In this document: positions 1 to 64,000 of the stretch, in pieces
How the letters are laid out: the number at the start of each line of letters is the position of its first letter
Numbering within the stretch: the first letter of the stretch is position 1
Sequence record: MK327940.1
DNA length: 64,000 bases
Source of the DNA: Escherichia phage vB_EcoM_G29
Strand: one strand, 5' to 3'
Made by a program: the position numbers and the translations under genes
The notes under the pieces: generated by a model
What the model saw: only the letters and a program-made list of their open reading frames with translations
What the model was told of the DNA's origin: nothing
Database searches by the model: none

Positions 1-1338
<1,338 letters not shown>

Positions 1339-1366
1339 TATTAAAGCATATTAAAGAGGATTAAAA

Positions 1367-3346
1367 ATGACTTTATTATCTCCGGGCATTGAGCTCAAAG
1401 AAACTACGGTTCAAAGCACCGTGGTTAATAACTCTACTGGTACAGCAGCTTTGGCCGGTAAATTCCAGTGGGGTCCTGCTTTTCAGATTAAACAGGTTAC
1501 AAACGAAGTAGATTTAGTTAATACTTTTGGTCAACCTACAGCTGAAACTGCTGACTATTTTATGTCTGCAATGAATTTCTTACAATATGGAAATGATTTG
1601 CGAGTTGTGCGCGCTGTCGATAGAGATACCGCTAAAAACTCATCTCCGATTGCTGGTAATATTGAATACACAATTTCTACCCCAGGTAGTAACTACGCGG
1701 TTGGAGATAAAATCACGGTCAAATATGTTTCAGAAGATGTTGAAACAGAAGGTAAAATTACCGAAGTAGATGCTGATGGAAAAATTAAGAAAATTAATAT
1801 TCCTACTGCAAAAATTATTGCTAAAGCTAAAGAAGTTGGCGAATACCCAACATTAGGTTCTAACTGGACTGCAGAAATTTCTTCTTCATCTTCCGGTTTA
1901 GCTGCAGTAATAACTCTTGGAAAAATTATTACTGATTCCGGTATTTTATTAGCTGAAATCGAGAGCGCTGAAACTGCTATGACAGCAGTTGATTTTCAGG
2001 CAAATCTTGAAAAATATGGAATTCCAGGAGTAGTAGCTCTCTATCCAGGCGAATTAGGCGATAAAATTGAAATTGAAATCGTATCTAAAGCTGACTATGC
2101 GAAAGGCGCTTCTGCATTACTGCCAATTTATCCAGGTGGTGGTACTCGTGCATCTACTGCCAAGGCAGTATTTGGATATGGGCCGCAGACTGACTCACAG
2201 TACGCTATTATAGTTCGTCGAAATGATGCTATTGTTCAAAGCGTTGTTCTTTCAACTAAGCGTGGTGAAAAAGATATTTACGATAGTAACATCTATATTG
2301 ATGACTTTTTCGCAAAAGGTGGTTCAGAATATATTTTCGCAACTGCGCAAAACTGGCCAGAAGGCTTCTCTGGAATTTTAACTCTGTCTGGTGGATTATC
2401 ATCAAATGCTGAAGTAACAGCAGGAGATTTGATGGAAGCTTGGGACTTCTTTGCTGACCGCGAATCTGTTGACGTTCAGTTGTTTATTGCGGGTTCTTGT
2501 GCCGGTGAATCTCTTGAAACAGCATCTACTGTCCAAAAACATGTTGTTTCAATTGGTGATGCTCGTCAAGATTGCTTAGTATTGTGCTCACCTCCGCGTG
2601 AAACTGTAGTTGGAATTCCTGTAACTCGTGCAGTAGATAATTTAGTTAACTGGAGAACTGCAGCAGGTTCATACACTGATAATAACTTTAATATCAGTTC
2701 AACCTACGCAGCAATTGATGGTAACTACAAATATCAGTATGACAAATATAATGATGTGAATCGTTGGGTTCCATTAGCAGCTGATATTGCTGGTTTATGC
2801 GCAAGAACTGATAACGTATCTCAGACTTGGATGTCTCCAGCTGGTTATAATCGTGGCCAGATTCTTAACGTTATTAAACTTGCTATTGAAACTCGCCAAG
2901 CTCAGCGCGACCGTTTATACCAAGAAGCTATTAATCCAGTAACTGGTACAGGTGGCGATGGTTACGTATTGTATGGTGATAAAACAGCTACTTCTGTTCC
3001 TTCTCCATTTGATCGTATTAACGTTCGTCGTCTGTTTAATATGTTGAAAACGAATATCGGACGTAGTTCAAAATATCGTTTGTTCGAATTAAACAACGCG
3101 TTTACTCGTTCATCATTCCGCACAGAAACTGCCCAATACTTACAGGGAATTAAAGCTCTCGGTGGAATTTATGAATATCGTGTAGTTTGCGATACAACAA
3201 ATAACACTCCGTCAGTAATTGATAGAAATGAGTTTGTTGCAACATTCTACATTCAACCGGCTAGAAGCATTAACTACATTACCTTGAACTTCGTAGCAAC
3301 TGCTACTGGTGCAGATTTCGATGAGTTAACTGGTCTTGCTGGTTAA
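1367..3346 (+). CDS. 18: contractile tail sheath protein gp18 (659 aa)
   Basis: 659-aa ORF, same length as T4 gp18; ATG preceded by AGAGGA; late promoter upstream; position between 17 and 19. Confidence 0.95.
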   Translation: MTLLSPGIELKETTVQSTVVNNSTGTAALAGKFQWGPAFQIKQVTNEVDLVNTFGQPTAETADYFMSAMNFLQYGNDLRVVRAVDRDTAKNSSPIAGNIEYTISTPGSNYAVGDKITVKYVSEDVETEGKITEVDADGKIKKINIPTAKIIAKAKEVGEYPTLGSNWTAEISSSSSGLAAVITLGKIITDSGILLAEIESAETAMTAVDFQANLEKYGIPGVVALYPGELGDKIEIEIVSKADYAKGASALLPIYPGGGTRASTAKAVFGYGPQTDSQYAIIVRRNDAIVQSVVLSTKRGEKDIYDSNIYIDDFFAKGGSEYIFATAQNWPEGFSGILTLSGGLSSNAEVTAGDLMEAWDFFADRESVDVQLFIAGSCAGESLETASTVQKHVVSIGDARQDCLVLCSPPRETVVGIPVTRAVDNLVNWRTAAGSYTDNNFNISSTYAAIDGNYKYQYDKYNDVNRWVPLAADIAGLCARTDNVSQTWMSPAGYNRGQILNVIKLAIETRQAQRDRLYQEAINPVTGTGGDGYVLYGDKTATSVPSPFDRINVRRLFNMLKTNIGRSSKYRLFELNNAFTRSSFRTETAQYLQGIKALGGIYEYRVVCDTTNNTPSVIDRNEFVATFYIQPARSINYITLNFVATATGADFDELTGLAG

Positions 3347-3362
3347 TACGGTGCATTCTAAA

Positions 3363-3380
3363 GGCCTGTTTCGGCAGGCC
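3363..3380 (+). other. GC-rich stem-loop (ggcctg-tttcg-caggcc) downstream of gene 18
   Basis: Perfect 6-bp inverted repeat 17 nt after gene 18 stop; no U-tract, so likely an RNA-stability/processing hairpin rather than a strong terminator. Confidence 0.45.
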
Positions 3381-3440
3381 ATATAAATACACTATATCCT
3401 TAATTCTTTAATTCTATATGCCCTAGGTTAAACATAGGGA

Positions 3441-3448
3441 TATAAATA
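3441..3448 (+). promoter_or_regulatory. late promoter TATAAATA for gene 19 (second copy at 3382-3389)
   Basis: Exact TATAAATA 15 nt upstream of gene 19 ATG. Confidence 0.65.
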
Positions 3449-3462
3449 CTACAGAGGCTAAT

Positions 3463-3954
3463 ATGTTTGTAGATGATGTAACACGAGCGTTTGAATCTGG
3501 TGATTTTGCTCGACCTAACTTATTCCAAGTAGAAATTTCTTATCTTGGACAAAATTTTACATTCCAATGTAAAGCCACTGCTTTACCAGCTGGTATTGTA
3601 GAAAAAATTCCAGTCGGATTTATGAACCGTAAAATTAACGTAGCAGGCGATCGTACATTCGATGACTGGACTGTTACAGTAATGAACGATGAAGCTCATG
3701 ATGCTCGCCAGAAGTTTGTTGATTGGCAAAGCATTGCTGCTGGTCAAGGAAACGAAATTACTGGTGGAAAACCTGCAGAGTATAAAAAGAGCGCTATTGT
3801 TCGTCAATATGCTCGTGATGCTAAAACAGTAACAAAAGAAATTGAAATTAAAGGTCTGTGGCCTACTAACGTGGGTGAACTTCAATTAGATTGGGATTCA
3901 AACAATGAAATCCAAACCTTTGAAGTAACTCTTGCTCTCGATTATTGGGAATAA
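3463..3954 (+). CDS. 19: tail tube protein gp19 (163 aa)
   Basis: 163-aa ORF matching T4 gp19 length and order; two TATAAATA boxes upstream. Confidence 0.95.
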   Translation: MFVDDVTRAFESGDFARPNLFQVEISYLGQNFTFQCKATALPAGIVEKIPVGFMNRKINVAGDRTFDDWTVTVMNDEAHDARQKFVDWQSIAAGQGNEITGGKPAEYKKSAIVRQYARDAKTVTKEIEIKGLWPTNVGELQLDWDSNNEIQTFEVTLALDYWE

Positions 3955-3960
3955 AATGAA

Positions 3961-3976
3961 TGGGGAGAAATCCCCA
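3961..3976 (+). other. stem-loop with GAAA tetraloop downstream of gene 19
   Basis: tgggga-gaaa-tcccca inverted repeat 7 nt after stop. Confidence 0.45.
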
Positions 3977-3986
3977 TCCTGCTTAA

Positions 3987-5611
<1,625 letters not shown>

Positions 5612-5612
<1 letters not shown>

Positions 5613-5851
5613 TGGAAGGTTTAATTGAAGCTATTAAATCAAACGACCTCGTAGCCGCTCGTAAATTATTTGCTGAAGCCATGGCTGCAAGAACGACTGA
5701 TTTAATTAAAGAAGAAAAAATCGCTATCGCTCGTAATTTCTTAATCGAAGGTGAAGAACCTGATGACGAGGATGATGACGAAGACGAAGATAGTGATGAT
5801 AAAGACGACAAAAAAGACAAAGACTCTGACGAAGACGAGGATGATGAATAA
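5612..5851 (+). CDS. 67: prohead core protein gp67 (79 aa, poly-acidic C-terminus)
   Basis: Small ORF with D/E-rich tail, start overlaps gene 20 stop (TAATG); T4 order 20-67-68-21. Confidence 0.85.
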
Positions 5852-6276
5852 TGCTTCTGATCCCTGAAACTCATGAATTAGTTCTCGAGAATGTCGAAGC
5901 ACTTATTCCTGAAGCACAGGGTCGCTTTGACGAATTGTCTTCTGCTTTAAATAAAGACGATATAAATACAATTGTCGAGAATATGCTTGATGATGAAACT
6001 GATTTAGCGGTTGCATTAGCTTCTATTAATGAAAATATGCCGTTAAATGAATTTATCGTTAAACATGTTTCTGCCCGTGGTGAAATTACTCGCACTAAAG
6101 ATCGCAAAACCCGCGAACGTAATGCATTTCAAACTACCGGGTTGTCTAAAGCAAAACGTAGACAAATTGCTCGTAAAGCTACCAAAACGAAGATTGCCAA
6201 TCCAGCAGGTCAATCTCGTGCTCAGCGTAAGCGTAAAAAAGCTCTTAAACGCCGTAAAGCATTAGGATTAAGCTAA
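5851..6276 (+). CDS. 68: prohead core protein gp68 (141 aa)
   Basis: 141-aa ORF, start overlaps gp67 stop; basic C-terminus; position as in T4. Confidence 0.85.
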
Positions 6277-6914
6277 TGAATGAACCCCAATTACTAATTG
6301 AAACTTGGGGTCAACCTGGCGAAATTATTGATGGCGTACCAATGCTTGAATCTCATGATGGAAAAGACTTAGGTTTAAAACCGGGTTTATACATCGAAGG
6401 AATATTCATGCAAGCGGAAGTCGTCAATAGAAATAAACGTCTTTATCCAAAACGTATATTAGAAAAAGCGGTAAAAGACTATATTAATGAGCAAGTTTTA
6501 ACTAAACAAGCTCTCGGAGAATTAAATCATCCTCCACGCGCTAATGTTGACCCGATGCAAGCCGCTATCATTATAGAAGATATGTGGTGGAAAGGAAATG
6601 ACGTATACGGACGAGCTCGTGTTATTGAAGGTGACCACGGTCCTGGAGATAAATTAGCAGCTAATATTCGTGCCGGATGGATTCCAGGAGTTTCTTCTCG
6701 TGGATTAGGTTCATTGACTGACACAAATAAAGGTTATCGTATCGTAAACGAAGGATTCAAATTAACTGTAGGTGTTGATGCAGTATGGGGTCCAAGTGCT
6801 CCAGATGCATGGGTAACTCCTAAGGAAATTACCGAATCACAGACGGCGGAAGCCGATACAAGTGCCGATGACGCCTATATGGCTCTCGCAGAGGCCATGA
6901 AAAAAGCGTTATAA
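6276..6914 (+). CDS. 21: prohead core scaffold protein and protease gp21 (212 aa)
   Basis: 212-aa ORF, T4 gp21 length and position. Confidence 0.9.
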   Translation: MNEPQLLIETWGQPGEIIDGVPMLESHDGKDLGLKPGLYIEGIFMQAEVVNRNKRLYPKRILEKAVKDYINEQVLTKQALGELNHPPRANVDPMQAAIIIEDMWWKGNDVYGRARVIEGDHGPGDKLAANIRAGWIPGVSSRGLGSLTDTNKGYRIVNEGFKLTVGVDAVWGPSAPDAWVTPKEITESQTAEADTSADDAYMALAEAMKKAL

Positions 6915-6917
6915 ATA
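6910..6917 (+). promoter_or_regulatory. late promoter TATAAATA for gene 22
   Basis: Exact TATAAATA in the 21-22 intergenic region. Confidence 0.6.
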
Positions 6918-6944
6918 TTATTATCTAAACAACAGGACTACAAA

Positions 6945-7754
6945 ATGCTTAAAGAACAACTGATTGCCGAAGCGCAGAAAATTGATGCTTCCGTTGCTCT
7001 TGATAGTATTTTCGAATCAGTTAATATTTCTCCGGAAGCAAAAGAAACTTTCGGCACTGTATTCGAAGCTACCGTCAAGCAGCACGCCGTTAAATTAGCT
7101 GAATCTCATATCGCTAAAATTGCTGAAAAAGCAGAAGAAGAAGTAGAAAAAAATAAAGAAGAAGCAGAAGAAAAAGCTGAGAAGAAAATCGCTGAGCAAG
7201 CTTCTAAATTCCTTGACCATCTTGCAAAAGAATGGCTCACTGAAAATAAATTAGCAGTAGATAAAGGTATCAAAGCCGAACTGTTTGAATCCATGCTTGG
7301 TGGATTGAAAGAGCTCTTCGTTGAACACAACGTTGTTGTTCCAGAAGAATCAGTTGATGTTGTAGCTGAAATGGAAGAAGAACTGCAAGAACATAAAGAA
7401 GAATCAGCTCGTCTGTTCGAAGAACTCAATAAGCGTGACGCATATATCAATTATGTGCAGCGTGAAGTGGCATTGAGCGAAAGTACTAAAGATCTGACTG
7501 AGTCTCAAAAAGAAAAAGTCTCTGCTCTGGTCGAAGGTATGGATTATTCAGATGCATTCTCAAGTAAATTGAGTGCAATCGTAGAAATGGTGAAGAAATC
7601 TAATAAAGATGAAAGCACTATTACTGAGAGTATAAATACTCCTGATACTGAAGCAGCCGGACTGAATTTCGTCACTGAAGCTGTAGAAGATAAATCTGCA
7701 CAAGGTGCAGAAGATATTGTAAGTGTATATGCGAAAGTCGCATCTCGTTTCTAA
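6945..7754 (+). CDS. 22: major prohead scaffolding core protein gp22 (269 aa)
   Basis: 269-aa highly acidic coiled-coil-like ORF, T4 gp22 length and position; TATAAATA at 6910-6917. Confidence 0.9.
   Translation: MLKEQLIAEAQKIDASVALDSIFESVNISPEAKETFGTVFEATVKQHAVKLAESHIAKIAEKAEEEVEKNKEEAEEKAEKKIAEQASKFLDHLAKEWLTENKLAVDKGIKAELFESMLGGLKELFVEHNVVVPEESVDVVAEMEEELQEHKEESARLFEELNKRDAYINYVQREVALSESTKDLTESQKEKVSALVEGMDYSDAFSSKLSAIVEMVKKSNKDESTITESINTPDTEAAGLNFVTEAVEDKSAQGAEDIVSVYAKVASRF
7631..7638 (+). promoter_or_regulatory. candidate late promoter TATAAATA within 3' end of gene 22 (for gene 23)
   Basis: Exact TATAAATA about 135 nt upstream of gene 23 ATG. Confidence 0.4.
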
Positions 7755-7772
7755 TTTTAAAGGTTAACACAA

Positions 7773-9338
7773 ATGACTATCAAAACTAAAGCTGAACTTT
7801 TGAACAAATGGAAGCCATTACTGGAAGGTGAAGGTTTACCGGAAATTGCTAATAGCAAACAAGCGATTATCGCTAAAATCTTTGAAAACCAGGAAAAAGA
7901 TTTCCAGACAGCTCCGGAATATAAAGACGAAAAAATTGCTCAGGCATTCGGTTCTTTCTTAACAGAAGCTGAAATCGGTGGTGACCACGGTTACAATGCT
8001 ACCAACATCGCCGCAGGTCAGACTTCTGGCGCAGTAACTCAGATTGGCCCAGCTGTTATGGGTATGGTACGTCGTGCTATTCCTAACCTGATTGCTTTCG
8101 ATATTTGTGGTGTTCAGCCAATGAACAGCCCGACTGGCCAGGTATTCGCGCTGCGCGCAGTATATGGTAAAGATCCAATCGCTTCCGGCGCTAAAGAAGC
8201 ATTCCACCCAATGTATGGTCCAGATGCAATGTTCTCTGGTCAGGGTGCTGCTAAGAAATTCGCTGCTTTGAAAGCAAGTGATACTCTTGAAGTCGGAACT
8301 ATTTACACTCACTTCTTCCAGGAAACTGGTACAGTATATCTGCAAGCTACAGCAGCTAAACAAATTGATTCAGGCGCATCTGACGCAGACAAATTAGATG
8401 CTGAAATTAAGAAACAAATGGAAGCTGGTGTACTGGTAGAAATCGCTGAAGGTATGGCTACTTCTATCGCTGAACTTCAGGAAGGTTTCAACGGTTCTAC
8501 CGATAACCCATGGAATGAAATGGGCTTCCGTATCGATAAACAAGTTATCGAAGCTAAATCTCGTCAGCTGAAAGCTGCTTACTCTATTGAATTAGCACAA
8601 GACCTTCGCGCTGTTCACGGTATGGATGCTGATGCTGAACTGTCTGGTATTCTGGCTACCGAAATTATGCTGGAAATCAACCGCGAAGTTGTTGATTGGA
8701 TTAACTACTCCGCTCAGGTTGGTAAATCTGGTATGACCCTGACTCCGGGTTCTAAAGCTGGTGTATTTGACTTCCAGGACCCAATCGATATTCGTGGTGC
8801 TCGCTGGGCAGGTGAATCCTTTAAAGCTCTGTTGTTCCAGATTGACAAAGAAGCAGTTGAAATTGCTCGTCAGACTGGTCGCGGCGAAGGTAACTTCATT
8901 ATCGCTTCCCGTAACGTAGTTAACGTTCTGGCTTCAGTTGATACCGGCATTTCTTATGCTGCACAAGGTCTGGCTACTGGCTTTAACACTGATACTACCA
9001 AGTCAGTATTTGCTGGTGTTCTGGGTGGTAAATACCGTGTATATATCGACCAGTATGCTAAACAGGATTATTTCACCGTAGGTTATAAAGGTCCGAACGA
9101 AATGGATGCTGGTATTTACTATGCTCCATATGTAGCTCTGACTCCGCTGCGTGGTTCTGATCCGAAGAACTTCCAACCGGTAATGGGATTCAAAACTCGT
9201 TACGGTATCGGTATCAACCCATTTGCAGAATCCGCTGCTCAGGCTCCGGCTTCTCGCATCCAGAGCGGTATGCCTTCTATTCTGAATAGCCTTGGTAAAA
9301 ACGCTTACTTCCGCCGTGTATATGTTAAAGGTATCTAA
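7773..9338 (+). CDS. 23: major capsid protein gp23 (521 aa)
   Basis: 521-aa ORF equal to T4 gp23 precursor length; high-expression codon usage; strong terminator follows. Confidence 0.97.
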   Translation: MTIKTKAELLNKWKPLLEGEGLPEIANSKQAIIAKIFENQEKDFQTAPEYKDEKIAQAFGSFLTEAEIGGDHGYNATNIAAGQTSGAVTQIGPAVMGMVRRAIPNLIAFDICGVQPMNSPTGQVFALRAVYGKDPIASGAKEAFHPMYGPDAMFSGQGAAKKFAALKASDTLEVGTIYTHFFQETGTVYLQATAAKQIDSGASDADKLDAEIKKQMEAGVLVEIAEGMATSIAELQEGFNGSTDNPWNEMGFRIDKQVIEAKSRQLKAAYSIELAQDLRAVHGMDADAELSGILATEIMLEINREVVDWINYSAQVGKSGMTLTPGSKAGVFDFQDPIDIRGARWAGESFKALLFQIDKEAVEIARQTGRGEGNFIIASRNVVNVLASVDTGISYAAQGLATGFNTDTTKSVFAGVLGGKYRVYIDQYAKQDYFTVGYKGPNEMDAGIYYAPYVALTPLRGSDPKNFQPVMGFKTRYGIGINPFAESAAQAPASRIQSGMPSILNSLGKNAYFRRVYVKGI

Positions 9339-9353
9339 TCTTTGACGATTTAA

Positions 9354-9383
9354 GGGACCTTCGGGTCCCTTTAGTTGTTTTTA
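9354..9383 (+). terminator. intrinsic terminator after gene 23 (UUCG tetraloop hairpin + U-tract)
   Basis: gggacc-ttcg-ggtccc followed by tttagttgttttta. Confidence 0.75.
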
Positions 9384-9386
9384 TGG

Positions 9387-9394
9387 TATAAATA
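9387..9394 (+). promoter_or_regulatory. late promoter TATAAATA for gene 24
   Basis: Exact TATAAATA 28 nt upstream of gene 24 ATG, just after gene 23 terminator. Confidence 0.65.
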
Positions 9395-9421
9395 AATCAT
9401 ATAAACTGAAAGGAAAGCGCA

Positions 9422-10705
9422 ATGGCTAAAATCAACGAACTTCTGCGCGAATCAACCACAACGAATAGCAACTCAATCGGTCGCCCAAATCTCGTTGCTT
9501 TGACTCGCGCTACCACTAAATTAATATATTCTGACATTGTAGCAACGCAAAGAACTAATCAACCTGTTGCTGCTTTTTATGGTATCAAATACCTTAACCC
9601 GGATAACGAATTTACATTTAAAACTGGTGCTACTTACGCCGGCGAAGCTGGATATGTAGACCGAGAACAAATCACAGAATTAACAGAAGAGTCTAAATTA
9701 ACTCTCAATAAGGGCGATTTATTCAAATATAATAATATCGTTTATAAAGTATTAGAAGATACACCATTTGCTGATATTGAAGAAAGCGATTTAGAATTAG
9801 CTCTTCAGATTGCAATTGTTCTTTTAAAGGTTCGTCTATTTTCTGACGCAGCGTCAACAAGCAAATTTGAAAGCTCTGATAGTGAAATTGCGGATGCTAG
9901 ATTCCAGATTAATAAATGGCAAACCGCAGTTAAATCTCGTAAACTTAAAACTGGTATCACAGTTGAATTAGCACAAGATTTAGAAGCAAATGGATTCGAT
10001 GCTCCTAATTTCTTGGAAGATTTGCTTGCAACCGAAATGGCAGATGAAATCAATAAAGATATTCTGCAGTCTTTGATTACAGTGTCAAAACGCTATAAAG
10101 TTACAGGAATTACTGATACTGGATTCATCGATTTGAGTTATGCATCTGCACCTGAAGCTGGTCGTTCATTATACCGAATGGTATGTGAAATGGTTTCACA
10201 TATCCAGAAAGAATCAACTTATACAGCAACGTTCTGTGTTGCTTCAGCTCGTGCCGCTGCGATTCTTGCTGCATCAGGTTGGTTAAAACATAAACCAGAA
10301 GATGACAAATATCTTTCACAAAATGCCTACGGGTTCTTAGCTAATGGTTTACCGCTTTATTGCGATACCAACAGCCCATTAGATTATGTAATCGTTGGCG
10401 TAGTAGAAAATATCGGTGAAAAAGAAATTGTTGGATCAATTTTCTATGCTCCGTATACAGAAGGTCTTGACTTAGATGACCCTGAACATGTAGGTGCATT
10501 TAAAGTTGTAGTTGATCCAGAAAGTTTGCAGCCATCTATCGGTTTATTAGTTAGATATGCTTTATCTGCAAATCCTTACACTGTAGCAAAAGATGAAAAA
10601 GAAGCAAGAGTAATTGATGGTGGAGACATGGATAAAATGGCGGGTCGTTCAGATTTGTCTGTTTTATTAGGTGTTAAGCTACCAAAAATTATCATTGATG
10701 AATAA
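9422..10705 (+). CDS. 24: capsid vertex protein gp24 (427 aa)
   Basis: 427-aa ORF, gp23 paralog position and length as in T4. Confidence 0.95.
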   Translation: MAKINELLRESTTTNSNSIGRPNLVALTRATTKLIYSDIVATQRTNQPVAAFYGIKYLNPDNEFTFKTGATYAGEAGYVDREQITELTEESKLTLNKGDLFKYNNIVYKVLEDTPFADIEESDLELALQIAIVLLKVRLFSDAASTSKFESSDSEIADARFQINKWQTAVKSRKLKTGITVELAQDLEANGFDAPNFLEDLLATEMADEINKDILQSLITVSKRYKVTGITDTGFIDLSYASAPEAGRSLYRMVCEMVSHIQKESTYTATFCVASARAAAILAASGWLKHKPEDDKYLSQNAYGFLANGLPLYCDTNSPLDYVIVGVVENIGEKEIVGSIFYAPYTEGLDLDDPEHVGAFKVVVDPESLQPSIGLLVRYALSANPYTVAKDEKEARVIDGGDMDKMAGRSDLSVLLGVKLPKIIIDE

Positions 10706-10710
10706 AACAA

Positions 10711-10735
10711 AGGGACCTTTCGGTCCCTTTTTATT
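10711..10735. terminator. bidirectional intrinsic terminator between gene 24 and rnlB
   Basis: agggacc-tttc-ggtccct flanked by A-run upstream and T-run downstream. Confidence 0.7.
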
Positions 10736-11739
10736 TAACTTACCAATTCAATCCAAGCCGGACGAAGTACATCTTGTACCATTTTAACTAATTCCTTCTT
10801 AATCAAAGAAGGATTATCCGCTTGAGTTAGAGTAATACCTTCACGAGAAGTTTCTTCCAAAATATCTTGAACCGTTAGTCCCATCACCTTTCCAAAATCT
10901 TTTGGACCAATTTCACCAATTTTAGAAATAACGTTATTTACTCGGTTCAGTGTAACATAACAAGCTAAAATTCCCAGCAATTTATTATCAGCTTCTGACA
11001 ACTCAACTTTAGCTTTAATAGGCTTATCAGACTTTTTCTTTTCACTAAATTTAGAGTTCTTGCATTTGATGGCTACACGATTGCGATTAGGCAGCCAAGA
11101 AGGATAACAAGGTTTCAATACATATCCTTCAGCGGTAAATACTTCGCCTTTTGCTTCAGCATTCCAAACGCATTTATTTGCATCAACTAATCCAGCATGG
11201 TCTACCGTAAAATTATAATCCTGTACGACAGAATCTAAATCATTTGGCAATTTAATAAGTTCTTCAAATTTACCACGACCTAAAAGTGGAGCCATTTTAA
11301 ATTTAAATGTATTACAGAATGATTCCATCATATAATCATCGACATAAATTACATCACCACTTTCTGTAGTAACAATAATGTCAAATACATAAAAATCTTT
11401 ATCACCATAATCGACATTCTTCTGAATGCCAGGTCCGGCGAATTCACCAAAGACTTGATAAGATACAACCGCTGAAGTTTCCATAATATCTTGTACTGCT
11501 TTAATGGAATCAGCGTAATTCTTCAAAATAATTTCATACCCAAAGAAATCTTCAGCAGGAAGAATAGGACCAGTTCGTTTAGCACAAGTTACTTTATCAC
11601 GCTCAATAATCAATGAGAAATTTGTGCCGTGAATCTTTTCACGAGCTACCCATTCGCCGCCAGTCAATCCTAAACTGTAAAGTTTTTCAATAAATTTAGA
11701 GTTGTAATGATTTTCAAGACTGCTATACTTTTTAAACAT
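10735..11739 (-). CDS. rnlB: RNA ligase 2 (334 aa)
   Basis: 334-aa ORF immediately downstream of gene 24 on opposite strand, as T4 rnlB (24.1). Confidence 0.85.
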
Positions 11740-11748
11740 AATTAATCC

Positions 11749-12027
11749 TCAAAATGTAATTTCTAACCAATCACCATCACGCTGATCACTATTGACTTTA
11801 AAGCTAAATCCTTCTTTTCTCAGCCAATCACCAATTTCTTCAGTAATCAATTTATCGCGAGCAGTACAATAATAACTAAAATATGTTTTACCTTGTTCAG
11901 CTGCTTTATTAGCAAGTTCCGAAAAATCTTTAATAAAACACTCTAGCTTAAACTGTTTACTTTTAAGTGCTTTTTCACGTAATTGATTAGCAAAAGATTC
12001 ATTTTCATAAAGATCATACTGTTCCAT
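11749..12027 (-). CDS. hypothetical protein (positional equivalent of T4 24.2), 92 aa
   Basis: ORF with ATG start, in operon with rnlB. Confidence 0.6.
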   Translation of the reverse strand: MEQYDLYENESFANQLREKALKSKQFKLECFIKDFSELANKAAEQGKTYFSYYCTARDKLITEEIGDWLRKEGFSFKVNSDQRDGDWLEITF

Positions 12028-12229
12028 TTTTCACCTTTTTATTAATATGCCTTTTTCTATAGACAACTTTTTCTCGAGTTTCAAATTTATTCTTAGCAGT
12101 CATAGCTCGAGCCCATAATACAGCCACTTCTTTCGCCTGTAAGTTTAATTCACGAGCAATTTCAATGAATGACTTTCCAGACTCATGAAGAGTAAACACC
12201 ACAACCTCAGTTCTCATAATCAATCTCAT
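12014..12229 (-). CDS. small putative helix-turn-helix protein (positional equivalent of T4 24.3), 71 aa
   Basis: ORF; segment ESGKSFIEIARELNLQAKEV resembles an HTH motif. Confidence 0.55.
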   Translation of the reverse strand: MRLIMRTEVVVFTLHESGKSFIEIARELNLQAKEVAVLWARAMTAKNKFETREKVVYRKRHINKKVKNGTV

Positions 12230-12295
12230 GTTATCGAGTTGATGCCATTATATACATCATTTTCTGAGTATGTTTTGTGTGCTTTCAAAATGAAG

Positions 12296-12316
12296 AAAGG
12301 GGCCGAAGCCCCTTAT
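12296..12316 (-). terminator. intrinsic terminator after hoc
   Basis: Minus strand: aagggg-cuucg-gcccctt hairpin followed by U-rich tract, 3 nt after hoc stop. Confidence 0.6.
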
Positions 12317-12318
12317 GA

Positions 12319-13792
12319 TTATGGATAGGTATAGATGATACCAGTTTCTAAAGCAGTTTTATGAATGATGTATCCATTGCGTGATTCTTGAACATCAACT
12401 TCTGGATAGTCTTTCATCATCTTCTGAAGAGTGTAACGATGCAGGTAGTATTTACTATCTGGATCTTCAGTTTTCCAATCTTTACCTTCTTCGGTCATTT
12501 TTTGGATTTCATCCATAACCCACCAACCGCACCAGATATAAGCTGAAGTGCGATGTGGAAGAGGATGAACATAAGGCAATTCACCTTCTGGTTCCGGAGC
12601 AACTTTATCAGTTACCTGAACTTGGCCTGTTGCTTTAACTGTTTTACTATCATAGTCGGTTGCTGTAACGGTTGCAGTAACTTCAATAGTTTGACTTCCA
12701 ATAGATGATGTATCAACCGTGTATACATTAGTTGATTCTTCTACAGGAGAAGAATCTTTCTTCCATGAATATTCGATTTGTGCTTCTTCTGGAGCATCCG
12801 TAACATTAGCAGTAAATGTAGCCGAAGCATCTTGCTGAACGTTAATAGAAGGAGGAGTCAATGTAACCTGTGGATTCATTGTCTTCTTATTAACTGTTAA
12901 TGATACTTCATTAGAAGTAACTTCCTTTTCATTGTAATTTTCAGCCGTTACTTGGGCTACGCATTTAATTCTTTTTACTCCACTTGTAGTTGGAGTATAG
13001 TTAAATGTAGAGTTAGTTTCTCCACCAATTTGAGAATCATCTACATACCATTTATATGTAGCAGACGCTCCATCAGGTTGAGAAACCAAGGCAGCAGTAA
13101 ATTGAACTGGGGTTCCAATTACTCCAGCTGGAGGACTATCAGGAGTTACTGCCAAGGTAGTTGTCTGCGTCTTTTTATTAACAGTCAGTGACACTTCATT
13201 GGAAGTAACTTCCTTTGTATCATAATCTGTCGCGGTTACTTGAGCTACGCACTTAATTGTTTTAACTCCGCTTGCGTCAGGAGTGTAATTGAATGTAGTG
13301 CTAGTTGCTTCGCCCACAGGAGAACCGTCAACGTACCATTGATACGTAGCGTTTGCACCTGATGGCTGTGAAGCTAAGGCAGCCAACGTACCATTGATAC
13401 GTAGCGTTTGCACCTGATGGCTGTGAAGCTAAGGCAGCGGTAAATTCAATTGGAGTTCCAATCACTCCAGCATCAGGGCTACCAGGAGTTACTGCCAAAG
13501 TAGTTGTTTGTGTCTTATTTTGAACTGTGATAGTTGTACTAATTTCAGCTGTTTCAGGTTCAGATTCTGCAACTTGATTGGTTGCAACTACTTTAATAGT
13601 CTTTTGACCGGCAGGTCCTTTTAGTACATAACTAAAAGTTGCTGACGTTTCTTCCTGTGGAGCGTCGTCTACAGTCCAAGCATATGTAATAGGTCCATCT
13701 CCAGTTTGACCACTGGGTGTAGCAGTAAACTGCTGAGTCTGATCTATAACTCCAGTAGGTGTTTTAGGAGTTATATCAACTGTAAAAGCCAT
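12319..13792 (-). pseudogene. hoc: hoc (highly immunogenic outer capsid protein) disrupted by a 55-bp tandem duplication; split into track ORFs 13328-13792 and 12319-13413
   Basis: Tandem Ig-like repeats (TLAVTP...ATYQWYV) plus C-terminal capsid-binding region recalled from T4 Hoc; the peptide ALASQPSGANATYQWYV is encoded twice in different frames; the second ORF starts at GTG with no RBS. Confidence 0.85.
13329..13438. repeat. perfect 55-bp direct tandem duplication (2 copies: 13329-13383 and 13384-13438) inside hoc
   Basis: Both copies read caacgtaccattgatacgtagcgtttgcacctgatggctgtgaagctaaggcagc, identical base for base. Confidence 0.95.
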
Positions 13793-13801
13793 AAGTTATC
13801 C

Positions 13802-14482
13802 TTATTTTAATGTTACGAAAGAAGAATTACGTGTTTCACGAATTAGAACTGATCCGTCACGATTAATGTAGTAAATTAAGCTAAATAAAGTTTGGTGTGC
13901 CGACGCATGTTCAAAACTAGTTGGGTGAGATTTCCAATCTGGGGTTTCAGCAATCCATTGATAAATCCACCAAGGAACAGTGCAGAATCCTGGATTTTTT
14001 CCAATCAGCTGAAGATTCGGACTAAAGTTTTCCGGAAGAGTAAATACAGACGGCTTTTCAGATTCAATAATCTCAGCTACAGCCTGTTCGAATTTTTCTT
14101 CAACAAAAGGAGTATCTTCAATTAAAACAGTGGTATTTTCAGGAATTTTATCCGTTTCTACTACTTCAATTTTAATGTCAGATTTAACCGGAGAATCAAT
14201 CAGAAGTGCTGCCTCTGGATTGACTTCTTCATCGTCATATTTTAATCCGTCTGCGGCATCAGCAGCATCAATTAAGTCTTTAATAGATAACCCATCAGTC
14301 TCTGGCATAGGTTCACTAGCGAGCTTCTGGAGAGCTTCTTCAATATCATTAACGATATTATCAAAAGATTTATTCTTTTTGACCTTTATACCAAACTGTT
14401 CAGCATATTCAGCTAATTTAGCTTTAGCTTCTTTATTATCATCAAGAGCCTTCAGCTCTGCAATATAATCTTTATCTATCAT
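13802..14482 (-). CDS. inh: Inh, inhibitor of prohead protease gp21 (226 aa)
   Basis: 226-aa ORF matching T4 inh length and position next to hoc. Confidence 0.8.
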   Translation of the reverse strand: MIDKDYIAELKALDDNKEAKAKLAEYAEQFGIKVKKNKSFDNIVNDIEEALQKLASEPMPETDGLSIKDLIDAADAADGLKYDDEEVNPEAALLIDSPVKSDIKIEVVETDKIPENTTVLIEDTPFVEEKFEQAVAEIIESEKPSVFTLPENFSPNLQLIGKNPGFCTVPWWIYQWIAETPDWKSHPTSFEHASAHQTLFSLIYYINRDGSVLIRETRNSSFVTLK

Positions 14483-14495
14483 AATATTTCCTCAG

Positions 14496-14503
14496 TATAA
14501 ATA
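14496..14503 (+). promoter_or_regulatory. late promoter TATAAATA for uvsW
   Basis: Exact TATAAATA 30 nt upstream of uvsW ATG. Confidence 0.6.
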
Positions 14504-14532
14504 TAGATATATTTATTACATGGTATTTAGAC

Positions 14533-16044
14533 ATGACTGACATTAAAGTACATTTTTATGATTTTAGTCACGTGAGAATTGATTGCGAAGAAAGTACATT
14601 TCATGAACTCCGTGATTTCTTTAGCTTTGAAGCTGATGGGTATCGTTTTAATCCGAAGTACAAATATGGCCACTGGGATGGACGAATTCGTCTTTTAGAT
14701 TATAATCGCCTTCTTCCATTCGGTTTAGTCGGGCAAATTAAAAAGTTCTGCGATAACTTTGGCTATAAAGCCTGGATTGACCCACAGATTAACGAAAAAG
14801 AAGAATTATCAAGAAAAGATTTTGATGAATGGCTTTCTAAATTAGAAATCTATTCAGGAAATAAAAGAATTGAACCACACTGGTATCAAAAAGATGCAGT
14901 GTTCGAAGGATTAGTTAATCGTCGTAGAATTCTTAATCTTCCAACATCCGCTGGTAAATCTTTAATTCAAGCTTTGCTTGCGCGATATTATTTGGAAAAT
15001 TATGAAGGTAAAATTCTTATCATTGTTCCAACAACTGCTTTAACAACTCAGATGGCTGATGACTTTGTTGATTATCGTTTATTCAGTCATGCAATGATAA
15101 AGAAAATCGGTGGTGGAGCATCAAAAGATGATAAATATAAAAATGATGCACCAGTCGTTGTTGGTACATGGCAAACTGTAGTAAAACAACCGAAAGAATG
15201 GTTCTCACAGTTTGGAATGATGATGAATGATGAATGCCATCTTGCTACAGGAAAAAGTATTTCATCTATCATATCAGGTTTAAATAACTGCATGTTCAAA
15301 TTTGGTCTATCTGGTTCATTACGTGATGGCAAAGCCAATATCATGCAGTATGTTGGAATGTTTGGTGAAATATTTAAGCCAGTAACGACTTCTAAGTTAA
15401 TGGAAGATGGACAAGTAACTGAGCTAAAAATTAATAGTATTTTTCTTCGCTATCCCGATGAGTTCACTACTAAATTAAAGGGAAAAACTTATCAAGAAGA
15501 AATAAAAATTATTACGGGGCTTAGTAAAAGAAATAAATGGATCGCTAAATTGGCTATTAAGCTTGCACAAAAAGATGAAAACGCTTTTGTCATGTTTAAA
15601 CATGTATCACATGGTAAAGCTATTTTCGATTTAATTAAAAATGAATACGATAAAGTTTATTACGTATCAGGGGAAGTTGATACCGAAACCCGCAATATAA
15701 TGAAAACCTTAGCTGAAAATGGTAAAGGAATAATTATAGTAGCTAGTTATGGTGTATTTTCTACTGGTATTTCAGTTAAAAATCTGCATCACGTTGTTTT
15801 AGCGCACGGTGTTAAATCAAAAATCATTGTATTACAAACAATCGGTCGTGTATTACGTAAGCATGGTTCTAAAACAATCGCAACAGTCTGGGACCTCATA
15901 GATGACTGTGGTGTCAAGCCAAAATCTGCTAATACTAAAAAGAAATATGTTCACTTGAACTATCTTTTAAAACACGGCATTGATCGTATTCAGCGCTACG
16001 CAGATGAAAAATTTAATTACGTAATGAAAACAGTTAATTTATAA
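14533..16044 (+). CDS. uvsW: UvsW DNA/RNA-DNA helicase (503 aa)
   Basis: Walker A (PTSAGKS) and DECH box; T4 uvsW length and position; TATAAATA upstream. Confidence 0.95.
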   Translation: MTDIKVHFYDFSHVRIDCEESTFHELRDFFSFEADGYRFNPKYKYGHWDGRIRLLDYNRLLPFGLVGQIKKFCDNFGYKAWIDPQINEKEELSRKDFDEWLSKLEIYSGNKRIEPHWYQKDAVFEGLVNRRRILNLPTSAGKSLIQALLARYYLENYEGKILIIVPTTALTTQMADDFVDYRLFSHAMIKKIGGGASKDDKYKNDAPVVVGTWQTVVKQPKEWFSQFGMMMNDECHLATGKSISSIISGLNNCMFKFGLSGSLRDGKANIMQYVGMFGEIFKPVTTSKLMEDGQVTELKINSIFLRYPDEFTTKLKGKTYQEEIKIITGLSKRNKWIAKLAIKLAQKDENAFVMFKHVSHGKAIFDLIKNEYDKVYYVSGEVDTETRNIMKTLAENGKGIIIVASYGVFSTGISVKNLHHVVLAHGVKSKIIVLQTIGRVLRKHGSKTIATVWDLIDDCGVKPKSANTKKKYVHLNYLLKHGIDRIQRYADEKFNYVMKTVNL

Positions 16045-16058
16045 GGGCTTCGGCCCTT
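16043..16058 (+). other. UUCG-tetraloop hairpin between uvsW and uvsW.1
   Basis: aagggc-ttcg-gccctt overlapping the uvsW stop; no long U-tract. Confidence 0.45.
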
Positions 16059-16069
16059 TGGAGAAAAAG

Positions 16070-16300
16070 ATGTTACTAGAATTTAAACAATTTCTTTATG
16101 AAGCTTCTATTGATGAATTTATGGGTAAAATTGCCTCTTGTCAAACATTAGAAGGTTTAGAAGAACTTGAAGCTTATTATAAGAAAAGAGTTAAAGAAAC
16201 TGAATTAAAAGATACTGATGACATCTCAGTCAGAGATGCTTTGGCAGGAAAAAGAGCTGAATTAGAAGATTCAGACGATGAAGTAGAAGAAAGCTTTTAA
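16070..16300 (+). CDS. uvsW.1: UvsW.1 small protein (76 aa)
   Basis: Track ORF starts at TTG 16058; ATG at 16070 with GGAG 6 nt upstream gives 76 aa as in T4. Confidence 0.8.
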   Translation: MLLEFKQFLYEASIDEFMGKIASCQTLEGLEELEAYYKKRVKETELKDTDDISVRDALAGKRAELEDSDDEVEESF

Positions 16301-16302
16301 AT

Positions 16303-16332
16303 TAAAAAAGGCCCAACCAAAAAGGAAGGGCC
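16303..16332 (-). terminator. candidate minus-strand terminator after uvsY operon
   Basis: ggccc...gggcc stem with 13-nt loop followed on minus strand by a U6 run. Confidence 0.4.
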
Positions 16333-16355
16333 AAAACTATAGACTAAAGGTCACA

Positions 16356-16523
16356 CTATAGCAAAAGTTGCGTTTCATTTAATTGTTCTTCCGAACTTTC
16401 TGAAACTGGTAGTTCTTTAATGTAATTATAGCAAGGCCCAGGATGTACAGGACCTTTGTCTGTTTCAACAACCAATGCAGAATCGATTGGAGTTTTACAG
16501 ACAACACAAATCTTATCTGACAT
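16356..16523 (-). CDS. small Cys-rich protein, 55 aa (positional equivalent of T4 uvsY.-2); not in ORF track (<60 aa)
   Basis: ATG at 16523 preceded by GAGGAG; translates MSDKICVVCKTPIDS...CYNY with CxxC pair; terminator-like hairpin downstream. Confidence 0.6.
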   Translation of the reverse strand: MSDKICVVCKTPIDSALVVETDKGPVHPGPCYNYIKELPVSESSEEQLNETQLLL

Positions 16524-16551
16524 GATTGTCTCCTCTGAATTATATATCTAT

Positions 16552-16776
16552 TTATACAACTCTCATATGCATATCAATGCCCATATCTTTAGAATAAAAA
16601 TATTCATCAAGATATCCGGCAAATTTTCCTTTAATATAAAGAACATCTTCACCGCACGGGTGGTCGGCCAGGATACGAATATCCTGACGCTTAAGATTAT
16701 GCTTTTTCATTAAGAATTGAATTTCCGTTTCAAATTCTTCTTCATAATTAAAAGCATCATCAATGTTATATCTCAT
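16552..16776 (-). CDS. hypothetical protein, 74 aa (positional equivalent of T4 uvsY.-1)
   Basis: ORF whose start overlaps the uvsY stop. Confidence 0.65.
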   Translation of the reverse strand: MRYNIDDAFNYEEEFETEIQFLMKKHNLKRQDIRILADHPCGEDVLYIKGKFAGYLDEYFYSKDMGIDMHMRVV

Positions 16777-17189
16777 TATTTTCCAGCCTCAAATGCTCGC
16801 ATGTCTTGAATATGCTTAATAGCAAATCCACGTGATTTAATAGCATCAAGAGCTCCGCTACAGAAATCTAATAAAATCCCCCAATACTGTAACGAGGTAT
16901 CAACCTTTAAAACATCCTTATCAGCTGATAGAACTGTCTTCATTTCTGATTTCTCGTAACGATCCATACTAAATTCATCACCATCTCCTCGTCCCGAGTA
17001 GTAGTCTAATTTAGCTTTAAGAGCAACTTTTTTCTGTGCTTCAATTCTAAGCATTTCCTTTTTAATACTTGAATGCTTATTAAGCCATTTACTATATAAC
17101 ATCACATTATTAGCTGCTTCATACTGTAATTTAGTCGAATCTATAAACACATCTTTCTTCAATTCTTCTTGAAGATCTTCTAATCTCAT
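16776..17189 (-). CDS. uvsY: UvsY recombination mediator protein (137 aa)
   Basis: 137-aa ORF, T4 uvsY length; MotA-box middle promoter upstream. Confidence 0.95.
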   Translation of the reverse strand: MRLEDLQEELKKDVFIDSTKLQYEAANNVMLYSKWLNKHSSIKKEMLRIEAQKKVALKAKLDYYSGRGDGDEFSMDRYEKSEMKTVLSADKDVLKVDTSLQYWGILLDFCSGALDAIKSRGFAIKHIQDMRAFEAGK

Positions 17190-17229
17190 ATTGTTCTCTA
17201 TTCAATTGTTATTGGATGGACTTAGATTC

Positions 17230-17257
17230 ATTATACCACGTTTATACGTGAAGCATT
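17230..17257 (-). promoter_or_regulatory. MotA-dependent middle promoter upstream of uvsY
   Basis: Minus strand reads AATGCTTCA (MotA box) - 13 nt - TATAAT, about 40 nt upstream of uvsY ATG. Confidence 0.7.
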
Positions 17258-17654
17258 ATACTCTATTACTGGAAGCCAGTTGTAGTTTTATCTGCTCAAT
17301 ATCATCAGGGTTATCGATGACTGAAAAGCGTATTTCTACTATCAAAGTATAATCATCATAAACCGGTATTACATTAACTGCTAATTTATCAATACGTGGC
17401 TCATAGTTTCTTACTGCGCTTTCGATATTACGCTCAACCGTGTCAGCAGTAAGAGGAGTCATATTCTCAAAAAGTTGGTCAGATAAATCGCATCCAAATT
17501 CAGGGTCAAACGGTCTTGAACCTTTTCTTGTTGTAATAATTCCTAAAAGACTATTTTTAATTGACCTTAATCCAAGTGATCTTGAAACGTCTTTGTTCCA
17601 ATCCATTTTCATCTCTGGGTCAATATCAGAATAAAGCTTATTAATATTTGCCAT
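17256..17654 (-). CDS. 25: baseplate wedge protein gp25 (132 aa)
   Basis: 132-aa ORF, T4 gp25 length and order (25-26). Confidence 0.9.
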   Translation of the reverse strand: MANINKLYSDIDPEMKMDWNKDVSRSLGLRSIKNSLLGIITTRKGSRPFDPEFGCDLSDQLFENMTPLTADTVERNIESAVRNYEPRIDKLAVNVIPVYDDYTLIVEIRFSVIDNPDDIEQIKLQLASSNRV

Positions 17655-18280
17655 TACAATAGCTCAAAGAATTCTTTGAGTCCTCTTATTACATGAGCGT
17701 GAGTTTTTCCACACTCTGGACATTTAATTGGAACAGCCAAATAAACAGTAGGCTTTAAAAGCATATCTTTTATAGCTACAATATCTGACTCTGTGATGAT
17801 AGAATATAAATCTTCTAGTTCCTTTTCATTTAAGTCTTCAACTGGAATGCTTTCCCCGTTAGCATGAATCGTTTCTATACATGATACTATCATGTGGGCT
17901 ATATTTTTATCATCAAAAATTTTAGGGTATCGGAATTTAATTTTAATGTCACCCAGTGTATACCAAAGGTCTTCTGGTGCATCTATTTGTGTATGTAATA
18001 GATTTATATGGGTTGGTATTTCAGTTCCGCAGGTGCACTTCCAGGAGTTTTCGTGATTAACTTCTCCAAGAGAATGCGCCCATAAATGAATCAACAATAG
18101 TTCTGATTCTTGGCGATTTAAATCTTTTGCATTTGTGCAGTCTTTGATTAGCTTTTTAACAATTACTTCTACAGAACCATTATTTTTGGCAGTAATAAGT
18201 TCTAGATATTCTTTAAGAGTAAATGCGCGACAGTTGATTATTTTAGAACCAACTCTCACATCAAATTTGTATTCATACAT
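17654..18280 (-). CDS. 26: baseplate hub protein gp26 (208 aa)
   Basis: 208-aa ORF with Cys/His-rich segments; T4 order; late promoter upstream. Confidence 0.85.
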
Positions 18281-18301
18281 ATTTAGCTCCTTTATTTATC
18301 A

Positions 18302-18313
18302 TATTTATAAATA
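18302..18313. promoter_or_regulatory. overlapping divergent late promoters: TATAAATA on minus (18302-18309, gene 26) and plus (18306-18313, gene 51)
   Basis: Sequence tatttataaata reads TATAAATA on both strands in a 50-bp divergent intergenic region. Confidence 0.6.
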
Positions 18314-18330
18314 GAATAAAAGGAGCATCT

Positions 18331-19080
18331 ATGGCAAACATTATTCGTTGTAAATTACCAGATGGTGTTCATCGTTTTAAACCATTTACGGTAGAAGATT
18401 ATCGAGATTTTTTGTTAGTTCGAAACGATATAGAGCATCGGTCACCACAAGAACAAAAAGAAATAATTACTGATTTAATTGATGATTATTTTGGAGACTA
18501 TCCGAAGACTTGGCAACCATTTATATTTTTGCAGGTATTTGTAGGTTCAATAGGTAAAACTAAAGTACCAGTCACATTTGTATGTCCAAAATGTAAAAAA
18601 GAAAAGACAGTTCCATTTGAAATATATCAAAAAGAATTAAAGGAACCTATTTTTGATGTAGCTAATGTTAAAATTAAATTAAATTTTCCTTCTGAGTTTT
18701 ATGAAAATAAAGCAAAGATGATTACTGAAAATATTCATTCTGTTCAAGTAGATGAAATGTGGTATGATTGGAAGGAAATTAGTGAATCGAGTCAAATAGA
18801 ACTTGTTGACGCCATCGAGATAGAAACATTAGAAAAAATTCTCGATGCAATGAATCCTATTAATTTAACATTGCACATGTCGTGTTGTGATAAGTACATT
18901 AAAAAATACACTGATATAGTAGATGTGTTTAAGCTATTAGTTAATCCAGATGAGATATTTACTTTTTATCAAATTAATCACACGCTTGTAAAAAGTAATT
19001 ATAGCTTAAATTCAATAATGAAAATGATTCCTGCCGAGCGCGGATTCGTATTAAAACTGATTGAGAAGGATAAACAATAA
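18331..19080 (+). CDS. 51: baseplate hub assembly catalyst gp51 (249 aa)
   Basis: 249-aa ORF; T4 order 26/51/27; late promoter upstream. Confidence 0.85.
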
Positions 19081-20252
19081 TGAGTATGTTGCAACGCCCC
19101 GGATATCCAAATCTCAGCGTTAAATTATTTGAGAGTTATGACGCTTGGAGTAATAATAGATTTGTTGAATTAGCTGCTACTATTACCACATTAACTATGC
19201 GGGATTCTCTTTATGGTCGAAATGAAGGAATGCTACAATTTTATGATTCTAAAAATATCCATACAAAAATGGATGGAAATGAAATAATTCAGATTTCTGT
19301 AGCTAATGCAAACGATATTAATAATGTTAAAACAAGAATTTATGGATGTAAGCATTTTTCTGTATCTGTAGATTCAAAAGGTGATAACATCATTGCTATT
19401 GAATTGGGAACTATTCATTCTATAGAAAATCTTAAATTTGGTAGACCATTTTTCCCTGATGCAGGTGAATCTATAAAAGAAATGCTTGGTGTCATTTATC
19501 AAGACCGCACATTATTAACTCCAGCAATAAATGCTATAAATGCTTATGTTCCTGATATTCCATGGACTAGCACATTTGAAAACTATTTGTCATATGTAAG
19601 AGAAGTTGCTCTAGCGGTAGGAAGCGATAAGTTCGTATTTGTATGGCAAGACATCATGGGAGTTAACATGATGGACTATGATATGATGATAAATCAAGAA
19701 CCATATCCAATGATTGTAGGTGAGCCAACTTTAATAGGTCAATTCGTCCAAGAATTGAAATATCCATTAGCATATGATTTTGTTTGGTTGACTAAATCAA
19801 ACCCGCATAAACGTGATCCAATGAAAAATGCTACTATCTATGCTCATTCATTTTTAGATTCTTCATTACCAATGATTACTACAGGAAAGGGTGAAAACTC
19901 TATTGTAGTGTCAAGGTCAGGTGCTTATTCTGAAATGACTTATAGAAATGGATATGAAGAAGCTATTCGTCTTCAGACTATGGCGCAATATGACGGCTAT
20001 GCTAAATGTTCTACTGTCGGTAATTTTAACTTGACTCCTGGCGTTAAAATTATTTTTAATGATAGTAAAAACCAATTTAAAACAGAATTTTACGTTGATG
20101 AAGTTATTCACGAATTATCAAATAATAATTCCGTAACTCATCTATATATGTTCACTAATGCAACGAAACTGGAAACAATCGACCCAGTTAAGGTTAAAAA
20201 TGAATTTAAAACTGATACTACCACTGAAGAAAGTAGTTCTTCCGATAAGTAA
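19080..20252 (+). CDS. 27: baseplate hub protein gp27 (390 aa)
   Basis: 390-aa ORF, start overlaps gp51 stop; T4 gp27 length about 391. Confidence 0.9.
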
Positions 20253-20733
20253 TAAAGAAGTTTCTATTCCTAAGATGGGTCTTAAACATTATAACATTTT
20301 AAAAGATGTTAAAGGTCCTGATGAAAATTTAAAGCTTCTTATTGATTCTATTTGTCCAAATTTATCACCGGCAGAAGTTGATTTCGTTTCTATTCATTTA
20401 TTGGAATTTAATGGAAAGATTAAATCTCGTAAAGAAATAGATGGCTATACTTATGACATTAATGATGTTTATGTATGCCAAAGATTAGAATTTCAATACC
20501 AAGGAAATACATTTTATTTTAGACCTCCTGGAAAATTTGAACAATTTTTAACGGTGAGCGATATGTTATCTAAATGCTTGCTTAAGGTCAACGATGAAGT
20601 TAAAGAAATTAATTTTCTTGAGATGCCAGCATTCGTTTTAAAATGGGCAAATGATATTTTTACAACTTTAGCAATTCCTGGCCCTAATGGTCCAATAACT
20701 GGAATTGGCAATATTATTGGATTATTTGAATGA
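20200..20733 (+). CDS. 28: baseplate hub distal subunit gp28 (177 aa)
   Basis: ATG at 20200 (MNLKL...) inside the track ORF gives the 177-aa T4 length; overlaps gp27 3' end. Confidence 0.8.
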
Positions 20734-22502
20734 AAAAGCCACAAGAAATGCAAACGATGCGTAGAAAAGTTATTTCAGATAATAAACCAACACAGGAAGC
20801 GGCTAAATCCGCTTCCAATACTTTATCTGGACTTAATGACATTTCTACAAAATTGGATGATGCTCAAGCTGCTTCTGAATTAATAGCTCAAACCGTTGAA
20901 GAAAAATCGAATGAAATAATTGGAGCAATTGACAATGTAGAAAGCGCAGTGAGTGATACTACTGCTGGTTCTGAGTTAATTGCTGAAACTGTCGAAATTG
21001 GCAATAATATTAATAAAGAAATCGGTGAATCGCTCGGAAGTAAATTAGATAAATTAACGAGTTTACTCGAGCAAAAAATCCAGACAGCCGGAATTCAACA
21101 AACAGGAACTAGTTTAGCTACGGTTGAAAGCGCTATTCCTGTTAAAGTTGTTGAGGACGATACAGCTGAATCCGTGGGTCCTTTATTACCAGCTCCTGAA
21201 GCAGTTAATAATGATCCTGACGCTGATTTTTTCCCTGCCCCTCAACCAGTTGAACCTAAGCGAGAGTCACCGGAAGAAAAACAGAAAAAAGAAGCATTTA
21301 ATTTAAAATTATCTCAAGCTTTAGATAAATTAACAAAGACTGTTGATTTTGGATTTAAAAAATCCATTTCAATTACTGATAAAATATCAAGCATGCTATT
21401 TAAGTATACTGTCAGTGCTGCTATTGAAGCTGCTAAAATGGTTGCATTAATAATGGCTGTTGTTATTGGAATAGACCTACTGATGGTTCATTTTAAATAT
21501 TGGTCAGATAAATTTTCAAAAGCCTGGGATTTGTTTAGCACTGATTTTAAAACTTTTTCAAGCGAAACCGGAACTTGGGGTCCTTTATTACAGAGCATCT
21601 TTGAATCTATTGATGAAATTAAAAAGTTCTGGGAAGCGGGAGATTGGGGCGGTTTGACGGTAGCTATTGTAGAAGGGCTTGGAAAGGTTCTTTATAATTT
21701 AGGAGAACTTATTCAGCTTGGAATGGCTAAATTATCAGCAGCAATTCTTCGAGTTATTCCTGGTATGAAAGATACTGCTGACGAAGTAGAAGGAAGAGCA
21801 CTGGAAAATTTCCAAAATTCTACTGGAGCATCTCTCAATAAAGAAGACCAGGAAAAAGTTGCGAATTATCAAGATAAACGAATGAATGGAGACCTTGGTC
21901 CGATAGCAGAAGGACTAGACAAAATTGCGAACTGGAAAACTCGTGCATCTAACTGGATTCGTGGTGTTGATAATAAAGAAGCATTGACAACTGATGAAGA
22001 ACGCGCAGCAGAAGAAGAAAAATTAAAGCAGCTTTCACCAGAAGAAAGAAAAAATGCTTTAATGAAGGCTAATGAAGCCCGTGCCGCGATGATTCGTTTT
22101 GAAAAATATGCTGATTCAGCTGATATGAGTAAAGACTCAACGGTTAAATCAGTTGAAGCTGCCTATGAAGACCTTAAAAAACGAATGGATGACCCGGATT
22201 TAAATAATTCACCGGCAGTTAAAAAAGAACTTGCTGCTAGATTTTCTAAAATTGATGCTACTTATCAAGAGCTCAAGAAAAATCAGCCTAATGCCAAACC
22301 TCAAACTTCTGCTAAATCGCCAGAAGCAAAACAAGTCCAGGTAATAGAAAAGAACAAAGCACAGCAAGCTCCTATTCAACAAGCATCTCCTTCAATCAAT
22401 AATACTAATAATGTTATTAAGAAAAATACTGTCGTTCATAATATGACACCCGTAACGAGCACGACTGCTCCTGGTGTATTTGATGCGACTGGAGTTAATT
22501 AA
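20730..22502 (+). CDS. 29: baseplate hub / tail length determinator gp29 (590 aa)
   Basis: 590-aa ORF identical in length to T4 gp29. Confidence 0.9.
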   Translation: MKKPQEMQTMRRKVISDNKPTQEAAKSASNTLSGLNDISTKLDDAQAASELIAQTVEEKSNEIIGAIDNVESAVSDTTAGSELIAETVEIGNNINKEIGESLGSKLDKLTSLLEQKIQTAGIQQTGTSLATVESAIPVKVVEDDTAESVGPLLPAPEAVNNDPDADFFPAPQPVEPKRESPEEKQKKEAFNLKLSQALDKLTKTVDFGFKKSISITDKISSMLFKYTVSAAIEAAKMVALIMAVVIGIDLLMVHFKYWSDKFSKAWDLFSTDFKTFSSETGTWGPLLQSIFESIDEIKKFWEAGDWGGLTVAIVEGLGKVLYNLGELIQLGMAKLSAAILRVIPGMKDTADEVEGRALENFQNSTGASLNKEDQEKVANYQDKRMNGDLGPIAEGLDKIANWKTRASNWIRGVDNKEALTTDEERAAEEEKLKQLSPEERKNALMKANEARAAMIRFEKYADSADMSKDSTVKSVEAAYEDLKKRMDDPDLNNSPAVKKELAARFSKIDATYQELKKNQPNAKPQTSAKSPEAKQVQVIEKNKAQQAPIQQASPSINNTNNVIKKNTVVHNMTPVTSTTAPGVFDATGVN

Positions 22503-22510
22503 GGAATAAT

Positions 22511-23605
22511 ATGGCAATTGTTAAAGAAATAACTGCTGATTTAATTAAAAAGTCCGGTGAGAAAATTTCAGCCGGACAGAGTACTAAATCAGAAGTAGCA
22601 ACTAAAACATACACTGCCCAGTTTCCAACTGGGCGTGCTAGTGGTAATGACACTACAGGGGACTTCCAGGTAACAGATCTATATAAGAATGGATTATTAT
22701 TTACTGCATACAATATGTCATCTAGGGATTCTGGAAGTCTTAGAACGATGAGATCTAACTACTCTTCTTCATCTTCGAGTATTTTACGTACAGCCAGAAA
22801 CACTATCAGTAATACAGTATCAAAACTATCAAATGGACTAATATCAGATAATAATTCAGGAACAATAAGTAAAGTTCCTGTTGCAAATATTCTTTTACCT
22901 AGATCTAAATCTGACGTCGATACGTCATCACATAGATTTAATGATGTTCAAGATAGTCTTATTACAAAAGGTGGAGGTACTGCTACTGGTGTGCTAAGCA
23001 ATATGGCTTCAACCGCAGTATTTGGAGCGCTGGAAAGTATAACACAAGGTATAATGGCTGATAATAATGAACAGATTTATACGACAGCCAGAAGCATGTA
23101 CGGCGGTGCTGAAAATAGAACTAAAGTGTTCACTTGGGATTTGACTCCGCGCTCAACAGAAGATTTAATGGCTATTATTAATATCTATCAGTATTTTAAC
23201 TATTTTTCTTACGGTGAAACTGGTAAATCTCAATATGCTGCTGAAATAAAAGGATATCTAGATGAGTGGTACCGTTCTACTTTTATTGAGCCGTTAACTC
23301 CAGAAGATGCAGTTAAAAATAAGACGTTATTTGAGAAAATGACATCGAGTTTAACTAACGTTCTTGTAGTTTCAAACCCGACAATTTGGATGGTGAAAAA
23401 CTTTGGTGCAACATCTAAGTTTGATGGAAAAACGGAAATATTCGGTCCATGTCAAATCCAGAGTATCAGATTTGATAAAACACCTAATGGTAACTTTAAC
23501 GGATTAGCTATTGCTCCAAATCTCCCTAGTACATTTACTCTCGAGATTACTATGAGAGAAATTATCACGTTAAACCGTGCTTCTTTATATGCGGGGACTT
23601 TTTAA
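22511..23605 (+). CDS. 48: baseplate tail-tube cap gp48 (364 aa)
   Basis: 364-aa ORF, T4 gp48 length and order. Confidence 0.9.
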   Translation: MAIVKEITADLIKKSGEKISAGQSTKSEVATKTYTAQFPTGRASGNDTTGDFQVTDLYKNGLLFTAYNMSSRDSGSLRTMRSNYSSSSSSILRTARNTISNTVSKLSNGLISDNNSGTISKVPVANILLPRSKSDVDTSSHRFNDVQDSLITKGGGTATGVLSNMASTAVFGALESITQGIMADNNEQIYTTARSMYGGAENRTKVFTWDLTPRSTEDLMAIINIYQYFNYFSYGETGKSQYAAEIKGYLDEWYRSTFIEPLTPEDAVKNKTLFEKMTSSLTNVLVVSNPTIWMVKNFGATSKFDGKTEIFGPCQIQSIRFDKTPNGNFNGLAIAPNLPSTFTLEITMREIITLNRASLYAGTF

Positions 23606-24570
23606 TGTATTCTTTAGAGGAATTTAATAATCAAGCAATAAACGCAGATTTCCAACGTAATAATATGTTCAGCTGTGTTTTTGCTACAACTCCATCAACT
23701 AAAAGCTCTTCGTTGATAAGTTCAATTAGCAACTTTTCTTATAATAACTTGGGCCTAAATTCAGATTGGTTAGGATTAACTCAAGGCGATATTAATCAGG
23801 GAATTACTACGCTAATTACAGCTGGCACACAAAAACTGATAAGAAAATCAGGGGTTAGTAAATATCTTATTGGTGCCATGAGTCAACGTACAGTTCAAAG
23901 TTTATTAGGCTCATTTACAGTTGGTACATATTTAATTGACTTCTTTAACATGGCATATAACTCATCTGGATTGATGATATACTCTGTAAAAATGCCAGAG
24001 AATAGATTATCCTATGAAACTGACTGGAACTATAATTCTCCTAATATTCGTATAACTGGGAGAGAATTAGACCCTTTGGTTATTTCATTCAGAATGGATT
24101 CAGAAGCTTGTAACTATCGTGCAATGCAAGACTGGGTTAACGCTGTTCAAGACCCAGTAACTGGATTGCGTGCTTTGCCGCAAGATGTCGAGGCTGATAT
24201 TCAGGTTAATCTTCATTCTCGCAATGGATTACCACATACTGCGGTGATGTTCACTGGATGCATTCCAGTGTCCGTAAGCGCTCCTGAGTTATCATATGAT
24301 GGAGATAACCAAATAACTACATTTGATGTTACTTTTGCGTATAGAGTCATGCAGGCTGGAGCAGTTGATAGACAAGCTGCGCTTGAATGGCTTGAATCTG
24401 CTGCTATAAATGGTATTCAAAGCGTTCTCGGAAATAGTGGAGGTGTCACTGGACTATCTAATTCGCTTTCACGACTTAGTAGATTAGGGGGAACTGCAGG
24501 AAGCATTTCAAATATTAACACTATGACAGGAATTGTCAATTCGCAAAGTAAAATATTAGGAGCAATATAA
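23605..24570 (+). CDS. 54: baseplate tail-tube initiator gp54 (321 aa)
   Basis: 321-aa ORF overlapping gp48 stop; T4 gp54 length. Confidence 0.9.
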   Translation: MYSLEEFNNQAINADFQRNNMFSCVFATTPSTKSSSLISSISNFSYNNLGLNSDWLGLTQGDINQGITTLITAGTQKLIRKSGVSKYLIGAMSQRTVQSLLGSFTVGTYLIDFFNMAYNSSGLMIYSVKMPENRLSYETDWNYNSPNIRITGRELDPLVISFRMDSEACNYRAMQDWVNAVQDPVTGLRALPQDVEADIQVNLHSRNGLPHTAVMFTGCIPVSVSAPELSYDGDNQITTFDVTFAYRVMQAGAVDRQAALEWLESAAINGIQSVLGNSGGVTGLSNSLSRLSRLGGTAGSISNINTMTGIVNSQSKILGAI

Positions 24571-24574
24571 CAAT

Positions 24575-24600
24575 GGGGACCTTTCGGTCCCCATATTTTT
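24575..24600. terminator. bidirectional intrinsic terminator between gene 54 and alt.-3-position ORF
   Basis: ggggacc-tttc-ggtcccc followed by atattttt. Confidence 0.7.
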
Positions 24601-24889
24601 ATTTACGGAATGAAATGAAAGCAGCAACTGAAGCAACTAAACTGTCTTCAATATAAACTTCAATTTTTACCGGAGCTTCTGACTCAAATTTACCTGTTAC
24701 TACACCCTGAAAAATACTTTCAGTCTGTTCTGGCTTTGAAAAATTTTCAGAAGGAAAAATTCCGAACTTTTTATCTGTTCCAAAAATTTTGATAAATTCA
24801 TCGTAAACTGCTTCATTAAAAGCATTATCAGCAGGAATAACGCCTTCAACTACAAGTTCTTGACCTAAAAAGCGCAAAGAAGATTTCAT
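24599..24889 (-). CDS. hypothetical protein, 96 aa (positional equivalent of T4 alt.-3)
   Basis: ORF with own early promoter, bracketed by hairpin terminator. Confidence 0.65.
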   Translation of the reverse strand: MKSSLRFLGQELVVEGVIPADNAFNEAVYDEFIKIFGTDKKFGIFPSENFSKPEQTESIFQGVVTGKFESEAPVKIEVYIEDSLVASVAAFISFRK

Positions 24890-24896
24890 TTTGTGT

Positions 24897-24950
24897 TCCT
24901 CATGTTATGTCAGTAAGACTACTATAACACAACACGAGGGACTTGTAAAC
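24897..24950. repeat. 54-bp dispersed repeat copy 1 (early promoter plus leader); copy 2 at 40821-40874
   Basis: 53 of 54 nt identical (tcctcatgttatgtcagtaagactact[a/g]taacacaacacgagggacttgtaaac). Confidence 0.9.
24921..24950 (-). promoter_or_regulatory. early promoter (GTTTAC-N18-TATAGT) for the alt.-3-position ORF
   Basis: Minus strand GTTTAC overlapping the stop of the Alt paralog, TATAGT 18 nt downstream, leader with GAGG before ATG. Confidence 0.6.
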
Positions 24951-27007
24951 TACATCTTGAACTTTTTAGACATTCCGTTGATGTTAACCAAAGAAGCTAA
25001 GATTTGAGAAACTTCGTTTTCCTCTTCTTTTGATTCTTCTACAAGGAATTGATTAAATCCAGCCATTGGACGAACTTCACCAGTTTCCATTAGATGGTCG
25101 CCATCATATACTGATTCTTCTAATTGTTCAGAAGGAGGAACGATTGTACCTTCGATTAGATACTTGTTATAAGCAGTTTCTTTCATAAAGTAAGTACTTA
25201 CTTTATTAATCTTCAGTAAAATTCCACGTGGTAGAATAACTTCAGCTTCTGACGGAAATCCTGATAAATGACCCGGAACGATAACTTTGATTCGCTCAGC
25301 TCCTTTAATTACCATACCCACGCTAGTTTCAGCATCTTCATTAGCATATGTAGAATGACTACCCATATGCATCAAATCTTCTGCATCAACGGAACCTTCT
25401 CCTTCACCAGAAAATACTGCGCCGGAATCATCTAGAGCCATATAGTTTTTACCATGCTCACCGAAGATATTTGGTTTAAGCGATGTGGATACGAAGTTCT
25501 TGAAATAGAACATTTTATTTTCAATGTTATGACGCAAAGTTTTAAAGGTAACTTCTTGTCCACGGTAAAGTGTAGTTCCTGGAGGAAGAACTGAACCTTT
25601 AGCGAATGCAGAATCAAGCGTCTCAATATGTTTAATAGCTCGTTCCATATATTCTTCACGGGTAGAATCTGGTTTACCCAAAAGGAACGAGTTCATTTCA
25701 ACATATGAATCTGCACAATAATCTTCAATTACATCAGATTCAGCTTGAGTTAATCCTTTTGGAGTTACTTCAGTGCTTGCGTATTCATATGCCTGAGCAG
25801 CAGATTCATTAATCAATTTATAAATGCCATTCATGACAAATTGAATAATAGCTGTCTTTTCATCTGGCGTAGCTTTAGAACCTTTAACCAAATCATTGAT
25901 AATTTTCTTAATAACATCAAAGCTATTAGAAATATTAATATCAGCAAGATCGCTTAAAATTTTATCAGTCTTATAATCAAAGAATTCTTTATTCTTTAAA
26001 TATTCTTGAGAACCTTGATATGTTATATCGCTCTGTAACTTGATAGATGGATCACGTAAACGTGCATGGGCTAATGCAATATGATTTCGGAAGCTTTCGA
26101 GTTCATAATCACTAGATTTAAAACGAGAAGCGCTTCTCATACCGCCTATAGCTCCTTTGCTGAAGTTTGAACCAATTTGAATAACGCCAGAGTTCATTGG
26201 TCCTTCTGCTTTATACACCGGAACTTTAGATTCAAACTCTTGATATTTCTTAGCAGCGAAGCTATCACCCTGAAGTGAAGCATCAACAGTAGAATATTGA
26301 GCTTGTGCTGCTAATCGACGACTAATTTTAGTTTTCTGAATAACAGCTTGGTCCGTGCGCTTATCATTTTCTAAAGCAATAGAAGCAGCAACAGCAACAG
26401 CTTTAGGAACAGCATTACCTGTTTTAACATCTACATAAACATCACCAACCTTTGATTCAACTTTTGTGAATAACTCAGTTGAAATAGGAGGTACACCTGG
26501 AATGTCTTCTAAATTGGCATTTTTACGATAAACCATAATATATGCGTACTTTTTATCATAATCCCAGATTTCCTTTAAAAGAACATATCGACCTGCTCCT
26601 TTAGTACGTACTAAACGGTCAGCAATAACTTGCATTTGACGAGCAGCGCCATTTGTTTTACTCTTTAGTACGCGGAATAAGCATGCATCAATTTTATACT
26701 GTTTCATTGTTTGAAGAGCAGTATCAAAAACAGCGTTAATGACGCCAATTGGATTTCCACCCAAGTTTCTAAGTTTAACCAGTGATAATTTCTCGTTGAC
26801 ACCTATCATTACGATATGCATCATTTTATCGCCCGGCTTAACGTTTTTATTTGTATCACCTCCAGAGGTGTATGTACAAAATCTAAATCCAGGAAGCACG
26901 CTTTCTTCGCCGGCTTGAATAGCAAAAATTTGAGGTATTTTATGCTTAGGATTTAAGTTAACAACCGGCGCCGAAGCGCCGTCAAATAATTCTGTAATAA
27001 GTTCCAT
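24950..27007 (-). CDS. Alt-like ADP-ribosyltransferase paralog (685 aa)
   Basis: Shares the alt N-terminus (MELITELFD...CTYTSGGDTN...KIDAC...GRYVLLKE.WDYDKKYAY) and R / S-T-S / E-x-E ART motifs (LYRGQ, FVSTSL, SEAEVILPRG); central region divergent. Confidence 0.85.
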   Translation of the reverse strand: MELITELFDGASAPVVNLNPKHKIPQIFAIQAGEESVLPGFRFCTYTSGGDTNKNVKPGDKMMHIVMIGVNEKLSLVKLRNLGGNPIGVINAVFDTALQTMKQYKIDACLFRVLKSKTNGAARQMQVIADRLVRTKGAGRYVLLKEIWDYDKKYAYIMVYRKNANLEDIPGVPPISTELFTKVESKVGDVYVDVKTGNAVPKAVAVAASIALENDKRTDQAVIQKTKISRRLAAQAQYSTVDASLQGDSFAAKKYQEFESKVPVYKAEGPMNSGVIQIGSNFSKGAIGGMRSASRFKSSDYELESFRNHIALAHARLRDPSIKLQSDITYQGSQEYLKNKEFFDYKTDKILSDLADINISNSFDVIKKIINDLVKGSKATPDEKTAIIQFVMNGIYKLINESAAQAYEYASTEVTPKGLTQAESDVIEDYCADSYVEMNSFLLGKPDSTREEYMERAIKHIETLDSAFAKGSVLPPGTTLYRGQEVTFKTLRHNIENKMFYFKNFVSTSLKPNIFGEHGKNYMALDDSGAVFSGEGEGSVDAEDLMHMGSHSTYANEDAETSVGMVIKGAERIKVIVPGHLSGFPSEAEVILPRGILLKINKVSTYFMKETAYNKYLIEGTIVPPSEQLEESVYDGDHLMETGEVRPMAGFNQFLVEESKEEENEVSQILASLVNINGMSKKFKM

Positions 27008-27010
27008 GAT

Positions 27011-29062
27011 TTATCCTTGAACGAACTTGTAAGGCATGTTTGTAATATCTATGCAAGACGCAATAATTCCAAGAGATGATTCTACTTTCTGTTTAACATT
27101 TGATGAAACAAATGATGCAAAGTCAACTCTATCTTCTATATCACCTGTCATTGTAACTACTTCGCCGGTTTCCATTAAACGGTCACCGTCATAAATTACT
27201 GATTCGGTGAGTTCTTCGGTGGTCATAACTTCAGCTTGAATAAGCTTGTTGTTAGTTTTGACTGTTCCATCATTGTAAGATGCATCAGTTATTTTATTAA
27301 CTTTGACCATTAATCCACGTGGCAAAATGACTTCCATTTCATTTGAAGGCGCTAAACTTCCACCGGGTAAAACAACATTGACTTTATCAGCCCCAGTAAT
27401 AACCCATCCAATTCCGACTAAATTATCGCTAGAATTAACAAGCCCTTCATCATTTTTATCGATAGAAATGTTTAGACGCTTTTCATCTGGTAAAACACCA
27501 ACAGCTGAATCAGTCATCCAAGTACCAAAAATGTTTGGATATAATGATGTTGATACAAAATTTCTAAAATAAAAAACTCGATTTTTTACCATTGCTTCGT
27601 ATATTGAAGGTAACATTCGTTGTGAACGATACAAAGTAATACCTTTTGGTAATCGTTCACCATTTTTAAAGGCTGAATCTAAATTATCAATAGCTTTTTC
27701 TATGTCAGATGCTGTCAAAATACTTGTACGCTCATCTGGATTATATAATCCCAAAAGAGCATTATTTATGTCTACATATCCTGAACCTACGTATTCACGA
27801 ATTCCGCGTTTTTGTGCTGGTGTGTATTTAGATGAATCTTTATTTTCGACTATAGGATGTAATGACCATCCAGCTGTAAGAGCATATCCACGTAATTCTC
27901 TTCGAATAATCTTTGTTTTTATTGCATTCCAAGAATTTTGTACTAACTCATTTGCAGCATCTTGGTTTAAATGCGAATGTTTGTTAATATTTCTTTCAAA
28001 CCAAGCACCTTTATATTTTTCTAAAGTATTATCGACGATAGAAGCAATAGTTTCTAAAGTTTTTATTGAAGTAATAGATTCTTTTCGTAATTTTTCTAAA
28101 GCTTTATTTTTTATTTCTGCATTAATAATGGATTCTTTATCTTCAGGAATTATAGAAGCTTCTCTGAATGCCATCCCAGCTGTAACACTGCTAAGAGCAT
28201 TCTCTAGTGCAAATCCTGAAGTAGAAATTACCGTTAATTCATTAGAATCAGAAATTAAAGGCGCATCAGCGGGTTTATTTAATTCTGCTGCTGAAGCCTC
28301 AAATTTTTGAAACATCGGTGTTTCAAATCTAGAAGATTCCAATGACTGACTTTGTGCAATTGCTCTACGGGAAATTTTAACTTTAACGATTACAGCTTGG
28401 TCAGAACGTTTATCATTTTCTTGTGCAATAGATGCTGCAATTGCCTCATTTTTGGTTACTTGAGCTCCGGTATCTTTATTGATATAAACATCACCGACCT
28501 TCGATTCAACTTTAGTAAAGAGCTCGGTACTAATTTCCGGAACTCCTGGAATGTCTTCTAGTGATACATTTTTGCGATGTATAAGAATATATGCATACTT
28601 TTTATCATAATCCCAGAGTTCCTTAAGAAGGACGTATCTGCCACCTGAACGACTACGGATAAGTCTATCAGCAATAACTTGAATTTGTCGAGCTTGATCA
28701 GCGGTTTTAGACTTAAGAATACGAAGCATACAAGCATCAATTTTATACTGACGCATTGTTTGCATTGCAACAGTAAAAACTGAATTGATATAATTAATTG
28801 GGCTTGGACCAAGACCTTTTAATTTAGCAATTGAACCTTTAGCGGTTAATGTAAAAGGAACAATATGCATCATTTTATCGCCCATTTTTAAATCGCGATT
28901 AGTATCACCTCCAGATGTATAGGTACATAAACGAAAGCCTGGTTGTTCAATTGCATCATCAACATGAACTGAAAAAATTTGCGGTATTTTCTTCTTTGGA
29001 TTTAAGTTTGTAATCGGAAGAGTAGTATCTTCGTCAAATAATTCTGTAATAAGTTCCATCAT
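27011..29062 (-). CDS. alt: Alt ADP-ribosyltransferase, head-packaged (683 aa)
   Basis: 683-aa ORF adjacent to gene 30 as in T4; ART motifs LYRSQ, FVSTSL, NEMEVILPRG; late TATAAATA upstream. Confidence 0.9.
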   Translation of the reverse strand: MMELITELFDEDTTLPITNLNPKKKIPQIFSVHVDDAIEQPGFRLCTYTSGGDTNRDLKMGDKMMHIVPFTLTAKGSIAKLKGLGPSPINYINSVFTVAMQTMRQYKIDACMLRILKSKTADQARQIQVIADRLIRSRSGGRYVLLKELWDYDKKYAYILIHRKNVSLEDIPGVPEISTELFTKVESKVGDVYINKDTGAQVTKNEAIAASIAQENDKRSDQAVIVKVKISRRAIAQSQSLESSRFETPMFQKFEASAAELNKPADAPLISDSNELTVISTSGFALENALSSVTAGMAFREASIIPEDKESIINAEIKNKALEKLRKESITSIKTLETIASIVDNTLEKYKGAWFERNINKHSHLNQDAANELVQNSWNAIKTKIIRRELRGYALTAGWSLHPIVENKDSSKYTPAQKRGIREYVGSGYVDINNALLGLYNPDERTSILTASDIEKAIDNLDSAFKNGERLPKGITLYRSQRMLPSIYEAMVKNRVFYFRNFVSTSLYPNIFGTWMTDSAVGVLPDEKRLNISIDKNDEGLVNSSDNLVGIGWVITGADKVNVVLPGGSLAPSNEMEVILPRGLMVKVNKITDASYNDGTVKTNNKLIQAEVMTTEELTESVIYDGDRLMETGEVVTMTGDIEDRVDFASFVSSNVKQKVESSLGIIASCIDITNMPYKFVQG

Positions 29063-29082
29063 AGCCTCTCTAGTGTTTATTC

Positions 29083-29090
29083 TATTTATA
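29083..29090 (-). promoter_or_regulatory. late promoter TATAAATA for alt
   Basis: Minus-strand TATAAATA about 21 nt upstream of alt ATG. Confidence 0.55.
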
Positions 29091-29096
29091 AAATTA

Positions 29097-29112
29097 AAGG
29101 CCCGAAGGCCTT
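29097..29112 (-). terminator. hairpin terminator after ligase operon
   Basis: aaggcc-cgaa-ggcctt perfect stem ending at the stop of ORF 29112-29300. Confidence 0.5.
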
Positions 29113-29300
29113 TAGTAATCTAGTGGTAAGAGAGTACGATATATTTCAAACTTTGGTCCTTTTTCATAGGCATCAAATGTTTCTGTAAATTTATTATAAG
29201 CGTATGCATCTACAAATTCGAGAATGACTTGTGATACAGAAGTAGAAACATCTCCACCTTCTTTTTGAGCAATGACAATTGTTTCTAAGTAAGCTTTCAT
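29112..29300 (-). CDS. hypothetical small protein, 62 aa, translationally coupled to DNA ligase
   Basis: ATG overlaps gene 30 stop (ATGA); hairpin terminator directly downstream. Confidence 0.5.
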   Translation of the reverse strand: MKAYLETIVIAQKEGGDVSTSVSQVILEFVDAYAYNKFTETFDAYEKGPKFEIYRTLLPLDY

Positions 29301-30760
29301 AAACCAGTTACCTCATGAAAATCACCAAATACATCCTCGAATGTATTAGCTTTAGTTTTATCTTCACGTAAACGAATCGCAATCGGAAGAAATAATTTAA
29401 CGTAATCAGTGCGGCCATCAGATTTTAACCAACCGTTGCATTCGCACTCTAGAATTTTTCCAATATAATAATTTTGGTTTTCCATAATGCGAGTACGGTC
29501 AAGTTCATGCGATTTTACACCGGCTTTATCTTTTAAGCCTGAACCAGCATTTACCTTAATTTTTCCACACTCTGATTCAAGAATAAATCCACCCGCTTTA
29601 GTAGGGTCTTTACGGTGAGGATAAATTCCTACAATTTTTAAATCAACATCAATTACTTCTTTAAATTTATAGAGATTTTTTGAACGAGCATTTTCCCACA
29701 ATCCATCGGTATTTTTGAGAATAATACCTTCAAGACCTTGGTCAATATACTTTTTATAAATTACCTTAGCTTCATCTAGGTTATTTACTACCTGGTTTTC
29801 AATTAAAATTACTTTATCATAACCTGATGTCATTTGTTCTAGTTTAGAAAAACGTACATCATATTTCAAACGAAATGCAGGAAGACCGTATATTTCTACC
29901 AACGGGACATAATCCCAGACCTGAAACTTCATGCATTGAGCTTCTTTTTCAGAAATGGTTCCCTTTAAAGATTTATTGGCGATGCCATTAGATGCAGTAC
30001 GTGATTCAGCTACTTCGGCGAATTCTTTAGCTTTACTAATTTCAGGATAAGCATCAAAAAGAAAATCTAGGCCTTCTGGCTCCTTTTCAACTTGCTCATG
30101 GTATACCAATTCGCCATCAATTAACACACCTTCTGGATGAATCTGGCGAGCTTCTGTAGTCATTTTGATTAACTCTTCCTTAAGAAGATCTAATCCTAGA
30201 TATTCATTACCAGCTCGTGATAAAAGACGAACATCATCTAATTCATCACCTCTGACTTCAGCAAAACACCGAGCTCCATCAGCTTTTAACTGGGCAAAGG
30301 CTGGAAATTTGATATTCTTATTAATGCCTTTTTCATCATAAGAACTTGCAAGCATTTGAGGTTGTTCAGGAATTAAACCTGGCCAAACTTTGTTTGCAAT
30401 AGATACTGAAGCACCGCATTCAAGGTCTCGCATCATCACCCGACGCAAAACTTCAACATCATCTTTTTTACCGTCAGTAATATATCCAGTTAATTCCTCA
30501 ATTGCCGCATTTCCAGTCAATTTCCGAGTAGCTAACGTGAATTCAATGAAGTCAAGCATATCGGTAAGAGTCAACATTCCAAAACTCTGGGTAGCAATAC
30601 CCGGTTTAGGCCATTTCTTGATATAATACTGTAACCCACGAGAATAAGTCAGACGATATACTCGTTTAAGCAATTCATTATCTTTATTCTTTTCAAGAAT
30701 TGCTTGCTTCTGCTTAGTTGAACCAATAGATGCTATTTCGTTCAGAATTTTAAGAATCAT
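29297..30760 (-). CDS. 30: ATP-dependent DNA ligase gp30 (487 aa)
   Basis: 487-aa ORF with adenylation motif KADGAR; T4 gene 30 length and position. Confidence 0.95.
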   Translation of the reverse strand: MILKILNEIASIGSTKQKQAILEKNKDNELLKRVYRLTYSRGLQYYIKKWPKPGIATQSFGMLTLTDMLDFIEFTLATRKLTGNAAIEELTGYITDGKKDDVEVLRRVMMRDLECGASVSIANKVWPGLIPEQPQMLASSYDEKGINKNIKFPAFAQLKADGARCFAEVRGDELDDVRLLSRAGNEYLGLDLLKEELIKMTTEARQIHPEGVLIDGELVYHEQVEKEPEGLDFLFDAYPEISKAKEFAEVAESRTASNGIANKSLKGTISEKEAQCMKFQVWDYVPLVEIYGLPAFRLKYDVRFSKLEQMTSGYDKVILIENQVVNNLDEAKVIYKKYIDQGLEGIILKNTDGLWENARSKNLYKFKEVIDVDLKIVGIYPHRKDPTKAGGFILESECGKIKVNAGSGLKDKAGVKSHELDRTRIMENQNYYIGKILECECNGWLKSDGRTDYVKLFLPIAIRLREDKTKANTFEDVFGDFHEVTGL

Positions 30761-31026
30761 TGTTCATCCTTTAGAGTTTGGTTTACAGCTCTATTATAAA
30801 TCAATTCATCATTAAGCTCAGTCAAAGACCTGTGGTACGTGGTTCTAACTTTATTTCCTTGCATCCAGTGCTTGACGTAAATGAAACCTTGCTCTACACA
30901 TTTTTTAAAAATTCGTTCGTCTTTTTGAGCTCGGAATTCTGGATTGCATCTAAAAAATTGATTTACGTGACCGTAATCACGTGTAGTATTACCTTCATTT
31001 TCATAAATAGTATGAACAACAAACAT
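30757..31026 (-). CDS. hypothetical protein, 89 aa (positional equivalent of T4 30.1)
   Basis: ORF whose stop overlaps the ligase start. Confidence 0.65.
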   Translation of the reverse strand: MFVVHTIYENEGNTTRDYGHVNQFFRCNPEFRAQKDERIFKKCVEQGFIYVKHWMQGNKVRTTYHRSLTELNDELIYNRAVNQTLKDEQ

Positions 31027-31880
31027 TAGAATGCTCCTTGGAAAATATTATCACCACTACCACTAGTAAGTCTATTAAAATACCCTGCGTCGCCAGGCTT
31101 AATATAACTCCACGTATGGAATGGATGCATCTGATGTGAGTGTGTATAATATGGATGATATGGATTATAAGGATTAAATCCAGGAGTTCTCCAAGTAGTG
31201 TTCCAACGAAAAGAATCGTTTTTAATCATCTTCTCAATTACATCTTTTATAACTTTTTCACTATCAAAACTTTCTTTATTTTCCTTCGATGGAAAAAGCT
31301 TATTCTCTACATCATTCCATGTATAAACTCGCTGTGCAGTTTTTGGAATACTGTCACGTTCCCCTCGAGCCATCCAATAAACAGGAACATTTAATATTTC
31401 ACTCGCGTGATCGCAGTGGTGAGCGAGATCGTCAATATAACAAATTACGTTATATTTCTCTTTTGCCTTTTTGAACAACTCTTCTTTTGAAGAATCATGA
31501 CCACACATCAATACTTCTGAGAAGGCACCAGGAAAAAGAGCATTCAAATTAAATTGACGATTCAGCAGAGCGTCAATAGAATCACCCAATGCTGTAACAG
31601 CTACAAAATTATAATCTTCTTTTAATTTGTTAATTACACACAGGGCATCTTTATATGGAGACAAGTAACGAATAAAATCTGAACGATTGTATTTTTCAAT
31701 TAACTTGACGCCAAGTTCTTCATCACAATTAAAGAGTTTACCAGGAGAAATAAATTTCTCATCTTGGATCATTTTTAAAATATGTTCTAACGGAAGATTA
31801 TATTTCTGAGCAAAATAAGGAAGGCCTGATTGCCAGCTTAAACATACTCCATCAATATCAGTTAAAATAGTAGGCTTCAT
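31026..31880 (-). CDS. HAD-superfamily hydrolase-like protein, 284 aa (positional equivalent of T4 30.2)
   Basis: N-terminal motif ILTDIDGV (HAD motif I DxDG); His/Tyr/Pro-rich C-terminal tail. Confidence 0.7.
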   Translation of the reverse strand: MKPTILTDIDGVCLSWQSGLPYFAQKYNLPLEHILKMIQDEKFISPGKLFNCDEELGVKLIEKYNRSDFIRYLSPYKDALCVINKLKEDYNFVAVTALGDSIDALLNRQFNLNALFPGAFSEVLMCGHDSSKEELFKKAKEKYNVICYIDDLAHHCDHASEILNVPVYWMARGERDSIPKTAQRVYTWNDVENKLFPSKENKESFDSEKVIKDVIEKMIKNDSFRWNTTWRTPGFNPYNPYHPYYTHSHQMHPFHTWSYIKPGDAGYFNRLTSGSGDNIFQGAF

Positions 31881-32335
31881 AGAGAGTCTCTTAATAGGTT
31901 TAACACATCAATAAATTCAGCTTCGGTTAATATTGTATCATCTTTTGTTAGACCACTAGCCATGCTGTGCTTCAAAACTTTTCCTTTCGAGGCGTGTAAT
32001 GCATCACGAAAGCCCTTGTTTTGGATCGCTGCTTCAAAATATGCATTTGTGTATAATTCTTTCCATGCTGGGGAGTATCTTGAAAACGGAACTCCAAGCC
32101 AGAAGAGGGTCCCACGGTCCTGAGCTCTAGCATAAGACCTTCCAGCTTGTTGGGCGGCAAGCCCGGATAACCCAAATATACGACGTTGTTGTTCAGCATT
32201 TTTCACCTTGCATCCTTGGAGGAATCCTTCAAGACCTCCGAATTGAATACCATCCATGACGAAAGGCCATTGGGCGAAATTACTTAATGCACACGATGGC
32301 CATCTAAAATTGCTTCTAATCTCTAACTCAGACAT
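31877..32335 (-). CDS. NADAR (YbiA/DUF1768)-family protein, 152 aa (positional equivalent of T4 30.3)
   Basis: Signature LSNFAQWPFVMDGIQF...LEGFLQGCK resembles NADAR core (SNF..WP...DG..F.S.E..FQ..K); track start is TTG 32341, ATG at 32335 used. Confidence 0.7.
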   Translation of the reverse strand: MSELEIRSNFRWPSCALSNFAQWPFVMDGIQFGGLEGFLQGCKVKNAEQQRRIFGLSGLAAQQAGRSYARAQDRGTLFWLGVPFSRYSPAWKELYTNAYFEAAIQNKGFRDALHASKGKVLKHSMASGLTKDDTILTEAEFIDVLNLLRDSL

Positions 32336-32534
32336 TTTCAATACTTATAATTTCAACATCAGCCCAATGACCATAGCAAGGAAGACGAAATTCAACTGGC
32401 CAGTTAGGGTCCTTTTCTAATATAATAGACTTAACTTGTGGTTCTTCATGTTCATCAGTATATGGATTTTTATCTGTTACTTTATATGTGACCTTAATGT
32501 ACTGAATTCCAAAAATCTTATTAATTATATTCAT
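32328..32534 (-). CDS. hypothetical protein, 68 aa
   Basis: ORF with ATG start, operon-packed in 30.x block. Confidence 0.55.
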   Translation of the reverse strand: MNIINKIFGIQYIKVTYKVTDKNPYTDEHEEPQVKSIILEKDPNWPVEFRLPCYGHWADVEIISIENV

Positions 32535-32728
32535 ACTAATTCCTTTAATCCGTAGATAGGAGATAATTCATCGCCCATACGAAGGTCTTCATTTCCATCT
32601 ACCCAAGAAACAATATAAGCCTCTTTTATTTGAATACCACTCCATTTAAACGGAGGTAGAACCTTAGAAATTAATCCAGGTATACCAACTCCCTTTAATT
32701 CAACAGTTTGACCTAAAAAGAATTTCAT
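32531..32728 (-). CDS. hypothetical protein, 65 aa
   Basis: ORF with ATG start; stop overlaps next start. Confidence 0.55.
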   Translation of the reverse strand: MKFFLGQTVELKGVGIPGLISKVLPPFKWSGIQIKEAYIVSWVDGNEDLRMGDELSPIYGLKELV

Positions 32729-33015
32729 TAAAACCTCATCTGAAAACCGTGCGATTTAACATTACCGCCATTAATATCAGAACTATTAATTTCACGTGCA
32801 ATTGAGGGATCAATGTCAATTTCGCGATTGAGTTTAGTGATAGCTAAAGTATCGCGCCCATTTACAGTACGGAACTCTAAAGGGCAGACTACATTAACGT
32901 AGTTTTTAATCGATTCACTGGTAGGTTGCAAATGTGCAGGAAGGTCTTTAGGCGCCTTTGAGAAAACTACTTCGCAGAAGTTTTTACGGGTATCAAAATA
33001 AGTAGTCATAAACAT
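32728..33015 (-). CDS. hypothetical protein, 95 aa
   Basis: Track ORF extends to 33066 over a GC hairpin; ATG at 33015 with GAGG upstream preferred. Confidence 0.55.
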   Translation of the reverse strand: MFMTTYFDTRKNFCEVVFSKAPKDLPAHLQPTSESIKNYVNVVCPLEFRTVNGRDTLAITKLNREIDIDPSIAREINSSDINGGNVKSHGFQMRF

Positions 33016-33055
33016 AACATTTTCCTCAGTAAGGGGCCAAAGCCCCTCATTTATT

Positions 33056-33421
33056 TTAAATATCAAATTCGTTAAGAACTACATCAAAGATTGCTTCAAG
33101 ATGCTCAGGTTTAGCTCTGTTACTCAGAATATGACGAATCCAAGTTTTAACCAAAAGCTTGCGATTAACGCCATTCCAGCAAGGATGAGTCCCTAAATCG
33201 CGTTCACGGAAATCATCATCCAGAGCGATTTTAAAGTTGGAACCTTCCATCGTGATTGAAACCGTGATACCGTTTTCAAATCGCATATAAACGTAATTAG
33301 GAGTCATATACTGCTCAATTTCGCATACTGATCCATTTTGATGTTTCCAAAGGCAAATAGTATCAATAGAACCTGCAATACCATTAGAAACATATTTACG
33401 TTCAAAGTTGATGTAGTTCAT
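33056..33421 (-). CDS. hypothetical protein, 121 aa
   Basis: Track start is TTG 33433; ATG at 33421 with GGAG upstream; early promoter upstream. Confidence 0.6.
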   Translation of the reverse strand: MNYINFERKYVSNGIAGSIDTICLWKHQNGSVCEIEQYMTPNYVYMRFENGITVSITMEGSNFKIALDDDFRERDLGTHPCWNGVNRKLLVKTWIRHILSNRAKPEHLEAIFDVVLNEFDI

Positions 33422-33457
33422 TTTATTCTCCAAGATGTTTAATTGCGGTACAGGTAT

Positions 33458-33486
33458 ATAATATCATATCCTGTACCAAAGTAAAC
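33458..33486 (-). promoter_or_regulatory. early promoter (GTTTAC-N17-TATTAT)
   Basis: Minus-strand motif pair directly upstream of ORF 33056-33421. Confidence 0.5.
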
Positions 33487-33488
33487 AA

Positions 33489-33821
33489 TTATTTTACTAC
33501 TTTCCAATGCTGCATGTCAAGTTTACCAACTTTTTTCATCTTCTCAATTAAGCGTTCGGCACGTTGGCGAGCTGTAACATAATACCATTCACCTAATTCA
33601 TTTTGTTCAATTTTTCCAACGATTACTGTATTCAATTCATAAATCCAACCAGTAAAGAAATTATGAACTTGAATTGTAAAGGTGAAATCTGTTCCCATAC
33701 CTTCTGTTGTTTCTACTTCAATAATATCACCTTCAACTGCCATTAAGAACCACATAGTTTCATCATATTTACCATTGAAGCATTTAGTTTTAACTGCAGC
33801 GTTCAGATTAATCGTTTTCAT
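33489..33821 (-). CDS. hypothetical protein, 110 aa
   Basis: ORF with ATG start. Confidence 0.6.
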   Translation of the reverse strand: MKTINLNAAVKTKCFNGKYDETMWFLMAVEGDIIEVETTEGMGTDFTFTIQVHNFFTGWIYELNTVIVGKIEQNELGEWYYVTARQRAERLIEKMKKVGKLDMQHWKVVK

Positions 33822-33900
33822 TTTATTCTCCTTTGTTTGTGTAAGATAATACTATCACAAAGGAACCATACTGTAAACAACTTTATGCAATCTTTGGAAA

Positions 33901-33927
33901 ATAAAAAAGGACTCCCGAAGGAGTCCT
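33901..33927 (-). terminator. intrinsic terminator after small basic ORF
   Basis: Minus strand: aggactcc-uucg-ggagtcct followed by U6 run, 5 nt after stop. Confidence 0.7.
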
Positions 33928-33931
33928 CAAC

Positions 33932-34108
33932 TTATGCTTTCTGCTTACCAAAACGAGAAGCATCATCTCGAAGAACCGCACGTGCTCGGCGCATGATCTT
34001 CTCAACAGTTTGATTGATACGAGAGTTCGACCCACGCTTGTAGCCAGCGCGTTTAGAATCACCAACTTTCTTTTCAACTGCTTTCTTTGCTTTAGCTTGT
34101 TTTGCCAT
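33932..34108 (-). CDS. small highly basic protein, 58 aa (MAKQAKAKKAVEKK...)
   Basis: Lys/Arg-rich ORF; ATG at 34108 with AAGAGAA upstream; strong terminator directly downstream; track ORF extends to 34150. Confidence 0.55.
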   Translation of the reverse strand: MAKQAKAKKAVEKKVGDSKRAGYKRGSNSRINQTVEKIMRRARAVLRDDASRFGKQKA

Positions 34109-34506
34109 TATAAATTCTCTTTTAAATGAAAATGCAGGACTTATTGGCATTGCCTGCGCAAGCCCTCAAGGGGAACATAGGTTTTTTGATATTTAACGAC
34201 CAGGATAACCATAAACCCGTCATCATACCTTATAGCTCTTATCTGTTGCACACCGTTAGCTTAAAGGTTCCGGGTTCGATTTCTCGAGGATAAGATATAT
34301 ACTGATGGATATATAGGCCTTGAGGCGTACTCCCGATTGGCCATCACCTCGGGGTAGCATGCACTTGCCGCTATAAGAATAACATTCAAGAGGTACACCG
34401 TAAAACTGCCGGGGTCTTAAAACTATAATGATTCGCAAATCATTAATCAGACAGTTCGACGGCTCCTCGTTTTAACTTCACACTAAGGCAGTGAATCTCC
34501 AATAAA

Positions 34507-34755
34507 TTACTTCAGTGTTACCACAAAGTGACGAACTGCTTTTCGTGCAGCAGAAGCCAGAGGCTTAGCATATTTAAGTTCATCTTTTTCCTGAAGCTCA
34601 GCAGCTAATGCAGTTTGAGCAGGATTCAGATGTTTGAAATAACGCAGGATTTCAAGAGCTTCGGCTTCAACATCAATAGATGCGCCATAGTTTTCGTGAC
34701 CATTATTCCATGCGTTTCGTTGCAGTTCAAGAGCGTGTTGTAATTGTTTAATCAT
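34507..34755 (-). CDS. rIII: rIII lysis-inhibition accessory protein (82 aa)
   Basis: 82-aa ORF, T4 rIII length, directly downstream of gene 31. Confidence 0.85.
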   Translation of the reverse strand: MIKQLQHALELQRNAWNNGHENYGASIDVEAEALEILRYFKHLNPAQTALAAELQEKDELKYAKPLASAARKAVRHFVVTLK

Positions 34756-34902
34756 TTAAAAATTCTCGTTAGAGATTAAAACTCGGTAGTCACGTTCTTC
34801 TGAATTTCATCTTCTTTCGACAGATCTCTCAGTTGTAGACTACCACATAGAATTGTTCGGTTAACTTATTATTCCGACACCAAATTCATATTATTATTTA
34901 TA

Positions 34903-35238
34903 TCACTTATAAAGACACGGAATAGCTTTATAGTGACAGGTAACGAATTTTTGTTTAATTTCTTTTGGCTGCTTAAGACCCAGAGCTACAAAAGGGTGTG
35001 GAACGTTTCGAATTTGACCAACTGGAAGAGAAGTCAAATCACCAACTTCACAGAAACCTTCAGGAACATCAGGACCGACAGAGTGAACTACACACAGTTC
35101 AGGAACTTCACCTTGAACACGTTTACCGATAATAAGTCCTGATTCTGTAACTTCTTCATCACCGGCTTGTGCAGGTTCAGAAACTAAAATAACATATTCA
35201 CCGACAGCACGAATTGGTAGCTGTTGTACTTCAGACAT
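34903..35238 (-). CDS. 31: co-chaperonin gp31 (GroES functional analogue, 111 aa)
   Basis: 111-aa ORF, T4 gp31 length and position; MotA-box promoter upstream. Confidence 0.9.
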
Positions 35239-35268
35239 CGTTTTTCCTTTTTGTTAACAGATGAATTA

Positions 35269-35295
35269 ATAATAACAAATAATTCTTAAAGCATT
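35269..35295 (-). promoter_or_regulatory. MotA-dependent middle promoter upstream of gene 31
   Basis: Minus strand reads AATGCTTTA - 12 nt - TATTAT upstream of gene 31 ATG. Confidence 0.6.
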
Positions 35296-35603
35296 TATTT
35301 ACCAATAAATTGGAGCAAATGCTCAACTTTCATACCATTAACGGAAATCAATTTGTCAATAGAAAAACCTCGCCATGCACCAAGTTCAACATCAAATACT
35401 GGAATCATATCAGTAGATTCTTTCCGAGTAGATTCAGTCAATTTACCAGTTTGCATGGTTGGCATAAAGTCAGCATCGCGAGTACCTTTCATAACACGAA
35501 TAGTACCATCAGACTTTTCAAAAACTACGTTTGAAACACCCATGGACAATTTAGTTTTCAAAATTTCACGAATTGCTACTTTTTGTTCAGTCGTCAGTTT
35601 CAT
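35295..35603 (-). CDS. hypothetical protein, 102 aa (positional equivalent of T4 31.1)
   Basis: ORF with ATG start. Confidence 0.6.
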   Translation of the reverse strand: MKLTTEQKVAIREILKTKLSMGVSNVVFEKSDGTIRVMKGTRDADFMPTMQTGKLTESTRKESTDMIPVFDVELGAWRGFSIDKLISVNGMKVEHLLQFIGK

Positions 35604-35840
35604 TTATTTACCTATTACAGTTTTAATATGAGTTGTTCCACGTTCTTTAAGAGTGGAAAGTAATTTTTGGCATTTTTCTAAATCAGATTTCCAACTATGT
35701 GGTCTATCAATACAAACCCAGTTTGACTTATAATACTGCTTCCATTTAGAGAAAAAATACTTCTTATACTCTACAGCAAATGAAATGTTCTCGTTGGAAT
35801 AAGAACTAATTGCTGTGAGCTGTACCAAACGAAATTTCAT
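35604..35840 (-). CDS. hypothetical protein, 78 aa (positional equivalent of T4 31.2)
   Basis: ORF whose stop overlaps next start. Confidence 0.6.
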   Translation of the reverse strand: MKFRLVQLTAISSYSNENISFAVEYKKYFFSKWKQYYKSNWVCIDRPHSWKSDLEKCQKLLSTLKERGTTHIKTVIGK

Positions 35841-36421
35841 TATTCACCACAGAATTCGTTGATATTTTCCCAGTTTAACTTATTTAAGTTTTTCTTAGGA
35901 ACATTAAACACTTCAATACCTGCATTTCGCAGAATATCATCCCAGCCAGGTTTATTTTTATCGTATGTTTCACAATAAACCAGCTTTTTAATTCCAGATT
36001 GAGCTATTGCTTTTGCACAATCTGGGCAAGGAGAAAGTGTTACATACATAGTAGCACCTTCAATTGAAGAACCGTTTCGTGCAGCAAACAAAATCGCATT
36101 TAGTTCAGCATGAATTTCATTTTTAGACGACCATTCAGAGTGCGCGCTACGATGTTCTTTCGCCAATACAAAACGATCAGTTGAACCAAACGATACACAT
36201 TCAGGCTTATGACCTTGAATGATAGTATGTTTAGGCTTATTCAGCAACCAACCTTGCTCAGCAGCATAATCACAGCAGTTCACACCACCTGCAGGTGAAC
36301 CATTATATCCAGTAGAAATAATACGTCCATTCTTTTCAATTACTGCTCCTACTTTCCAGGAGCAACATTTTGATTCTTGTGATACTAAATATGCAATTTG
36401 AAGTACTGTACTCGCTTTCAT
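35840..36421 (-). CDS. cd: dCMP deaminase (193 aa)
   Basis: Zinc-binding cytidine/deoxycytidylate deaminase motifs HAELNAI and PCPDCA; T4 cd length. Confidence 0.95.
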   Translation of the reverse strand: MKASTVLQIAYLVSQESKCCSWKVGAVIEKNGRIISTGYNGSPAGGVNCCDYAAEQGWLLNKPKHTIIQGHKPECVSFGSTDRFVLAKEHRSAHSEWSSKNEIHAELNAILFAARNGSSIEGATMYVTLSPCPDCAKAIAQSGIKKLVYCETYDKNKPGWDDILRNAGIEVFNVPKKNLNKLNWENINEFCGE

Positions 36422-36756
36422 TTCATAATCACCAGATAAGCAGATTTAGCAGTTTCAACACGATAAATTTCGTGACGAAGTTTAGTTATACTTTTAATAA
36501 CAGAACTAATTATATTCTGCCCATCTTTAAAGCGGTTTTTCTTATCAATAAAAATTGCACCAGCCATCTTTTTGTGAAGCTCAACTGGATACTTCGTCAC
36601 AATAATAGCATCATACACAGAAGGATGAATACTATTCACTAGAGTATCGTTCATTAAAGTTATTCTAATGAACTGTGCTGTTTCAGAGTCAAGCGCTCTA
36701 TGATCGCCAGTATCATTTTCAAGACAATTATCAATTATATCAGTTAAATTCATCAT
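36418..36756 (-). CDS. hypothetical protein, 112 aa (cd.1-like)
   Basis: ORF overlapping the cd start. Confidence 0.6.
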   Translation of the reverse strand: MMNLTDIIDNCLENDTGDHRALDSETAQFIRITLMNDTLVNSIHPSVYDAIIVTKYPVELHKKMAGAIFIDKKNRFKDGQNIISSVIKSITKLRHEIYRVETAKSAYLVIMK

Positions 36757-36989
36757 AGTACGCCATACACCCTTTGTGCTTCAACTAATCCATCAAAATC
36801 CAATTTGAGATGTGTTATTTGGTCACCATCACCTGGATTCACAATTACTAATACCGAACGAGGAGTTTCGGTAATAACACGAACCGACGTTTCAGGAAAT
36901 CGTTCAGAAACCTTATTTACCAATTCTTGAGCAAATAGTTTAACTTTTTCTTGGAATTCTTTAACAGTAATTGGTTTTTCGCTTAGCAT
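36753..36989 (-). CDS. hypothetical protein, 78 aa (cd.2-like)
   Basis: ORF with ATG start, overlapping neighbours. Confidence 0.6.
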   Translation of the reverse strand: MLSEKPITVKEFQEKVKLFAQELVNKVSERFPETSVRVITETPRSVLVIVNPGDGDQITHLKLDFDGLVEAQRVYGVL

Positions 36990-37498
36990 GTTGATCCTAG
37001 CTCCTTACTTTCAACATTTTTAACTAATTTGACAGAAACTAATTCAGCATCTTGGGTAATCATTACCGGACCTTCTTCATGCTCTTCAAGATATTCTAGA
37101 GCTTTCTTTTTAGCTTCTTCCTTCGTATCAGTTTGAGCATAGATATAGAACATACAACCAGTAATACCTACTACTTTCCACTTAATTTCTTTATCAGTTT
37201 TAATTTCAAATTTACTTACAGAATCATCTTTTTGAACTTCTTCGAAAAAAGAATATTCTAACATATAAGCAATTGAAAATAACGGGCTAACTTTATAGGA
37301 TTCACCCATTACATCAACAGCTTTATACCAACAATCATCAATTTCACGTTTAATGCTAATAACATTTTTCGCAGGATCTATTTTTACTTTAAATGAATTT
37401 TCCCCAATAAACTGGGCAATTCGTTTATTAGCCCCCGCAAGTTTCATTAAAAATATCTTTATATCCAGCTTTAAAGCGATAAACCTTATCTTCTTCAA
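36983..37498 (-). CDS. hypothetical protein (cd.3-like); start ambiguous, possible frameshift relative to promoter-proximal ATG at 37511
   Basis: Track ORF starts at TTG 37498; the SD-preceded ATG at 37511 opens a 27-codon frame ending just after a C5 run (37432-37436); first in-frame ATG at 37447. Confidence 0.55.
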   Translation of the reverse strand: MKKIRFIALKLDIKIFLMKLAGANKRIAQFIGENSFKVKIDPAKNVISIKREIDDCWYKAVDVMGESYKVSPLFSIAYMLEYSFFEEVQKDDSVSKFEIKTDKEIKWKVVGITGCMFYIYAQTDTKEEAKKKALEYLEEHEEGPVMITQDAELVSVKLVKNVESKELGSTC

Positions 37499-37541
37499 AC
37501 CATTCGCTCATTTCAATTTCCTCATTTGTTTTGGTAGAGCT

Positions 37542-37571
37542 ATAATATCACAACTCTACCGTAAAGTAAAC
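37542..37571 (-). promoter_or_regulatory. early promoter (GTTTAC-N18-TATTAT) upstream of cd.3-like ORF
   Basis: Minus-strand motif pair followed by GAGG and ATG at 37511. Confidence 0.5.
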
Positions 37572-37573
37572 TA

Positions 37574-37849
37574 TTAAATTGCTTTGAATTCTGATGTCTG
37601 TGATTCAAAGCGAATGTCGCCTTTGATAACTAGCTCAGCATCAAGACCAAATACAACAATGATATGCGCGGAACCTGGATACAACGTAATGGCAATAGAA
37701 TCCACCTGGTCTGGAAGCAAAGCGTTCAATACATGAGTCACTTGAGCGTGGATTCGAAGTTCAGCTGCATTATCAAGCTTTTCAAACATGTTATTAGCGA
37801 TAATTTGGCTAAACACTACTTCTACGATTTTAGAGTAAGTCGGAAACAT
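37574..37849 (-). CDS. hypothetical protein, 91 aa (cd.4-like)
   Basis: Track start TTG 37879; ATG at 37849 with GAGGT upstream. Confidence 0.55.
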   Translation of the reverse strand: MFPTYSKIVEVVFSQIIANNMFEKLDNAAELRIHAQVTHVLNALLPDQVDSIAITLYPGSAHIIVVFGLDAELVIKGDIRFESQTSEFKAI

Positions 37850-37851
37850 AT

Positions 37852-38052
37852 TTACCTCACATAATTTTCTTCGAGCCAATCAATAACATCCAAAGCGTTA
37901 TCAAAAGTTGCGCCATCTACTTTGTCTTCTGTTTCATAATCAAGAACATCTAGGCCTACTCTTCCGTCAACAATAGGCCATAGACAAAATAGATATTTCT
38001 TTTCTTTTTCAATTTTATCACAAAGACGATAAATCTTTTCTAGGTTATTCAT
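37852..38052 (-). CDS. hypothetical protein, 66 aa
   Basis: ORF with ATG start. Confidence 0.5.
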   Translation of the reverse strand: MNNLEKIYRLCDKIEKEKKYLFCLWPIVDGRVGLDVLDYETEDKVDGATFDNALDVIDWLEENYVR

Positions 38053-38241
38053 ACGTTTTCCATGGTAAAGGCAGTTTAGTTTTCTTTACTGTTAGTTCAA
38101 CATCAGGATTCTTTTCTCTTAATTTAAGGCATTCCTCCCATGCTCTATTTTCACTAGTGAATACACAAAATTGCCCATTACTAGTACCGACTAAACCACT
38201 ATTTACAATAATAATAGCCCAAGTTTCATGATGCAAAGCCA

Positions 38242-38242
<1 letters not shown>
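38045..38242 (-). CDS. hypothetical protein, 65 aa, coupled to pseT
   Basis: ATG at 38242 overlaps pseT stop (TAATG); track ORF extends to 38272 into pseT. Confidence 0.5.
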
Positions 38243-39442
<1,200 letters not shown>

Positions 39443-39446
<4 letters not shown>

Positions 39447-39673
39447 TTATTTTTCTCAACCAATGATTGAATATAATCATGCAGGTCTTTAGATGCTTTA
39501 CCCCACTTATTTTGATATTCATTTTTGAGATTAGCGCGTGATTGAGCTAATAAAACATCATTAGTTGGAGGTAAAGATTCTAATCGTTGAATCTGTCGTC
39601 CATAAATCATTGCAGCCATCTCGGATTCATAAATTAATCCTTTTAGATGTTCAAATTGATACCATGAAATCAT
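39443..39673 (-). CDS. hypothetical protein, 76 aa
   Basis: ORF with ATG start. Confidence 0.55.
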
Positions 39674-39969
39674 TTACATTTATCCTCTTTTAGCTCTTGA
39701 CGATAATAACATATCATAGTTTTCTGGTCATGTACATATCGTTTTACATCATTAAGCCAAATACGAAATTCCTGAGAATCTTCAAATGGCATACCTACCC
39801 AAGCTTTACCATCAATAACTTTAACTTGCCAAGATAGTTTAGCTTCGTCATATGACTTTATTTGTACAGGCCAATTAGGATGAACTGTTTCTTTCTTTAC
39901 TTCTAGAGGCTTTGTCGAACAACCAGCTAGAAGACCAATAGATAATATTACTGCTGATAGTTTAATCAT
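39670..39969 (-). CDS. o-spanin-like outer-membrane lipoprotein, 99 aa
   Basis: Signal peptide with lipobox LLAGC; C-terminal Cys residues; start overlaps upstream ORF stop (ATGA). Confidence 0.7.
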   Translation of the reverse strand: MIKLSAVILSIGLLAGCSTKPLEVKKETVHPNWPVQIKSYDEAKLSWQVKVIDGKAWVGMPFEDSQEFRIWLNDVKRYVHDQKTMICYYRQELKEDKCK

Positions 39970-40319
39970 TTAGAAAGGTCCTGGATGTCTTCTGCGAACT
40001 TGTTGAAGGAGTTGTTGATTTGTTTTTCAACCAATCCTGGCTTATGAGCCACCACATCCGCCTTCTTTGCGTCTTTGCGCAGCTTTTCATTTTCACGCTC
40101 AATAGCAGCAATCGCCTCACGATTTTTATTATTCATCGCATCAATATAATTATACTGAATTCGCAAATTATTTAATGCTAAGGCGTTTTCATTGGCCGTT
40201 TTTGTAATTTCTACAACAGACGTTTCTAATCTTTCTACCTTATTTTTTAAAATAATAGATGTTCCGCCAAATGCTATTACAAGTAATAGCAATCCAGCTG
40301 TAAAATTACTTACATGCAT
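39966..40319 (-). CDS. i-spanin-like protein, 117 aa
   Basis: N-terminal transmembrane helix (GLLLLVIAFGGTSIIL) followed by charged coiled-coil-like region; adjacent to lipoprotein partner. Confidence 0.7.
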   Translation of the reverse strand: MHVSNFTAGLLLLVIAFGGTSIILKNKVERLETSVVEITKTANENALALNNLRIQYNYIDAMNNKNREAIAAIERENEKLRKDAKKADVVAHKPGLVEKQINNSFNKFAEDIQDLSK

Positions 40320-40816
40320 AAAGTTTTAATAACCTCTATAATATCGTCTTGAGAAAGACCGTTAATTAAAATATGATGTTCAGCTGGAGATTTAGAAATT
40401 TTAAAGCATGCCGCAACATCTTCTGCCATATCCGATGCGCTACGATTTGGATTACTAATTCCAAGACGATGTTTTCCCGTCAAAGGATTAACGATGATGT
40501 AGCATTTGCAATTATTGATATGAACATTAGGTTGAGTCTGATTAATAAACACTTCACAATCATATTTCGCAAGCTGATTTTCTAAAAAGACTTTCATCTC
40601 CTCAACCGCATCAGGAAGCATATCACGGGCTTGCTCAAGACGACGATTTCGATATTCTTTAATGGTCGTTTTCCGCTTGACTTGCTTAGCTAAATCTTTC
40701 TTAAGATCGGTGATATATCCAACTCGACGGTTTCCTTTAAATACAGAAATCCCATCTGTAGTATCACCGTATGCTTCAACGACCATTTCAGTAGTAATGA
40801 GCTGCAAATCCATCAT
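40310..40816 (-). CDS. alc: Alc, inhibitor of host transcription elongation on cytosine DNA (167-168 aa)
   Basis: ORF of T4 alc length between spanin ORFs and rnlA; early promoter upstream. Confidence 0.8.
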   Translation of the reverse strand: MMDLQLITTEMVVEAYGDTTDGISVFKGNRRVGYITDLKKDLAKQVKRKTTIKEYRNRRLEQARDMLPDAVEEMKVFLENQLAKYDCEVFINQTQPNVHINNCKCYIIVNPLTGKHRLGISNPNRSASDMAEDVAACFKISKSPAEHHILINGLSQDDIIEVIKTLCM

Positions 40817-40844
40817 AAAGTCCTCATGTTATGTCAGTAAGACT

Positions 40845-40874
40845 ACTGTAACACAACACGAGGGACTTGTAAAC
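40845..40874 (-). promoter_or_regulatory. early promoter (GTTTAC-N18-TACAGT) for alc
   Basis: 53/54-nt match to the promoter-leader at 24897-24950; GAGG before alc ATG. Confidence 0.55.
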
Positions 40875-40877
40875 AGC

Positions 40878-42465
<1,588 letters not shown>

Positions 42466-42492
42466 AATAAAATGGGCCTTGCGGCCCACTCC

Positions 42493-43671
42493 TTAAAAGT
42501 ATTTTTTAAAACTCATCATAACTTTATCATCAACATCATTATCAATCTGTGCAACAAGATAAGATGACAGTTCTACTTCTTGTGGCGCTGATTGAACATT
42601 ATCAGAATTAAGATATTCACGAATCCAAGGATATGGATGTTTAACCGGAGCATCGGTAATTGGGCATGGAAGACCGCACTGTTTCATACGAGATACAGTT
42701 AAGTAATCAATAAAGCTCCACATGCTATTTGTATTTAATCCAGGAACATCGCCATCTTTAAATAAATGAACTGCCCAATCTTTTTCTTGGCGGTTAACTT
42801 CCATGAAAATATCAACTGCTTCTTGTTCACACTCTTGAGCAATTTTAACCCATTGATCGCCATCAGTACCAGATTGAAGTTGACGAATAATATATTGTGT
42901 ACCTTTAAGATGAAGCTGCTCATCACGTGCAATGAACTTCATAATCTTGGCATTACCTTCCATGATTTCCATGTTTTTATGGAAGTTAAAGGTACACGCA
43001 AAGGATACATAAAAACGAATAGCTTCTAATGCATTAATAACGTGCAAACAGAGGTAAAGAGATTTCATTAGCTCACGCTTCCAATATGTCTCATGCTCAA
43101 TAGCATCTTCAATAACGTCTTCGTCTGCATTAATTTCTTTTTGGTATTCGATATCAGCTTTAGCGTTTTCCCAATAACGAGTTTTAATCAGAACATCATC
43201 ATAATAACGTCCAATGGATTCAGCACGTTTCATAATAGCTTCATCTAATACAATTTCATCAAATACCTTCGATGGATCAGTATAAAGATTTCGCATGATA
43301 TGAGTATATGAACGACTGTGAATAGTTTCACTAAAAGTCCATGTAGCAACCCATGTATCAAGGCTTGGGTCTGAAATTAATGACATAAGTACAGCAGATG
43401 GCGCGCGACCCTGAATGCTATCTAAAAGTGATTGATACTTCAAGTTGTTAGTAAAAATATTTTGCTGATACTGAGGAAGCTTATTAAACTGTGCAGCATC
43501 CATCATCAAGTTTACTTCTTCAGGACGCCAGAAAAATGATAATTGCTTTTCGGTTAAATCTTCAAAAACTTTATGACGTTGAATATCATAACGCGCAATA
43601 CCAAGACCTGAACCAAAAAACATAGGTTCTTTTAAAACATCAACTGGATTTGTATTAAAAACTGTGCTCAT
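42493..43671 (-). CDS. nrdB: ribonucleotide reductase small subunit NrdB, uninterrupted (392 aa)
   Basis: Continuous ORF with di-iron ligand motifs; no intron. Confidence 0.95.
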   Translation of the reverse strand: MSTVFNTNPVDVLKEPMFFGSGLGIARYDIQRHKVFEDLTEKQLSFFWRPEEVNLMMDAAQFNKLPQYQQNIFTNNLKYQSLLDSIQGRAPSAVLMSLISDPSLDTWVATWTFSETIHSRSYTHIMRNLYTDPSKVFDEIVLDEAIMKRAESIGRYYDDVLIKTRYWENAKADIEYQKEINADEDVIEDAIEHETYWKRELMKSLYLCLHVINALEAIRFYVSFACTFNFHKNMEIMEGNAKIMKFIARDEQLHLKGTQYIIRQLQSGTDGDQWVKIAQECEQEAVDIFMEVNRQEKDWAVHLFKDGDVPGLNTNSMWSFIDYLTVSRMKQCGLPCPITDAPVKHPYPWIREYLNSDNVQSAPQEVELSSYLVAQIDNDVDDKVMMSFKKYF

Positions 43672-43722
43672 AAATTTTCCGCTTAGTTAATAGTTGGTGA
43701 CTCGTCCGTGAGTCAAATTATA

Positions 43723-45987
43723 TCATAATTTACAGGATGAACAATCTTCAGCTTTTGGAGTTTCTATTTCATAATCATCAGTACCAGAACCGTCACGGGT
43801 ATTATGATAATAGAAATTTTTTCCGCCAAAATACCAGAAATACAAAAGGTCATCAATCATTATTGACATTGGAACCTTGCCTTTAGGGAAGATTTGGGGG
43901 TCATAGTATGTATTCGCCGAAGCTGATTGACAAACCCATTTCAGCATAATAGCTACCTGCGTAAGATAAGGTTTATTACCTTTCTTAGCTAATTTCCATG
44001 TATAATCATATAGGTCTATGTTATGTTCAATATTGGGCACGACTTGATTAAAGGAACCCTCTTTTGATTCTTTAACAGAGACTGGTCCACGTGGAGGCTC
44101 GATACCGTTTGTACTGTTAGAAACTTGGGAAGATGACTCACATGGCATAAGTGCTGATAGTGTGCTATTACGGATGCCAAAGAGCTTAAGGTCTTCCCGC
44201 AGCGACGACCAGTCACAAACGTATTTTGGAGCTGCGATTTGGTCAATCTTTTTATTGTACCAGTCGATAGGTAATTCGCCTCGAGACCAACGAGTGTCTG
44301 AATAATATTCGCAAGGTCCTTTTTCTTTGGCGAGCTTAATGGATGCTTTAATGAGTCCATACTGTAATCTCTCAAATAGTTCATGTGTTAAATCGTTAGC
44401 ATCTTCATAAGAAGCAAAGTTACTTGCCAGCCAAGCTGCATAGTTGGTAACACCTACACCGAGGTTACGACGCTTTTTAGCTTTTTCTGCTTCAGGAACT
44501 GGATATCCTTGGTAATCCAAAAGATTATCAAGAGCACGAACTTGAACTTCTGCCAATTCATTAATTTTATCTTGGTCTTGCCAGTCAAAATTATCTAGTA
44601 CGAATGCAGAGAGAGTACACAATCCAATTTCAGCATCAGGACTATTCACATCATTTGTTGGAATAGCAATTTCACAGCACAAGTTACTCTGACGAATAGG
44701 TGCCTTTTCACGAATAAACGGAGTATAGTTATTCGTATTATCAATGAACTGTACATAAATTCTTGCTGTTCCTGAACGTTCAGTCATGAGCAATTCAAAT
44801 AGTTCACGGGCTTTAATACGCTTTTTACGAATATTAGGGTCTTTTTCTGCTGCTTCGTATAATTCACGGAAACGGTCTTGGTCTTTAAAATAAGAATAAT
44901 AAAGCTCTCCACCCATTTCATGCGGACTGAACAAAGTAATGTAATCGTTCTTTCCGAATCGTTCCATCATCAAATCATTCAGTTGAACACCATAATCCAT
45001 ATGACGAATGCGGTTTTCTTCTACGCCTTTGTTATTTTTCAAAACGAGAAGATTTTCAACTTCCAAATGCCAAATAGGATAATAAGCAGTAGCAGCGCCG
45101 CCACGAATTCCACCCTGTGAACATGATTTAACTGCAGTCTGAAAATGTTTCCAAAAAGGAATAACACCAGTATGGCGTACTTCACCCATGCCAATCTTAG
45201 AACCTTCGGCACGAATCATACCAACGTTAATACCAATTCCAGCGCGTTTAGAGATATATTCAACAATCGAAGCGGAAGCCTTATTGATAGACTTCAGCGA
45301 ATCACCTGCCTCAATAACAACACATGAACTAAACTGTCGAGTCGGAGTACGACAACCAGCCATAATAGGAGTTGGTAATGAAATCTGTCGAGTAGATACT
45401 GCTTCATAAAAACGAATAACATGTTTTAATCTATCAACAGGTTCATCTTGATGCAATGCCATTCCAATAGTCATAAATGCAAACTGCGGAGTTTCATAAA
45501 TTTGACCAGTGGTTTTATCTTTAACGAGATATTTTTCTTTTAATTGCATCGCCCCGGAATAAGTAAATTCCATATCCCGTTCGTGCTTAATTTTTGATTC
45601 TAAAAATGTAATTTCTTCTGCTGAATATTTTGACAACAATTCAGGGTCATATTTACCTTCATTTACACAGTAAGAAATATGGTCAATAAATGAACGCGGT
45701 TCATACTGCCCATAAACATGCTTACGAAGAGCGAACATTAGACAACGTGCAGCTACATATTGATAATCAGGCTCTTCAACCGAAATAGAATTCGCAGCGG
45801 CCTTAATGACAATAGTCTGAATATCATCAGTTGTCATTCCATCACGGAGATAAGATTTAATATTTTCATATAATTCATAAGGATCTACTGATGTTCCCTC
45901 AGCTGCCCAAGATAAAACTTTAATAATTTTTTGTGGGTCAAAGCTCTGAGAAACACCACTACTTTTGATAACATTAATTAATTGCAT
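43723..45987 (-). CDS. nrdA: ribonucleotide reductase large subunit NrdA (754 aa)
   Basis: 754-aa ORF equal to T4 NrdA length; class I RNR active-site Cys/Glu context. Confidence 0.97.
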   Translation of the reverse strand: MQLINVIKSSGVSQSFDPQKIIKVLSWAAEGTSVDPYELYENIKSYLRDGMTTDDIQTIVIKAAANSISVEEPDYQYVAARCLMFALRKHVYGQYEPRSFIDHISYCVNEGKYDPELLSKYSAEEITFLESKIKHERDMEFTYSGAMQLKEKYLVKDKTTGQIYETPQFAFMTIGMALHQDEPVDRLKHVIRFYEAVSTRQISLPTPIMAGCRTPTRQFSSCVVIEAGDSLKSINKASASIVEYISKRAGIGINVGMIRAEGSKIGMGEVRHTGVIPFWKHFQTAVKSCSQGGIRGGAATAYYPIWHLEVENLLVLKNNKGVEENRIRHMDYGVQLNDLMMERFGKNDYITLFSPHEMGGELYYSYFKDQDRFRELYEAAEKDPNIRKKRIKARELFELLMTERSGTARIYVQFIDNTNNYTPFIREKAPIRQSNLCCEIAIPTNDVNSPDAEIGLCTLSAFVLDNFDWQDQDKINELAEVQVRALDNLLDYQGYPVPEAEKAKKRRNLGVGVTNYAAWLASNFASYEDANDLTHELFERLQYGLIKASIKLAKEKGPCEYYSDTRWSRGELPIDWYNKKIDQIAAPKYVCDWSSLREDLKLFGIRNSTLSALMPCESSSQVSNSTNGIEPPRGPVSVKESKEGSFNQVVPNIEHNIDLYDYTWKLAKKGNKPYLTQVAIMLKWVCQSASANTYYDPQIFPKGKVPMSIMIDDLLYFWYFGGKNFYYHNTRDGSGTDDYEIETPKAEDCSSCKL

Positions 45988-46304
45988 AAGTCCTCAACTT
46001 GAAAATCGTCTTTAAACAATCGGTTAACTATATGAGCTATTATATCACCATGACACGGCTTTGGTTTACATGTGCATCCTAGCCTCATTCCACGTAAAGG
46101 CTCTAAATGTGCTTTAGTTATTTCTCCGGATTTAATTCGACGTATAAAATCTTTTTTGAATAATTCAATGGCAGCCTCCCGGCTGCCAGCATCTTTACCG
46201 ACGTAATTTCCCCAAAATGTACCACGGTGAATATTAACATCAAAGTCGGATTTGTATTTATTCACTACCCGACATAGACGGCCCGCGCGGTGATAATTCG
46301 GCAT
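45978..46304 (-). CDS. small Cys/His-motif protein, 108 aa (nrdA.1-position)
   Basis: ORF with motif [12 protein letters not shown]; overlaps nrdA start. Confidence 0.6.
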
Positions 46305-46521
46305 ATTGTTTTTCCGTTAAAACAGTAATATCGTAGTAACAGTCAGAAGAAGTTTTAACTGTGGAAATTTTATTATCAAAATACTCACGAGTCATTTTAT
46401 GAGTATAATATTTTTTGCCATAAATGATAATAGGCTGATTTGGTCCTGGAACTTCTAGCTCACTTGGATTAGGAAGTGTAAAAAGAACTACACCAGAAGT
46501 ATCTTTAAATCGTAAAATCAT
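46258..46521 (-). CDS. hypothetical protein, 87 aa (nrdA.2-position)
   Basis: ORF overlapping the td stop (ATGA-type coupling) and the next ORF by 47 nt. Confidence 0.55.
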
Positions 46522-47378
46522 ATTGCCATTTTCCCTTTAATTGCTGGATGCGATTCATAATTTTCAAGGATAAAATCTTTCGGTTTCATGTATTCAGTTA
46601 ACCAGTAAAGCTGTGTTTCGGTGTCACAATTTCCAAACTCTATAGGCCAATCAATTTTAAGTTCACATAGTTCTTTAGGCTCACGACGTAAAATTTCTTT
46701 ACATTGCTCAGTATGATTCATATAGATGTGAGTATTACCACCAGAAAATATCAAATCTCCTGGGATAAGATTACACATCTTAGCCACAATATGCGTCAAG
46801 GCAGCGTACGAGGCAATGTTGAATGGCAATCCCAAGAAAACATCTACACTTCTTTGGTACCATTGTAAATCAAGATAACCATTACGCACATTAAACTGAT
46901 AGAACATATGACAGGGCGGTAATGCCATTTGATTGATTTCAGCTGGATTCCATGCTGAAACGATTTGACGTCGATCAGTTGGTAATTTTTTAATACGATC
47001 AATAGTTTCAACTAATTGATCCACACCGCCGAAATCACGCCATTGTTTACCGTATATAGGACCAAGTTCACCACTATGATATCCTAGGTCTTTAGCCTGG
47101 TTTTCATAGTTATCGTCCCAAATAGTTTTACCTTGAATAAGACTACCATGTGTGCGAAGACGTAAATCATTAACATTGGTAGAACCGGAAATAAACCATA
47201 GAAGCTCAGCAATGCATGCATTCCACGCAAGCTTCTTAGTTGTTACCGCAGGAAAACCTTTAGTTAAATCCCAACGTAATTTAGTACCGAACAAAGCAAT
47301 TGTTCCTGTGCCTGTTCGGTCATCGGTTTCATAGCCATTTTCAAAAATGTCTTTAATTAAATCTTGGTATTGTTTCAT
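46518..47378 (-). CDS. td: thymidylate synthase, uninterrupted (286 aa)
   Basis: Continuous 286-aa ORF with ThyA motifs (PPCH, DxxLGxPFN); no group I intron. Confidence 0.97.
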
Positions 47379-47423
47379 TTAGTACCTTATATAAATTATA
47401 ATACATTTTATGAAGCTAAATAA

Positions 47424-47771
47424 TCAATACGGTTTAGCATCAAATTTTCTCTCAATTTCAGGCGTGAAATATAATTCTTTACCGCGTTTGGAAAAGCGAC
47501 CAATAATATGATAATTATTCTCATCAAATGTGATATTACCAATATCCATAGCTTTCAACCAAATATCGATATTTCTATCCAGCTTTATGTCAAAATTCCA
47601 ATACGGAGAACTATTACCGAAAATACTGCAAGCGGATTCAGTGAAACAACTGCTATAAATCTTGTCTTTAGGAACTACTAATTGATAGACACCTTTAATA
47701 AACTGAGGACCCTGCCACTTTGGCTGTTTCGTGTCTTTTTCTAATAGAATAGGGTAATAATTAAAATTCAT
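47424..47771 (-). CDS. hypothetical protein, 115 aa, inserted between frd and td
   Basis: ORF with ATG start and GGCGGA upstream; occupies a position where frd and td are recalled to overlap in T4. Confidence 0.6.
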   Translation of the reverse strand: MNFNYYPILLEKDTKQPKWQGPQFIKGVYQLVVPKDKIYSSCFTESACSIFGNSSPYWNFDIKLDRNIDIWLKAMDIGNITFDENNYHIIGRFSKRGKELYFTPEIERKFDAKPY

Positions 47772-47790
47772 ATTTCCGCCACGCGTTATT

Positions 47791-48617
<827 letters not shown>

Positions 48618-48628
48618 ATTATCTCCTA

Positions 48629-48961
48629 TTAAAAAGGATCAGGAACATATCCGCTAGCTTTAATCATTTTAATTAACGTTAACATTCCTTTGTTAACTGC
48701 TCGTGAGATTTCATCAAAAACTTCATCACTAAAAAGTTCTAACACGCCCTTCTGAACTTTTAATTTACAGCCAACAATTTCGTCATCTCCTATAGTAAAT
48801 TCGCTTCCGCCAATTCCGCCGAAAAACTTAATTACGCCAGTTAACTGTCTTCCACGAGAATATGGGTCGTGTGATAAAGTAATATGAGTCACCCCGGGTA
48901 CAGTTTTAAATTGGCAGCGAATATTTACTTGTGAAATTCCAATTACATGAATGTCAGACAT
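48629..48961 (-). CDS. hypothetical protein, 110 aa (frd.2-like)
   Basis: ORF with ATG start. Confidence 0.6.
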   Translation of the reverse strand: MSDIHVIGISQVNIRCQFKTVPGVTHITLSHDPYSRGRQLTGVIKFFGGIGGSEFTIGDDEIVGCKLKVQKGVLELFSDEVFDEISRAVNKGMLTLIKMIKASGYVPDPF

Positions 48962-48971
48962 AATATTTTCC

Positions 48972-49214
48972 TCAAATAGACTTTTTCACAATTTTCCAAT
49001 CAGCTTTAAACTGATCGACGTCAGAGTGATAAATCCAAAATCCTGCGCTTTCACCGTCTTCATAAAGCGGACACCCATCACATTCATCTTCCCATCCCAT
49101 GCCACGTAAAAGGTGTTCAGCTTTTTCAACAAGTTCAGAATCTTTACCGATGATATTAAAATACCATTTACCTCTAACTTCTGAATCTTTGATACTCTGA
49201 CGTTGTAATCTCAT
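48972..49214 (-). CDS. hypothetical protein, 80 aa (frd.3-like)
   Basis: ORF with CDGC motif; early promoter upstream. Confidence 0.6.
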   Translation of the reverse strand: MRLQRQSIKDSEVRGKWYFNIIGKDSELVEKAEHLLRGMGWEDECDGCPLYEDGESAGFWIYHSDVDQFKADWKIVKKSI

Positions 49215-49323
49215 TTTATTCTCCTTAGCAAGCTTTAATCAAAAGATATAAACAGACCAACATAACTGCTGCCATAATATAAGGTGCGAACATTTTCTTT
49301 TCTCCATTAGTTTTGATAGGGTA

Positions 49324-49353
49324 ATAGTATCACACTACTACCCTTTTGTAAAC
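49324..49353 (-). promoter_or_regulatory. early promoter (GTTTAC-N18-TACTAT) upstream of frd.3-like ORF
   Basis: Minus-strand motif pair; GTTTAC overlaps stop of upstream ORF. Confidence 0.45.
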
Positions 49354-49718
49354 TACTTTTTGAAAGTTTTTCGCAAAAGTTCAATGATTTCATCTACATT
49401 GTTTTCGTCAACAATGCAGTGAATTTTTGTTACGCCAGAAACTATGTCTTCGGCTCCATCTTCTTCAGAAGTCGGTTCTTTATACTCGCGAAAACAATGA
49501 AATTCGTCTTCACAAACGTTAAAGTAAAAATGCTTTCCATTTGCGCATTCAATGTGTTTTATTACTCTAAATCCATCAACAAAGAAAGCTTCTTTAACTT
49601 CAAACCATCCACCATTTTCTTGAATAATTTTAACTATCGATGAATTAGAACGTGGGCGATAATTAATAAATGTATCAATAAGTCTTGGAACAAGCTCATA
49701 CTTTTTGCCAATATACAT
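49353..49718 (-). CDS. hypothetical protein, 121 aa
   Basis: ORF with ATG start; Cys/His-rich. Confidence 0.55.
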   Translation of the reverse strand: MYIGKKYELVPRLIDTFINYRPRSNSSIVKIIQENGGWFEVKEAFFVDGFRVIKHIECANGKHFYFNVCEDEFHCFREYKEPTSEEDGAEDIVSGVTKIHCIVDENNVDEIIELLRKTFKK

Positions 49719-49763
49719 TACGTTTTCCTCATTTTAACGGGGCTTGTAATAGCCCCTTGATAA

Positions 49764-49994
49764 TTATTGTTCAATCAATCCCATGTAAAATTCTGCGTCT
49801 TCAGAATCCATACCATCACAATATTCATTAGCCATAAAGCGGGTGAGGTCTTCAAGAGGACCTTCAATGACAATAGAAAAATTGCAATAATTGGGATCAT
49901 CGTGAATACTTGTGATACTAAGTTCAGGATAACGATTACGAATAATTTCTTCGATATATTCAAAATCAACGATGTCAATATCAACTTTAGCCAT
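49764..49994 (-). CDS. hypothetical acidic protein, 76 aa
   Basis: ATG at 49994 (MAKVDIDIV...) with GAGGAA upstream; track ORF extends to 50120 without RBS. Confidence 0.55.
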
Positions 49995-50037
49995 ATTATT
50001 TTCCTCTTTAATTATCAGCAGTATTGCCGATAGTTGT

Positions 50038-50067
50038 ATAGTACCATGGAAGGACAAGGATGTAAAC
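50038..50067 (-). promoter_or_regulatory. early promoter (GTTTAC-N18-TACTAT) downstream of gene 32 terminator
   Basis: Minus-strand motif pair upstream of ORF 49764-49994. Confidence 0.45.
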
Positions 50068-50091
50068 AGTTTTGTGAAAAAATTTTTGAAA

Positions 50092-50118
50092 TAAAAAAAG
50101 GGGACCTCTAGGGTCCCC
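50092..50118 (-). terminator. intrinsic terminator after gene 32
   Basis: Minus strand: ggggaccc-stem-loop followed by U8 run, 23 nt after gene 32 stop. Confidence 0.7.
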
Positions 50119-50140
50119 AATTAATTAGTAATATAATCTG

Positions 50141-51049
50141 TTAAAGGTCATTCAAAAGGTCATCTAGGTCCGTGTCATCAGCACTAGATGAACTGCCAGA
50201 GCTTGAGCTCATAAAATCATCTTCAGTTTTTGTTTTGAAGTCATCAACATTGAATGCATCCAAATCATCAGCAACTTTATCAGCTTTCTTAGCGGCAGTT
50301 GCAGCGGCACCACCCATTGCAGCAGTTCCCATAACTTGACTGAACTTAGTGCTCAGTTCTTCAAATGATTTGAATTTATCTTTAGAAGTCATTTCAGAAA
50401 GGTCAACCATTTGTTCGAACAGTTCTTTCTGGAAAGATTCATCGTCAATGTTTGGAATCGCAGATTGATTCAGGAATTTAGATTCGTCGTAGTTACTAAA
50501 ACCAGAAACTTGTTTAACTTTCAGTACAAAGTTAGCACCTTCCCACGGGCAAGTTACATCAACCGGAGTTTCACCCATTTCAACATCAACTGCAATCATT
50601 GCATTGATTTTATCCCAGATTTTCTTACCGAAACGATATTTAAATACTTTACCTTCGTTTTCTGGAGCAGCTGGGTCTTTTACAACAAGAATGTTAGCCC
50701 AGTAAGAAGTTTTACGTTTAACAAGACTGTACTCTTTATTGTCAGTGTTGTACAAATCATTTTTACTGATGTACTGACATACTGGACAAGAATCGTAATC
50801 ACCGTAGGTAGATGAGCATGTTTCGATATACCATTTACCATTTTTCTTGAAACCGTGATTTACAAGAAGTGCGAATGGTGCTTGTTCATCATTTTTAGAC
50901 GGAAGAAAACGAATTACTGCTTGGCCGTTACCCGCATTGTCGAGTTTCAGTTTCCACTCGCCTTTATCTTCAGAAGAAAAACCACCTTTATTTCCAGCCA
51001 GTTTAGCCATTTGCGCAGCGAGTTCAGCAGTAGATTTACGTTTAAACAT
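50141..51049 (-). CDS. 32: single-stranded DNA-binding protein gp32 (301-302 aa)
   Basis: ORF with zinc-binding region (HxCxxC context) and acidic Ser/Asp-rich C-terminus typical of gp32; operator leader upstream. Confidence 0.97.
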
Positions 51050-51140
51050 TTTTATTTCCTTTTTAATTTAATTAACAGTTGGTGCTATGACGATGTATGA
51101 CCTCATAGCTGGTCAGTGAGATAATTATAATCTTATTTAT
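51050..51140 (-). promoter_or_regulatory. gene 32 leader: autoregulatory translational operator (hairpin/pseudoknot region plus UUAAA repeats) and upstream promoter elements
   Basis: Leader reads ...gugcuaugacgauguaugaccucauag...uuaauuaaauuaaaaaggaaauaaaaAUG; inverted repeat cuauga/ucauag; minus-strand TATAAATA at 51123-51130 and TGCTTAT-12-TATAAT. Confidence 0.6.
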
Positions 51141-51149
51141 AATAAGCAA

Positions 51150-51803
51150 TTAATACTTGCAAGATTTCACAGTTTCAATGAAAACATTTTTAGCTTTCTG
51201 TGAATCAATATTTAAAATTTTTCTATAAGCCTTTAACTTTATAGAATAATTATTCCAGACTAAATTATCAGTCTGTTCATCATGTTTATCAATTATATTT
51301 AAAAACGAATCAAGCAAGATAAACGTTTCAAACGAAATTATATTCGATTGAAGTAGTTTAAAAATATAACTTGATTGAACTTTTGGATTATACTCAAAGA
51401 TTTCTTTAAAAGCAGAAACTTCAACTTTTTTACTAAAATAGTAAATATTGCGAATATCTTCTTCAAACTTAAATTTAATTTGCTTTAAGCGTCCGATATA
51501 TTCACGATAAAACACAAGTGCATCAGCGTCAGAGATGTCACCAATCCAAGCATCTTGGTTAGCAACCAAATTACTTATAAAAATTAAAGCAAGTTCCTTT
51601 AATTTATATTTTTCTGATAACTTCTGGAAAAAATACTTATCCCTTCGCTTTTGATAAGCGGCATCAGACACCCGCATGCACCAATTATACTTAATTACAT
51701 CATACTTTCCATTCATATGCTGTTTTATCATTAAGTATAATTTATAAACTGATTTACCATCAATGTATCTTTCACCACCAGCAGGCATGCGGAGTTTAAT
51801 CAT
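51150..51803 (-). CDS. 59: helicase loader gp59 (217 aa)
   Basis: 217-aa ORF, T4 gp59 length and position. Confidence 0.9.
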   Translation of the reverse strand: MIKLRMPAGGERYIDGKSVYKLYLMIKQHMNGKYDVIKYNWCMRVSDAAYQKRRDKYFFQKLSEKYKLKELALIFISNLVANQDAWIGDISDADALVFYREYIGRLKQIKFKFEEDIRNIYYFSKKVEVSAFKEIFEYNPKVQSSYIFKLLQSNIISFETFILLDSFLNIIDKHDEQTDNLVWNNYSIKLKAYRKILNIDSQKAKNVFIETVKSCKY

Positions 51804-52138
51804 AGTAGAAAATCTAATGTATTAGTTTTTTCACAACGAACAACAGAAGGACGTAAAAGATTTTCGTCAATAGCTTCTGACTGAATTTTTTCAATTATAC
51901 CCGAAGGAATAAATTTAGCAAATTGAGTTTCAGGAATAGAATTTTCTTCTAAGAATGCTGTTGTAGCTTCAAGATAACTCATTCCAAACTCTTCTACCAT
52001 TTTTTCAATAATAAATCCATTTTCTTGGCGGTCAAGAAGCTTTGCAATTTCATCCTTTTCTTTCTTAATTGAAAGTTCTTTTTCTGAAAGTCCGGTCTCA
52101 TCGACCGGACGAATATCATTTAGAGAAAACTGTGTCAT
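51800..52138 (-). CDS. 33: late transcription accessory protein gp33 (112 aa)
   Basis: Track start TTG 52147; ATG at 52138 gives the 112-aa T4 length; overlaps gp59 start. Confidence 0.85.
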   Translation of the reverse strand: MTQFSLNDIRPVDETGLSEKELSIKKEKDEIAKLLDRQENGFIIEKMVEEFGMSYLEATTAFLEENSIPETQFAKFIPSGIIEKIQSEAIDENLLRPSVVRCEKTNTLDFLL

Positions 52139-52385
52139 AAAGTTCAACTACCTCTTCAGTTTCAGCTTCAAACACATCACGATTATCTTTATGATACAAA
52201 GCTAACAGACGATTAAACATCTTACCATCAACGCCAAGTTCATCTTTGGCACGAATTCGAATATCTTTAATCAATTCATTATAACCAGAAATTTTCAGTT
52301 TATGATCAGATGCTTCTTTAATAAATTTAGCCAAGTCTTCGCCATGGATAGCTTCATCAAATTCAACCATTTCTTTTTTAGCCAT
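52116..52385 (-). CDS. dsbA: dsDNA-binding protein DsbA (89 aa)
   Basis: 89-aa ORF, T4 dsbA length and position between rnh and 33. Confidence 0.85.
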   Translation of the reverse strand: MAKKEMVEFDEAIHGEDLAKFIKEASDHKLKISGYNELIKDIRIRAKDELGVDGKMFNRLLALYHKDNRDVFEAETEEVVELYDTVFSK

Positions 52386-52393
52386 TATTCACC

Positions 52394-53311
52394 TCAAAAT
52401 TCATTAATGCTATTAGTTAATTTAGAAAGACCCGCTTTTACAAAATATGAATAAATTTTGCCGCGCGGTGGTAATTTATATGAATTATAGTAATTCACAA
52501 TGTTTGAAGCAATATTATCAGGAATATAATCAAAATCAATTAGAACTAAATTTTCTTTATAACGATTATATTCAGATTCTGTGAGAAGCACCTTAGCTTG
52601 CTCACGGTCATTAGCAATAGCTTCAACAATAGAGGTTTTCATTGAAGGAGTTCGTTCACCTTCAACTCTGGTAAACCAAAAGTCAGATCGTACTTTAACT
52701 GAAGCAACGTTATCCTTTTTGTCGCCTTTAAGGATTTTAGTCATACAGTCAATTTCAGCAGAACCGCTTTTAATTTTAACCCATTTCTTGTGCATCGGTG
52801 ACCATTGCTTAACATTTGGGTATTTGTGAAGTTGAGTAAAGTCACCATCCGACGAAATGATTAAAATCTTATGTCCTTCTAAAGAGAACTTTTTAACAAG
52901 AACAGCGATATGATCATCTGCTTCATACTTATCAATATCCATAACGATGTATGGCATATAAGCTTTCAATTCATCTATAACTTTATGACTGGATTCAAAA
53001 TAACCTTCCCAGTCCCAAGTAGATTCTTCTCGTGCTTTTCCACGGTTTTTCTTATAATAATAAGCGAAATCACGACGCCAGTATCCAGATTTCGCATTAT
53101 CAATACACAATACAATTTTAGTGTATCCAAGAGTTTTTGCTTTTTTAACATTGAACTTAATTGAGTTCAATATCAAATGACGAACCATTGATAAATTAAT
53201 TTTTTCTTTATCTGGGAAGTTTACCAGAGCAGTTGAAAGCGCAATCTGACTAAAGTCAATTAAGCAAATTCCTTCTTTGTAATCTTCATCCAGCATCATT
53301 TCTAAATCCAT
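52394..53311 (-). CDS. rnh: RNase H / 5'-3' exonuclease (305 aa)
   Basis: Track start TTG 53326; ATG at 53311 (MDLEMMLDE...) gives 305 aa; FEN-family acidic residues. Confidence 0.9.
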   Translation of the reverse strand: MDLEMMLDEDYKEGICLIDFSQIALSTALVNFPDKEKINLSMVRHLILNSIKFNVKKAKTLGYTKIVLCIDNAKSGYWRRDFAYYYKKNRGKAREESTWDWEGYFESSHKVIDELKAYMPYIVMDIDKYEADDHIAVLVKKFSLEGHKILIISSDGDFTQLHKYPNVKQWSPMHKKWVKIKSGSAEIDCMTKILKGDKKDNVASVKVRSDFWFTRVEGERTPSMKTSIVEAIANDREQAKVLLTESEYNRYKENLVLIDFDYIPDNIASNIVNYYNSYKLPPRGKIYSYFVKAGLSKLTNSINEF

Positions 53312-53340
53312 ATGAACCTCGTTCAATTAGTGAGATTTCT

Positions 53341-53370
53341 ATTATATACTATCTAAATCTTAAAGTAAAC
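53341..53370 (-). promoter_or_regulatory. early promoter (GTTTAC-N18-TATAAT) for rnh
   Basis: Minus-strand motif pair about 30 nt upstream of rnh ATG. Confidence 0.55.
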
Positions 53371-53373
53371 AGG

Positions 53374-53381
53374 TATAAATA
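53374..53381 (+). promoter_or_regulatory. late promoter TATAAATA for gene 34
   Basis: Exact TATAAATA 35 nt upstream of gene 34 ATG. Confidence 0.65.
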
Positions 53382-53415
53382 CTTATTATTGAAAACACAA
53401 TAGGAGCCCGGGAGA

Positions 53416-56400
53416 ATGGCCGAGATTAAAAGAAAGTTCAGAGCAGAAGATGGTCTGGACGCAGGTGGCGATAAAATAATCAACGTAGCTTTAGCTGACC
53501 GTACCGTAGGAACTGACGGTGTTAACGTTGATTACTTAATTCAAGAAAACACAGTTCAGCAATATGATCCAACTCGTGGATATTTAAAAGATTTTGTAAT
53601 CATTTATAATAATCGTTTTTGGGCAGCAACGGATAATATTCCAAAACCTGCTGGAAATTTTAATAGAATTCGTTGGAAAGCATTACGTACTGATGCCGTA
53701 TATACAACCGTATCATCTGGACCATATCAATTAAAATCCGGAGAAGCAATTTCAGTAGATACATCAGTTGGCAATGACATTGAGTTTACTTTACCACCTT
53801 CTCCGCTTGATGGAGAAACCGTAATAATTCAAGATATCGGTGGAAAACCTGGCATAAATCAGGTTAAAATAAATTCTTCAAATCAGAGTATTGTCAATTT
53901 TAGAGGTGAACAGGTACGTTCAGTTTTAATGACTCATCCAAAGTCACAGATGATATTCATTTTTAATAATCGTTTGTGGCAAATGTATGTTGCTGATTAT
54001 AGCAGAGAAGCTGCGATTGTTACTCCATCGACTGCGTATCAAGCACAATCTAATGATTTTATCGTACGTAGATTTACTTCTGCTGCACCAATTAATGTTA
54101 AACTTCCGAGATTTGCTAATCATGGCGATATTATTAATTTCGTTGATTTAGATAAACTGAATCCACTTTATCATACAATTGTTACTACATACGATGAAAC
54201 GACTTCAGTACAAGAAGTTGGAACTCATTCCATTGAAGGCCGTACATCGATTGACGGTTTCTTGATGTTTGACGATAATGAGAAATTGTGGAGATTGTTT
54301 GACGGGGATAGTAAAGCACGTTTACGCATTATAACAACTAATTCAAATATTCGTCCAAATGAAGAAGTCATGGTATTTGGCGCGAATAATGGAACAACCC
54401 AAACAATTGAACTTCAGCTTCCGACTGATATTTCTGTTGGTGATACTGTTAAAATTTCCATGAATTACATGAGAAAAGGACAAACAGTTAAAATCAAAGC
54501 TGCTGGTGAAGATAAAATTGCTTCTTCAGTTCAATTGCTGCAATTCCCAAAACGTTCAGAATATCCGCCTGAAGCTGAATGGGTAACAGTTCAAGAATTA
54601 GTTTTTAATGGTGAAACTAATTATGTACCAGTTTTGCAACTTGCTTATATAGAAGATTCTGATGGAAAATACTGGGTTGTACAGCAAAACGTTCCAACAG
54701 TTGAAAGAGTCGATTCTTTAAATAATTCTACTAGAGCAAGATTAGGCGTAATTGCTTTAGCTACACAAGCTCAAGCAAATGCTGATTTAGAAAATTCTCC
54801 ACAAAAAGAATTAGCAATTACTCCAGAAACGTTAGCTAATCGTACTGCTACTGAAACTCGCAGAGGTATTGCAAGAATAGCAACTACTGCTCAAGTAAAT
54901 CAGAACACCACATTCTCTTTTGCAGATGACCTTATCATCACTCCTAAAAAGCTGAATGAAAGAACTGCTACAGAAACTCGTAGAGGTGTTGCTGAAATTG
55001 CTACGCAGCAAGAAACTAATACAGGTACTGATGATACTACAATCATCACTCCTAAAAAGCTTCAAGCTCGTCAAGGTTCTGAATCATTATCTGGTATTGT
55101 AACTTTTGTATCTACCGCAGGAGCTACTCCAGCTTCTAGTCGTGAATTAAATGGTACGAATGTTTATAATAAAAACACTAATAATTTAGTTGTTTCACCT
55201 AAAGCTTTGGATCAGTATAAAGCTACTCCAACGCAACAAGGCGCAGTAATTTTAGCAGTTGAAAGTGAAGTAATTGCTGGACAAAGCCAAGAAGGATGGG
55301 CAAATGCGGTTGTAACGCCAGAAACGTTACATAAAAAGACATCAACTGATGGAAGAATTGGTTTAATTGAAATTGCTACGCAAAGTGAAGTTAATACAGG
55401 AACTGACTATACTCGTGCAGTCACTCCTAAAACTTTAAATGACCGTAGAGCAACTGAAAGTTTAAGTGGTATAGCTGAAATTGCTACGCAAGTTGAATTC
55501 GACGCAGGCGTCGACGATACTCGTATCTCTACACCATTAAAAATTAAAACCAGATTTAATAGTACTGATCGTACTTCTGTTGTTGCTCTATCTGGATTAG
55601 TTGAATCAGGAACTCTCTGGGACCATTATACCCTTAATATTCTTGAAGCAAATGAGACACAGCGTGGTACACTTCGTGTAGCTACACAAGTTGAAGCTGC
55701 TGCAGGAACATTAGATAATGTTTTAATAACTCCTAAAAAGCTTTTAGGTACTAAATCTACCGAATCGCAAGAAGGTGTTATTAAAGTTGCAACTCAGTCT
55801 GAAACTGTGACTGGAACGTCAGCAAATACTGCTGTATCTCCAAAAAATTTAAAATGGATTGTGCAGAGTGAACCAACTTGGGCAGCAACTACTCTGATAA
55901 GAGGGTTTGTTAAAACTTCTTCTGGTTCATTAACGTTTGTTGGTAATGATACGGTAGGTTCAACACAGCCATTAGAATCATATGAGAAAAATGGTTATGC
56001 AGTATCACCATATGAATTAAATCGCGTATTAGCAAATTATTTGCCGTTAAAAGCAAAAGCTGCTGACGCAAATTTATTAGATGGTCTAGATTCATCTCAG
56101 TTCATTCGTAGGGATATTGCCCAGACAGTTAATGGTTCACTAACCTTAACCAAACAAACGAACCTGAGTGCCCCTCTTGTATCATCTAGTACTGCTACGT
56201 TTGGTGGATCAGTTTCAGCAAATAGTACACTAACTATTTCTAATACTGGAACGGCAACTCAATTAATTTTTGAGAAAGGACCTCAAACTGGAACAAACCC
56301 GACTCAAACAATGACTGTAAAAGTGTGGGGAAATCAATTTAGTGGGGAGTCAGACACAACACGTTCTACTGTATTTGAAGTTAGTGATGAAACTTCTAGT

Positions 56401-57285
56401 CATTTTTATTCTCAGCGTAATAAAGCTGGTAATATAACATTTAATATCAACGGTACAGTAACACCGATAAATGTGAATGCTTCAGGAACATTGAATGCGA
56501 ATGGCGTTGCTACATTTGGTAATTCAGTCACTGCAACTGGTGAAATTATTTCTCGAAGCGCAAATGCTTTCCGTGCTATTAATGGAAATTATGGTTTCAT
56601 TATTCGTAATGACGGGTCAGTAACGAATTTTATGCTTACTGCATCAGGCAATCAAACTGGTGGATTTAATGGATTACGTCCATTGTCCATTAATAATCAA
56701 TCTGGGCAGGTCACAATTGGTGAAAGCTTGATCATTGCTAAAGGTGCTACTATAAATTCAGGTGGTTTAACTGTTAACTCGAGAATTCGTTCTCAAGGTG
56801 TTAAAACATCTGATTTATATACCCGTGCGCCGACATCTGATACTGTAGGATTCTGGTCAATCGATATTAATGATTCAGCCACTTATAACCAGTTCCCGGG
56901 TTATTTTAAAATGGTTGAAAAAACTAATGAAGTTACTGGACTTCCATACTTAGAACGTGGCGAAGAAGTTAAATCTCCTGGTACATTGACTCAGTTTGGT
57001 AACACACTTGATTCACTTTACCAAGATTGGATTACTTATCCAACGACTCCAGAAGCACGTACCACTCGCTGGACACGTACATGGCAAAAAACTAAAAACT
57101 CTTGGTCAAGTTTTGTTCAGGTATTTGATGGAGGTAACCCTCCTCAACCTTCGGATATAGGAGCAATTCCATCTGATAATGGAATAATAGGTAATCTTAC
57201 TATTCGTGATTTCTTACGAATTGGTAATGTTCGCATTATTCCTGACCCAGTGAATAAAACTGTTAAATTTGAATGGGTTGAATAA
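53416..57285 (+). CDS. 34: long tail fibre proximal subunit gp34 (1289 aa)
   Basis: 1289-aa ORF equal to T4 gp34; internal repeated TPKKL...ATQ modules; late promoter upstream. Confidence 0.95.
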   Translation: MAEIKRKFRAEDGLDAGGDKIINVALADRTVGTDGVNVDYLIQENTVQQYDPTRGYLKDFVIIYNNRFWAATDNIPKPAGNFNRIRWKALRTDAVYTTVSSGPYQLKSGEAISVDTSVGNDIEFTLPPSPLDGETVIIQDIGGKPGINQVKINSSNQSIVNFRGEQVRSVLMTHPKSQMIFIFNNRLWQMYVADYSREAAIVTPSTAYQAQSNDFIVRRFTSAAPINVKLPRFANHGDIINFVDLDKLNPLYHTIVTTYDETTSVQEVGTHSIEGRTSIDGFLMFDDNEKLWRLFDGDSKARLRIITTNSNIRPNEEVMVFGANNGTTQTIELQLPTDISVGDTVKISMNYMRKGQTVKIKAAGEDKIASSVQLLQFPKRSEYPPEAEWVTVQELVFNGETNYVPVLQLAYIEDSDGKYWVVQQNVPTVERVDSLNNSTRARLGVIALATQAQANADLENSPQKELAITPETLANRTATETRRGIARIATTAQVNQNTTFSFADDLIITPKKLNERTATETRRGVAEIATQQETNTGTDDTTIITPKKLQARQGSESLSGIVTFVSTAGATPASSRELNGTNVYNKNTNNLVVSPKALDQYKATPTQQGAVILAVESEVIAGQSQEGWANAVVTPETLHKKTSTDGRIGLIEIATQSEVNTGTDYTRAVTPKTLNDRRATESLSGIAEIATQVEFDAGVDDTRISTPLKIKTRFNSTDRTSVVALSGLVESGTLWDHYTLNILEANETQRGTLRVATQVEAAAGTLDNVLITPKKLLGTKSTESQEGVIKVATQSETVTGTSANTAVSPKNLKWIVQSEPTWAATTLIRGFVKTSSGSLTFVGNDTVGSTQPLESYEKNGYAVSPYELNRVLANYLPLKAKAADANLLDGLDSSQFIRRDIAQTVNGSLTLTKQTNLSAPLVSSSTATFGGSVSANSTLTISNTGTATQLIFEKGPQTGTNPTQTMTVKVWGNQFSGESDTTRSTVFEVSDETSSHFYSQRNKAGNITFNINGTVTPINVNASGTLNANGVATFGNSVTATGEIISRSANAFRAINGNYGFIIRNDGSVTNFMLTASGNQTGGFNGLRPLSINNQSGQVTIGESLIIAKGATINSGGLTVNSRIRSQGVKTSDLYTRAPTSDTVGFWSIDINDSATYNQFPGYFKMVEKTNEVTGLPYLERGEEVKSPGTLTQFGNTLDSLYQDWITYPTTPEARTTRWTRTWQKTKNSWSSFVQVFDGGNPPQPSDIGAIPSDNGIIGNLTIRDFLRIGNVRIIPDPVNKTVKFEWVE

Positions 57286-57293
57286 GAGGTATT

Positions 57294-58409
57294 ATGGAAA
57301 AATTTATGGCAGAGTTTGGACAAGGATATGTCCAAACGCCATTTTTATCGGAAAGCAATTCAGTAAGATATAAAATAAGCATAGCGGGCTCTTGCCCGCT
57401 TTCTACTGCAGGGCCATATGTTAAATTTCAGGATAATCCCGTTGGAAATCAAACATTTAGTGCAGGTCTTCATTTAAGAGTTTTTGACCCTTCTACGGGA
57501 GCATTAGTTGATAGTAAGTCATATGCTTTTTCTGCTTCAAACAATACAACATCTGCCGCTTTTGTCAGTTTCATGAATTCTTTGTCAAACAATAGACTTG
57601 TTGCTATATTAACTAGCGGAAAGGTTAATTTTCCTCCTGAAGTGGTATCTTGGTTAAGGGGAGCAGGAACTTCAGTTTTTCCATCAGATTCAGTATTGTC
57701 AAGATTTGACGTATCATATGCTGCTTTTTATACTTCTTCTAAAAGAGCTATTGCATTAGAGCATGTTAAACTAAGTAATAGAAAAAGCACAGATGATTAT
57801 CAAACTATTTTAGATGTTGTATTTGATAGTTTAGAAGACGTCGGAGCGACAGGATTTCCAAAAAGAACTTATGAAAGTGTCGAGCAATTCATGTCAGCAG
57901 TTGGTGGAACTAATAACGAAATTGCGCGATTGCCAACTTCAGCTGCTATAAGTAAACTTTCTGACTATAATTTAATTCCTGGTGATGTTCTTTATCTTAA
58001 AGCACAGTTATATGCTGATGCTGATTTACTTGATCTTGGAACTACAAACATATCCATTCGTTTTTATGATGCATCAAATGGATATATTTCCTCTACCCAA
58101 GCTGAGTTTACTGGGCAAGCTGGGTCATGGGAATTAAAGGAAGATTATGTAGTTGTTCCTGAAAATGCAGTCGGATTTACTATATATGCGCAGAGAACTG
58201 CTCAAGCTGGTCAAGGCGGAATGAGGAATTTAAGCTTTTCTGAAGTATCAAGAAATGGCGGCATTTCAAAACCTGCCGAATTTGGCGTCAACGGTATTCG
58301 CGTTAATTATGTCTGTGAATCGGCTTCACCTCCAGATATAATGGTACTTCCTACACAAGCCTCTTCTAAAACTGGCAAAGTGTTTGGACAGGAATTTAGA
58401 GAAGTTTAA
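57294..58409 (+). CDS. 35: long tail fibre hinge protein gp35 (371 aa)
   Basis: 371-aa ORF, T4 gp35 position and near-identical length. Confidence 0.9.
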   Translation: MEKFMAEFGQGYVQTPFLSESNSVRYKISIAGSCPLSTAGPYVKFQDNPVGNQTFSAGLHLRVFDPSTGALVDSKSYAFSASNNTTSAAFVSFMNSLSNNRLVAILTSGKVNFPPEVVSWLRGAGTSVFPSDSVLSRFDVSYAAFYTSSKRAIALEHVKLSNRKSTDDYQTILDVVFDSLEDVGATGFPKRTYESVEQFMSAVGGTNNEIARLPTSAAISKLSDYNLIPGDVLYLKAQLYADADLLDLGTTNISIRFYDASNGYISSTQAEFTGQAGSWELKEDYVVVPENAVGFTIYAQRTAQAGQGGMRNLSFSEVSRNGGISKPAEFGVNGIRVNYVCESASPPDIMVLPTQASSKTGKVFGQEFREV

Positions 58410-58414
58410 ACTGA

Positions 58415-58438
58415 GGGAGCCTTCGGGTTCCCTTTTTC
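58415..58438 (+). terminator. intrinsic terminator after gene 35
   Basis: gggagcc-ttcg-ggttccc followed by tttttc. Confidence 0.7.
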
Positions 58439-58440
58439 TT

Positions 58441-58448
58441 TATAAATA
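58441..58448 (+). promoter_or_regulatory. late promoter TATAAATA for genes 36-37
   Basis: Exact TATAAATA 24 nt upstream of gene 36 ATG, after terminator hairpin. Confidence 0.65.
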
Positions 58449-58471
58449 ATATTAAAATAAAGGGGCATATA

Positions 58472-59122
58472 ATGGCTGATTTAAAAGTAGGTTCAACTGT
58501 AGGTGGATCTGTCATTTGGCATCAAGGAAATTTTCCATTGAATTCAGCCGGTGACGATGTACTCTACAAATCATTTAAAATATATTCAGAATATAATAAA
58601 CCACAGGCAGCTGATAACGATTTCGTTTCTAAAGCTAATGGTGGTACTTACACCGGTCCAATTACTATTAATTACGGGGTAAATAGTTATCTTCAATTAA
58701 GTAATAATGAAACCCCCATTCGAATTCGTTCTGGTGGCGGTACCGGTAATACTCTTGTAGTTGGCGGCTCTTCCGGCGGTATTAGTTTTAGACCTGCAGG
58801 TAGTGAAATCACTACTGGACAAATTACTATTACACCAGAAGGTTTGACAACATTTACCAGGGCTGTAACGGCTCCATCGGTAACTGTTACATCTACTCCT
58901 TCCGCAGCATCTGATGTTACTCGCAAAGATTATGTTGATGGAGCAATAAATACTGTTACAGCAAATGCAAACTCTAGGGTATTACGCTCTGGAGACACTA
59001 TGACAGGAAATTTAACTGCGCCAAACCTTTTTTCACAGAATCCTGCATCTCAACCTTCACACGTTCCACGATTTGACCAAATCGTAATTAAGGATTCTGT
59101 TCAAGATTTCGGCTATTATTAA
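58472..59122 (+). CDS. 36: long tail fibre distal connector gp36 (216 aa)
   Basis: 216-aa ORF following a terminator and late promoter; T4 order 34-35-36-37. Confidence 0.9.
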
Positions 59123-59130
59123 GAGGACTT

Positions 59131-62097
59131 ATGGCTACTTTAAAACAAATACAATTTAAAAGAAGCAAAACTGCAGGTCAACGTCCTGCAGCTTCAGTAT
59201 TAGCCGAAGGTGAATTGGCTATAAACTTAAAAGATAAAACAATTTTCACAAAAGATGACTCAGGTAGTGTTATAGAATTAGGTTTAAAATATGGAGGAAC
59301 TATAAATGGATCTTTAGAGGTTACAGAAAATATAACTGGAACTTTAATTGGAAATTCTAGTACAGCTACTAAATTGCAAACACCTAGGAAAATTAATGGT
59401 ATATCTTTTGATGGATCAAAGGACATTACACTAACTCCATCTGATATAAATGTAAATAGTACAACGTTTATAAAAAATAACGGCGAATTACCTGTTGATG
59501 CTAATTTAGATGAGTATGGGCCTGTTGAAGAATATCTTGGAGTTTGGTCGAAAGCAACTTCAACCAACGCTCAACCAGCAAATAAATTTCCAGAAGAAAA
59601 TGCTGTAGGTGTTCTAGAAGTATTTGTGGCCGGTCAATTTGCTGGTACTCAGAGATATACAACTAGATACGGAAATGTTTATATTCGTTCCTTGACTGCT
59701 ACATGGAACGGAGTAAACGGTCCGTGGAGTGCGTGGCGAAATATTCAATCTGGTACTCGTCCACTGTCAACAACGATTGATCTTAATGATCTAGGAGGCG
59801 CTGAACACCTTGGTTTGTGGCGAAATAGTTCAAATTCCATTGCTACCTTTGACAGAAATTTCCCAGAAGAAGGATCGTCCGCTCAAGGACTTTTAGAAGT
59901 ATATGAAGGTGGAAACTATTCTCGCACACAGAGATATACGACCAGATTTGGTGTTGTTTATACTCGTTGTCTTGCTGCTGCGTGGGATGCTTCTGCGCCT
60001 AAATGGGGACCTTGGCAACAAGTCGGTAATGTCACACCGGCGACTTTCTATGACGGAGATCTGAATGATTTTAAAACTCCTGGGTTATATAATATTTTAG
60101 GCACTGATGCCGTTATTAACTGTCCTACCGGTGAAGGTTTGCCGACTGTTATTGTTGGTTTGCTGGAAGTTAAACAGCGTGCTTCTGGCGGTGCTATTTT
60201 CCAAAAATTTACTACTGCCGGAACGGGTGCAACTACTCGCGATCGTATTTTTGAGCGTGCATATACTGGTGGTGTGTGGGGTGCATGGAACGAAGTATAT
60301 ACATCTTATTCTCTGCCAATTACTTTGGGTATGGGTGGTATTAAAACTCAATTAGCGGAGCTAGACTGGCAAACCTTTGATTTTGTTCCTGGTAGTATGT
60401 TTAGTGTTCCTTTGAACAAAATAAAGAACATGCCAGCAAATATGGATTGGGGTGCGATTGACGGAAACTTGGTTATGTTTTCTGTCGGTCCTAGCGAACA
60501 CACTAGCACAGGGCGTACTGTTCAGGTTTGGCGTGGTACTGTATCCCAGACAAACTACCGTTATTTTGTCGTTCGTGTGTTCGGTAATTCTGGAAATAGA
60601 ACTTGCACAGTTCGCCGTGTTGTTCTTGAAGACGGATCACATACTTGGACTGCTAAACAAGATTTTAATGGCGCAGTTAATTTTAACTCTACTGTTAACC
60701 TTAATAACACTACCACATTTAAAACAGAAGTTAAATTTCGCGCATTGAATGCGTTCCGCCTGTATGGCGGAAAATTTGGTACATTTTTCCGTAATGATGG
60801 AGAGAGTCTTTATATTCTTTCCACCGACGAAGATGATCAAGATGGAAACTTTAACACAAATAGACCTTTCCGTTATGAATTAAGAACTGGTGATGTTACT
60901 TTGGGTGGTATTAGTGGTGCTAACGTTTTAAAATTAAAACGTGATTCTCTCACCGCATTTTTTGGTGGTGATATTAACATGAAAGGCTTGATGACTTTTG
61001 ACGCCGGACGTTTAGGATCACGAGATTATTTTAAATTTAACCATTGGGGTGATAGCAATAACGCTCGTGATAACATTATTCAGTTAGAAGATAGCAAAGG
61101 CGTTCATTTTTCCACTGAACGTACTTTAGCGACTGGTGCAATTAAGACTAAATTTTTTGGTGAAGTTGAATCCGAAGGTAGATTGATTATTAAACGTCCG
61201 GGTGATTCTATTGTATTATCAACAACTGCTAGTAATTCTTTGCATATTCGCGGTGATATAGACGGGACTGGTAACTGGTATATTGGTAAAGGTGGTGCTG
61301 ATAATGGATTAGCGTTCTATAGTTATGCTACTAATGCTGGTGTATACATTACAAACGCAGGAGATATCTCGCTAAGTCCAAAGGGTGCCGAAATGGCTCA
61401 GGTCAATAACGTTCGATTATATGTTCATGGTGAACGTTGGACTGCTAGTCAACCAGGTGATTGGGGTAGTCAGTGGCAAGTGGAAGCGCCAATATTCGTC
61501 GATCATGGTTATGTTGGACCAGATAGCTATTATCCAATTATTAAAGGAAGAAGTGTAATCACCAATCAAGGGTTTGTAACTGCCGTCGATCTTGGTATTC
61601 GTCGTGTCAATAACAATTGGGGACAAGCAATTATTCGTGTTGGATCTGCGGAGGCATCGCCAGCGGCTGGACACCCTAACGCGATATTTGAATTTCATTA
61701 CGACGGTACTTTCTATTCTCCTGGTAATGGTAACTTTAACGATGTGTATATTCGTTCCGATGGTCGACTTAAGATCAATAAAGAAGAGTTAGAAAACGGA
61801 GCACTTGAAAAAGTATGCCGACTGAAAGTTTATACATACGATAAGGTTAAGTCTATTAAAGATCGTAGTGTTATTAAACGTGAAGTTGGTATTATTGCTC
61901 AGGATCTTGAAAAAGAATTATCAGAAGCTGTATCTAAAGTTGAAGTTGATGGATCTGATGTTCTGACAATTTCTAACTCCGCTGTAAATGCTCTTTTAAT
62001 TAAGGCTATCCAAGAAATGAGCGAAGAAATTAAAGAATTAAAAACGCCTTTCTTCACTAAAATTGCTCGCAAAATTAGTAATTATTTTAAATTCTAA
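59131..62097 (+). CDS. 37: long tail fibre distal subunit gp37 (988 aa) with C-terminal intramolecular chaperone-like domain
   Basis: N-terminus shared with gp34/gp36 fibre motifs; C-terminal 112 aa after IRS|DGRLK has the hallmark of auto-cleaving chaperone domains. Confidence 0.9.
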
Positions 62098-62102
62098 CAA
62101 CA

Positions 62103-62120
62103 AGGGGCTTTGCCCCTTTG
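62103..62120 (+). other. hairpin between genes 37 and 38
   Basis: aggggc-tttg-cccctt directly before the gene 38 RBS. Confidence 0.45.
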
Positions 62121-62129
62121 GAGAAAATT

Positions 62130-62930
62130 ATGGCAGTAGTTGGTGTTCCCGGTTGGATTGGAAGTTCATCCGTAAATGAAACAGGACAACGATGGATGAG
62201 TCAAGCAGCTGGTCAATTAAGATTGGGTGTTCCTTGCTGGATGAGCCAATTCGCCGGACGCTCAAGAGAGATTATTCATACTGTAAGTGCTAATCATAAT
62301 TTTAATGGTCAGTGGTTCCGTGATAGATGCTTTGAAGCTGGCGGTGCACCCATTGTATTCAATATTGTTGGTGATATCGTTTCTTATTCTAAAGATGTGC
62401 CACTTTTCTTTATGTATGGGGATACGCCTAATGAATATGTTGTTCTTAATATTCATGGTGGTGTTCATATGTGGGGTCGTGGTGGTAATGGTGGATACAC
62501 TCACTCAGGAGGCGACGGTAACGGTACACAAGGCGGTCATGTTATTCAAAATGATATCGGTGGACGGCTTCGTATTTGGAACTACGGTGTTATAGCTGCT
62601 GGTGGTGGCGGTGGTGGTGGTATTGCATATCGTCCACACTCAGGGGCAAACTGGCAAGATATCGGTGGCGGTGGTGGTCGACCTTTCGGTGGCGCTGGCG
62701 GCGGCGGTTATTCCGGTGGTGCTGCTTCGTATGAAGGTCCGGGTGGTGGTTATGACTATGGTAACGCACACTCCGGCGCTGGTGGTAATGCTGGTGCTTC
62801 TGGTCAGAATGCATGGTCTGACGGCGGTAAAGTTCTTAAAGTTGGTGTTGGTGGTGCGTCTGGTCATGCAGTGTTTGGATCTTCTCCAACTTGGGGTGCT
62901 GTTGGAACAATTTACGGACCAAGAGTATAA
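62130..62930 (+). CDS. 38: T2-type receptor-recognising adhesin gp38 (266 aa)
   Basis: Track start TTG 62118; ATG at 62130 with GGAG upstream; glycine-rich motifs (GGGGGGG, GGGGG, GGAGGGG) separated by variable segments. Confidence 0.85.
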
Positions 62931-62960
62931 TTTGAATAAATATCCTTAAAAGGAGGGTCT

Positions 62961-63617
62961 ATGGCAGCACCTAGAATATCATTTTCGCCCTCTGATATTC
63001 TGTTGGGTGTTCTAGATCGCTTGTTCAAAGATAATGCTACCGGGAAAGTTCTTGCTTCCCGGGTAGCTGTCGTAATTCTTTTGTTTATAATGGCGATTGT
63101 TTGGTATAGGGGAGATAGTTTCTTTGAGTACTATAAGCAATCAAAGTATGAAACATATAGTGAAATTATTGAAAAGGAAAGAAATGCACGCTTTGAATCT
63201 GTCGCCCTGGAACAACTCCAGATAGTTCACATATCATCTGAGGCAGACTTTAGTGCGGTGTATTCTTTCCGCCCTAAAAACTTAAACTATTTTGTTGATA
63301 TTATAGCATATGAAGGAAAATTACCTTCAACAATAAGTGAAAAATCACTTGGAGGATATCCTGTTGATAAAACTATGGATGAATATACAGTTCATTTAAA
63401 TGGACGTCATTATTATTCCAACTCAAAATTTGCTTTTTTACCAACTAAAAAGCCTACTCCCGAAATAAACTACATGTACAGTTGTCCATATTTTAATTTG
63501 GATAATATCTATGCTGGAACAATAACTATGTACTGGTATAGAAATGATCATATAAGTAATGACCGCCTTGAATCAATATGTGCTCAGGCGGCCAGAATAT
63601 TAGGAAGGGCTAAATAA
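62961..63617 (+). CDS. t: holin T (218 aa)
   Basis: 218-aa ORF with single N-terminal TM segment and large periplasmic domain; T4 t length and position. Confidence 0.95.
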   Translation: MAAPRISFSPSDILLGVLDRLFKDNATGKVLASRVAVVILLFIMAIVWYRGDSFFEYYKQSKYETYSEIIEKERNARFESVALEQLQIVHISSEADFSAVYSFRPKNLNYFVDIIAYEGKLPSTISEKSLGGYPVDKTMDEYTVHLNGRHYYSNSKFAFLPTKKPTPEINYMYSCPYFNLDNIYAGTITMYWYRNDHISNDRLESICAQAARILGRAK

Positions 63618-63890
63618 TTATTTGTTCGTATACATCTCTAGATATCGATATACACTCTCAAACCCCTCGTTGAATTCGTCGATGAGGGTTTTCTTATCTT
63701 CTTGGGTTAATTCAGAAACAATTTTACGGAATAAATTCTGATTTAATTTTCTACCTTCATGCGTTACTCCAATCTCATTCAGAAATGCAATAAAATTAGC
63801 ACGATTTTCAACAATATCTTCTCTGGAAAATTTAATCAAAATAGATGCAACAGTAATAATTTCACGAACTGTATCAATGTTTTTATTCAT
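63618..63890 (-). CDS. asiA: anti-sigma-70 factor AsiA (90 aa)
   Basis: 90-aa ORF, T4 AsiA length, convergent with t; early promoter upstream. Confidence 0.9.
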   Translation of the reverse strand: MNKNIDTVREIITVASILIKFSREDIVENRANFIAFLNEIGVTHEGRKLNQNLFRKIVSELTQEDKKTLIDEFNEGFESVYRYLEMYTNK

Positions 63891-63902
63891 TAACTATACC
63901 AC

Positions 63903-64000
63903 TCAATTAGTTGACTTTGTTATAATATCATCAGACACTTGATTTGTAAACTGGTCTGTGTTATTTTCTTCAAAAATTTTTTCTACGAATTCCTTGAACG
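63903..64000 (-). CDS. 3' end of an upstream early ORF (5' end outside window; possibly arn by T4 gene order)
   Basis: Open frame on minus strand running off the window edge, stop at 63903-63905. Confidence 0.4.
   Translation of the reverse strand, partial: FKEFVEKIFEENNTDQFTNQVSDDIITKSTN
63922..63951 (-). promoter_or_regulatory. early promoter (GTTTAC-N18-TATTAT) for asiA
   Basis: Minus-strand motif pair about 30 nt upstream of asiA ATG. Confidence 0.5.

Follow-up and report, generated by a model that had tools for sequence, protein, structure and literature searches.

The hoc gene in this stretch of phage DNA is interrupted by an exact 55-bp tandem duplication, which we read, with a probability of about 0.93, as the terminal overlap of a SPAdes contig built at k = 55, left untrimmed and made internal when the genome was rotated, and not as a mutation. 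We regard the tandem as an artefact because its length equals the published assembler k-mer, because the record of Escherichia phage vB_EcoM_G4500 (MK327945.1) holds a single copy at this site and because sister records bear the same signature. The window is the whole 64,000-nt stretch that was analysed, and the coordinates below are positions in it unless they are given as record positions.

The hoc locus and its two reading frames

At 13329-13438 the unit CAACGTACCATTGATACGTAGCGTTTGCACCTGATGGCTGTGAAGCTAAGGCAGC is followed head to tail by a second copy of itself, with neither mismatches nor indels, and the junction from copy to copy reads GGCTGTGAAGCTAAGGCAGC followed directly by CAACGTACCATTGATACG. 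Tandem Repeats Finder (TRF) describes it with a period of 55, 2.0 copies, 100% matches and a score of 220, and finds no other tandem repeat scoring at least 60 within the 64-kb window. By our own arithmetic, an exact adjacent repeat of 55 nt is expected with a chance of about 4^-55 per position, or about 5e-29 per window, and therefore the repeat did not arise by chance. Since 55 is not divisible by 3, hoc appears frameshifted and is read as two ORFs (Table 1). The 5′ fragment starts at an ATG (13792) preceded by TAAGGA and runs out of frame into an 18-aa tail, GCLSFTAIRCKRYVSMVR. The 3′ fragment shares the peptide ALASQPSGANATYQWYV with it, carries a C-terminal domain that matches the C-terminus of T4 Hoc, and opens on a GTG with no Shine-Dalgarno-like motif in the 30 nt upstream (TTACCGCTGCCTTAGCTTCACAGCCATCAG). 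When one 55-bp copy is removed, the resulting ORF is identical to the annotated Hoc of G4500 (QBO65873).

These structural features had been put forward in a sequence-only reading of the window, and they stand. Both the sequence and TRF bear out the exact tandem, and the frameshift into two ORFs was found as described. The N-terminal ORF was rightly said to end 18 codons into the second copy; the downstream ORF does re-encode the peptide that it was said to repeat, and does so from a GTG that lacks a recognisable ribosome-binding site. The prediction that deleting one copy would give a single 472-aa Hoc was likewise correct.

Table 1. Features of the window and of related records. Positions are those of the window unless a record or hoc nucleotide is named.
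Feature	Position	Strand	Description
Whole hoc locus	12319-13792	-	gives a 472-aa Hoc once one 55-bp copy is removed
hoc 5′ fragment ORF	13328-13792	-	154 aa, ATG start; 136 true Hoc residues plus 18-aa out-of-frame tail
hoc 3′ fragment ORF	12319-13413	-	364 aa, GTG start; remaining Ig-like domains and C-terminal domain
Copy 1 of the exact 55-bp unit	13329-13383	none	counterpart of the sole copy in MK327945.1 (record 109329-109383)
Copy 2 of the exact 55-bp unit	13384-13438	none	read as the surplus, untrimmed k = 55 overlap, the choice between copies 1 and 2 being arbitrary
inh (prohead protease inhibitor)	13802-14482	-	neighbour transcribed ahead of hoc; supports T4 synteny
DUF2774 gene (T4 24.3 position)	12014-12229	-	neighbour after hoc; supports T4 synteny
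ORF adjacent to the next	24950-27007	-	about 685 aa
ORF adjacent to the previous	27011-29059	-	about 685 aa
Segment R, 55 nt	27962-28016	none	single in the window, duplicated in MK327945.1 around 122 nt; reciprocal control
G4507 join artefact	MK327946.1 / NC_054919.1, within record 76126-77359		55 nt - adapter 122 nt - 55 nt; inside gp5
G10400 join artefact	MK327937.1, about 110018		adapter between exact 55-nt repeats; intergenic
KAW1E185 join artefact	MK373781.1 / NC_054922.1, about 146327		adapter between exact 55-nt repeats; intergenic
Split hoc, MZ501066.1	hoc nt 756		+G
Split hoc, MZ234018.1	hoc nt 475		-A
Split hoc, OR887633.1	hoc nt 276		+A

The restored protein was compared with T4 Hoc (PDB 5VF3 chain Z, 5vf3_Z) using phmmer, giving an E value of 5.3e-221; residues 1-124 align to T4 Hoc 1-124 and residues 189-472 to 93-376. 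It also matches phrog_1149 ('Hoc-like head decoration', E = 4e-139), and the Pfam matches in the Hoc ORFs are PKD, Ig_2, Ig_3 and I-set. Like T4 Hoc (5VF3 chain Z, 8T1X and others), it comes from the same genomic position and has Ig/PKD-like domains and a conserved C-terminal domain, and on these comparisons it is an unambiguous T4 Hoc orthologue. It is longer than the T4 protein (472 aa vs 376 aa) by one additional Ig-like domain of 96 aa, which stems from an in-frame internal repeat of 288 nt (74-77% identity; 74% for 12881-13095 vs 13169-13383). Most of the closest Tequatrovirus records among the matches listed span the same 1646 bp as the single-copy form, which suggests that they share the long hoc.

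The T4 gene order at this locus is 24 - rnlB - 24.2 - 24.3 - hoc - inh - uvsW. The identical regions of G4500 and G4507 are annotated as capsid vertex protein, RNA ligase, hypothetical protein, DUF2774, Hoc, Inh and helicase, and judged by its neighbours (Table 1) the hoc locus lies in T4 synteny. In T4, Hoc is a highly immunogenic outer capsid protein that binds the centre of gp23 hexamers on the mature capsid; it is non-essential, and hoc-null mutants have long been known. Those classical mutants carry real mutations, whereas the apparent null described here is read as an artefact.

Comparison with the G4500 record

Aligned to MK327945.1, the window falls into three blocks, none of which has a mismatch or a gap and which jointly account for all 64,000 nt. 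The window starts at position 96001 of that record, which is consistent with both sequences having been given the same chosen origin. Only two differences separate them; both are structural and each involves an exact 55-nt repeat. One is the extra 55 bp in hoc, where MK327945.1 has a single copy. The hoc region is 100% identical to those of G4500 and G4507, whose records span 1646 bp vs 1701 bp for the window.

The other difference lies where the alignment blocks overlap by exactly 55 nt (segment R in Table 1) and MK327945.1 is the longer by 177 nt. At this second site, about 123907-124138 in the record and inside an Alt-like ADP-ribosyltransferase gene, MK327945.1 reads R(55) - 122 nt - R(55). 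The 122-nt insert is read-through of Nextera transposase/P7 adapter: CTGTCTCTTATACACATCTCCGAGCCCACGAGAC, then an index of 8 nt, then ATCTCGTATGCCGTCTTCTGCTTG, and lastly a stretch rich in poly-A. The extra 177 nt preserve the reading frame, and the deposited Alt-like protein (QBO65890.1) is 741 aa long, 59 aa of which are junk ('...FFFFFFFFFLLCGF...SEMCIRDRY...'). The corresponding ORF in the window is clean, with 682 aa, and identical to the G4507 homologue. On its sequence the Alt-like site in MK327945.1 is plainly the join of two contig ends.

Each of the two sequences has a 55-nt duplication at its own site and a single copy at the other's, and by their otherwise perfect identity they would be two determinations of one genome. 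A record search with the tail-fibre region of the window returned 100% matches in G4500 only, with G9062 nearly so. The single hoc copy in MK327945.1 is strong evidence against a genuine duplication but not absolute proof, because a genuine 55-bp tandem would form a collapsible loop in a de Bruijn graph at k = 55.

G4507 is a mosaic relative of the window, 94-100% identical depending on the block. Compared with it, the window and G4500 have no homing endonuclease gene in the inh-uvsW interval (14519-14539), and the window is without an insertion that contains a homing endonuclease and splits thymidylate synthase (46522-46831). These homing endonuclease differences between the window and G4507 are ordinary presence/absence polymorphism of mobile elements. 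The G4507 counterparts of the two adjacent ORFs of about 685 aa are both annotated as Alt-like RNA polymerase ADP-ribosyltransferases, and the pair look like tandem paralogues.

Sister genomes from the same study

Records were searched for internal adapter using a 34-nt Nextera sequence, and G9062, a complete and adapter-free genome, was scanned for exact tandem repeats. Internal adapter was found in four T4-like records of the study from which G4500 came, namely G4500, G4507, G10400 and KAW1E185 (Table 1), and in all four the 122 nt of junk lie between two exact direct copies of a 55-nt sequence. In G4507 the baseplate hub subunit/tail lysozyme gp5 is split by it into two CDSs, KMC11_gp260 and KMC11_gp261. 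The Nextera query also matched 30-odd unrelated phage records, mostly at or near the record end.

The G9062 genome (MK373779.1 / NC_054920.1, 168,670 bp) contains exactly one exact tandem repeat, a 55 bp x 2 repeat at record positions 93652-93761. There it cuts the neck protein gp14 short at 185 aa, and the shortened CDS is followed by an unannotated gap of roughly 310 nt. Removing one copy yields a 256-aa gp14 that is identical to the G4500 gp14 at 256/256 residues, and the 55-mer concerned is single-copy in G4500. Gene product 14 is essential for head-tail joining in T4. A plaque-forming phage therefore cannot carry the G9062 duplication.

The repeat is thus exactly 55 nt long at hoc and at five sister junctions, four with adapter and one clean. 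What the window shares with the join artefacts of G4500, G4507, G10400, KAW1E185 and G9062 is the 55-nt length and, presumably, the laboratory pipeline. Damage to a gene is common to hoc, gp5 of G4507, gp14 of G9062 and, through its 59 aa of junk, the Alt-like gene of G4500. G9062 is the exact analogue of the hoc case, being clean, 55 bp long, tandem and frameshifting. Four of the five sister junctions differ in that 122 nt of Nextera read-through separate the copies; the hoc tandem has no such insert, which points to reads trimmed of adapter or to a re-assembly. The clean adapter site and the shared coordinate origin of the window would likewise suit a re-assembly or later version of G4500 produced once adapters had been removed.

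Assembler k-mer and contig ends

In the source study of G4500, Illumina genomes were assembled with SPAdes "(55kmer)" from MiSeq 600-cycle reads into a single contig per phage, and the T4-like genomes were re-arranged after assembly (Korf et al. 2019, PMC6563267). The length of the hoc repeat equals the k of 55 used there. De Bruijn assemblers write out a circular path as one linear contig, with an overlap of k between its two ends. Hence, for a circularly permuted T4-like genome assembled by SPAdes at k = 55, the last 55 bases of the contig would repeat the first 55. If the contig were then cut and its old ends re-joined to obtain a conventional start (rIIA in the G9062 record), an overlap left untrimmed at the join would become an internal, exact, head-to-tail duplication of 55 bp. 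The join could fall anywhere in the genome, and would lie inside hoc by happenstance. We infer that the window's own sequence was produced in this way, by SPAdes at k = 55 followed by rotation.

Contig-end overlaps of this kind have been described (Philipson et al. 2018, PMC5923482), and the hoc tandem resembles them in being an exact duplicate with the length of the largest k used, free of mismatches and of boundary microhomology, at an arbitrary genome position. The described overlaps lie at record ends, whereas the hoc tandem is internal, as would follow from rotation without trimming; because of this step it has come to resemble a frameshifting tandem duplication inside a gene. The copies at hoc are identical and adjacent, their length is k, the genome is of the circular/permuted type and re-oriented, the unit is single-copy elsewhere and the pattern recurs in other records. 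Moreover, repeats of ~79 bp have been reported in short-read phage assemblies, where Sanger sequencing revealed artefacts in most of the phages (Elek et al. 2023, PMC10438801).

Searches for the junction and other split hoc genes

We searched for the duplicated arrangement in other sequences. Among the records listed for the hoc region (680 matching) and for an 80-nt junction query (107 matching), none contains the hoc junction in one piece; all of those listed split into two aligned segments, as is consistent with one copy only. A 38-nt junction sequence had no exact match in IMG/VR, JGI metagenome contigs or GTDB genome contigs, and a protein look-up did not return the truncated 154-aa product. 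At the endpoints of the duplication we found 0 nt of microhomology (..ACCGT/CAACG.. and ..GCAGC/GGTAA..; T vs C and C vs G). Short homologies at the endpoints are typical of illegitimate recombination, albeit not obligatory. Had microhomology been present at the hoc duplication boundaries, it would have favoured a real recombination event. Of the two marks by which a genuine allele was to be recognised, that is, the junction in an independent isolate, assembly or metagenome, and homology at the endpoints, we observed neither.

Hoc is annotated as two CDSs in three other deposited Tequatrovirus genomes (MZ501066.1, MZ234018.1 and OR887633.1). FriedrichMiescher/Bas39 ('Hoc part 1/part 2'), vB_EcoM-101117BS1 and vb_GEC_SH_GT thus resemble the window in having hoc in two CDSs, but their lesions are single-nucleotide indels, in short homopolymer (G or A) runs and at different positions (Table 1), as opposed to the 55-bp duplication of the window. 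We considered whether these records represent a recurrent natural allele and rejected this, the +/-1-nt homopolymer indels being unrelated to the 55-bp lesion.

Alternative explanations

The sequence-only reading had not decided between a real null allele and an assembly or sequencing artefact. The second is now strongly favoured by the match to k = 55, by MK327945.1 and by the sister records, while the first is not upheld. If the null allele were real, a 55-bp tandem duplication would have arisen in the propagated or natural G4500 stock, giving a hoc-null phage, and the match to k would be coincidental. The 154-aa fragment is without the capsid-binding domain of the C-terminus, the 364-aa fragment would be translated poorly or not at all owing to its GTG start without a Shine-Dalgarno motif, and the capsids would be Hoc-less. 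Such a phage would be viable, as Hoc is non-essential in T4; frameshifted hoc genes occur in other deposited Tequatrovirus genomes, and the window differs from MK327945.1 and so is an independent sequence determination. Nevertheless, we consider this very unlikely. A real duplication would have the length of the published assembler k with a probability of only about 1 in 100 a priori (our own estimate), the same signature is seen at five sister junctions, including one in a gene essential in T4, and 64 kb of sequence holds 0 other differences from G4500. The endpoints without microhomology and a junction found nowhere else, be it among the records listed, IMG/VR, JGI metagenomes or GTDB genomes, weigh in the same direction. 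The proposal that hoc is broken biologically, through laboratory passage or through selection against an immunogenic protein, finds no support for the same reasons. Among artefacts, a misassembly provoked by the repetitive Ig domains had been proposed and is probably not the cause. We rejected these repeats as its source: at 74-77% identity, the 288-nt repeat is too divergent to confuse a graph at k = 55, and therefore it was probably by chance that the contig ends fell in hoc.

It is extremely unlikely, in our view, that the duplication is real and was always present in G4500, with MK327945.1 having collapsed it as a self-loop at k = 55 and hence being wrong at hoc. De Bruijn assemblers are known to collapse repeats of at least k, and MK327945.1 is demonstrably imperfect, with adapter junk inside. 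However, this would need a biological duplication of exactly k length by coincidence, and the hoc region of G4507 is 100% identical and single-copy, as are all other records examined. Moreover, MiSeq 600-cycle reads are long enough to span a 110-bp tandem, and read-based repeat resolution would normally succeed there. One might also imagine that the duplication is real and that full-length Hoc is still made, either by a bypass of 55 nt between identical codons, as in gene 60, or by programmed frameshifting. T4 gene 60 is the case of a 50-nt translational bypass, and in bypass of this type a stop codon directly follows the take-off codon. All that speaks for recoding in hoc is the formal possibility that each codon of copy 1 recurs 55 nt further downstream, where it could serve for landing. 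The first copy has no stop in the frame of the 154-aa ORF, the first in-frame stop coming at the end of the second copy, and we rejected both forms of recoding because the first copy offers no stop close to where take-off might occur. Conservation is not possible for a junction that occurs in no other sequence, all of the evidence for an artefact applies equally, and the chance that Hoc is rescued in this way is negligible. The untrimmed overlap of contig ends is thus the reading that we adopt.

Implications

Taken together, the records of one study contain a systematic class of error, and two of those affected are RefSeq reference genomes. Its members are 55-nt duplications, all of them exact and some with Nextera adapter, by which real genes are broken or padded, as in gp5 of NC_054919.1, gp14 of NC_054920.1 and the Alt-like ADP-ribosyltransferase of MK327945.1. 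We suggest a simple, general screen that picks out exact duplicates, lying in tandem or nearly so, of the same length as a k in common use by assemblers (55, 77, 99 or 127). The practical value of the finding is a curation flag for the window sequence and for several GenBank/RefSeq records. For the phage itself, there is no good evidence that it is Hoc-less, and the duplication would not be a real biological feature. Recognising this averts a false account of a hoc pseudogene, under selection against an immunogenic protein, that would have been built on an assembly join.

Follow-up and report, generated by a model that had tools for sequence, protein, structure and literature searches.

Four Tandem Immunoglobulin-Like Domains in the Predicted Hoc Protein of Escherichia Phage vB_EcoM_G29 and a Probable Assembly Artifact within Its Gene

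We consider it very likely that the undisrupted hoc gene (highly immunogenic outer capsid protein) of Escherichia phage vB_EcoM_G29 encodes a Tequatrovirus Hoc with four tandem immunoglobulin (Ig)-like domains that precede the conserved C-terminal domain, and that this form belongs to an old and common allele class. The gene lies on the minus strand at positions 12319–13792 of the 64,000-nucleotide stretch of sequence record MK327940.1 that we analyzed (hereafter, the window). As given, its 1474 nt are interrupted by a frameshift, leaving a 154-aa open reading frame (ORF) at 13328–13792 and a 364-aa ORF at 12319–13413, and no unbroken frame joins the Ig domains and the capsid-binding domain. 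Such a frame is present once one copy of a 55-bp tandem duplication is deleted, in which case the gene measures 1419 nt and encodes 472 aa. It is also present in MK327945.1 (vB_EcoM_G4500), where hoc is an intact 1419-nt coding sequence (CDS; QBO65873.1, a 472-aa "PKD domain protein") to which the repaired gene is 100% identical.

Identity and Domain Architecture of the Repaired Protein

The assignment to Hoc is based on the ORFs, the repaired frame, and homology. The repaired protein matches T4 Hoc with E = 5e-221 and PHROG 1149 ("Hoc-like head decoration") with E = 4e-139, and its gene occupies the genomic slot expected of hoc. On one flank is an inh homolog, a 226-aa ORF at 13802–14482, and on the other are small ORFs and then an RNA ligase gene at 10735–11739. 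The gene order rnlB–24.2–24.3–hoc–inh–uvsW is the same as in the T4 (NC_000866) and G4500 annotations; within the late capsid region, hoc lies downstream of inh and is itself followed downstream by 24.3, 24.2, and rnlB. Just 3' of the hoc stop codon there is an intrinsic terminator hairpin on the minus strand (AGGGGC-TTCG-GCCCCT; 12298–12313) followed by a T-rich run, and MK327945.1 annotates a terminator at the matching position downstream of hoc. At the opposite end of the gene, a Shine-Dalgarno-like AAGGA (13799–13803, minus strand) lies 6 nt 5' of the hoc ATG and overlaps the inh stop codon; it may act as the ribosome-binding site. Farther along, uvsW (14533–16044) comes directly after inh, and the interval between them (14483–14532) is devoid of segE, the homing-endonuclease gene that T4 carries between inh and uvsW (NC_000866, 112057–112674).

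T4 Hoc is a protein of 376 aa (PDB 5vf3 chain Z) encoded by a CDS of 1131 nt (NC_000866). Residues 1–124 of the repaired protein align to T4 residues 1–124, and residues 189–472 align to T4 residues 93–376; thus, the two proteins differ by exactly one 96-aa module. The first-pass annotation of this DNA had proposed that the repaired protein, at 472 aa, carries one module more than T4 Hoc, and the single 96-aa gap in the alignment bears this out, T4 having one module fewer.

All of the modules are encoded on the minus strand. Module M1 (aa 1–92; 13517–13792) is Ig-like and corresponds to T4 Hoc domain 1, to which it shows 84.8% nucleotide identity. It is followed by two domain-2-like modules, M2 (aa 93–188 of the repaired protein; 13174–13516, a span that holds the 55-bp duplication) and M3 (aa 189–284; 12886–13173). 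We distinguish two types of this module by a four-site haplotype, PEAA in type A and QGES in type B; M2 is an A-type copy and M3 is of type B. M2 is the module that is extra relative to T4, whereas M3 is the closer counterpart of T4 domain 2, which has 88.9% nucleotide identity to M3 versus 77.8% to M2. On this comparison, the single domain-2 module of T4 is mostly B-type. Module M4 (aa 285–380; 12598–12885) is Ig-like, with an Ig_3/I-set match at residues 289–374, and corresponds to T4 domain 3. The last part of the protein is the capsid-binding domain at the C terminus (aa 381–472; 12322–12597), which corresponds to T4 domain 4 with 95% nucleotide identity and is near-identical to T4 residues 285–376. 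The alignment of residues 377–472 with T4 residues 281–376 is ungapped and shows few substitutions, and PHROG 21694 and 14282, both Hoc-like C-terminal families, match the domain (E = 1e-41).

Pairwise BLASTP comparisons indicate that M1 through M4 are all homologous and that the C-terminal domain shows no relation to any of these. M2 and M3 are by far the closest pair, with 77% protein identity (E = 5e-55), and the remaining pairs are 27–40% identical (E between 5e-10 and 2e-15). A motif previously quoted for every module (ATY[QK]WYV.D...VK.IKCVAQVTA...EVTSNEVSLTVNKKT) describes M2 and M3 well and does not extend to M1 and M4, whose identity to M2 and M3 is within this 27–40% range. Pfam matches in the repaired protein are to PKD, Ig_2, Ig_3, and I-set. 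An AlphaFold2 model built with 42 homologs folds into four beta-sandwich domains, and its pLDDT averaged by block is approximately 80–96 through residue 378. The top Foldseek matches are chains with four Ig domains (Dscam and Sidekick), with RB49 Hoc (3shs) matching at E = 1.7e-10. In the C-terminal domain, pLDDT is 36–65, a low confidence, and its assignment therefore rests on sequence identity to T4. Given that the T4 alignment, BLASTP, Pfam, AlphaFold2, and Foldseek agree, we conclude that the N-terminal part of the protein is a string of four Ig-like modules, one more than in T4. This upholds the earlier proposal of four tandem modules ahead of the C-terminal domain once 55 bp are removed, for which domain prediction had been suggested as a check.

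The repaired protein thus resembles T4 Hoc in its genomic slot between inh and 24.3/rnlB, in its N-terminal domain, and in its possession of both domain-2-type and domain-3-type Ig modules. It differs in carrying one added 96-aa domain-2-like module, for four Ig domains versus three, and in having two diverged copies of the domain-2 module, the A-type M2 and the B-type M3, where T4 has one. The DNA of the two genes is 78–95% identical, varying by module. A capsid-binding domain joined to a string of Ig domains of variable number is a feature shared with the Hoc of PNJ-9 (PMC11853027), RB49 Hoc (3shs), and the homologs surveyed in PMC10385173. In that survey, some 650 Hoc homologs keep an Ig-like string on a conserved capsid-binding domain, and the number of Ig-like domains ranges from 1 to 10, with examples of 1, 2, and 10 (Fokine et al. 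2023, PMC10385173). The Hoc of PNJ-9 is T4-like and lacks domain 3 (Fu et al. 2024, PMC11853027).

The 55-bp Tandem Duplication

The duplication that breaks the frame consists of copy 1 at 13329–13383, which is extra relative to MK327945.1, and copy 2 at 13384–13438. It shifts the frame, and the upstream ORF accordingly stops at 13328, having encoded 154 aa. The two copies match at 100% (TRF score 220) and constitute the sole tandem repeat scoring at least 60 in the 64 kb. At the borders there is no flanking base of further homology, and the junction reads ...GCTAAGGCAGC|CAACGTACC.... When the window is compared with MK327945.1, the first mismatch falls at window position 13384. Neither MK327945.1 nor any of the best 40 of 678 related records, G4500 and G4507 among them, contains the junction, and a 30-mer across it (GAAGCTAAGGCAGCCAACGTACCATTGATA) has 0 matches in contig collections from viruses, metagenomes, and genomes. 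The extra 55 bp and the broken frame set this copy of hoc apart from its 472-aa relatives among those records. The duplication lies wholly inside M2 (aa 119–137) and does not fall in register with the 288-bp period of the modules. Unequal exchange at the level of modules would add or remove 288 bp and does not account for the 55-bp lesion. The lesion had originally been tied to the module repeat, a connection that its location inside M2, its register, and the lack of flanking homology all contradict.

The length of the duplication is informative. When a circular or permuted genome is assembled at k = 55 by a de Bruijn assembler, the ends of the contig overlap by 55 bases, and if such a contig is rotated untrimmed, the overlap persists as an exact 55-bp tandem duplicate whose location is arbitrary. 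The paper describing G4500 reports Nextera libraries, assembly by SPAdes with a 55-mer, and reordering of T4-like assemblies so that their genes run as in published relatives (Korf et al. 2019, PMC6563267). The duplication in the window has the properties of such a k-mer overlap: it is perfect, its length equals the stated k of 55, its position is arbitrary, and it occurs in a genome of the kind to which the authors gave the T4 gene order by rotation.

A base-by-base comparison shows that the window corresponds to MK327945.1 from record base 96001 and is 100% identical to it except for two indels. One is the extra 55 bp in the hoc gene of the window and the other is 177 bp present only in MK327945.1. 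In the latter record, at approximately 123907–124138, two identical 55-mers bracket CTGTCTCTTATACACATCTCCGAGCCCACGAGAC...ATCTCGTATGCCGTCTTCTGCTTG (Nextera adapter) and poly-A. The 177 extra bases, made up of adapter, poly-A, and the second 55-mer, lie inside an alt-like gene, G4500_00214, whose annotated 741-aa product ("hypothetical protein") includes their translation. At the matching site of the window (27962–28016, within the minus-strand ORF at 27011–29062) there is a clean 683-aa alt-like gene, which is also found in G4507 and other relatives, and no adapter sequence was found in the window. The adapter in MK327945.1 is Nextera read-through, and the insertion as a whole is a contig-end artifact in the public record. 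The pair of 55-mers around the adapter shows that an artifact of the same class exists in the G4500 assembly, although it sits elsewhere, in the alt-like gene, unlike the duplication in the hoc gene of the window. The spacing between hoc and alt in G4507 differs from that in the window by several hundred bases. The alt-like gene is itself one of a tandem pair: the minus-strand ORFs at 24950–27007 and 27011–29062 encode Alt-like ADP-ribosyltransferase paralogs of 685 and 683 aa, with N- and C-terminal parts conserved in both and divergent middles.

On these circumstantial grounds, we think that the 55-bp duplication is probably a re-circularization artifact, that is, a SPAdes k = 55 end overlap that was kept upon rotation. 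The main alternative is a genuine spontaneous mutation that knocks out hoc, gives rise to Hoc-less virions, and could revert by homologous loss of one copy. T4 does not require Hoc, and phage lacking it are viable. If the frameshift were real, the only product would be a 154-aa protein comprising M1 and part of M2 and lacking the capsid anchor, and the virion would be Hoc-less; by eye, no Shine-Dalgarno-like sequence precedes the GTG at 13413, where translation might re-initiate. A genuine knockout would also fit the frameshifted hoc genes of other deposited Tequatrovirus genomes, and the window, free of the adapter artifact of MK327945.1, may derive from independent, cleaner data. We nevertheless regard a genuine mutation as unlikely, if well short of fanciful, and rate the artifact above it because the duplication is as long as the k-mer that the authors reported for their assembler, the borders show no microhomology, neither MK327945.1 nor the 100% identical G4507 nor any collection searched contains the junction, and a second 55-bp scar is documented in MK327945.1.

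Other deposits also have irregular hoc genes. The gene is split into two CDSs in MZ501066.1 (Bas39 FriedrichMiescher, "Hoc part 1 / part 2"), and in MZ234018.1, OR887633.1, and OR757454.1 it is either split or spans 1418 or 1420 bp, 1 bp off 1419 bp. Apparent frameshifts in hoc, whether real or sequencing errors, thus recur in public records. For curation, we suggest that the broken hoc not be taken as biology before it is confirmed in the reads and that the adapter junk carried by MK327945.1 in its alt-like gene be noted.

Prevalence and Age of the Four-Ig Form

The four-Ig Hoc is an ordinary, already cataloged natural variant. A megablast search with hoc returned 678 phage records, the best being vB_EcoM_G4500 and G4507, which are 100% identical to it in two pieces spanning 1419 bp. 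Among the best 40 of these 678 records, which come from phages of E. coli, Shigella, Yersinia, Salmonella, and Hafnia, the match spans exactly 1419 bp in 36 and spans 1418, 1420, 1420, and 1496 bp in the others. Tequatrovirus proteins of 472 aa, annotated as "Hoc-like head decoration" or "PKD domain protein", share the four-Ig, A–B architecture of the repaired Hoc; apart from the identical genes of G4500 and G4507, the DNA of these relatives (e.g., G9062, pSs-1, HP3, and KRT47) is 93–96% identical to that of hoc in the window. The best 120 protein clusters include 78 of 376 aa, 29 of 472 aa, and seven of 568 aa, plus one of 567 aa and one of 570 aa. The length classes step by 96 aa, such that variants differ by whole repeat units, and the length comparison that had been suggested as a check thus finds proteins of 376, 472, and 568 aa side by side. 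Many protein clusters that derive from metagenomes and sequencing runs likewise measure 472 aa. A query consisting of M2 and M3 matched 570 records, and in an evenly spaced sample of 60 of them the two modules were contiguous in 26, or approximately 40%.

Published examples of Hoc proteins with variable numbers of Ig domains (1, 2, 3, or 10) come from more distant phages, and our literature search found no paper on a four-Ig Tequatrovirus Hoc or on polymorphism of three, four, and five domains within the genus. This polymorphism is nonetheless visible in the databases. The discovery value of the present gene is accordingly small, the intact four-Ig Hoc having already been deposited for G4500 and hundreds of relatives and variation in Ig number having been published.

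The divergence between M2 and M3, together with their conservation across many phages, leads us to conclude that the extra module is old and was not recently acquired in this genome. The first-pass annotation had described the DNA of adjacent modules as near-identical, with a period of about 285 bp. The measured spacing is 288 bp, and at this spacing M2 and M3 share only 76% identity; the two longest stretches of exact in-register match are 16 nt at the module start (TTGGCAGTAACTCCTG) and 15 nt near the module end (AAAGGAAGTTACTTC). We therefore find no near-identity of the kind proposed. Were the fourth module the product of a recent unequal crossover here, with near-identical repeats also having caused the 55-bp lesion, one could account for Hoc length classes that differ by exact multiples of 96 aa and for the clear paralogy of M2 and M3. 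This scenario is very improbable in light of the low identity and short exact runs of the two modules, the A-then-B order in 28 of the 29 cluster representatives of 472 aa and the occurrence of the pair in records 82–96% identical, and the location of the 55-bp duplication within a single module and out of its register.

Mis-assembly of a repeat in what is truly a T4-like, 376-aa gene could be entertained given that the MK327945.1 assembly demonstrably holds artifacts, but it deserves next to no credence: M2 and M3 differ at 24% of positions and hence are not a collapsed or expanded repeat, our sample implies that a few hundred records from many laboratories have both modules, and the 472-aa length recurs in clusters derived from metagenomes and sequencing runs. 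A common single mis-assembly behind the 1419-bp genes is likewise unlikely because these genes differ by 5–18% in sequence. The possibility that the extra module is itself an artifact, raised at the outset, is at odds with its presence in MK327945.1 and in hundreds of diverged relatives. The 24% divergence and the wide replication of the module pair lead us to reject both mis-assembly of the extra module and its recent duplication in this genome.

Putative Module Exchange and Predicted Fiber Length

The modules are mosaic, and for this reason no residue is strictly diagnostic of type A or type B: none of the sites reached at least 80% in one type while staying at or below 10% in the other. Within the 376-aa class, the single module carries the A-type haplotype PEAA in 26 cases and the B-type haplotype QGES in 24, in addition to mixtures. 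Phage ASO78A (MZ726795.1), which has a 376-aa Hoc, is a clear example: its single domain-2 module is 99.7% identical in nucleotide sequence to M2 of the window, and the modules beside it are only 88–90% identical to those of the window. The occurrence of both haplotypes in single modules and the mosaic structure of the ASO78A gene indicate that the modules behave as exchangeable cassettes. It is thus plausible, on circumstantial evidence from mosaic patterns in the sequences, that inter-module recombination underlies the variation in domain number across the genus. The idea that recombination between modules generates this variation, which accompanied the original description of the gene, is accordingly plausible at the level of the genus, where 96-aa steps and tandem or alternative modules are seen, and fails as an account of a recent event in this genome.

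In T4, Hoc is a monomer located at the center of the major-capsid-protein hexamers and is dispensable for infectivity (PMC10385173). It forms a fiber of 180 Å that takes part in both adherence to mucin glycans and dispersion of particles (PMC10385173, PMC11853027). We propose that the repaired protein would form a four-Ig fiber anchored by the C-terminal domain that in T4 binds the hexamer center. By analogy with T4, there would be one Hoc per hexamer center with its Ig string directed outward, and the extra module would be expected to lengthen the fiber by about one Ig domain (approximately 4–5 nm). The four-Ig class coexists in the genus with a three-Ig class (376 aa) and a five-Ig class (568 aa), and recombination, both among homologous modules and among co-infecting phages, most likely gave rise to these classes and reassorts them. 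The 55-bp duplication is independent of this module architecture.

Binding sites in mucus adherence have been mapped to individual Hoc domains, and classes of three, four, and five domains built from two exchangeable domain-2 cassettes could bear on the adherence of phages to mucus. A bolder reading joins the two subjects of this study: fiber length in the genus would be an actively shuffled A/B-cassette polymorphism of three, four, or five Ig domains under selection at mucus or host surfaces, and the 55-bp duplication would be a real, reversible OFF switch. We find this combination improbable and give it little weight. The 568–570-aa class of Hoc is found in close relatives such as Escherichia phages UGKSEcP1 and UGKSEcP2 and has five Ig-like modules that include A, B, and a third, B-like copy.

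Follow-up and report, generated by a model that had tools for sequence, protein, structure and literature searches.

The gene directly behind alt in this phage genome, here termed AltB, encodes, as judged from its sequence, a second ADP-ribosyltransferase (ART) of the Alt type, intact and strongly conserved. We favour, at a probability of roughly 0.6, the reading that AltB is a late, head-packaged, protease-matured and DNA-co-injected arginine-specific mono-ADP-ribosyltransferase, which would combine the delivery parts of Alt with a different target-selecting body. The window, a 64,000-nt stretch of Escherichia phage vB_EcoM_G29 (accession no. MK327940.1), belongs to a Tequatrovirus genome. 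The two tandem minus-strand ORFs named in a preliminary description of this DNA were recovered at 24950..27007 (685 aa) and 27011..29062 (683 aa, counted from the first ATG), and the products of the two neighbouring genes are 42% identical over their full length in BLASTP (E = 1e-160). As RefSeq, the numbering of the ITE-6 site in T4 and the Shine-Dalgarno spacing agree on the second ATG, the start of alt was placed there, giving 682 aa. AltB occupies the slot of the Alt family elsewhere, with gene 30/alt.1 on one side and alt.-3/gene 54 on the other. The pair is already annotated in RefSeq as two "Alt-like" genes, and a literature search found no paper characterising the function of AltB. Features of the locus are listed in Table 1.

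Table 1. Features of the alt/AltB locus, in coordinates of the window.
Feature	Position	Strand	Remark
Intrinsic terminator hairpin TAAAGGCCTTCGGGCCTTTA, then T-run	29095..29114	-	ends gene 30/alt.1 transcript; annotated in NC_054918
T4-type late promoter TATAAATA	29083..29090	-	sole one in the alt/AltB region; upstream of alt
Alternative in-frame ATG of alt	29060-29062	-	
alt, T4-type allele, from second ATG	27011..29059	-	682 aa; 98% identical to T4 Alt
Shine-Dalgarno AAGGA for AltB	27014..27018	-	within last codons of alt
alt stop TAA	27011-27013	-	3-nt gap, then AltB ATG
AltB, 685-aa Alt paralog	24950..27007	-	stop codon included
Predicted AltB N-terminal propeptide MELITE	26990..27007	-	gp21 motif I-T-E/L identical to mapped T4 Alt ITE-6
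AltB N-terminal alpha/beta domain, aa 1-236	26300..27007	-	PF26846 Tevenvirinae_ADPRT; 67% identical to Alt N-domain
A5 run in AAATAAAAACG	26842..26852	-	A4 in T4
Microhomology, 5' copy CTAAAGAGT, codon 114	26660..26668	-	T4-type deletion start
AltB helical middle, aa 237-415	25763..26299	-	no detectable profile similarity to Alt middle
AltB ART domain, aa 416-631	25115..25762	-	PF03496; C3/VIP2/Vis-like fold
Catalytic Arg482 codon (LYRGQ)	25562..25564	-	
Ser507-Thr508-Ser509 codons (STS motif)	25481..25489	-	
Glu587-Ala-Glu589 codons (ExE)	25241..25249	-	ARTT loop (substrate-recognition loop)
Predicted acidic C-terminal propeptide, AltB aa 632-685 + stop	24950..25114	-	after L-E-E631/SVYDGD, aligned to LTE-619
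Microhomology, 3' copy CTAAAAAGT, codon 680	24961..24969	-	T4-type deletion end
Sigma-70-like promoter TTTACA-17-TATAGT, TG-extended	24921..24949	-	between AltB stop and alt.-3
alt.-3, 96 aa, DUF5498/phrog_1739	24599..24889	-	last gene of the block
Bidirectional terminator hairpin	24573..24594	.	between alt.-3 and convergent gene 54

The ART domain and the intact catalytic motifs that had been read from the letters in both proteins were borne out by profile searches and alignment. PF03496 scored 71.9 bits in AltB (residues 416-620) and 125 bits in Alt, against a Pfam gathering threshold of 23.4. The phrog_802 profile covered AltB end to end (residues 1-685 on profile positions 2-674, E = 2e-256) and likewise matched Alt over its whole length. 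AltB and Alt carry LYRGQ and LYRSQ, respectively, FVSTSL in both, and EAE and EME followed by VILPRG, so that the R/STS/ExE set is unmutated in either protein. In alignment with T4 ModA and ModB, R482, S507-T508-S509 and E587-A-E589 of AltB fall in register, and R482, S507, E587 and E589 are invariant among 17 aligned family members. The PF26846 assignment of the N-terminal domain was based on precomputed matches on a 99%-identical AltB ortholog (P0001) and on P0009. The AlphaFold2 model of AltB had a mean pLDDT of 71.7, with 80-90 in the ART core. With its ART domain, Foldseek hit Vis, C3, CDTa and VIP2, each at a probability of 1.00, while phmmer of AltB against PDB sequences gave no match.

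The ART fold of AltB is also that of the C3/VIP2/iota/CDTa/Vis toxins (Foldseek E-values 5e-7 to 1e-4, TM about 0.6 to target), and its ExE motif is shared with their arginine-specific members, but these toxins are secreted by bacteria, carry different domains for delivery and show 14-21% identity. AltB falls in one R-S-E ART clade with ModA and ModB, which, however, are early, unpackaged proteins of about 200 aa that lack the N-domain, the middle and the propeptides, and whose identity to the AltB ART domain is 17-18%. AltB, with 685 aa, an N-domain, a middle region and a place in the late alt operon, is not of the ModA/ModB type. T4 Alt has the same architecture as AltB, with the PF26846 N-domain, helical middle, PF03496 ART domain with R-S-ExE and acidic C-tail. 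The two also agree in length, in their operon and its late promoter, in the gp21 motifs at either end and in their place in the genome.

The claim that only alt has a late promoter directly upstream also held, no other being present in the region; in T4, alt belongs to the late genes (PMC9697503). AltB need not be silent for want of a promoter of its own. It begins 3 nt behind the alt stop with its own AAGGA, and no terminator was found between the two genes; together with the late promoter upstream of alt, this would imply co-transcription, with AltB as the probable second cistron on the late alt mRNA. A transcript from the late promoter would thus run through alt into AltB, which may be translated either independently or coupled to alt. 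T4 alt.-1/alt.-2 RNA was classed as "middle" rather than "late", and part of the transcription beyond alt may therefore have an origin other than the late promoter. The sigma-70-like promoter behind AltB is a candidate early promoter of alt.-3, which in T4 is early in both RNA and protein data.

Cleavage of T4 Alt at ITE-6 and LTE-619 yields a 68.2-kDa protein (PMC5694885). The mass that we computed for T4 Alt after both cuts was likewise 68.2 kDa. At the same positions AltB carries the gp21 motifs MELITE/LFD and QLEE631/SVYDGD, and E631 is invariant. As L/I-x-E motifs are short and occur seven times in AltB, their presence alone is weak, and the argument rests on their positional conservation. 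The idea that the N-terminus serves capsid targeting agrees with the propeptide motif MELITE/L found there, but the N-terminus is not alone in this, as the LTE-619-type site is also kept. A 76.0-kDa AltB precursor would enter the prohead core via the N-domain and terminal propeptides common to Alt, and, by analogy with the T4 Alt sites, gp21 would cut it after ITE-6 and LEE-631 to leave an enzyme of about 69.1 kDa. Alt is present in the capsid in about 40 copies, and Alt homologues occur in virions of other T4-like genera; by this family analogy, AltB would be ejected with the DNA into the next host. It is quite improbable that AltB is instead absent from heads and is an active ART that modifies phage proteins or does its work at a late stage in the cell that made it. 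Its predicted late expression would fit such a role, as would a literature search that yielded no AltB virion proteomics, but the N-domain of 236 aa is kept whole in AltB, as are the ITE-6 propeptide and the L-x-E/SVYDGD junction of the C-terminal propeptide, which are processed in packaged T4 Alt. Furthermore, natural fusions join the Alt N-domain in frame to the AltB body and form the sole alt gene of their phage.

The divergence between the paralogs called for correction of the preliminary description in two respects. The N-terminal region of about 236 aa, described as near-identical, is only 67% identical, with synonymous sites near saturation (dS about 1.2; dN/dS about 0.24), and the divergent centre, given as about 250 aa, spans about 180-190 aa (residues ~237-415); its strong divergence was confirmed at 11-20% identity. 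With synonymous sites nearly saturated, what has kept the N-termini alike is constraint on the protein since an old duplication rather than a recent copying event; the dS values of about 1.2-1.8 likewise indicate that the alt/AltB duplication is old. In hhalign, the AltB middle matched the Alt middle with a probability of 0.15% and another Alt lineage with 97.9%, although the profiles are shallow (Neff about 2) and the missing similarity between the AltB and Alt middles may be a limit of sensitivity. The ART domains are 35-37% identical, the loop from STS to ExE differs in length and sequence, and Phe584 of AltB, three residues before Glu587, is replaced by Pro in Alt. The same differences separate AltB from T4 Alt (42% identity overall, 35-37% in the ART domain, no detectable similarity in the middle, Phe versus Pro in the ARTT loop). 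As both the middle domain and the ARTT loop diverge, the targets of Alt are not to be assumed for AltB, and the middle without detectable Alt similarity suggests targets other than Alt's.

[quoted passage not shown] AltB might be packaged and active on essentially the same targets as Alt, Arg265 of RNA polymerase alpha among them, either as a reserve for Alt or to raise its dosage. We regard this as unlikely, even though fold, arginine-type ExE motif, delivery parts and operon are all common to the two proteins and phages with a single body are viable both ways, T4 with the Alt body only and ECML-134/PST with the AltB body only. The viability of T4 without AltB and of ECML-134/PST without a canonical Alt body does indicate that each enzyme is dispensable and that their functions could overlap. 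Against redundancy stand the low identity of the ART domains, the dissimilar middles and the different ARTT loop, and also the maintenance of both copies under strong purifying selection in about 80% of genomes since the old duplication, which is unusual for pure redundancy.

AltB is intact in about 400 of some 500 related genomes (about 396 phage records at at least 95% identity), including T2 and T6, and is under strong purifying selection: among the orthologs of T2, PP01, WL-3 and BF15, dS was 0.15-0.22 and dN/dS 0.02-0.06 per domain (0.01-0.08 for the ART domain). The T4 annotation describes alt.-1 and alt.-2 as an old duplicate of the initial portion of alt. They proved to be the same gene as AltB, with near-exact DNA matches to residues 1-~55 and 62-~117, and represent a remnant produced by a 1-nt frameshift and a 1699-nt deletion between CTAAA[GA]AGT microhomologies. 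The two copies of the microhomology (CTAAAGAGT and CTAAAAAGT) are 1699 nt apart in the window, and the shortening of the A5 run to A4 in T4 gives the frameshift that splits alt.-1 from alt.-2. Unlike the T4-type pseudogene, AltB in the window has both microhomology copies, the A5 run and an intact ORF. The T4-type deletion is present in 91 records, T4 and 90 others, and no protein from alt.-1/alt.-2 was detected in T4 proteomics. Such losses could be taken as a sign that AltB has no enzymatic activity, being a pseudoenzyme or a core protein with a structural role only, or that it is a pseudogene in the making, as in T4. This is very improbable and already disfavoured, given a 685-codon ORF intact in about 396 records, the low dN/dS of the ART domain and the invariance of R482, S507, E587 and E589.

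A GenBank note for T6 mentions an "apparent insertion in alt.-2", by which the long gene would be an insertion into an ancestral short alt.-2 and the T4 state would be ancestral. We consider this polarity the least probable of the readings weighed here, since AltB is collinear with Alt throughout (N-domain, middle, ART, C-tail), the T4 remnant carries the A-run frameshift and is joined precisely at a 9-nt microhomology of which AltB has two copies, and a divergent T4-like contig retains the same alt/AltB tandem pair. Tandem alt paralogs have been found repeatedly in T4-like phages: Nolan et al. 2006 (PMC1524935) described 44RRORF187c, a duplicate of alt over its full length, as well as partial ones in RB49/44RR, a precedent from a different genus (Aeromonas phages).

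The alt locus as a whole appears modular. The alleles in the first position are T4-type and T2-type, in which the N-domain and C-tail are conserved on either side of an apparently exchangeable body: dS between the two is 0.05-0.13 at the ends and about 1.0-1.25 in the body. The T2/T6-type Alt (697 aa) provides a third body type in the same delivery frame; in the N-domain and C-tail it shares 99% identity with T4-type Alt. In the body, its identity to T4-type Alt is 32% for the middle and 65% for the ART domain, and its identity to AltB is 18% and 36%, respectively; it sits in the alt slot, whereas AltB sits in the downstream slot. Breakpoints of the natural Alt(N)::AltB fusions were located in N-domain blocks. 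At the sequence level, the bodies found on the N-domain are so far ART only. Separately, there were fold-level hints of other effectors. The polymorphic-toxin-like and MuF-fused phage effectors (Zhang 2012; Iyer 2017, 2022) share the logic of a conserved delivery module with an exchangeable effector body and recombination within the conserved part; the delivery module is MuF in the MuF-fused effectors and a Tevenvirinae-specific N-domain at the alt locus.

With R482, S507 and E587-x-E589 intact, the injected and matured AltB would ADP-ribosylate arginines of host proteins in an NAD-dependent manner, and its middle domain and ARTT loop may set the choice of target, giving a target set unlike that of Alt. 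That this set includes a component of a defence or toxin-antitoxin system, as had been proposed, is speculation, for which the modification of MazF by T4 Alt is the one precedent. Since AltB was lost from T4 by deletion, T4 is an atypical genome in this respect.

ORF calling in the Tequatrovirus window, whose nucleotides 24500-29400 are identical (100%) to Escherichia phages vB_EcoM_G4498 and G4500, placed two adjoining genes on the minus strand, alt and a second gene termed AltB in this study. The preliminary description had recognized a pair of tandem full-length Alt-type paralogs, and this was borne out: the AltB product (685 aa) aligned with Alt over its full length with 42% identity (E = 1e-160), and in the HMM search for the ADP-ribosyltransferase (ART) fold both products passed Pfam PF03496 and matched PHROG 802 (Alt family) end to end. 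The upstream ORF was present as described, at a length of 683 aa that was counted from the first of two in-frame ATG codons; the second ATG (29059), which yields a 682-aa protein 98% identical to T4 Alt, is favoured by RefSeq, by the numbering of the ITE-6 cleavage site, and by the spacing from a GAGAGG ribosome-binding site. AltB is an uncharacterised new member of a known family and its gene is already annotated, the pair appearing in RefSeq as two "Alt-like RNA polymerase ADP-ribosyltransferase" genes. The T4 remnant of AltB and similar alt duplications are also already noted in the literature, where our search found no function or virion proteomics of the second paralog. Several antisense ORFs of 50-90 aa inside alt and AltB are most likely spurious.

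Features of the alt/AltB region, regions compared between the paralogs, and fusion genes of related phages
Feature	Location	Strand	Remarks
Terminator hairpin	29095-29114	-	
Late promoter TATAAATA	29083-29090	-	Upstream of alt; only one in region
alt ORF	27011..29062	-	ORF calling
ATGATG at alt start	29057..29062	-	Two in-frame start candidates
202-aa ORF	27702..28310	+	Antisense within alt; treated as spurious
AAGGA ribosome-binding site of AltB	27014-27018	-	Ahead of the 3-nt gap between alt stop and AltB
alt TAA stop	27011-27013	-	
AltB ORF	24950..27007	-	ORF calling
Weak terminator-like hairpin	26731..26747	-	6 pairs, 3 G-C, then TTTTT; within AltB N-domain coding region
Sigma-70-like, TG-extended promoter TTTACA-17-TATAGT	24921-24949	-	Downstream of AltB, before alt.-3
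alt.-3	24599..24889	-	96 aa, DUF5498; after AltB
Bidirectional terminator	24573-24594		Downstream of alt.-3
N-terminal region (N-domain)	Residues 1-236		67% identity, Alt vs AltB
Middle	Residues 237-415		11-20% identity, Alt vs AltB
ART domain	Residues 416-625		35-37% identity, Alt vs AltB
C-tail	Residues 626-685		~42% identity, Alt vs AltB
Alt(N)::AltB fusion gene, ECML-134	L006:2501-4561		
Alt(N)::AltB fusion gene, PST	L007:2501-4561		

Identity between the paralogs was uneven along the protein. The AlphaFold model of AltB (mean pLDDT 71.7), the sole structure predicted, comprised an alpha/beta N-domain, an all-helical fold for the divergent middle, and a C3/VIP2-type ART core that matched Vis, C3, CDTa, and VIP2 in Foldseek with probability 1.00; a PDB sequence search gave 0 matches at E <= 0.01. 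R482, S507-T-S509, and E587-A-E589 of AltB were invariant in a 17-member alignment and in register with the R/S/ExE residues of T4 Alt, ModA, and ModB, so the catalytic motif picked out in the preliminary description is intact. In R-S-E ARTs, ExE instead of QxE is predictive of arginine specificity, and AltB is predicted from its ExE motif to be arginine-specific. The paralogs differ in the substrate-recognition (ARTT) loop, where AltB has Phe584 and Alt has Pro at the third position ahead of the first Glu, and their STS-to-ExE loops, poorly modelled in the AltB structure, are unrelated in sequence. The alternative that AltB is a redundant isoform of Alt appears unlikely.

As had been stated, a late promoter lies directly upstream of alt only; no separate late promoter for AltB was found in the alt/AltB region, and sigma-70-like matches inside alt were at chance level (20 vs 18 expected). 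Judging from the order of late promoter, alt, AAGGA site with the 3-nt gap, and AltB, the latter would follow alt as second cistron on one late transcript. T4 expresses alt late; T4 alt.-3 is expressed early, as both RNA and protein, and no protein was detected from alt.-1/alt.-2, the small ORFs at the AltB position (PMC9697503). The T4 RNA over alt.-1/alt.-2 (corresponding to 26660..27007 in the window) is classed as "middle" and that of alt as "late" (PMC9697503 supplement), which hints that the AltB region is perhaps transcribed other than from the alt late promoter; no MotA-box-like sequence was seen in the 3′ end of alt. Five terminator-like matches were counted in the region, where shuffled sequence gave an expectation of 2.6 +/- 1.5; three of the five correspond to the two known intergenic terminators. 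T4 Alt.-3 mutants with a C-terminal extension evade the ART defence system CmdTAC (PMC11618068), so that the two ART genes have an ART-related counter-defence gene beside them.

T4 Alt is cut by the prohead protease gp21 after ITE-6 and LTE-619 to a 68.2-kDa product, as determined by mass spectrometry (PMC5694885), in exact agreement with the calculated mass of residues 7-619 (68.2 kDa). The start MELITE/LFD (slash, cleavage site) is identical in AltB and T4 Alt, and AltB carries QLEE631/SVYDGD at the position aligned with the C-terminal cut of T4 Alt, E631 being invariant across the family. Mature AltB is thus predicted to span residues 7-631 (69.1 kDa), leaving an acidic C-propeptide of 54 aa. 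The two protease motifs and the conserved 236-aa N-domain are the main argument that AltB would enter the head by the same route as Alt, and the alternative of an enzyme that is not packaged seems quite improbable beside them. Virions of T4-like phages of Klebsiella and Morganella have been found to contain Alt homologues.

The synonymous divergence between alt and AltB (dS ~1.2-1.8 in all regions, including the N-domain) indicates that the duplication is old. Gene conversion was ruled out as an explanation for the conserved N-terminus, because dS there (~1.2) resembles that elsewhere in the gene; together with a dN/dS of ~0.24, this attributes the N-domain similarity to protein-level constraint. 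Among AltB orthologs (T2, PP01, WL-3, and BF15), dS was 0.15-0.22 and dN/dS 0.02-0.06 overall (middle, 0.04-0.08; ART domain, 0.01-0.08); against such values, an inactive or decaying copy is very improbable. The tandem pair followed by alt.-3 is also kept on a divergent T4-like metagenomic contig.

T4 alt.-1 and alt.-2 matched AltB residues 1-~55 and 62-~117 near-perfectly. In its DNA, T4 differs by the loss of 1 nt from an A5 run (window 26842-26852) and by a 1699-nt deletion bounded by the two copies of CTAAA[GA]AGT (window 26660-26668 and 24961-24969). The T4 annotation regards alt.-1/alt.-2 as an old partial duplication of alt, and the T6 record describes the long gene as an "apparent insertion in alt.-2". 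The insertion polarity was rejected in favour of deletion in T4; it is barely credible in view of the junction at a microhomology, the frameshift, and an AltB that is collinear with Alt from end to end. In the phage collection, AltB at >= 95% identity was present in ~396 records, including T2, T6, RB6, PP01, and HP3, and the T4-type deletion junction in 91.

The first-position alt occurs as two alleles, T4-type (682 aa, as in the window) and T2/T6-type (697 aa). At >= 90% identity, the former was found in 174 of ~500 records and the latter in 319, with another 34 at 80-90%; the biochemically studied T4-type body (middle plus ART domain) is therefore the minority allele (174 vs ~350 records). 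Comparison of 27011..29059 in the window with the T2 (L010:504-2597) and T6 (L013) regions placed the allele breakpoints close to nt 700 and nt 1816 of alt: nt 1-700 and 1816-end showed >= 95% nucleotide identity, as against 40-75% in between. Between the T4 and T2 types, dS was 0.05 in the N-domain and 0.13 in the C-tail, and ~1.0-1.25 in the body, where the middles were 32% and the ART domains 65% identical. ECML-134, SCS4, and Yersinia phage PST each have just one alt gene, a natural in-frame fusion that joins the Alt N-domain and the AltB body, and consequently lack the canonical Alt body. The fusions have independent crossovers, located around nt 430-460 and nt 280-300 in conserved N-domain blocks, and metagenomic proteins P0003-P0006 provide additional fusion breakpoints. 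From the allele and fusion breakpoints, the conserved ends thus appear to serve as recombination substrates, shuffling or deleting bodies.

By sequence, the N-domain was found in only 69 clusters (50% identity) among 1.84 billion representatives, always at the N-terminus and nearly always in proteins of 600-712 aa; an ART domain was present in all five full-length (>= 563-aa) proteins sampled. The exceptions, metagenomic proteins P0184 (485 aa) and P0185 (541 aa), carry an Alt-type N-domain (phrog_802 positions ~4-168), and their C-terminal 300-350 residues contained no detectable ART or other Pfam domain and had no match among isolated phages. A Foldseek search of viral predicted structures with the model of AltB aa 1-240 (window 26288..27007) matched large proteins (TM ~0.5, E 1e-7 to 1e-4) that are uncharacterised and come from Erwinia phiEa2809, Dickeya RC-2014, Shigella MK-13, Vibrio VP-1, and Agrobacterium Atu_ph07; the annotation of some of them names zeta-toxin, deaminase, or ParB/Srx domains. 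BFVD entries A0A0A0YVG6 and A0A2L0UZ96 are among the matches. The N-domain may, on these models, be a reused delivery module. By hhalign, with shallow profiles that call for caution, the AltB middle had a probability of 0.15% against the T4/T2 Alt middle and of 97.9% (E = 4e-13) against that of Alt lineage P0013/14/17, to which it would clearly be homologous. A word-indexed search with the 183-aa AltB middle was uninformative: a 112-aa fragment was its sole match, and even a 99%-identical ortholog was not recovered.

Taken together, the observation of the preliminary description is confirmed and its interpretation partly supported. We favour, with a probability of roughly 0.6, that AltB is a second arginine-specific ART with its own target-selecting body: it would be made late with alt, processed by gp21, packaged in the head, and injected to ADP-ribosylate arginines of targets selected by that body. 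A broader and more tentative joint reading, which we hold as possible, is that the T-even alt locus is a modular injected-effector locus, with AltB as a payload having its own host targets. The 236-aa N-domain and the two protease-removed propeptides may form a delivery frame, on which the middle and ART domain may be interchangeable payloads of at least three types in Tequatrovirus (T4-type Alt, T2-type Alt, and AltB); the AltB target may be, for example, a defence or toxin-antitoxin component and not RNA polymerase, and other myoviruses may reuse the N-domain fold to carry effectors other than ARTs.

To our knowledge, nearly all that is known of injected phage ADP-ribosyltransferases comes from T4, and AltB has never been studied because it is missing from T4. 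T4 is the exception: its alt allele is the minority one and its second gene is deleted. Most relatives, T2 and T6 among them, encode an intact, strongly conserved, and probably packaged second Alt-type enzyme. Natural genotypes for dissection exist, with Alt only (T4), the AltB body only (ECML-134 and PST), or both, and the conserved frame with its variable body suggests a route to package engineered payloads. Should AltB modify substrates of its own, one host-modifying enzyme would have to be added to the textbook account of the first seconds of a T-even infection, and, if the modular reading is true, AltB would be partly responsible for how T2/T6 differ from T4 in host takeover or defence sensitivity.

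Follow-up and report, generated by a model that had tools for sequence, protein, structure and literature searches.

The closest described counterparts of the locus examined here are the promoter-early stem-loops (PeSLs; Arbiol et al. 2010, PMC2839356; Comeau et al. 2014, PMC4122927), in which a stop codon, an early sigma-70 promoter, a stem-loop, an SD and an ATG follow one another. The stem-loops lie most often between the -35 and -10 elements or overlap the -10 (PMC2839356), and the promoter consensus given for T4/PST in the two papers is TTTACW-N17-TAYWAT (PMC2839356, PMC4122927). A second relevant group comprises the hairpins of the T4 genes e, soc, 49 and I-TevI (Uzan and Miller 2010, PMC3014915). 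Here the SD is held in a helix in a long RNA, and a promoter inside the 5'-arm region gives a shorter mRNA that can be translated.

In the window analysed here, a 64,000-nucleotide stretch of phage DNA, two 54-bp cassettes match the published PeSL class. Each consists of an early promoter, a stable stem-loop and an SD with start codon between two genes, and the layout from stop codon to ATG is that of the PeSLs. The stem overlaps the -10 and contains G-T pairs, and the copies, like those of PeSLs, appear to recombine with each other, in this case by conversion and not by shuffling. They differ from PeSLs in lying 16 kb apart and flanking essential genes, such that exchange would survive only as conversion and not in the form of shuffled genes or an excised mini-circle. 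A further difference is that the SD belongs to the 3' arm of the stem, and the stem spans the -10, whereas the PST/T4 stem-loops of the 2014 paper lie just upstream of the promoter (PMC4122927).

With the e, soc, 49 and I-TevI hairpins the cassettes share an SD that would be sequestered in long RNA and a promoter that gives a shorter message. The timing is reversed, however. Those genes have a silent early RNA and an internal promoter of the late (or middle) class, whereas the cassettes have an early internal promoter, and it would be late or middle read-through that stays silent. Neither of the downstream genes, alc and alt.-3, appears in the published list of structure-gated T4 genes (PMC3014915). 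The explanation that we favour, with a confidence modestly above even, is that the cassettes are promoters set within hairpins that gate the SD in read-through RNA, that conversion has kept the two copies alike, and that the alc site was the source.

A pair of near-identical cassettes in Tequatrovirus

Cassette A (24897-24950, minus strand) carries an early promoter, a hairpin repeat and an SD upstream of the alt.-3 homologue. Its counterpart upstream of alc, cassette B (40821-40874, minus strand), has one mismatch to it, and the 53 of 54 identical nucleotides of the original prediction were recovered. So was the single difference, which falls at position 3 of the -10 hexamer (TATAGT in A, TACAGT in B). 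No comparable match arose in dinucleotide shuffles (0/100), and the search that had been proposed for further copies, run over the whole window at up to 20 mismatches, returned no third one. The identity has abrupt edges, starting with the G of GTTTAC and ending with GAGGA, and the flanks are unrelated.

Among the window's nine early promoters of the GTTTAC type, the median pairwise identity without gaps is 25/54, and the runner-up pair reaches only 39/54; with gaps allowed, the identity of the cassette pair is 0.98 against 0.75 for the next best pair. Because the other early promoters reach 39/54 at most, the likeness of A and B lies far beyond promoter consensus, as had been claimed. Genome-wide, the many equally similar copies that would make the cassette simply an early-promoter consensus do not exist, since there are two copies per genome. 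That the match is merely the T4 early-promoter consensus seen twice is a reading with one point in its favour, namely that both copies hold every consensus element. It is refuted by the values of at most 39/54 (median 25/54) for the other early promoters, by the lack of a third copy in the window and by a count of just two per genome over 499 genomes, and we assign it virtually no probability.

The window belongs to Tequatrovirus, the T4 genus, and 501 nt of it are 100% identical to vB_EcoM_G4498 and others. A search of phage records with the 54-mer returned 997 places in 499 records, or two per genome, including T4, T6, RB33 and PP01. As alc itself was found at ≥95% identity in about 496 records, the pair is present in essentially the whole genus. 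The recent duplication that had been suggested therefore finds no support: with some 499 relatives carrying exactly two copies, the pair is old within the genus. In T4 the alc copy is exactly site A of the window, while the alt.-3 copy has one other position changed relative to the window (CTGAC to CTAAC).

The cassette sequence was not found in print in the literature searched, and a promoter feature is absent at either site from the T4 GenBank records and from the DksA paper. Public annotations elsewhere are in conflict, as the Lutter record marks a promoter (the first 30 nt) and the SA20RB record (OL960581.1, 602-651) gives cassette A as a rho-independent terminator (WebGeSTer).

Flanking genes and putative sources of read-through

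The cassettes were described as lying directly upstream of minus-strand genes, and this is the case. Cassette A serves the alt.-3 homologue of 96 amino acids (24599-24889, minus strand), and cassette B serves alc (40310-40816, minus strand), the inhibitor of host transcription, for which the T4 annotation starts at the second ATG, at 40813. The accompanying claim that each cassette overlaps the stop codon of the preceding gene was correct at site A, where the last base of the TAG is shared (ORF end 24950), but not at site B, where the rnlA TAA ends at 40878 and lies 3 nt upstream of the cassette.

Upstream of cassette A is a second alt-like gene, encoding an ADP-ribosyltransferase of 685 amino acids (24950-27007, minus strand), which is the proposed source of read-through. 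It follows alt (27011-29062, minus strand), a late gene (PMC9697503). The ORF of rnlA (gene 63; 40878-42038, minus strand) lies upstream of cassette B, and its true start is probably at 42002, judging by the T4 length of 1125 nt. PeSLs are described from hyperplastic regions, beside indels that distinguish related phages. Site A adjoins a variable gene, as the second alt gene is full length here and decayed to alt.-1/alt.-2 in T4; site B sits between the conserved genes rnlA and alc.

A motif scan placed a T4 late-promoter motif, TATAAATA, 20 nt upstream of alt (29083-29090, minus strand). Such motifs occur 18 times in the window against 9.2 expected, consistent with T4 late promoters. A bidirectional terminator-like hairpin (24573-24594) closes the alt.-3 transcription unit, and no terminator-like site ahead of it was reported in the scan around cassette A, which covered 24400-25300. 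Given the late motif upstream and the lack of a terminator-like site in the scanned stretch, late alt transcripts should cross cassette A. At site B, read-through would come from long early/middle transcripts that originate in the nrd-denA-rnlA cluster. T4 omics data class alc and alt.-3 as early for both RNA and protein, and the rnlA protein and alt as late (PMC9697503 and supplements).

The two full-length alt-like genes stand in tandem on the minus strand (24950-27007 and 27011-29062). The first 31 nt of their 5' ends are 97% identical (26980-27010 and 29032-29062; N-terminus MELITELFD), and the following 158 nt only 72% (26811-26968 and 28860-29017). The shared N-terminus may serve as a signal for packaging or processing, or may reflect a further tract of conversion.

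Promoter elements

The GTTTAC, the 18-nt gap to the -10, the -10 hexamer and the GAGG of the original prediction were all confirmed at both sites. By the sigma-70 convention the spacing reads TTTACA-17-TATAGT at site A and TTTACA-17-TACAGT at site B, with TGT just before the -10, and promoter scoring gave 10/12 matches at site A and 9/12 at site B with an extended -10 TG at both. In the promoter scan the -35 hexamer TTTACA of site A lies at 24944-24949, overlapping the T4-type GTTTAC at 24945-24950, and the -10 hexamer TATAGT, preceded by its TGT, at 24921-24926. The corresponding elements of site B are TTTACA at 40868-40873 and TACAGT at 40845-40850, also with TGT before it; all are on the minus strand. 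From the position of the -10, transcription is predicted to start at 24914 (minus strand; base A, 7 nt past the -10, about cassette position 37) and at the equivalent base of site B, 40838 (minus strand). Upstream of the -35 is AAAAATTATAAAAAATTTAT at site B and alt-like coding sequence, less A/T-rich, at site A.

Judged by these elements, both cassettes are standard T4 early (sigma-70) promoters followed by the SD GAGG. They resemble the catalogued T4 early promoters (Pe; PMC2988021) in the GTTTAC -35, the 17-bp spacer, the TGn, the TAnnnT -10 and the early downstream genes and, at site B, perhaps in an A/T-rich upstream region. Within that catalogue they would be ordinary members, the sole oddity being that two members are near-identical across spacer and leader.

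A hairpin predicted to form only in read-through RNA

Each cassette is an imperfect inverted repeat, in which positions 12-25 (CCTCGTGTTGTGTT, in the spacer) pair with positions 40-53 (GACATAACATGAGG, in the leader and SD), with an inner stem of 4-5 bp and a GUCU loop beside the -10. At site A the 5' arm, CCUCGUGUUGUGUU (24926-24939, minus strand), comes from the promoter spacer and contains the anti-SD CCUC; the 3' arm, GACAUAACAUGAGG (24898-24911, minus strand), comes from the leader and contains the SD GAGG at 24898-24901. The arms of site B lie at 40850-40863 and 40822-40835 (minus strand), the latter with GAGG at 40822-40825 inside it.

The 81-nt read-through RNA is predicted to fold with -26.2 kcal/mol (z -4.7) at site A and -28.7 kcal/mol (z -5.0) at site B, about -23 to -29 kcal/mol overall, and none of 200 shuffles folded as well. 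As the spacer is complementary to the leader, this RNA folds and buries the SD in the model: the predicted probability that GAGG is unpaired in the longer transcript is 0.00-0.01, and opening the region from the SD to AUG+2 would cost 14.0-15.6 kcal/mol (A) or 16.2-16.3 kcal/mol (B). The 5' arm occupies cassette positions 12-25 and the -10 positions 25-30, and the short transcript from the predicted start is without the 5' arm. Its leader folds with 0 (A) or -1.4 kcal/mol (B) and is predicted to be unstructured, with opening energies over the same region of only 2.1 (A) and 3.5 kcal/mol (B). In the site A transcript the SD pairs weakly with the coding region (probability unpaired 0.13), at a cost of about 2 kcal/mol to open. 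A structured leader in the promoter's own transcript was rejected on these folds. The conserved leader RNA element that had been offered as one explanation of the identity thus survives in altered form, as the own leader is predicted unstructured but an inverted repeat of spacer against leader and SD is present and can fold in read-through RNA only.

A shared AUG in the leader (in CAUGAGGA) opens a uORF of 4-5 codons at both sites (MRNTK*, 24887-24912, and MRTL*, 40811-40836, minus strand). Its UGA overlaps the main start (AUGA) in each case, although the sequences past GAGGA differ. This uORF lacks an SD and could be a coincidence.

Variation within the genus was compared with the stem. Fifteen Tequatrovirus haplotypes contain one compensatory pair, 15-50, which passes from CG through UG to UA; the covariation test within the genus was not significant (122/500 shuffles reach the observed score), and 5 of the 11 stem variants break a pair. 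A metagenome scan for site B haplotypes gave five loci with two new variants, both of which preserve pairing; the IMG/VR scan gave four genomes only. With the Rfam 15 covariance models, nothing in the cassette came close to a gathering score.

A hairpin in this position might instead be a transcription attenuator or terminator, as has been proposed for the stem-loops of PeSLs. It would stop or dampen read-through from rnlA or alt and leave alc and alt.-3 to be transcribed from their own promoters alone, the SD pairing being incidental. The stem is long and stable, one RB49 PeSL stem-loop terminated strongly in a lacZ reporter (PMC2839356), and a terminator is what WebGeSTer predicted for cassette A in SA20RB. 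However, the stem is not followed by a T-run (the sequences after it read AACACAAAATG and CTTTATGATGG), nor did the scan for terminators report either site, so that an intrinsic terminator was rejected. Moreover, pairing of anti-SD and SD at alc recurs in five other genera, as described below, and would be needless for a pure terminator. We regard attenuation as unlikely, though its probability is not negligible.

The shared sequence could also bind a protein of phage or host as an operator, or be a regulatory RNA site in the own leader, and alc and alt.-3 would then be co-regulated through it. The identity does extend over non-consensus spacer and leader, and the DNA around the start site forms a dyad (TGTTAT-N15-ATAACA), but variants fall within this dyad. 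The unstructured own leader and the lack of an Rfam match speak against an RNA site, the spacers are not common to both sites in the other genera examined, and the RegB GGAG site is absent from the cassette. Read by eye, the RegA SELEX consensus AAAAUUGUUAUGUAA has no apparent counterpart in the leader. We know of no candidate regulator for the cassette, and consider this form of co-regulation very improbable.

Under the explanation that we prefer, gating of the SD by the hairpin, polymerase from the cassette promoter would start close to position 37, at the base of the 3' arm. The resulting mRNA would have a short, unstructured leader with GAGG free, and alc or alt.-3 could be translated as soon as infection has begun. 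Transcripts that read in from upstream, which would be late alt RNA at site A and longer early/middle RNA through rnlA at site B, would carry both arms. In these, CCUCGUGUUGUGUU would pair with GACAUAACAUGAGG, the SD would be buried and the downstream gene would be poorly translated. Translational gating of alc and alt.-3 is, at this stage, a prediction of the folding models, and it is plausible that such early-only translation is a further instance of the mechanism known from T4.

If the model is right, Alc, the host-transcription shutoff factor, and Alt.-3 would be made only from their own early transcripts despite later read-through, and both genes would join the list of structure-gated T4 genes. 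The mechanism of e, soc, 49 and I-TevI would be extended to early promoters, with a temporal logic reversed relative to that of the T4 lysozyme hairpin. The cassette would also be a compact natural part, combining a promoter with an anti-SD insulator, that might prove useful to phage engineers. None of this would alter the broad view of how T4 regulates its genes.

Hairpins at alc in other genera and at other early promoters

Comparable hairpins were identified upstream of alc outside Tequatrovirus. In Karamvirus the arms TCTCCATTTGGTT and AACCAAATGGAGA fold with -26.4 kcal/mol (z -5.8), and Moonvirus has the Karamvirus arms (-24.7 kcal/mol, z -6.9). Jiaodavirus pairs ATCCTCGTCAG with CTGATGAGGAT (-21.3 kcal/mol, z -4.0), Dhakavirus forms a 9-bp stem from TCTCCTCAT and ATGAGGAGA, and Marfavirus has a weak TCCTTG/CAAGGA stem (-10.1 kcal/mol). 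The SD lies within the stem in all of these, giving five genera besides Tequatrovirus in which spacer and SD pair at alc, with differing sequences. The 13-bp stem of Tegunavirus (-23.3 kcal/mol, z -6.1) ends 2 nt before the SD, which is therefore outside it. The alc regions of Mosigvirus, Gualtarvirus and Mosugukvirus have no such hairpin, from which it follows that it is dispensable in some lineages. Upstream of alt.-3, a comparable hairpin was found in none of Mosigvirus, Karamvirus, Jiaodavirus and Tegunavirus (z -2.3 to +0.5).

Spacer-leader duplexes were calculated for 38 early promoters of nine phages, and spacers paired with their own leaders at -12.0 kcal/mol versus -7.3 kcal/mol for cross pairings (p ~1e-5, with orthologues that are not independent). 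Spacer-leader complementarity is thus a general feature across the 38 promoters. One of the Karamvirus promoters, at about 9930-9994 (minus strand) of KaAlpha upstream of KAALPHA_248, has a spacer (ATCCTCCGTTGTAT) complementary to leader and SD (ATACAACGGAGAA; -22.2 kcal/mol), so SD-sequestering promoter hairpins are not confined to alc. Inverted repeats that bracket the -10 also occur at four other minus-strand early promoters of the window, designated here by the position of GTTTAC: 37571 (GGTAGAG..CTCTACC), 33486 (GGTACAGG..CCTGTACC), 49353 (GGGTA..TACCC) and 53370 (AGATTT..AAATCT). Their 3' arms all stop upstream of the SD.

These comparisons bear on the suggestion that the pair is a historical copy with occasional conversion, in which the inverted repeat has no function and the cassette is just a strong promoter with an SD. 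Consistent with this, cassette diversity is as high as that of the flanks (see below), within-genus covariation is not significant and several genera are without the alc hairpin. On the other hand, a stem of 14+4 bp with z of about -5 is unlikely to arise by chance, other genera build an equivalent spacer-SD stem from different sequences, and self exceeds cross complementarity over 38 promoters (p ~1e-5). A functionless repeat is, in our view, a decidedly unlikely account, slightly more so than attenuation.

Probable exchange between the copies and direction of copying

Returning to the favoured explanation, in which conversion keeps the gating hairpins alike, both sites were taken from 12 Tequatrovirus genomes picked for cassette variation. 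Within these genomes A and B are identical at 49-54 of 54 positions, no position carries a fixed difference between them, and the reference haplotype is found at both sites. The derived alleles 16A, 27C, 29A, 32A and 34T are common to A and B, as is 15T once the metagenome loci are added, and all five transitions at B are among the 11 seen at A in the 12 genomes (hypergeometric P = 1.5e-4). In PP01 the linked derived pair 29A+32A is present at both sites and A equals B at 54/54; in P8 the same haplotype is present at A only. Nucleotide diversity (pi) in the cassette is 0.033-0.056, an overestimate owing to the choice of genomes for cassette variation, and is no lower than in the flanking coding DNA (0.024-0.041). 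Since cassette diversity is not below that of the flanks, the identity goes beyond what purifying selection alone would maintain.

Gene conversion, which the original prediction had offered as one alternative, is supported by the six shared derived alleles, the absence of fixed differences and the PP01 double variant at both sites. This pattern of polymorphism indicates recurrent ectopic gene conversion between the sites, rather than strong purifying selection, and such conversion over 54 bp of homology would uphold the near-identity of the copies. A length of 54 bp is close to the shortest homology at which T4 is reported to recombine (Singer et al. 1982, cited in PMC2839356). A reciprocal crossover between the two direct repeats would remove ligase, gene 31 and others from the 16 kb between them, and presumably only conversions would survive. 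Shared polymorphisms, the lack of fixed paralogue differences and identical derived haplotypes in one genome are also the marks of concerted evolution in dispersed short repeats, although the tract here is only 54 bp; the pair would be a clean, small case of that process near the minimum homology length for T4 recombination. The combination of hairpin and exchange would explain how two promoters 16 kb apart come to be identical beyond consensus, the spacer and leader being hairpin arms and the copies exchanging sequence.

The direction of copying was considered from promoter architecture. Six genera have an anti-SD motif right after the -35 of alc, and Tequatrovirus alone has one at alt.-3; the spacers of the two genes are unrelated to each other in Karamvirus, Jiaodavirus and Tegunavirus. 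Mosigvirus has its closest promoter pair in alc and alt.-3, yet these agree at only 39/54, and a third promoter has their leader too. By this architecture the alc site is probably the original, the alt.-3 promoter having been overwritten by the alc cassette in the Tequatrovirus ancestor. Identity to outgroup promoters was uninformative as to the donor (36-43/54 for alc versus 35-40/54 for alt.-3). A broader reading, to which we would give slightly less than an even chance, is that the cassette is a portable early-only module that insulates the downstream gene from late or middle read-through; alc would be its ancestral site, where at least five other genera have this architecture in a different sequence, and it would have been copied to alt.-3 in the Tequatrovirus ancestor, with ongoing 54-bp conversion keeping the two copies identical since then.

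Shared segments were also seen at other sites. Three early promoters of the Mosigvirus moha, at 9830, 17942 and 31276, have the leader ATCAACAACA(T/C)GAGGA in common and different spacers, which suggests that leader segments have been exchanged among Mosigvirus cassettes too. In the window, terminator-like hairpins with the same core recur at distant sites, at 10712-10758 and 24576-24622 and again at 16045-16079 and 62105-62139; the recurring cores are GGGACCTTTCGGTCCC and, in the other case, GGGCTTCGGCCC followed by TTTGGAGAAAA. Shared terminator and RBS modules of this kind could be further points of exchange.

Follow-up and report, generated by a model that had tools for sequence, protein, structure and literature searches.

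What does the small open reading frame wedged between genes 30.4 and 30.2 of a T4-like phage do for the virus that carries it? The question is raised by a 64,000-nucleotide stretch of DNA from Escherichia phage vB_EcoM_G29 (record MK327940.1; hereafter the window), in which a 152-aa ORF had been singled out as a candidate ADP-ribose hydrolase of the NADAR family, lying in the 30.x block about 3 kb from a pair of Alt genes. It was proposed to serve either as a counter-defence against DNA ADP-ribosylation or, alternatively, as an editor of the marks made by the Alt-type enzymes of the phage itself. The ORF is real, reads from an ATG at 32335 to a TGA at 31879-31877 on the minus strand (Table 1), and contains the motif on which the original prediction relied, LSNFAQWPFVMDGIQFGGLEGFLQGCK, as residues 17-43 of its product. 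An alternative TTG start (32341), located two codons upstream of the ATG, would yield a 154-aa version; the ATG is the annotated start in the records of both T4 and vB_EcoM_G4500. The predicted location was equally accurate: the ORF is flanked by 30.4, 30.2, 30.1 and the DNA ligase gene, and the nearer of the two Alt-like ORFs ends 2.8 kb away.

The window comes from a Tequatrovirus. A megablast search with positions 31000..33500 retrieved 724 phage records, nearly all of them from T4-like phages of Escherichia, Shigella or Yersinia, and the best record was that of vB_EcoM_G4500 (Tequatrovirus, 100% identity). Direct alignment extended this identity to 14.3 kb (25177..39500, 100% identical save within alt, where the lengths differ by 177 nt). 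The genes around the ORF follow the T4 order, namely alt, alt.1, 30 (DNA ligase), 30.1, 30.2, 30.3, 30.4 ... 30.9, rIII, 31 and cd, and the ORF occupies the place of gene 30.3 in the 30.4-30.3-30.2-30.1-30-alt.1-alt series. Its product has the same length as T4 gp30.3 (NP_049816) and aligns with it without gaps, 149 of the 152 residues being identical and the remaining three substituted (A47V, H114Q and M125I relative to T4). The ORF is thus the orthologue of T4 gene 30.3 (adfN). Genes 30.4, 30.3 and 30.2 are tightly packed on one strand: the first 8 nt of 30.3 (32328-32335) are also the last 8 of 30.4, and the stop of 30.3 shares an ATGA with the start of 30.2, an arrangement that likely reflects translational coupling.

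Table 1. Coordinates, in the window, of gene 30.3, its functional codons and the neighbouring genes discussed in the text.
Feature	Position	Strand	Remark
adfN / gene 30.3 coding sequence (152 aa + TGA stop), very probably a phage-clade NADAR ADP-ribosylglycohydrolase	31877..32335	(-)	
ATGA overlap, 30.3 stop / 30.2 start	31877..31880	(-)	from ORF coordinates; T4 annotated likewise
Glu36 codon, catalytic glutamate	32228..32230	(-)	+ strand TTC, read as GAA
Lys43 codon, ADP-ribose-contacting lysine, seven residues past the glutamate	32207..32209	(-)	+ strand CTT, read as AAG
His123 codon, last beta-strand	31967..31969	(-)	+ strand GTG, read as CAC
C-terminal alpha-helix, codons 138-152, intact	31880..31924	(-)	helix 138-151 in the model
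Alt-like ADP-ribosyltransferase genes, tandem	24950..27007 and 27011..29062	(-)	PF03496 matches
Gene 30.2, downstream neighbour, predicted HAD-fold hydrolase resembling 5'(3')-deoxyribonucleotidases	31026..31880	(-)	context only

The assignment of the product to the NADAR (DUF1768/YbiA-like) superfamily is less immediate than the motif suggested. In Pfam the protein matches PF08010 (Phage_30_3, 'Bacteriophage protein GP30.3') over the full length of the model (E=1.6e-69), and in PHROGs it falls into phrog_652 (function unknown). The strength of the PF08010 match, together with the presence of the family in 1510 phage records (see below), puts a chance resemblance well out of reach. The check that had been put forward, a direct match to the Pfam NADAR model PF08719, was negative at E<=0.01 and even at E<=10, and an NCBIfam search returned no match either. 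The missing PF08719 match is explained by Pfam modelling the phage clade separately, as PF08010, and not by a lack of kinship. Indeed, all 65 full-length homologues gathered from a search of 5.8 billion proteins match PF08010, and 24 of them also match PF08719 (best E=1.5e-7). One homologue (P0076) bears both domains among its precomputed annotations, and several metagenomic members of the family came with the name 'YbiA (DUF1768 family)' from their source. A search of PDB sequences with the single protein gave only a non-significant match to YbiA (E=1.3), and with the profile built from the 65 sequences, E. coli YbiA (2b3w) was found at E=0.011, the alignment covering the motif block. As far as sequences go, the NADAR link of the ORF product is therefore only transitive, passing through other members of its family. 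The fold carries the argument further: an AlphaFold2 model computed on the 65-homologue alignment (mean pLDDT 93.7, pTM 0.89) shows the NADAR alpha+beta fold, in which small beta-hairpins surround a helical core on its flanks. As the original prediction had proposed, a comparison with YbiA was made, and it was positive: the top three Foldseek matches in the PDB are YbiA, 8bau (the complex of a Phytophthora NADAR with ADP-ribose) and 8bat (the Geobacter lovleyi NADAR), all other matches having a probability of 0.05 or less. Membership in the NADAR superfamily thus holds, on the strength of the fold, the family profile, the 24 homologues and the conserved residues and C-terminal helix described next.

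The residues expected of an active enzyme are all in place. The E36 column is invariant in the 65 homologues and aligns with E48 of YbiA; the K43 column is conserved in at least 90% of them and aligns with K55 of YbiA; and the spacing of the two residues is that of E88 and K95 in the E. coli C7 NADAR. H123, which is also invariant in the 65 homologues and sits in the strand formed by residues 120-123 of the model, occupies the last-strand position that splits the NADAR clades, with Glu in the YbiA type, Asp in the DarG1 type and His in the phage gp30.3 type (PMC11125620, PMC11543638, PMC12945103). The importance of these features is known from the T4 protein (PMC11825919): the E36A variant rescued only partially and served as the inactive control in vitro, the K43A variant likewise gave only partial rescue, and a truncated AdfN had reduced activity. 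[quoted passage not shown] These 15 lost residues correspond to the segment of the C-terminal helix, which is present in the window allele. The three substitutions A47V, H114Q and M125I all lie outside the columns that are invariant or at least 90% conserved in the family.

What the T4 protein does is documented. Schuller et al. (2023) established that NADARs hydrolyse guanine-linked ADP-ribose and act as the DarG1 antitoxin. In a 2024 study, T4 gp30.3 was purified and found in vitro to clear guanosine-ADPr from DNA and to leave thymidine-ADPr in place (PMC11125620), and in a 2026 study the substrates of the phage NADAR, described as a bare core domain, included guanine- and not cytidine-linked ADP-ribose, again with no activity on thymidine-ADPr (PMC12945103). 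Johannesman et al. (2025), who named gp30.3 AdfN (anti-DarT factor NADAR), used recombination with RB69 to locate in gene 30.3 the determinant by which T2 and T4 resist DarTG1 and reported that (i) T4 and T2 deleted for adfN no longer form plaques on DarTG1 hosts, (ii) ectopic expression of adfN rescues RB69, (iii) purified T4 AdfN strips ADP-ribose from DarT1-modified DNA, (iv) no association between AdfN and DarT1 is detected and (v) T4 AdfN has no effect on DarTG2 (PMC11825919). The T2 allele, 98% identical to that of T4, is functional (PMC11825919). Finally, in a transposon screen of T4, insertions in 30.3/adfN were lost specifically on DarTG1 hosts (bioRxiv 10.1101/2025.11.20.689424).

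Given 98% identity and the intactness of all functional features, the T4 mechanism can be assigned to the ORF with high confidence, and the window allele, despite its three substitutions, would be expected to act like T4 AdfN. The ORF product would then be a minimal, core-only N-glycosidase of the NADAR fold, expressed in the course of infection from the 30.x block, which is non-essential. Once the host DarTG1 system is triggered, guanines of the phage DNA would be ADP-ribosylated at N2 by DarT1, which would block replication; AdfN would cut the bond between guanine and ADP-ribose, releasing ADP-ribose, restoring the guanine and allowing the phage to replicate. Mimicking the host DarG1, AdfN would behave as an 'orphan antitoxin', acting on the modified DNA without binding the toxin, and the thymidine ADP-ribosylation made by DarT2 would not be reversed. 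We consider it very probable that the ORF, as an adfN orthologue, encodes a guanine-ADP-ribose N-glycosidase countering DarTG1. The counter-defence half of the original prediction is therefore supported by the published enzymology and DarTG1 phenotype of a 98% identical protein. It is correct but not a new discovery, as the gene, the fold, the enzymology and the counter-defence role were already published between 2023 and 2025 for the T4 protein.

Gene 30.3 is an orphan, with no paired toxin gene: there is no DarT1 toxin gene beside it, Pfam scans of 30.4, 30.5, 30.6, 30.7, 30.8, 30.2, 30.1, the ligase and alt.1 gave no toxin family, and Pfam matches to ADP-ribosyltransferases were confined, in this region, to the pair of Alt-like ORFs. 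This distinguishes it from DarG1 (E. coli C7; G. lovleyi, 8bat), which is a toxin-paired NADAR. Further differences are that the G. lovleyi DarG1 is 219 aa long, with N-terminal extras forming an electropositive channel (PMC12945103), whereas the ORF product is a core-only protein, and that DarG1 has a catalytic Asp in the last strand where the ORF product has His123. Moreover, T4 AdfN cannot stand in for DarG1 in uninfected cells (PMC11125620, PMC11825919). AdfN-Bas32 and AdfN-Bas60, from T5-like and Vequintavirinae phages, are guanine-specific NADARs that counter DarTG1 like AdfN, and each stems from another NADAR branch through independent co-option; unlike T4 AdfN, they neutralise DarT1 in uninfected cells, without a T-even context. 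T-even phages themselves have other anti-DarT factors serving the same purpose of DarTG escape, AdfA (gp61.2) and AdfM (Tk.4). The escape variant AdfA(R164H) of RB69 associates with the DarT1 toxin and does not act by DNA repair (PMC11825919), and AdfM is a macrodomain protein directed against the thymidine modification of DarTG2 (bioRxiv 10.1101/2025.11.20.689424). The closest of all comparisons remains T4 AdfN itself, which shares with the ORF its neighbours, length, E36/K43/H123 triad and C-terminal helix and differs only by the three substitutions noted above, all conservative.

The simple picture of a free-standing antitoxin is, however, incomplete, and some T-even-specific context is needed: T4 gp30.3 gave uninfected cells no protection from DarT1 (PMC11125620), and the full effect of T4 AdfN is seen only in T-even infection, T5 and Bas25 being weakly rescued (PMC11825919). 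The authors of the latter study propose a phage-encoded partner. It is tempting to look for it in the next gene, 30.2, which is labelled hypothetical and whose product found no match in Pfam. Its family has invariant residues D8-x-D10, K132 and D150-D151; its AlphaFold model comprises a confident core (residues 1-195, pLDDT above 90) and a C-terminal tail that is disordered (about residues 225-284); its best Foldseek matches are HAD hydrolases, including the deoxyribonucleotidase cdN (2jao, E=9e-8); and its family profile matches 2jao at E=0.026. The model thus identifies gp30.2 as a predicted HAD-fold, deoxyribonucleotidase-like hydrolase. That it is the T-even-specific partner AdfN seems to need is nonetheless improbable in our opinion. 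The adjacency of 30.3 and 30.2 is retained in Acinetobacter phage ZZ1 and absent in Yersinia phage phiR1-RT, and tblastn searches with gp30.1, gp30.2 and gp30.4 found nothing in six metagenomic loci harbouring distant gp30.3 homologues. Two candidates encountered near such homologues were discarded: a 254-aa downstream neighbour in a 308-kb metagenomic contig is unrelated to gp30.2, and a 'phosphatase' two genes away from the homologue in Vibrio phage D479, macrodomain-like by eye, is not a gp30.2 homologue and has no Pfam match.

Could the removal of ADP-ribose from DNA be only one facet of a broader activity? In vitro, removal of G-ADPr from RNA has been reported for members of every NADAR family (PMC12945103), and the 1510 phage records found to carry the family (see below) represent a distribution perhaps wider than DarTG1 pressure alone explains, so that the main natural substrate might be guanosine-ADPr in RNA, or soluble immune molecules derived from ADP-ribose. 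We regard this as unlikely: the sole phenotype found in the genome-wide T4 screen and with targeted deletions is DarTG1-dependent, de-ADP-ribosylation of DNA was shown directly for T4 AdfN (PMC11825919) and a soluble substrate has not been demonstrated for the phage gp30.3 clade.

The other role initially envisaged for the ORF product, the reversal of ADP-ribosylation made by the Alt-type transferases of the phage, draws on the neighbourhood. The two full-length Alt-like products (685 and 683 aa, 42% identical) are encoded on the same strand at the short distance given above, and the 30.3-30.2-ligase-alt neighbourhood is kept in the distant Acinetobacter phage ZZ1. This proximity is all that speaks for it: Alt is annotated in the T4 record as an RNA-polymerase, that is a protein, ADP-ribosyltransferase, whereas the NADAR activities reported in the studies consulted are all on nucleic-acid bases (guanine, and cytidine in some clades) and not on protein (PMC11125620, PMC12945103). 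In addition, 30.3 is dispensable without DarTG1 and essential only in its presence (PMC11825919; bioRxiv 10.1101/2025.11.20.689424), and the gene also exists away from alt, near Acb1 in phiR1-RT and alone in metagenomic jumbo-phage contigs. The substrate chemistry and the DarTG1-specific phenotype lead us to reject the editing of Alt marks, the chance of which we judge very small.

The Alt-like genes deserve two remarks of their own. At this place T4 has a single alt accompanied by short alt.-1/alt.-2 remnants of an old duplication, versus two full-length genes in the window. Besides, the alt gene of vB_EcoM_G4500 contains 177 extra in-frame nucleotides with respect to the window alt (27011..29062), at about 27962..28016 of the window, and the two alignment blocks around this difference have 55 nt in common, as would fit a duplication or deletion mediated by a repeat.

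If guanine-ADP-ribose removal against DarTG1 is what adfN does, the window phage may still carry a copy that no longer does it. Broken, shortened or fused versions are common among its relatives, and that of RB69 is frameshifted. A decaying allele of this kind is nevertheless very improbable here: the product of the window allele has its full length of 152 aa, its C-terminal helix is complete and no conserved residue is changed. Only three positions, none of them conserved, distinguish it from the T4 protein that was assayed, and the functional T2 allele is in the same situation, likewise 98% identical to that of T4. We thus predict that the window phage resists DarTG1.

YbiA (2b3w), with which the NADAR/DUF1768 family was founded, is about 20% identical to the ORF product, and the SNF...W/P...DG...E..FQ..K block of motifs is common to both; YbiA is a riboflavin-intermediate N-glycosidase encoded in a LexA-controlled operon, and it has Glu at the clade-defining last-strand position. 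A housekeeping role of the same kind for the ORF product, clearing reactive intermediates of the riboflavin pathway as known for bacterial and plant NADARs, has a negligible probability even though YbiA is its best sequence match (alone and by family profile) and among its best fold matches, given that the Glu of the YbiA clade is replaced by His123, that a published tree places the phage NADARs nearest to the DarG1 type and that the phenotype is DarTG1-specific.

The value of assigning the ORF to guanine-ADP-ribose hydrolysis is practical, and it extends beyond the window. By tblastn, the gp30.3/AdfN family is present in 1510 of 50,697 phage records. About half of the 1510 show more than 80% identity and correspond to T4-like coliphages; the other half, below 60% identity, are myoviruses of Klebsiella, Aeromonas, Acinetobacter, Vibrio, Rhizobium and Ralstonia. 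Among the matches listed from these records, almost all are annotated 'hypothetical protein', including that in the closest record to the window. A functional annotation can now be given to the ORF and to many such entries, and it is worth noting that the correct function was recoverable from a short motif by a sequence-only reading. Resistance to DarTG1 is predicted for phages with a full-length allele and sensitivity for those with a truncated one, which should be useful when choosing therapeutic T4-like phages. Shortened or fused gp30.3 products (P0004-P0007, P0016, P0017 and P0060; 126, 109, 107, 91 and 86 aa) were observed in many T4-like phages, some of them in complete genomes. The situation recalls the defective, frameshifted allele of RB69, and natural phages may thus often lose adfN.

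Two observations concern the annotation of the locus. The first is 30.3', an internal out-of-frame ORF of 75 aa annotated in T4, which in the window lies at 31972..32199 on the minus strand, inside adfN, and which is open in the window phage as well as in Bp7 and MN01, two phages of other genera. We judge it unlikely to specify a second product. Within 30.3', the window and T4 differ at six nucleotides, of which five alter the amino acids of 30.3' and only two those of the main frame, so that no selection for coding is apparent. It is thus probably not a real coding sequence. The second concerns Yersinia phage phiR1-RT (Tegunavirus; L009, 2217..3453), in which the gp30.3 homologue is next to neither 30.2 nor the ligase gene and is found instead beside a tRNA cluster, with acb1 (PF23474), an anti-CBASS gene, located two genes upstream of it. 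The CDS annotated for this homologue is shorter than the tblastn match, and its start was therefore probably mis-called.

Follow-up and report, generated by a model that had tools for sequence, protein, structure and literature searches.

The genes rIII and 30.9 in the analysed stretch of the Escherichia phage vB_EcoM_G29 genome (64,000 nucleotides of record MK327940.1, hereafter the window) are separated by a minus-strand intercistronic spacer of 398 nt at positions 34109–34506, bounded by the 30.9 start codon (cat, 34106–34108) and the rIII stop codon (tta, 34507–34509), with a GC content of 0.42 versus 0.36 for the window. The long non-coding gap pointed out in an earlier note on this DNA is real, and its open reading frames have no matches in Pfam or PHROGs. 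The limit of 34 codons that the note gave for ATG-initiated frames holds on the minus strand, whereas the plus strand carries a 55-codon ATG frame (34126–34293), and a 60-codon frame starting with TTG is also present on the minus strand. Neither of the two longer frames is conserved, and the 34-, 55- and 60-aa candidates were all rejected as genes, being without family matches and interrupted by stops in the homologues; in every one of the 31 homologues, the central 150 nt are interrupted by one or more stops in all six frames. No annotated conserved protein gene occupies this position in relatives, where the annotations are sporadic "hypothetical proteins" or a spurious "glycogen branching enzyme".

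As the note had also stated, GTTTAC, the MotA box and TATAAATA are all missing from both strands of the gap, and a scan that included the plus strand found neither a sigma-70-like promoter nor an intrinsic terminator inside it. An intrinsic terminator is located directly after 30.9 (33907–33928, minus strand) and marks the end of the transcription unit, followed by an early-type promoter for 30.8 (33849–33877). The gene 30.9, which encodes a small basic product, is the last cistron of the unit, and the gap is predicted to be transcribed together with rIII and 30.9 as a sense-strand intercistronic part of the rIII–30.9 message. PMC9409239 cites a 2003 paper on rIII/30.9 expression (Driukas and Nivinskas, Biologija).

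The spacer is a chain of independently folding, conserved RNA modules, which in the 5′ to 3′ direction are hairpin A1, the long hairpin A2 with a UNCG-type tip, a core domain, the pseudoknot X and the hairpins h2 and H1, followed by the 30.9 ribosome-binding site; all module coordinates below refer to features on the minus strand. The core is a four-way-junction RNA of approximately 150 nt (34229–34378) that consists of helix P1, a P2-P3 arm, P4, and P5 with P5a and P5b, in total seven helices with a GAAA tetraloop and a kissing loop between P3 and P4. The domain is self-contained and is closed as a whole by its own stem P1, in which the 5′ strand CUUAUAGC (34370–34377) pairs with GCUAUAAG (34229–34236), and the four-way junction is a perfect one, with zero unpaired nucleotides in the predicted structure. 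Four of the five modelled P1 pairs covary (AUAGC/GCUAU, UAAAC/GUUUA, GACAC/GUGU). Next to it, P2 is formed by GGC (34367–34369) and GCC (34316–34318), which have changed to GGU and ACC in phage fHe-Yen9-01, and the hairpin arm P3 (34325–34358; stem CUACCCCGA/UCGGGAGUACG with two bulges and the 12-nt loop GGUGAUGGCCAA) stacks on P2 via the conserved internal loop AAGNGCAU/CUCAAG. Double changes are found in eight of ten P3 pairs, with CGGAU/AUCCG in EcS1 and CUCUA/UAGAG in PS2 as examples.

Helix P4 (UAUAUAU-CCAUCA-GUAUAUA, 34296–34315) corresponds to the A/T-alternating stretch that had been noticed in the DNA (34294–34316); the stretch is indeed there and folds into a covarying hairpin, with the stem variants UAUAUA/UAUAUA, UAUACA/UGUAUA and UAUUCA/UGAAUA. 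The neighbouring arms P3 and P4 are tied together by a kissing loop of 5–6 bp, in which GAUGG of the P3 loop (34341–34345) pairs with CCAUC of the P4 loop (34304–34308). The kissing interaction is paired in 100% of cases and covaries between three forms: GAUGG/CCAUC, UAUGG/CCAUA (PS2 and L011) and CAAUGA/UCAUUG (EcS1 and, as judged by eye, fHe-Yen9-01). An alternative in which the P3 loop and the P2 strand form a GGCC/GGCC pseudoknot was also considered and dropped, because the loop has no GGCC in EcS1 and fHe-Yen9-01 and P2 gains the compensatory GGU/ACC.

The P5 domain (34237–34295) has a stem UCUUAUC/GAUAAGA that surrounds P5a, P5b and a GCAACA joiner, the latter invariant in all 31 distinct sequences; the longer stretch GCUAAYGGUGUGCAACAGAU of the same domain is likewise invariant except for the Y, which is C in 30 sequences and U in fHe-Yen9-01. 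P5b (ACCCG...CGGUGU, 34250–34275) shows a G-C to A-U change in fHe-Yen9-01. Other unpaired segments are invariant across genera as well, namely CGGCAAG, GCAUG and GGCCUAU in a 20-sequence MAFFT alignment, with GGUGUGCAACAGAU also found in fHe-Yen9-01. Finally, P5a is a UCGA-GAAA-UCGA hairpin (34276–34287) with a GNRA tetraloop and the stem variants UCGA/UCGA, CCGA/UCGG, CUGA/UCAG, CAGA/UCUG and CCA/UGG. Its antisense, TCGATTTCTCGA, is the gGTTCGAtt string (34273–34281) that had been compared to a tRNA T-loop; the string is real, but it is antisense to the structure-bearing strand, and ARAGORN finds no tRNA or tmRNA gene in the window, where the Rfam tRNA and tmRNA models also have no match at E up to 10. 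The core does resemble a tRNA in having four helices at a junction, a cloverleaf-like outline and one string like GGTTCGATT. The string, however, forms a 4-bp hairpin stem and the GAAA loop on the sense strand, a CCA end is missing, and the arm lengths, the loops and the P3-P4 kissing loop all differ from those of a tRNA. A tRNA or tRNA remnant was therefore rejected, given the ARAGORN result and GGTTCGATT being antisense and flanked by non-complementary bases.

The covariance model R1 has a single match in the 64-kb window, with a score of 181.6 bits and an E of 1.6e-40. In the alignment A5 of 31 distinct homologues, 99.2% of the 1357 pair cells are paired, a figure biased toward the structure since A5 was fitted to the covariance model, although the MAFFT alignment agrees with it. 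Compensatory double changes occur in 24 of the 44 core pairs, a value reached by none of 500 shuffles, with fewer independent events than the cell counts suggest because many of the sequences are closely related. When the alignment is slid as a control, pairing drops to 23–42%, and an independent MAFFT/RNAalifold run returned the same core fold. By the generic criterion used for evolutionarily conserved structured RNAs, the core is one. The cells of the core contain 61 G.U and no A.C combinations, which fixes the sense strand as the minus strand; read as plus strand or as duplex DNA, the core would have 61 mismatches and 94.7% instead of 99.2% of its cells paired. The GAAA and UGCG tetraloops are likewise found on the sense strand only.

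The small RNA that the earlier note listed among its options is thus strongly supported as a folded RNA by the covariation, the G.U asymmetry and a conservation exceeding that of the flanking genes, although it lies on the minus (gene) strand and not on the plus strand to which the T-loop comparison pointed. The structure is far larger than the palindrome and the T-loop-like string first noticed, comprising a 150-nt four-way junction, a kissing loop, an H-type pseudoknot and several hairpins. Folding of single sequences was uninformative (z of −0.5 to −1.6), and the structure emerged only from the comparative analysis.

Module X (34178–34226), located downstream of the core, consists of a stem S1 (GACGGG/CCUGGUC) and a second stem S2, formed by the loop segment GGUU (34207–34210) and the tail AACC (34180–34183) with an A-rich linker between. 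The loop thus pairs with a downstream strand and both stems covary, as is characteristic of an H-type pseudoknot. The alignment A6, comprising 20 distinct sequences, yields a covariation score of 0.44 versus 0.18 in shuffled alignments (0/500); S1 is paired in 84% and S2 in 77% of cases, and double changes are seen in four of six S1 pairs and five of seven S2 pairs, the structure having been drawn by eye from the same sequences that were used for these statistics. The variants of S2 include GUGAG/CUCAC, GAUGG/CCAUC, AGUAGU/ACUACU and UUGGUU/AACCAA, and the module is found in nearly all spacers, that of T4 included. A role of X in stop-codon read-through or frameshifting was rejected, there being no slippery site and the spacer length being mostly not a multiple of three. 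An "AUGAUG" leader peptide upstream of X was likewise dismissed, as neither the length nor the frame of the peptide is constant and several genera have no such AUG.

On the other side of the core, module A2 (34383–34469) is an irregular long hairpin of 87 nt, the tip of which (34427–34444) accounts for what had been described as a perfect 18-bp palindrome at 34426–34443. An inverted repeat does exist there, but it is shifted by one position and is not a perfect palindrome, as 7 bp (8 with the flanking T/A) enclose a non-palindromic 4-nt centre, CGCA on the plus and UGCG on the sense strand. In the RNA, this corresponds to a 7–8-bp stem with a UGCG tetraloop of the UNCG type, which has the form UCGAUU-UACG-AAUCGG in the variant L057, and RNAalifold on 13 variants of A2 reveals double changes in five pairs, besides three G.U pairs that never vary and that also point to the minus strand. 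The gap contains two perfect 7-bp hairpins versus an expected 0.13, a number reached by 2.2% of shuffles. Just upstream of the 30.9 ribosome-binding region, the hairpins h2 (GUUCCCCUUGAGGGCUUG, 34159–34176) and H1 (GCAGG-CAAUGCCAAUAAGU-CCUGC, 34134–34157) form a segment (34134–34176) that recurs, as judged by eye, in other genera with altered stems and has a unique pattern match in the window. A long-range pairing of the spacer 5′ end (UUUAUUGG) with the H1 loop (CCAAUAAG), suggested by the MFE fold, is not conserved in JS98-type spacers and was not retained.

A covariance-model scan against known families, as proposed in the earlier note, gave no identity for the gap: none of the 4227 models of Rfam 15 matches it in the window at the gathering score or at E up to 10, and the same holds for the divergent homologues EcS1, fHe-Yen9-01, KMB17 and PS2. 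The S15-leader model appears in one homologue, outside the core, with 20.5 bits against a gathering score of 39.5 and an E of 0.5, which is chance level, while two look-alikes near the gap, a weak Rfam match to Atu_C8 and Phe_leader, correspond to the 30.9 terminator hairpin. Resemblances to hammerhead and hairpin ribozymes and to SAM-I and preQ1 riboswitches, noted by eye, were not supported by the Rfam models. The core is also not a multi-copy repeat of the MITE or REP type, as R1 has one match per window or locus and the patterns of X and h2 are unique in the window. An exact-pattern scan with two anchors of the core found no match in 185,579 bacterial species genomes, and BLAST none in 5,426 E. 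coli genomes or 72,556 plasmids, on the basis of which a host or plasmid origin was rejected. In the literature searched, no description of the core RNA was found.

The core is clearly conserved, being present in INPHARED in about 400 Tevenvirinae-like phage genomes of at least eight genera that infect Escherichia, Shigella, Klebsiella, Enterobacter, Yersinia, Serratia, Citrobacter and Edwardsiella; vB_EcoM_G4498, JK23 and JS98 are among the carriers. In every locus examined (Tequatrovirus, Kagamiyamavirus, Muldoonvirus, Karamvirus, Kanagawavirus, Marfavirus and JS98/VR26-type phages) it is located between rIII and 30.9 and never outside that spacer, as a conserved covarying domain on the sense strand 66–143 nt upstream of the 30.9 start. 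Between genera, identity is 81% in the core versus 72.5% in rIII and 73% in 30.9; the spacer of Dhakavirus/Mosigvirus-type (JS98/VR26-type) phages is 91–94% identical to that of the window versus 82–83% for rIII and 67% for 30.9, and the core of the window, a Tequatrovirus sequence, is 100% identical to that of phage SP18 over 166 nt. The order of the modules varies by lineage and the position of the core within the spacer is not fixed; P1 is followed by X in the window, KMB17 and EcS1, and by h2 in PS2, PEi20 and Marfa. In phi92-like phages, a T4-type leader has been captured along with an ORF start, and neighbouring T4-type spacer modules are located in the tRNA (stable-RNA) cluster.

T4 lacks the core. 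At a site between GAAUGU and AUGAUGAC, a cassette of 156 nt (34227–34382; the core and a few flanking bases) stands in the window in place of the T4 dinucleotide GA, with about 99% identity between T4 and the window on both flanks. The site has three alleles, which are empty, the core, or Y, a hairpin of ~50 nt found in spacers that match those of T2 and T6 in length, and near-identical phages differ in whether the core is present. The gene 30.9 is retained without the core in T4 and in other spacers that carry neither module or Y only, so the core is not required for 30.9 expression. Such behaviour recalls the PeSL promoter-stem-loop modules, reportedly described by Arbiol et al. in 2010 as mobile regulatory cassettes of T4-type phages, which are similarly small, non-coding, intergenic and shuffled, gained or lost between relatives; in contrast to these, the spacer modules are promoterless, single-copy, confined to one spacer and far more structured.

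Our best guess is that the core is an autonomous partner-binding RNA domain that acts on the rIII–30.9 transcript or is released from it as a stable RNA. Of these, we tentatively favour the former, while granting it somewhat less than an even chance: a specific protein or small ligand would recognise a defined three-dimensional fold, and the core, as an autonomous and dispensable module, would tune how the last cistron, 30.9, is stabilised, processed or translated. First, the structural complexity and the conservation of the loops suggest a fold that is recognised by a partner. Next, the missing promoter and terminator and the single transcript context make a post-transcriptional control of rIII–30.9 appear most likely. 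Finally, the genus-dependent position and the presence or absence in near-identical phages point to a dispensable module and not to a classical riboswitch aptamer with a fixed platform, and a structural switch acting directly on the ribosome-binding site is made less likely by the variable distance to 30.9 together with the differing intervening modules. Structured autoregulatory mRNA leaders include the ribosomal-protein leaders and the leader pseudoknot of T4 gene 32. The spacer resembles them in having a pseudoknot, module X, on the sense strand ahead of a gene whose product is small and basic, and no promoter of its own, but the only echo of such leaders in Rfam is the chance-level S15-leader, and the core is dispensable in T4.

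A trans-acting RNA would account for the strong conservation of the loops just as well. Either by itself or together with adjacent modules, the core may be excised from the rIII–30.9 message as a stable RNA that binds a factor of the host or the phage, or titrates it, for instance as a decoy against a host defence or an RNA-targeting enzyme, and may thus be an accessory "RNA gene" in a tolerant spacer, a possibility that we consider rather unlikely overall. It is consistent with the closure of the core by P1, the invariance of its unpaired stretches across genera, its varying position and cassette-like presence among near-identical phages, its complete identity with SP18 set against just 82–84% nucleotide identity for rIII in JS98/VR26-type loci, and the phi92-like phages that carry T4-type spacer modules in their tRNA cluster. 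Orphan stable RNAs are also present in T4 itself, namely rnaC and rnaD (species 1 and 2 RNAs of the tRNA cluster), which like the core are T-even phage RNAs, of about 120–140 nt. They are, however, encoded at a different locus and unrelated to the core by covariance model, R1 having no match at E up to 10 in T4 69000–74000, and the core is absent from T4. An excised RNA is further disfavoured by the absence of a promoter, a terminator and a recognisable processing signal of the core's own, by its confinement to the rIII–30.9 spacer in the loci examined, and by the lack of a homologue or complementary target in E. coli genomes and plasmids at BLAST sensitivity.

Purine and lysine riboswitches have arms placed side by side and locked by a kissing loop, and the core shares this arrangement of kissing-locked junction aptamers, along with a closing P1, unpaired nucleotides that are highly conserved and a position within an mRNA leader. 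The core could be a new self-cleaving ribozyme that cuts between rIII and 30.9, or a new riboswitch aptamer through which a metabolite or signalling nucleotide tunes 30.9; the multi-helix junction, the parallel arms and the invariant joiners are typical of such RNAs, the GNRA tetraloop could dock in the conserved internal loop, and the 5′ leader or intercistronic location is suitable. Both readings appear unlikely, as no ribozyme or riboswitch model of Rfam 15 has a match in the five homologues even at E up to 10 and the element is dispensable in T4. The core differs from the purine and lysine riboswitches in showing no sequence or covariance-model similarity to them, in the extra three-way sub-domain P5/P5a/P5b, and in a four-way junction without unpaired nucleotides that could form a pocket. 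A terminator or an SD-sequestering platform on P1 is also lacking, and no expression platform is conserved, because the modules after P1 differ between genera.

The spacer might also be a passive stability or insulator element whose folds, without engaging a specific partner, block exonucleases or uncouple the translation of rIII from that of 30.9. One spacer does indeed bring together several stable but unrelated hairpins and pseudoknots, and its modules are shuffled, lost or replaced. For a simple barrier, however, seven covarying helices, a kissing loop and 20-nt single strands invariant across genera would be superfluous, which makes this explanation improbable. Still less credence is due to an element acting as DNA (a protein-binding site, an origin or a recombination site) or to a plus-strand antisense or tRNA-like RNA, despite the inverted repeats in the DNA and the GGTTCGATT string on the plus strand; the strand-asymmetric G.U pattern, the ARAGORN and Rfam tRNA/tmRNA results, the GNRA and UNCG loops being on the minus strand only and the lack of a plus-strand promoter-like site in the gap all speak against it, and the DNA protein-binding site suggested in the earlier note is disfavoured with it. 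A decayed gene remnant, likewise among its options, or neutral junk would agree with the differing gap lengths among relatives and the 156 nt missing in T4, but is the least credible of all and essentially refuted by covariation, as purifying selection acts on the base pairs through compensatory changes, neither flanking gene is as conserved as the spacer, no protein family matches, stops occur in all frames and the indels among homologues (1, 2, 4 and 7 nt) are not multiples of three.

Although the T4-type phages are the best-studied bacterial viruses, they thus contain a complex conserved fold without an Rfam family. RNAs of such complexity are usually ribozymes, riboswitches or have specific protein partners. 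The core offers a first way into the function of 30.9 and of the 3′ side of the lysis-inhibition gene rIII, and T4 and its close core-bearing Tequatrovirus relatives constitute natural, isogenic-like pairs with the cassette boundaries known to the base. The gap, in which annotators place spurious ORFs, merits annotation as RNA. More speculatively, and with considerable doubt, the core may represent a new functional RNA class confined to T-even-type phages, which would sense a ligand, be catalytic or neutralise a host factor such as a defence system, and which would be swapped via a dedicated cassette site within the rIII–30.9 leader. If true, the absence of the core from the classic T4 would explain why decades of T4 genetics have missed it.

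The spacer between rIII and 30.9 (34109-34506) is a conserved, multi-domain structured RNA on the sense (minus) strand, with an autonomous four-way-junction core of 150 nt (34229-34378). The anomaly described in the earlier note, which listed a small RNA among other options, is real, and of considerably greater interest than could be guessed from the palindrome and T-loop-like string reported there. The gap measures 398 bp, has a GC content of 0.42 versus 0.36 for the window, and is indeed free of GTTTAC, the MotA box and TATAAATA on both strands; neither a sigma-70-type promoter nor an intrinsic terminator was found within it. The region is that of a Tequatrovirus (T4-like) genome, with the genes here on the minus strand: cd (from 35840), gene 31 (34903-35238), rIII (34507-34755), 30.9 (33932-34108) and 30.8 (33489-33821; Pfam Phage_30_8). 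A strong intrinsic terminator directly follows 30.9 (33907-33928, minus) and the early-type promoter for 30.8 comes after it, so the spacer is internal to the ...31-rIII-30.9 message, of which 30.9 is the last cistron. Its product is a basic protein of 58 residues whose only PHROG match is one of unknown function, and no Pfam family or solved relative was found for it. The Rfam models Atu_C8, a Rhizobiales sRNA (33893-33976, minus; 31.4 bits, E 3.5e-4, gathering score 50), and Phe_leader also match weakly at this end of the gene, which is explained by the terminator hairpin.

In a MAFFT alignment of 20 distinct core copies, compensatory changes are present in all helices. Re-alignment of 35 copies (31 distinct) with R1, a covariance model of the core, gave standard pairs in 99.2% of 1357 pair cells and changes on both sides in 24 of the 44 pairs; the set includes the divergent copy from Yersinia phage fHe-Yen9-01, which scores 105.8 bits. 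None of 500 shuffles reached any of the five measures, and moving the pairing partners by 1-3 columns left 23-42% pairing. The fold is a perfect four-way junction, consisting of the closing stem P1 (8 bp in the window), the bulged arm P2-P3 with a conserved internal loop AAGNGCAU/CUCAAG, the hairpin P4, which accounts for the previously noted A/T-alternating stretch, and P5, which branches into P5a (UCGA-GAAA-UCGA) and P5b with a joiner, GCAACA, that is invariant in 31 of 31 distinct sequences. Covariation of unpaired columns further revealed a kissing interaction between the P3 and P4 loops. Most copies form it with GAUGG/CCAUC, PS2 and the homologous locus L011 with UAUGG/CCAUA, and EcS1 and fHe-Yen9-01 with CAAUGA/UCAUUG. 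The paired columns hold 61 G.U cells and no A.C cells; therefore the rIII/30.9 sense strand is paired at the full 99.2% and the opposite strand at only 94.7%. That a functional folded RNA exists on the minus strand is very probable.

The core is non-coding; in none of the 31 copies is any of the six frames free of stop codons, and the indels measure 1, 2, 4 and 7 nt. None of the ORFs in the gap matches any protein family, and the limit of 34 codons once set for ATG frames applies to the gene strand only, because the plus strand has a 55-codon ATG ORF. The T-loop-like string GGTTCGATT is present, but on the antisense strand, as the complement of the 3′ stem strand of P5a and the first bases of P5b. 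Public annotations (e.g. MZ234027, OL362041, PP445228) place two or three short "hypothetical protein" CDSs in 34109-34506, and some records a spurious "1,4-alpha-glucan (glycogen) branching enzyme" CDS; these CDSs lack both conservation and a protein-family match, and are probably over-predictions on structured RNA.

The other modules are likewise on the minus strand, and all, the core included, are single-copy within the 64-kb window. Module X (34178-34226) is an H-type pseudoknot in which the stem and the loop-to-tail helix S2 each covary (score 0.44 versus 0.18, with 0 of 500 shuffles reaching 0.44); S2 variants include GUGAG/CUCAC, GAUGG/CCAUC, AGUAGU/ACUACU and UUGGUU/AACCAA, and X occurs in almost all spacers, including that of T4. 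A2 (34383-34469) is an irregular 87-nt hairpin with double changes in five pairs and three invariant G.U pairs. At its tip lies the supposedly perfect 18-bp palindrome, in fact an inverted repeat (34427-34444) of 7-8 bp around a non-palindromic 4-nt centre, compensated in one lineage as UCGAUU-UACG-AAUCGG. Two hairpins, h2 and H1, precede the ribosome-binding region of 30.9 and, as read by eye, have altered stems in other genera. Module order depends on lineage: relative to the core, X is on the downstream side in EcS1, KMB17 and the window and on the upstream side in PS2, PEi20, VAC36 and Marfa. The T4 spacer, at 244 bp, is 154 bp shorter than that of the window, with "GA" replacing 156 nt (34227-34382) and both sides ~99% identical. 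Three alleles occur at this site, which lies between GAAUGU and AUGAUGAC: empty (T4), the core, or Y, a ~50-nt hairpin (ACUAUCACGCGUCAGAAAAAGGUUAUCUGUCUAAGUCGUGGUUGGU) whose inner stem covaries (CAGA/UCUG to CAGC/GCUG) and which is found in core-less spacers, including those of T2/T6 length. Y is present downstream of rIII in the IMG/VR loci L042, L044, L047-L050, L053, L055, L057 and L059, in the last lineage inside H1 instead of the cassette site. A minimal spacer of 120 nt in another IMG/VR locus (2974718797; L061 2750-2869) consists of h2, X and H1; there the frame that joins the stop codon of rIII to the start of 30.9 is stop-free for 40 codons, which is expected by chance about once in seven to ten cases and is not seen in other lineages.

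The 398-bp interval is 100% identical in several phage records, e.g. vB_EcoM_G4498 and JK23, and 943 phage records match it at least partly. The ~160 nt missing from T4, which hold the core, were searched alone and found in 404 phage records, once in each and at 85-100% identity, with hosts among Escherichia, Shigella, Klebsiella, Enterobacter, Yersinia, Salmonella, Citrobacter, Serratia, Raoultella, Edwardsiella and others. Every locus opened has the core on the gene strand with rIII and 30.9 on either side (EcS1, Kagamiyamavirus; PS2, Muldoonvirus; KMB17, Karamvirus; PEi20, Kanagawavirus; VAC36 and Marfa, Marfavirus), and it is always just downstream of rIII in the 19 of 47 fetched IMG/VR rIII loci that have it. 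A two-anchor pattern of the core had no match in 185,579 bacterial and archaeal species genomes, and BLAST likewise found no copy of the core among 72,556 plasmids or in 5,426 E. coli genomes. Pattern matches came from 13 metagenome and 18 IMG/VR sequences, mostly contigs of 55-178 kb with a few short fragments, the largest (165-178 kb) being of T4-type genome scale.

A T4-type spacer without the core also occurs in phi92-like phages (Justusliebigvirus, an unrelated myovirus genus), in at least 10 distinct phages among the records listed, e.g. Escherichia phage AV123 (OR352953; L003 2510-2860) and phi92 (NC_023693 53695-53823; L089). It lies within a tRNA cluster, between tRNA-Gly and tRNA-Gln, and is ~95% identical to that of T4. 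The segment is circularly permuted, the spacer being followed by the 30.9 ATG in frame with the last 26 rIII codons (MEKYELKYAKPLASAARKAVRHFVVTLK*) and then tRNA-Gln, and a 13-nt direct repeat, TTTATTGGAGATT, flanks both ends. The fused ORF is annotated in phi92 as putative rIII.

As to function, a specific partner would recognise the core, which would act on the rIII-30.9 transcript or be released from it. Our leading, still tentative, reading is that the core works in cis, either on the transcript as a whole or on 30.9. The spacer RNA may resemble the autoregulatory leaders that precede genes for small basic proteins. GGAG is the target of the RegB endoribonuclease. Three such motifs are present on the spacer sense strand (34500, 34466 and 34333, minus), two of them just past the rIII stop codon. 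A recent study (PMC9409239) reports that RIII inhibits the activation of RegB, and the motifs could provide a candidate processing link. A trans-acting stable or decoy RNA is a possible but somewhat less favoured explanation. R1 has no match in the T4 tRNA/rnaC/rnaD region, ARAGORN finds no tRNA in the window, and no Rfam 15 model matches the gap of the window or of four divergent homologues, either at its gathering score or with E values of up to 10 allowed. Purine and lysine riboswitches are junction-plus-kissing-loop aptamers and come closest to the core in outline, an analogy of architecture only; the conserved expression platform attached to P1 that defines a riboswitch was looked for and not found, and a new ribozyme or riboswitch seems unlikely. 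A passive stability element is more doubtful still for an RNA with kissing loops and an invariant joiner. An element acting at the DNA level or on the plus strand is very improbable, the GNRA (GAAA) and UNCG-type (UGCG/UACG) tetraloops occurring on the sense strand only. A decayed gene or neutral junk is the least credible reading, with the core 81% identical between genera versus 72.5% for rIII and 73% for 30.9, and the whole spacer 91-94% identical to that of JS98/VR26-type phages versus 82-83% and 67%. These six explanations together take up nearly all of our estimate. A literature search found no description of the core RNA, which large automated catalogues of phage RNA candidates (e.g. 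PMC10690425) could list unnamed; it appears to represent a family of RNAs in T-even-type phages that is as yet undescribed and has been deleted in T4.
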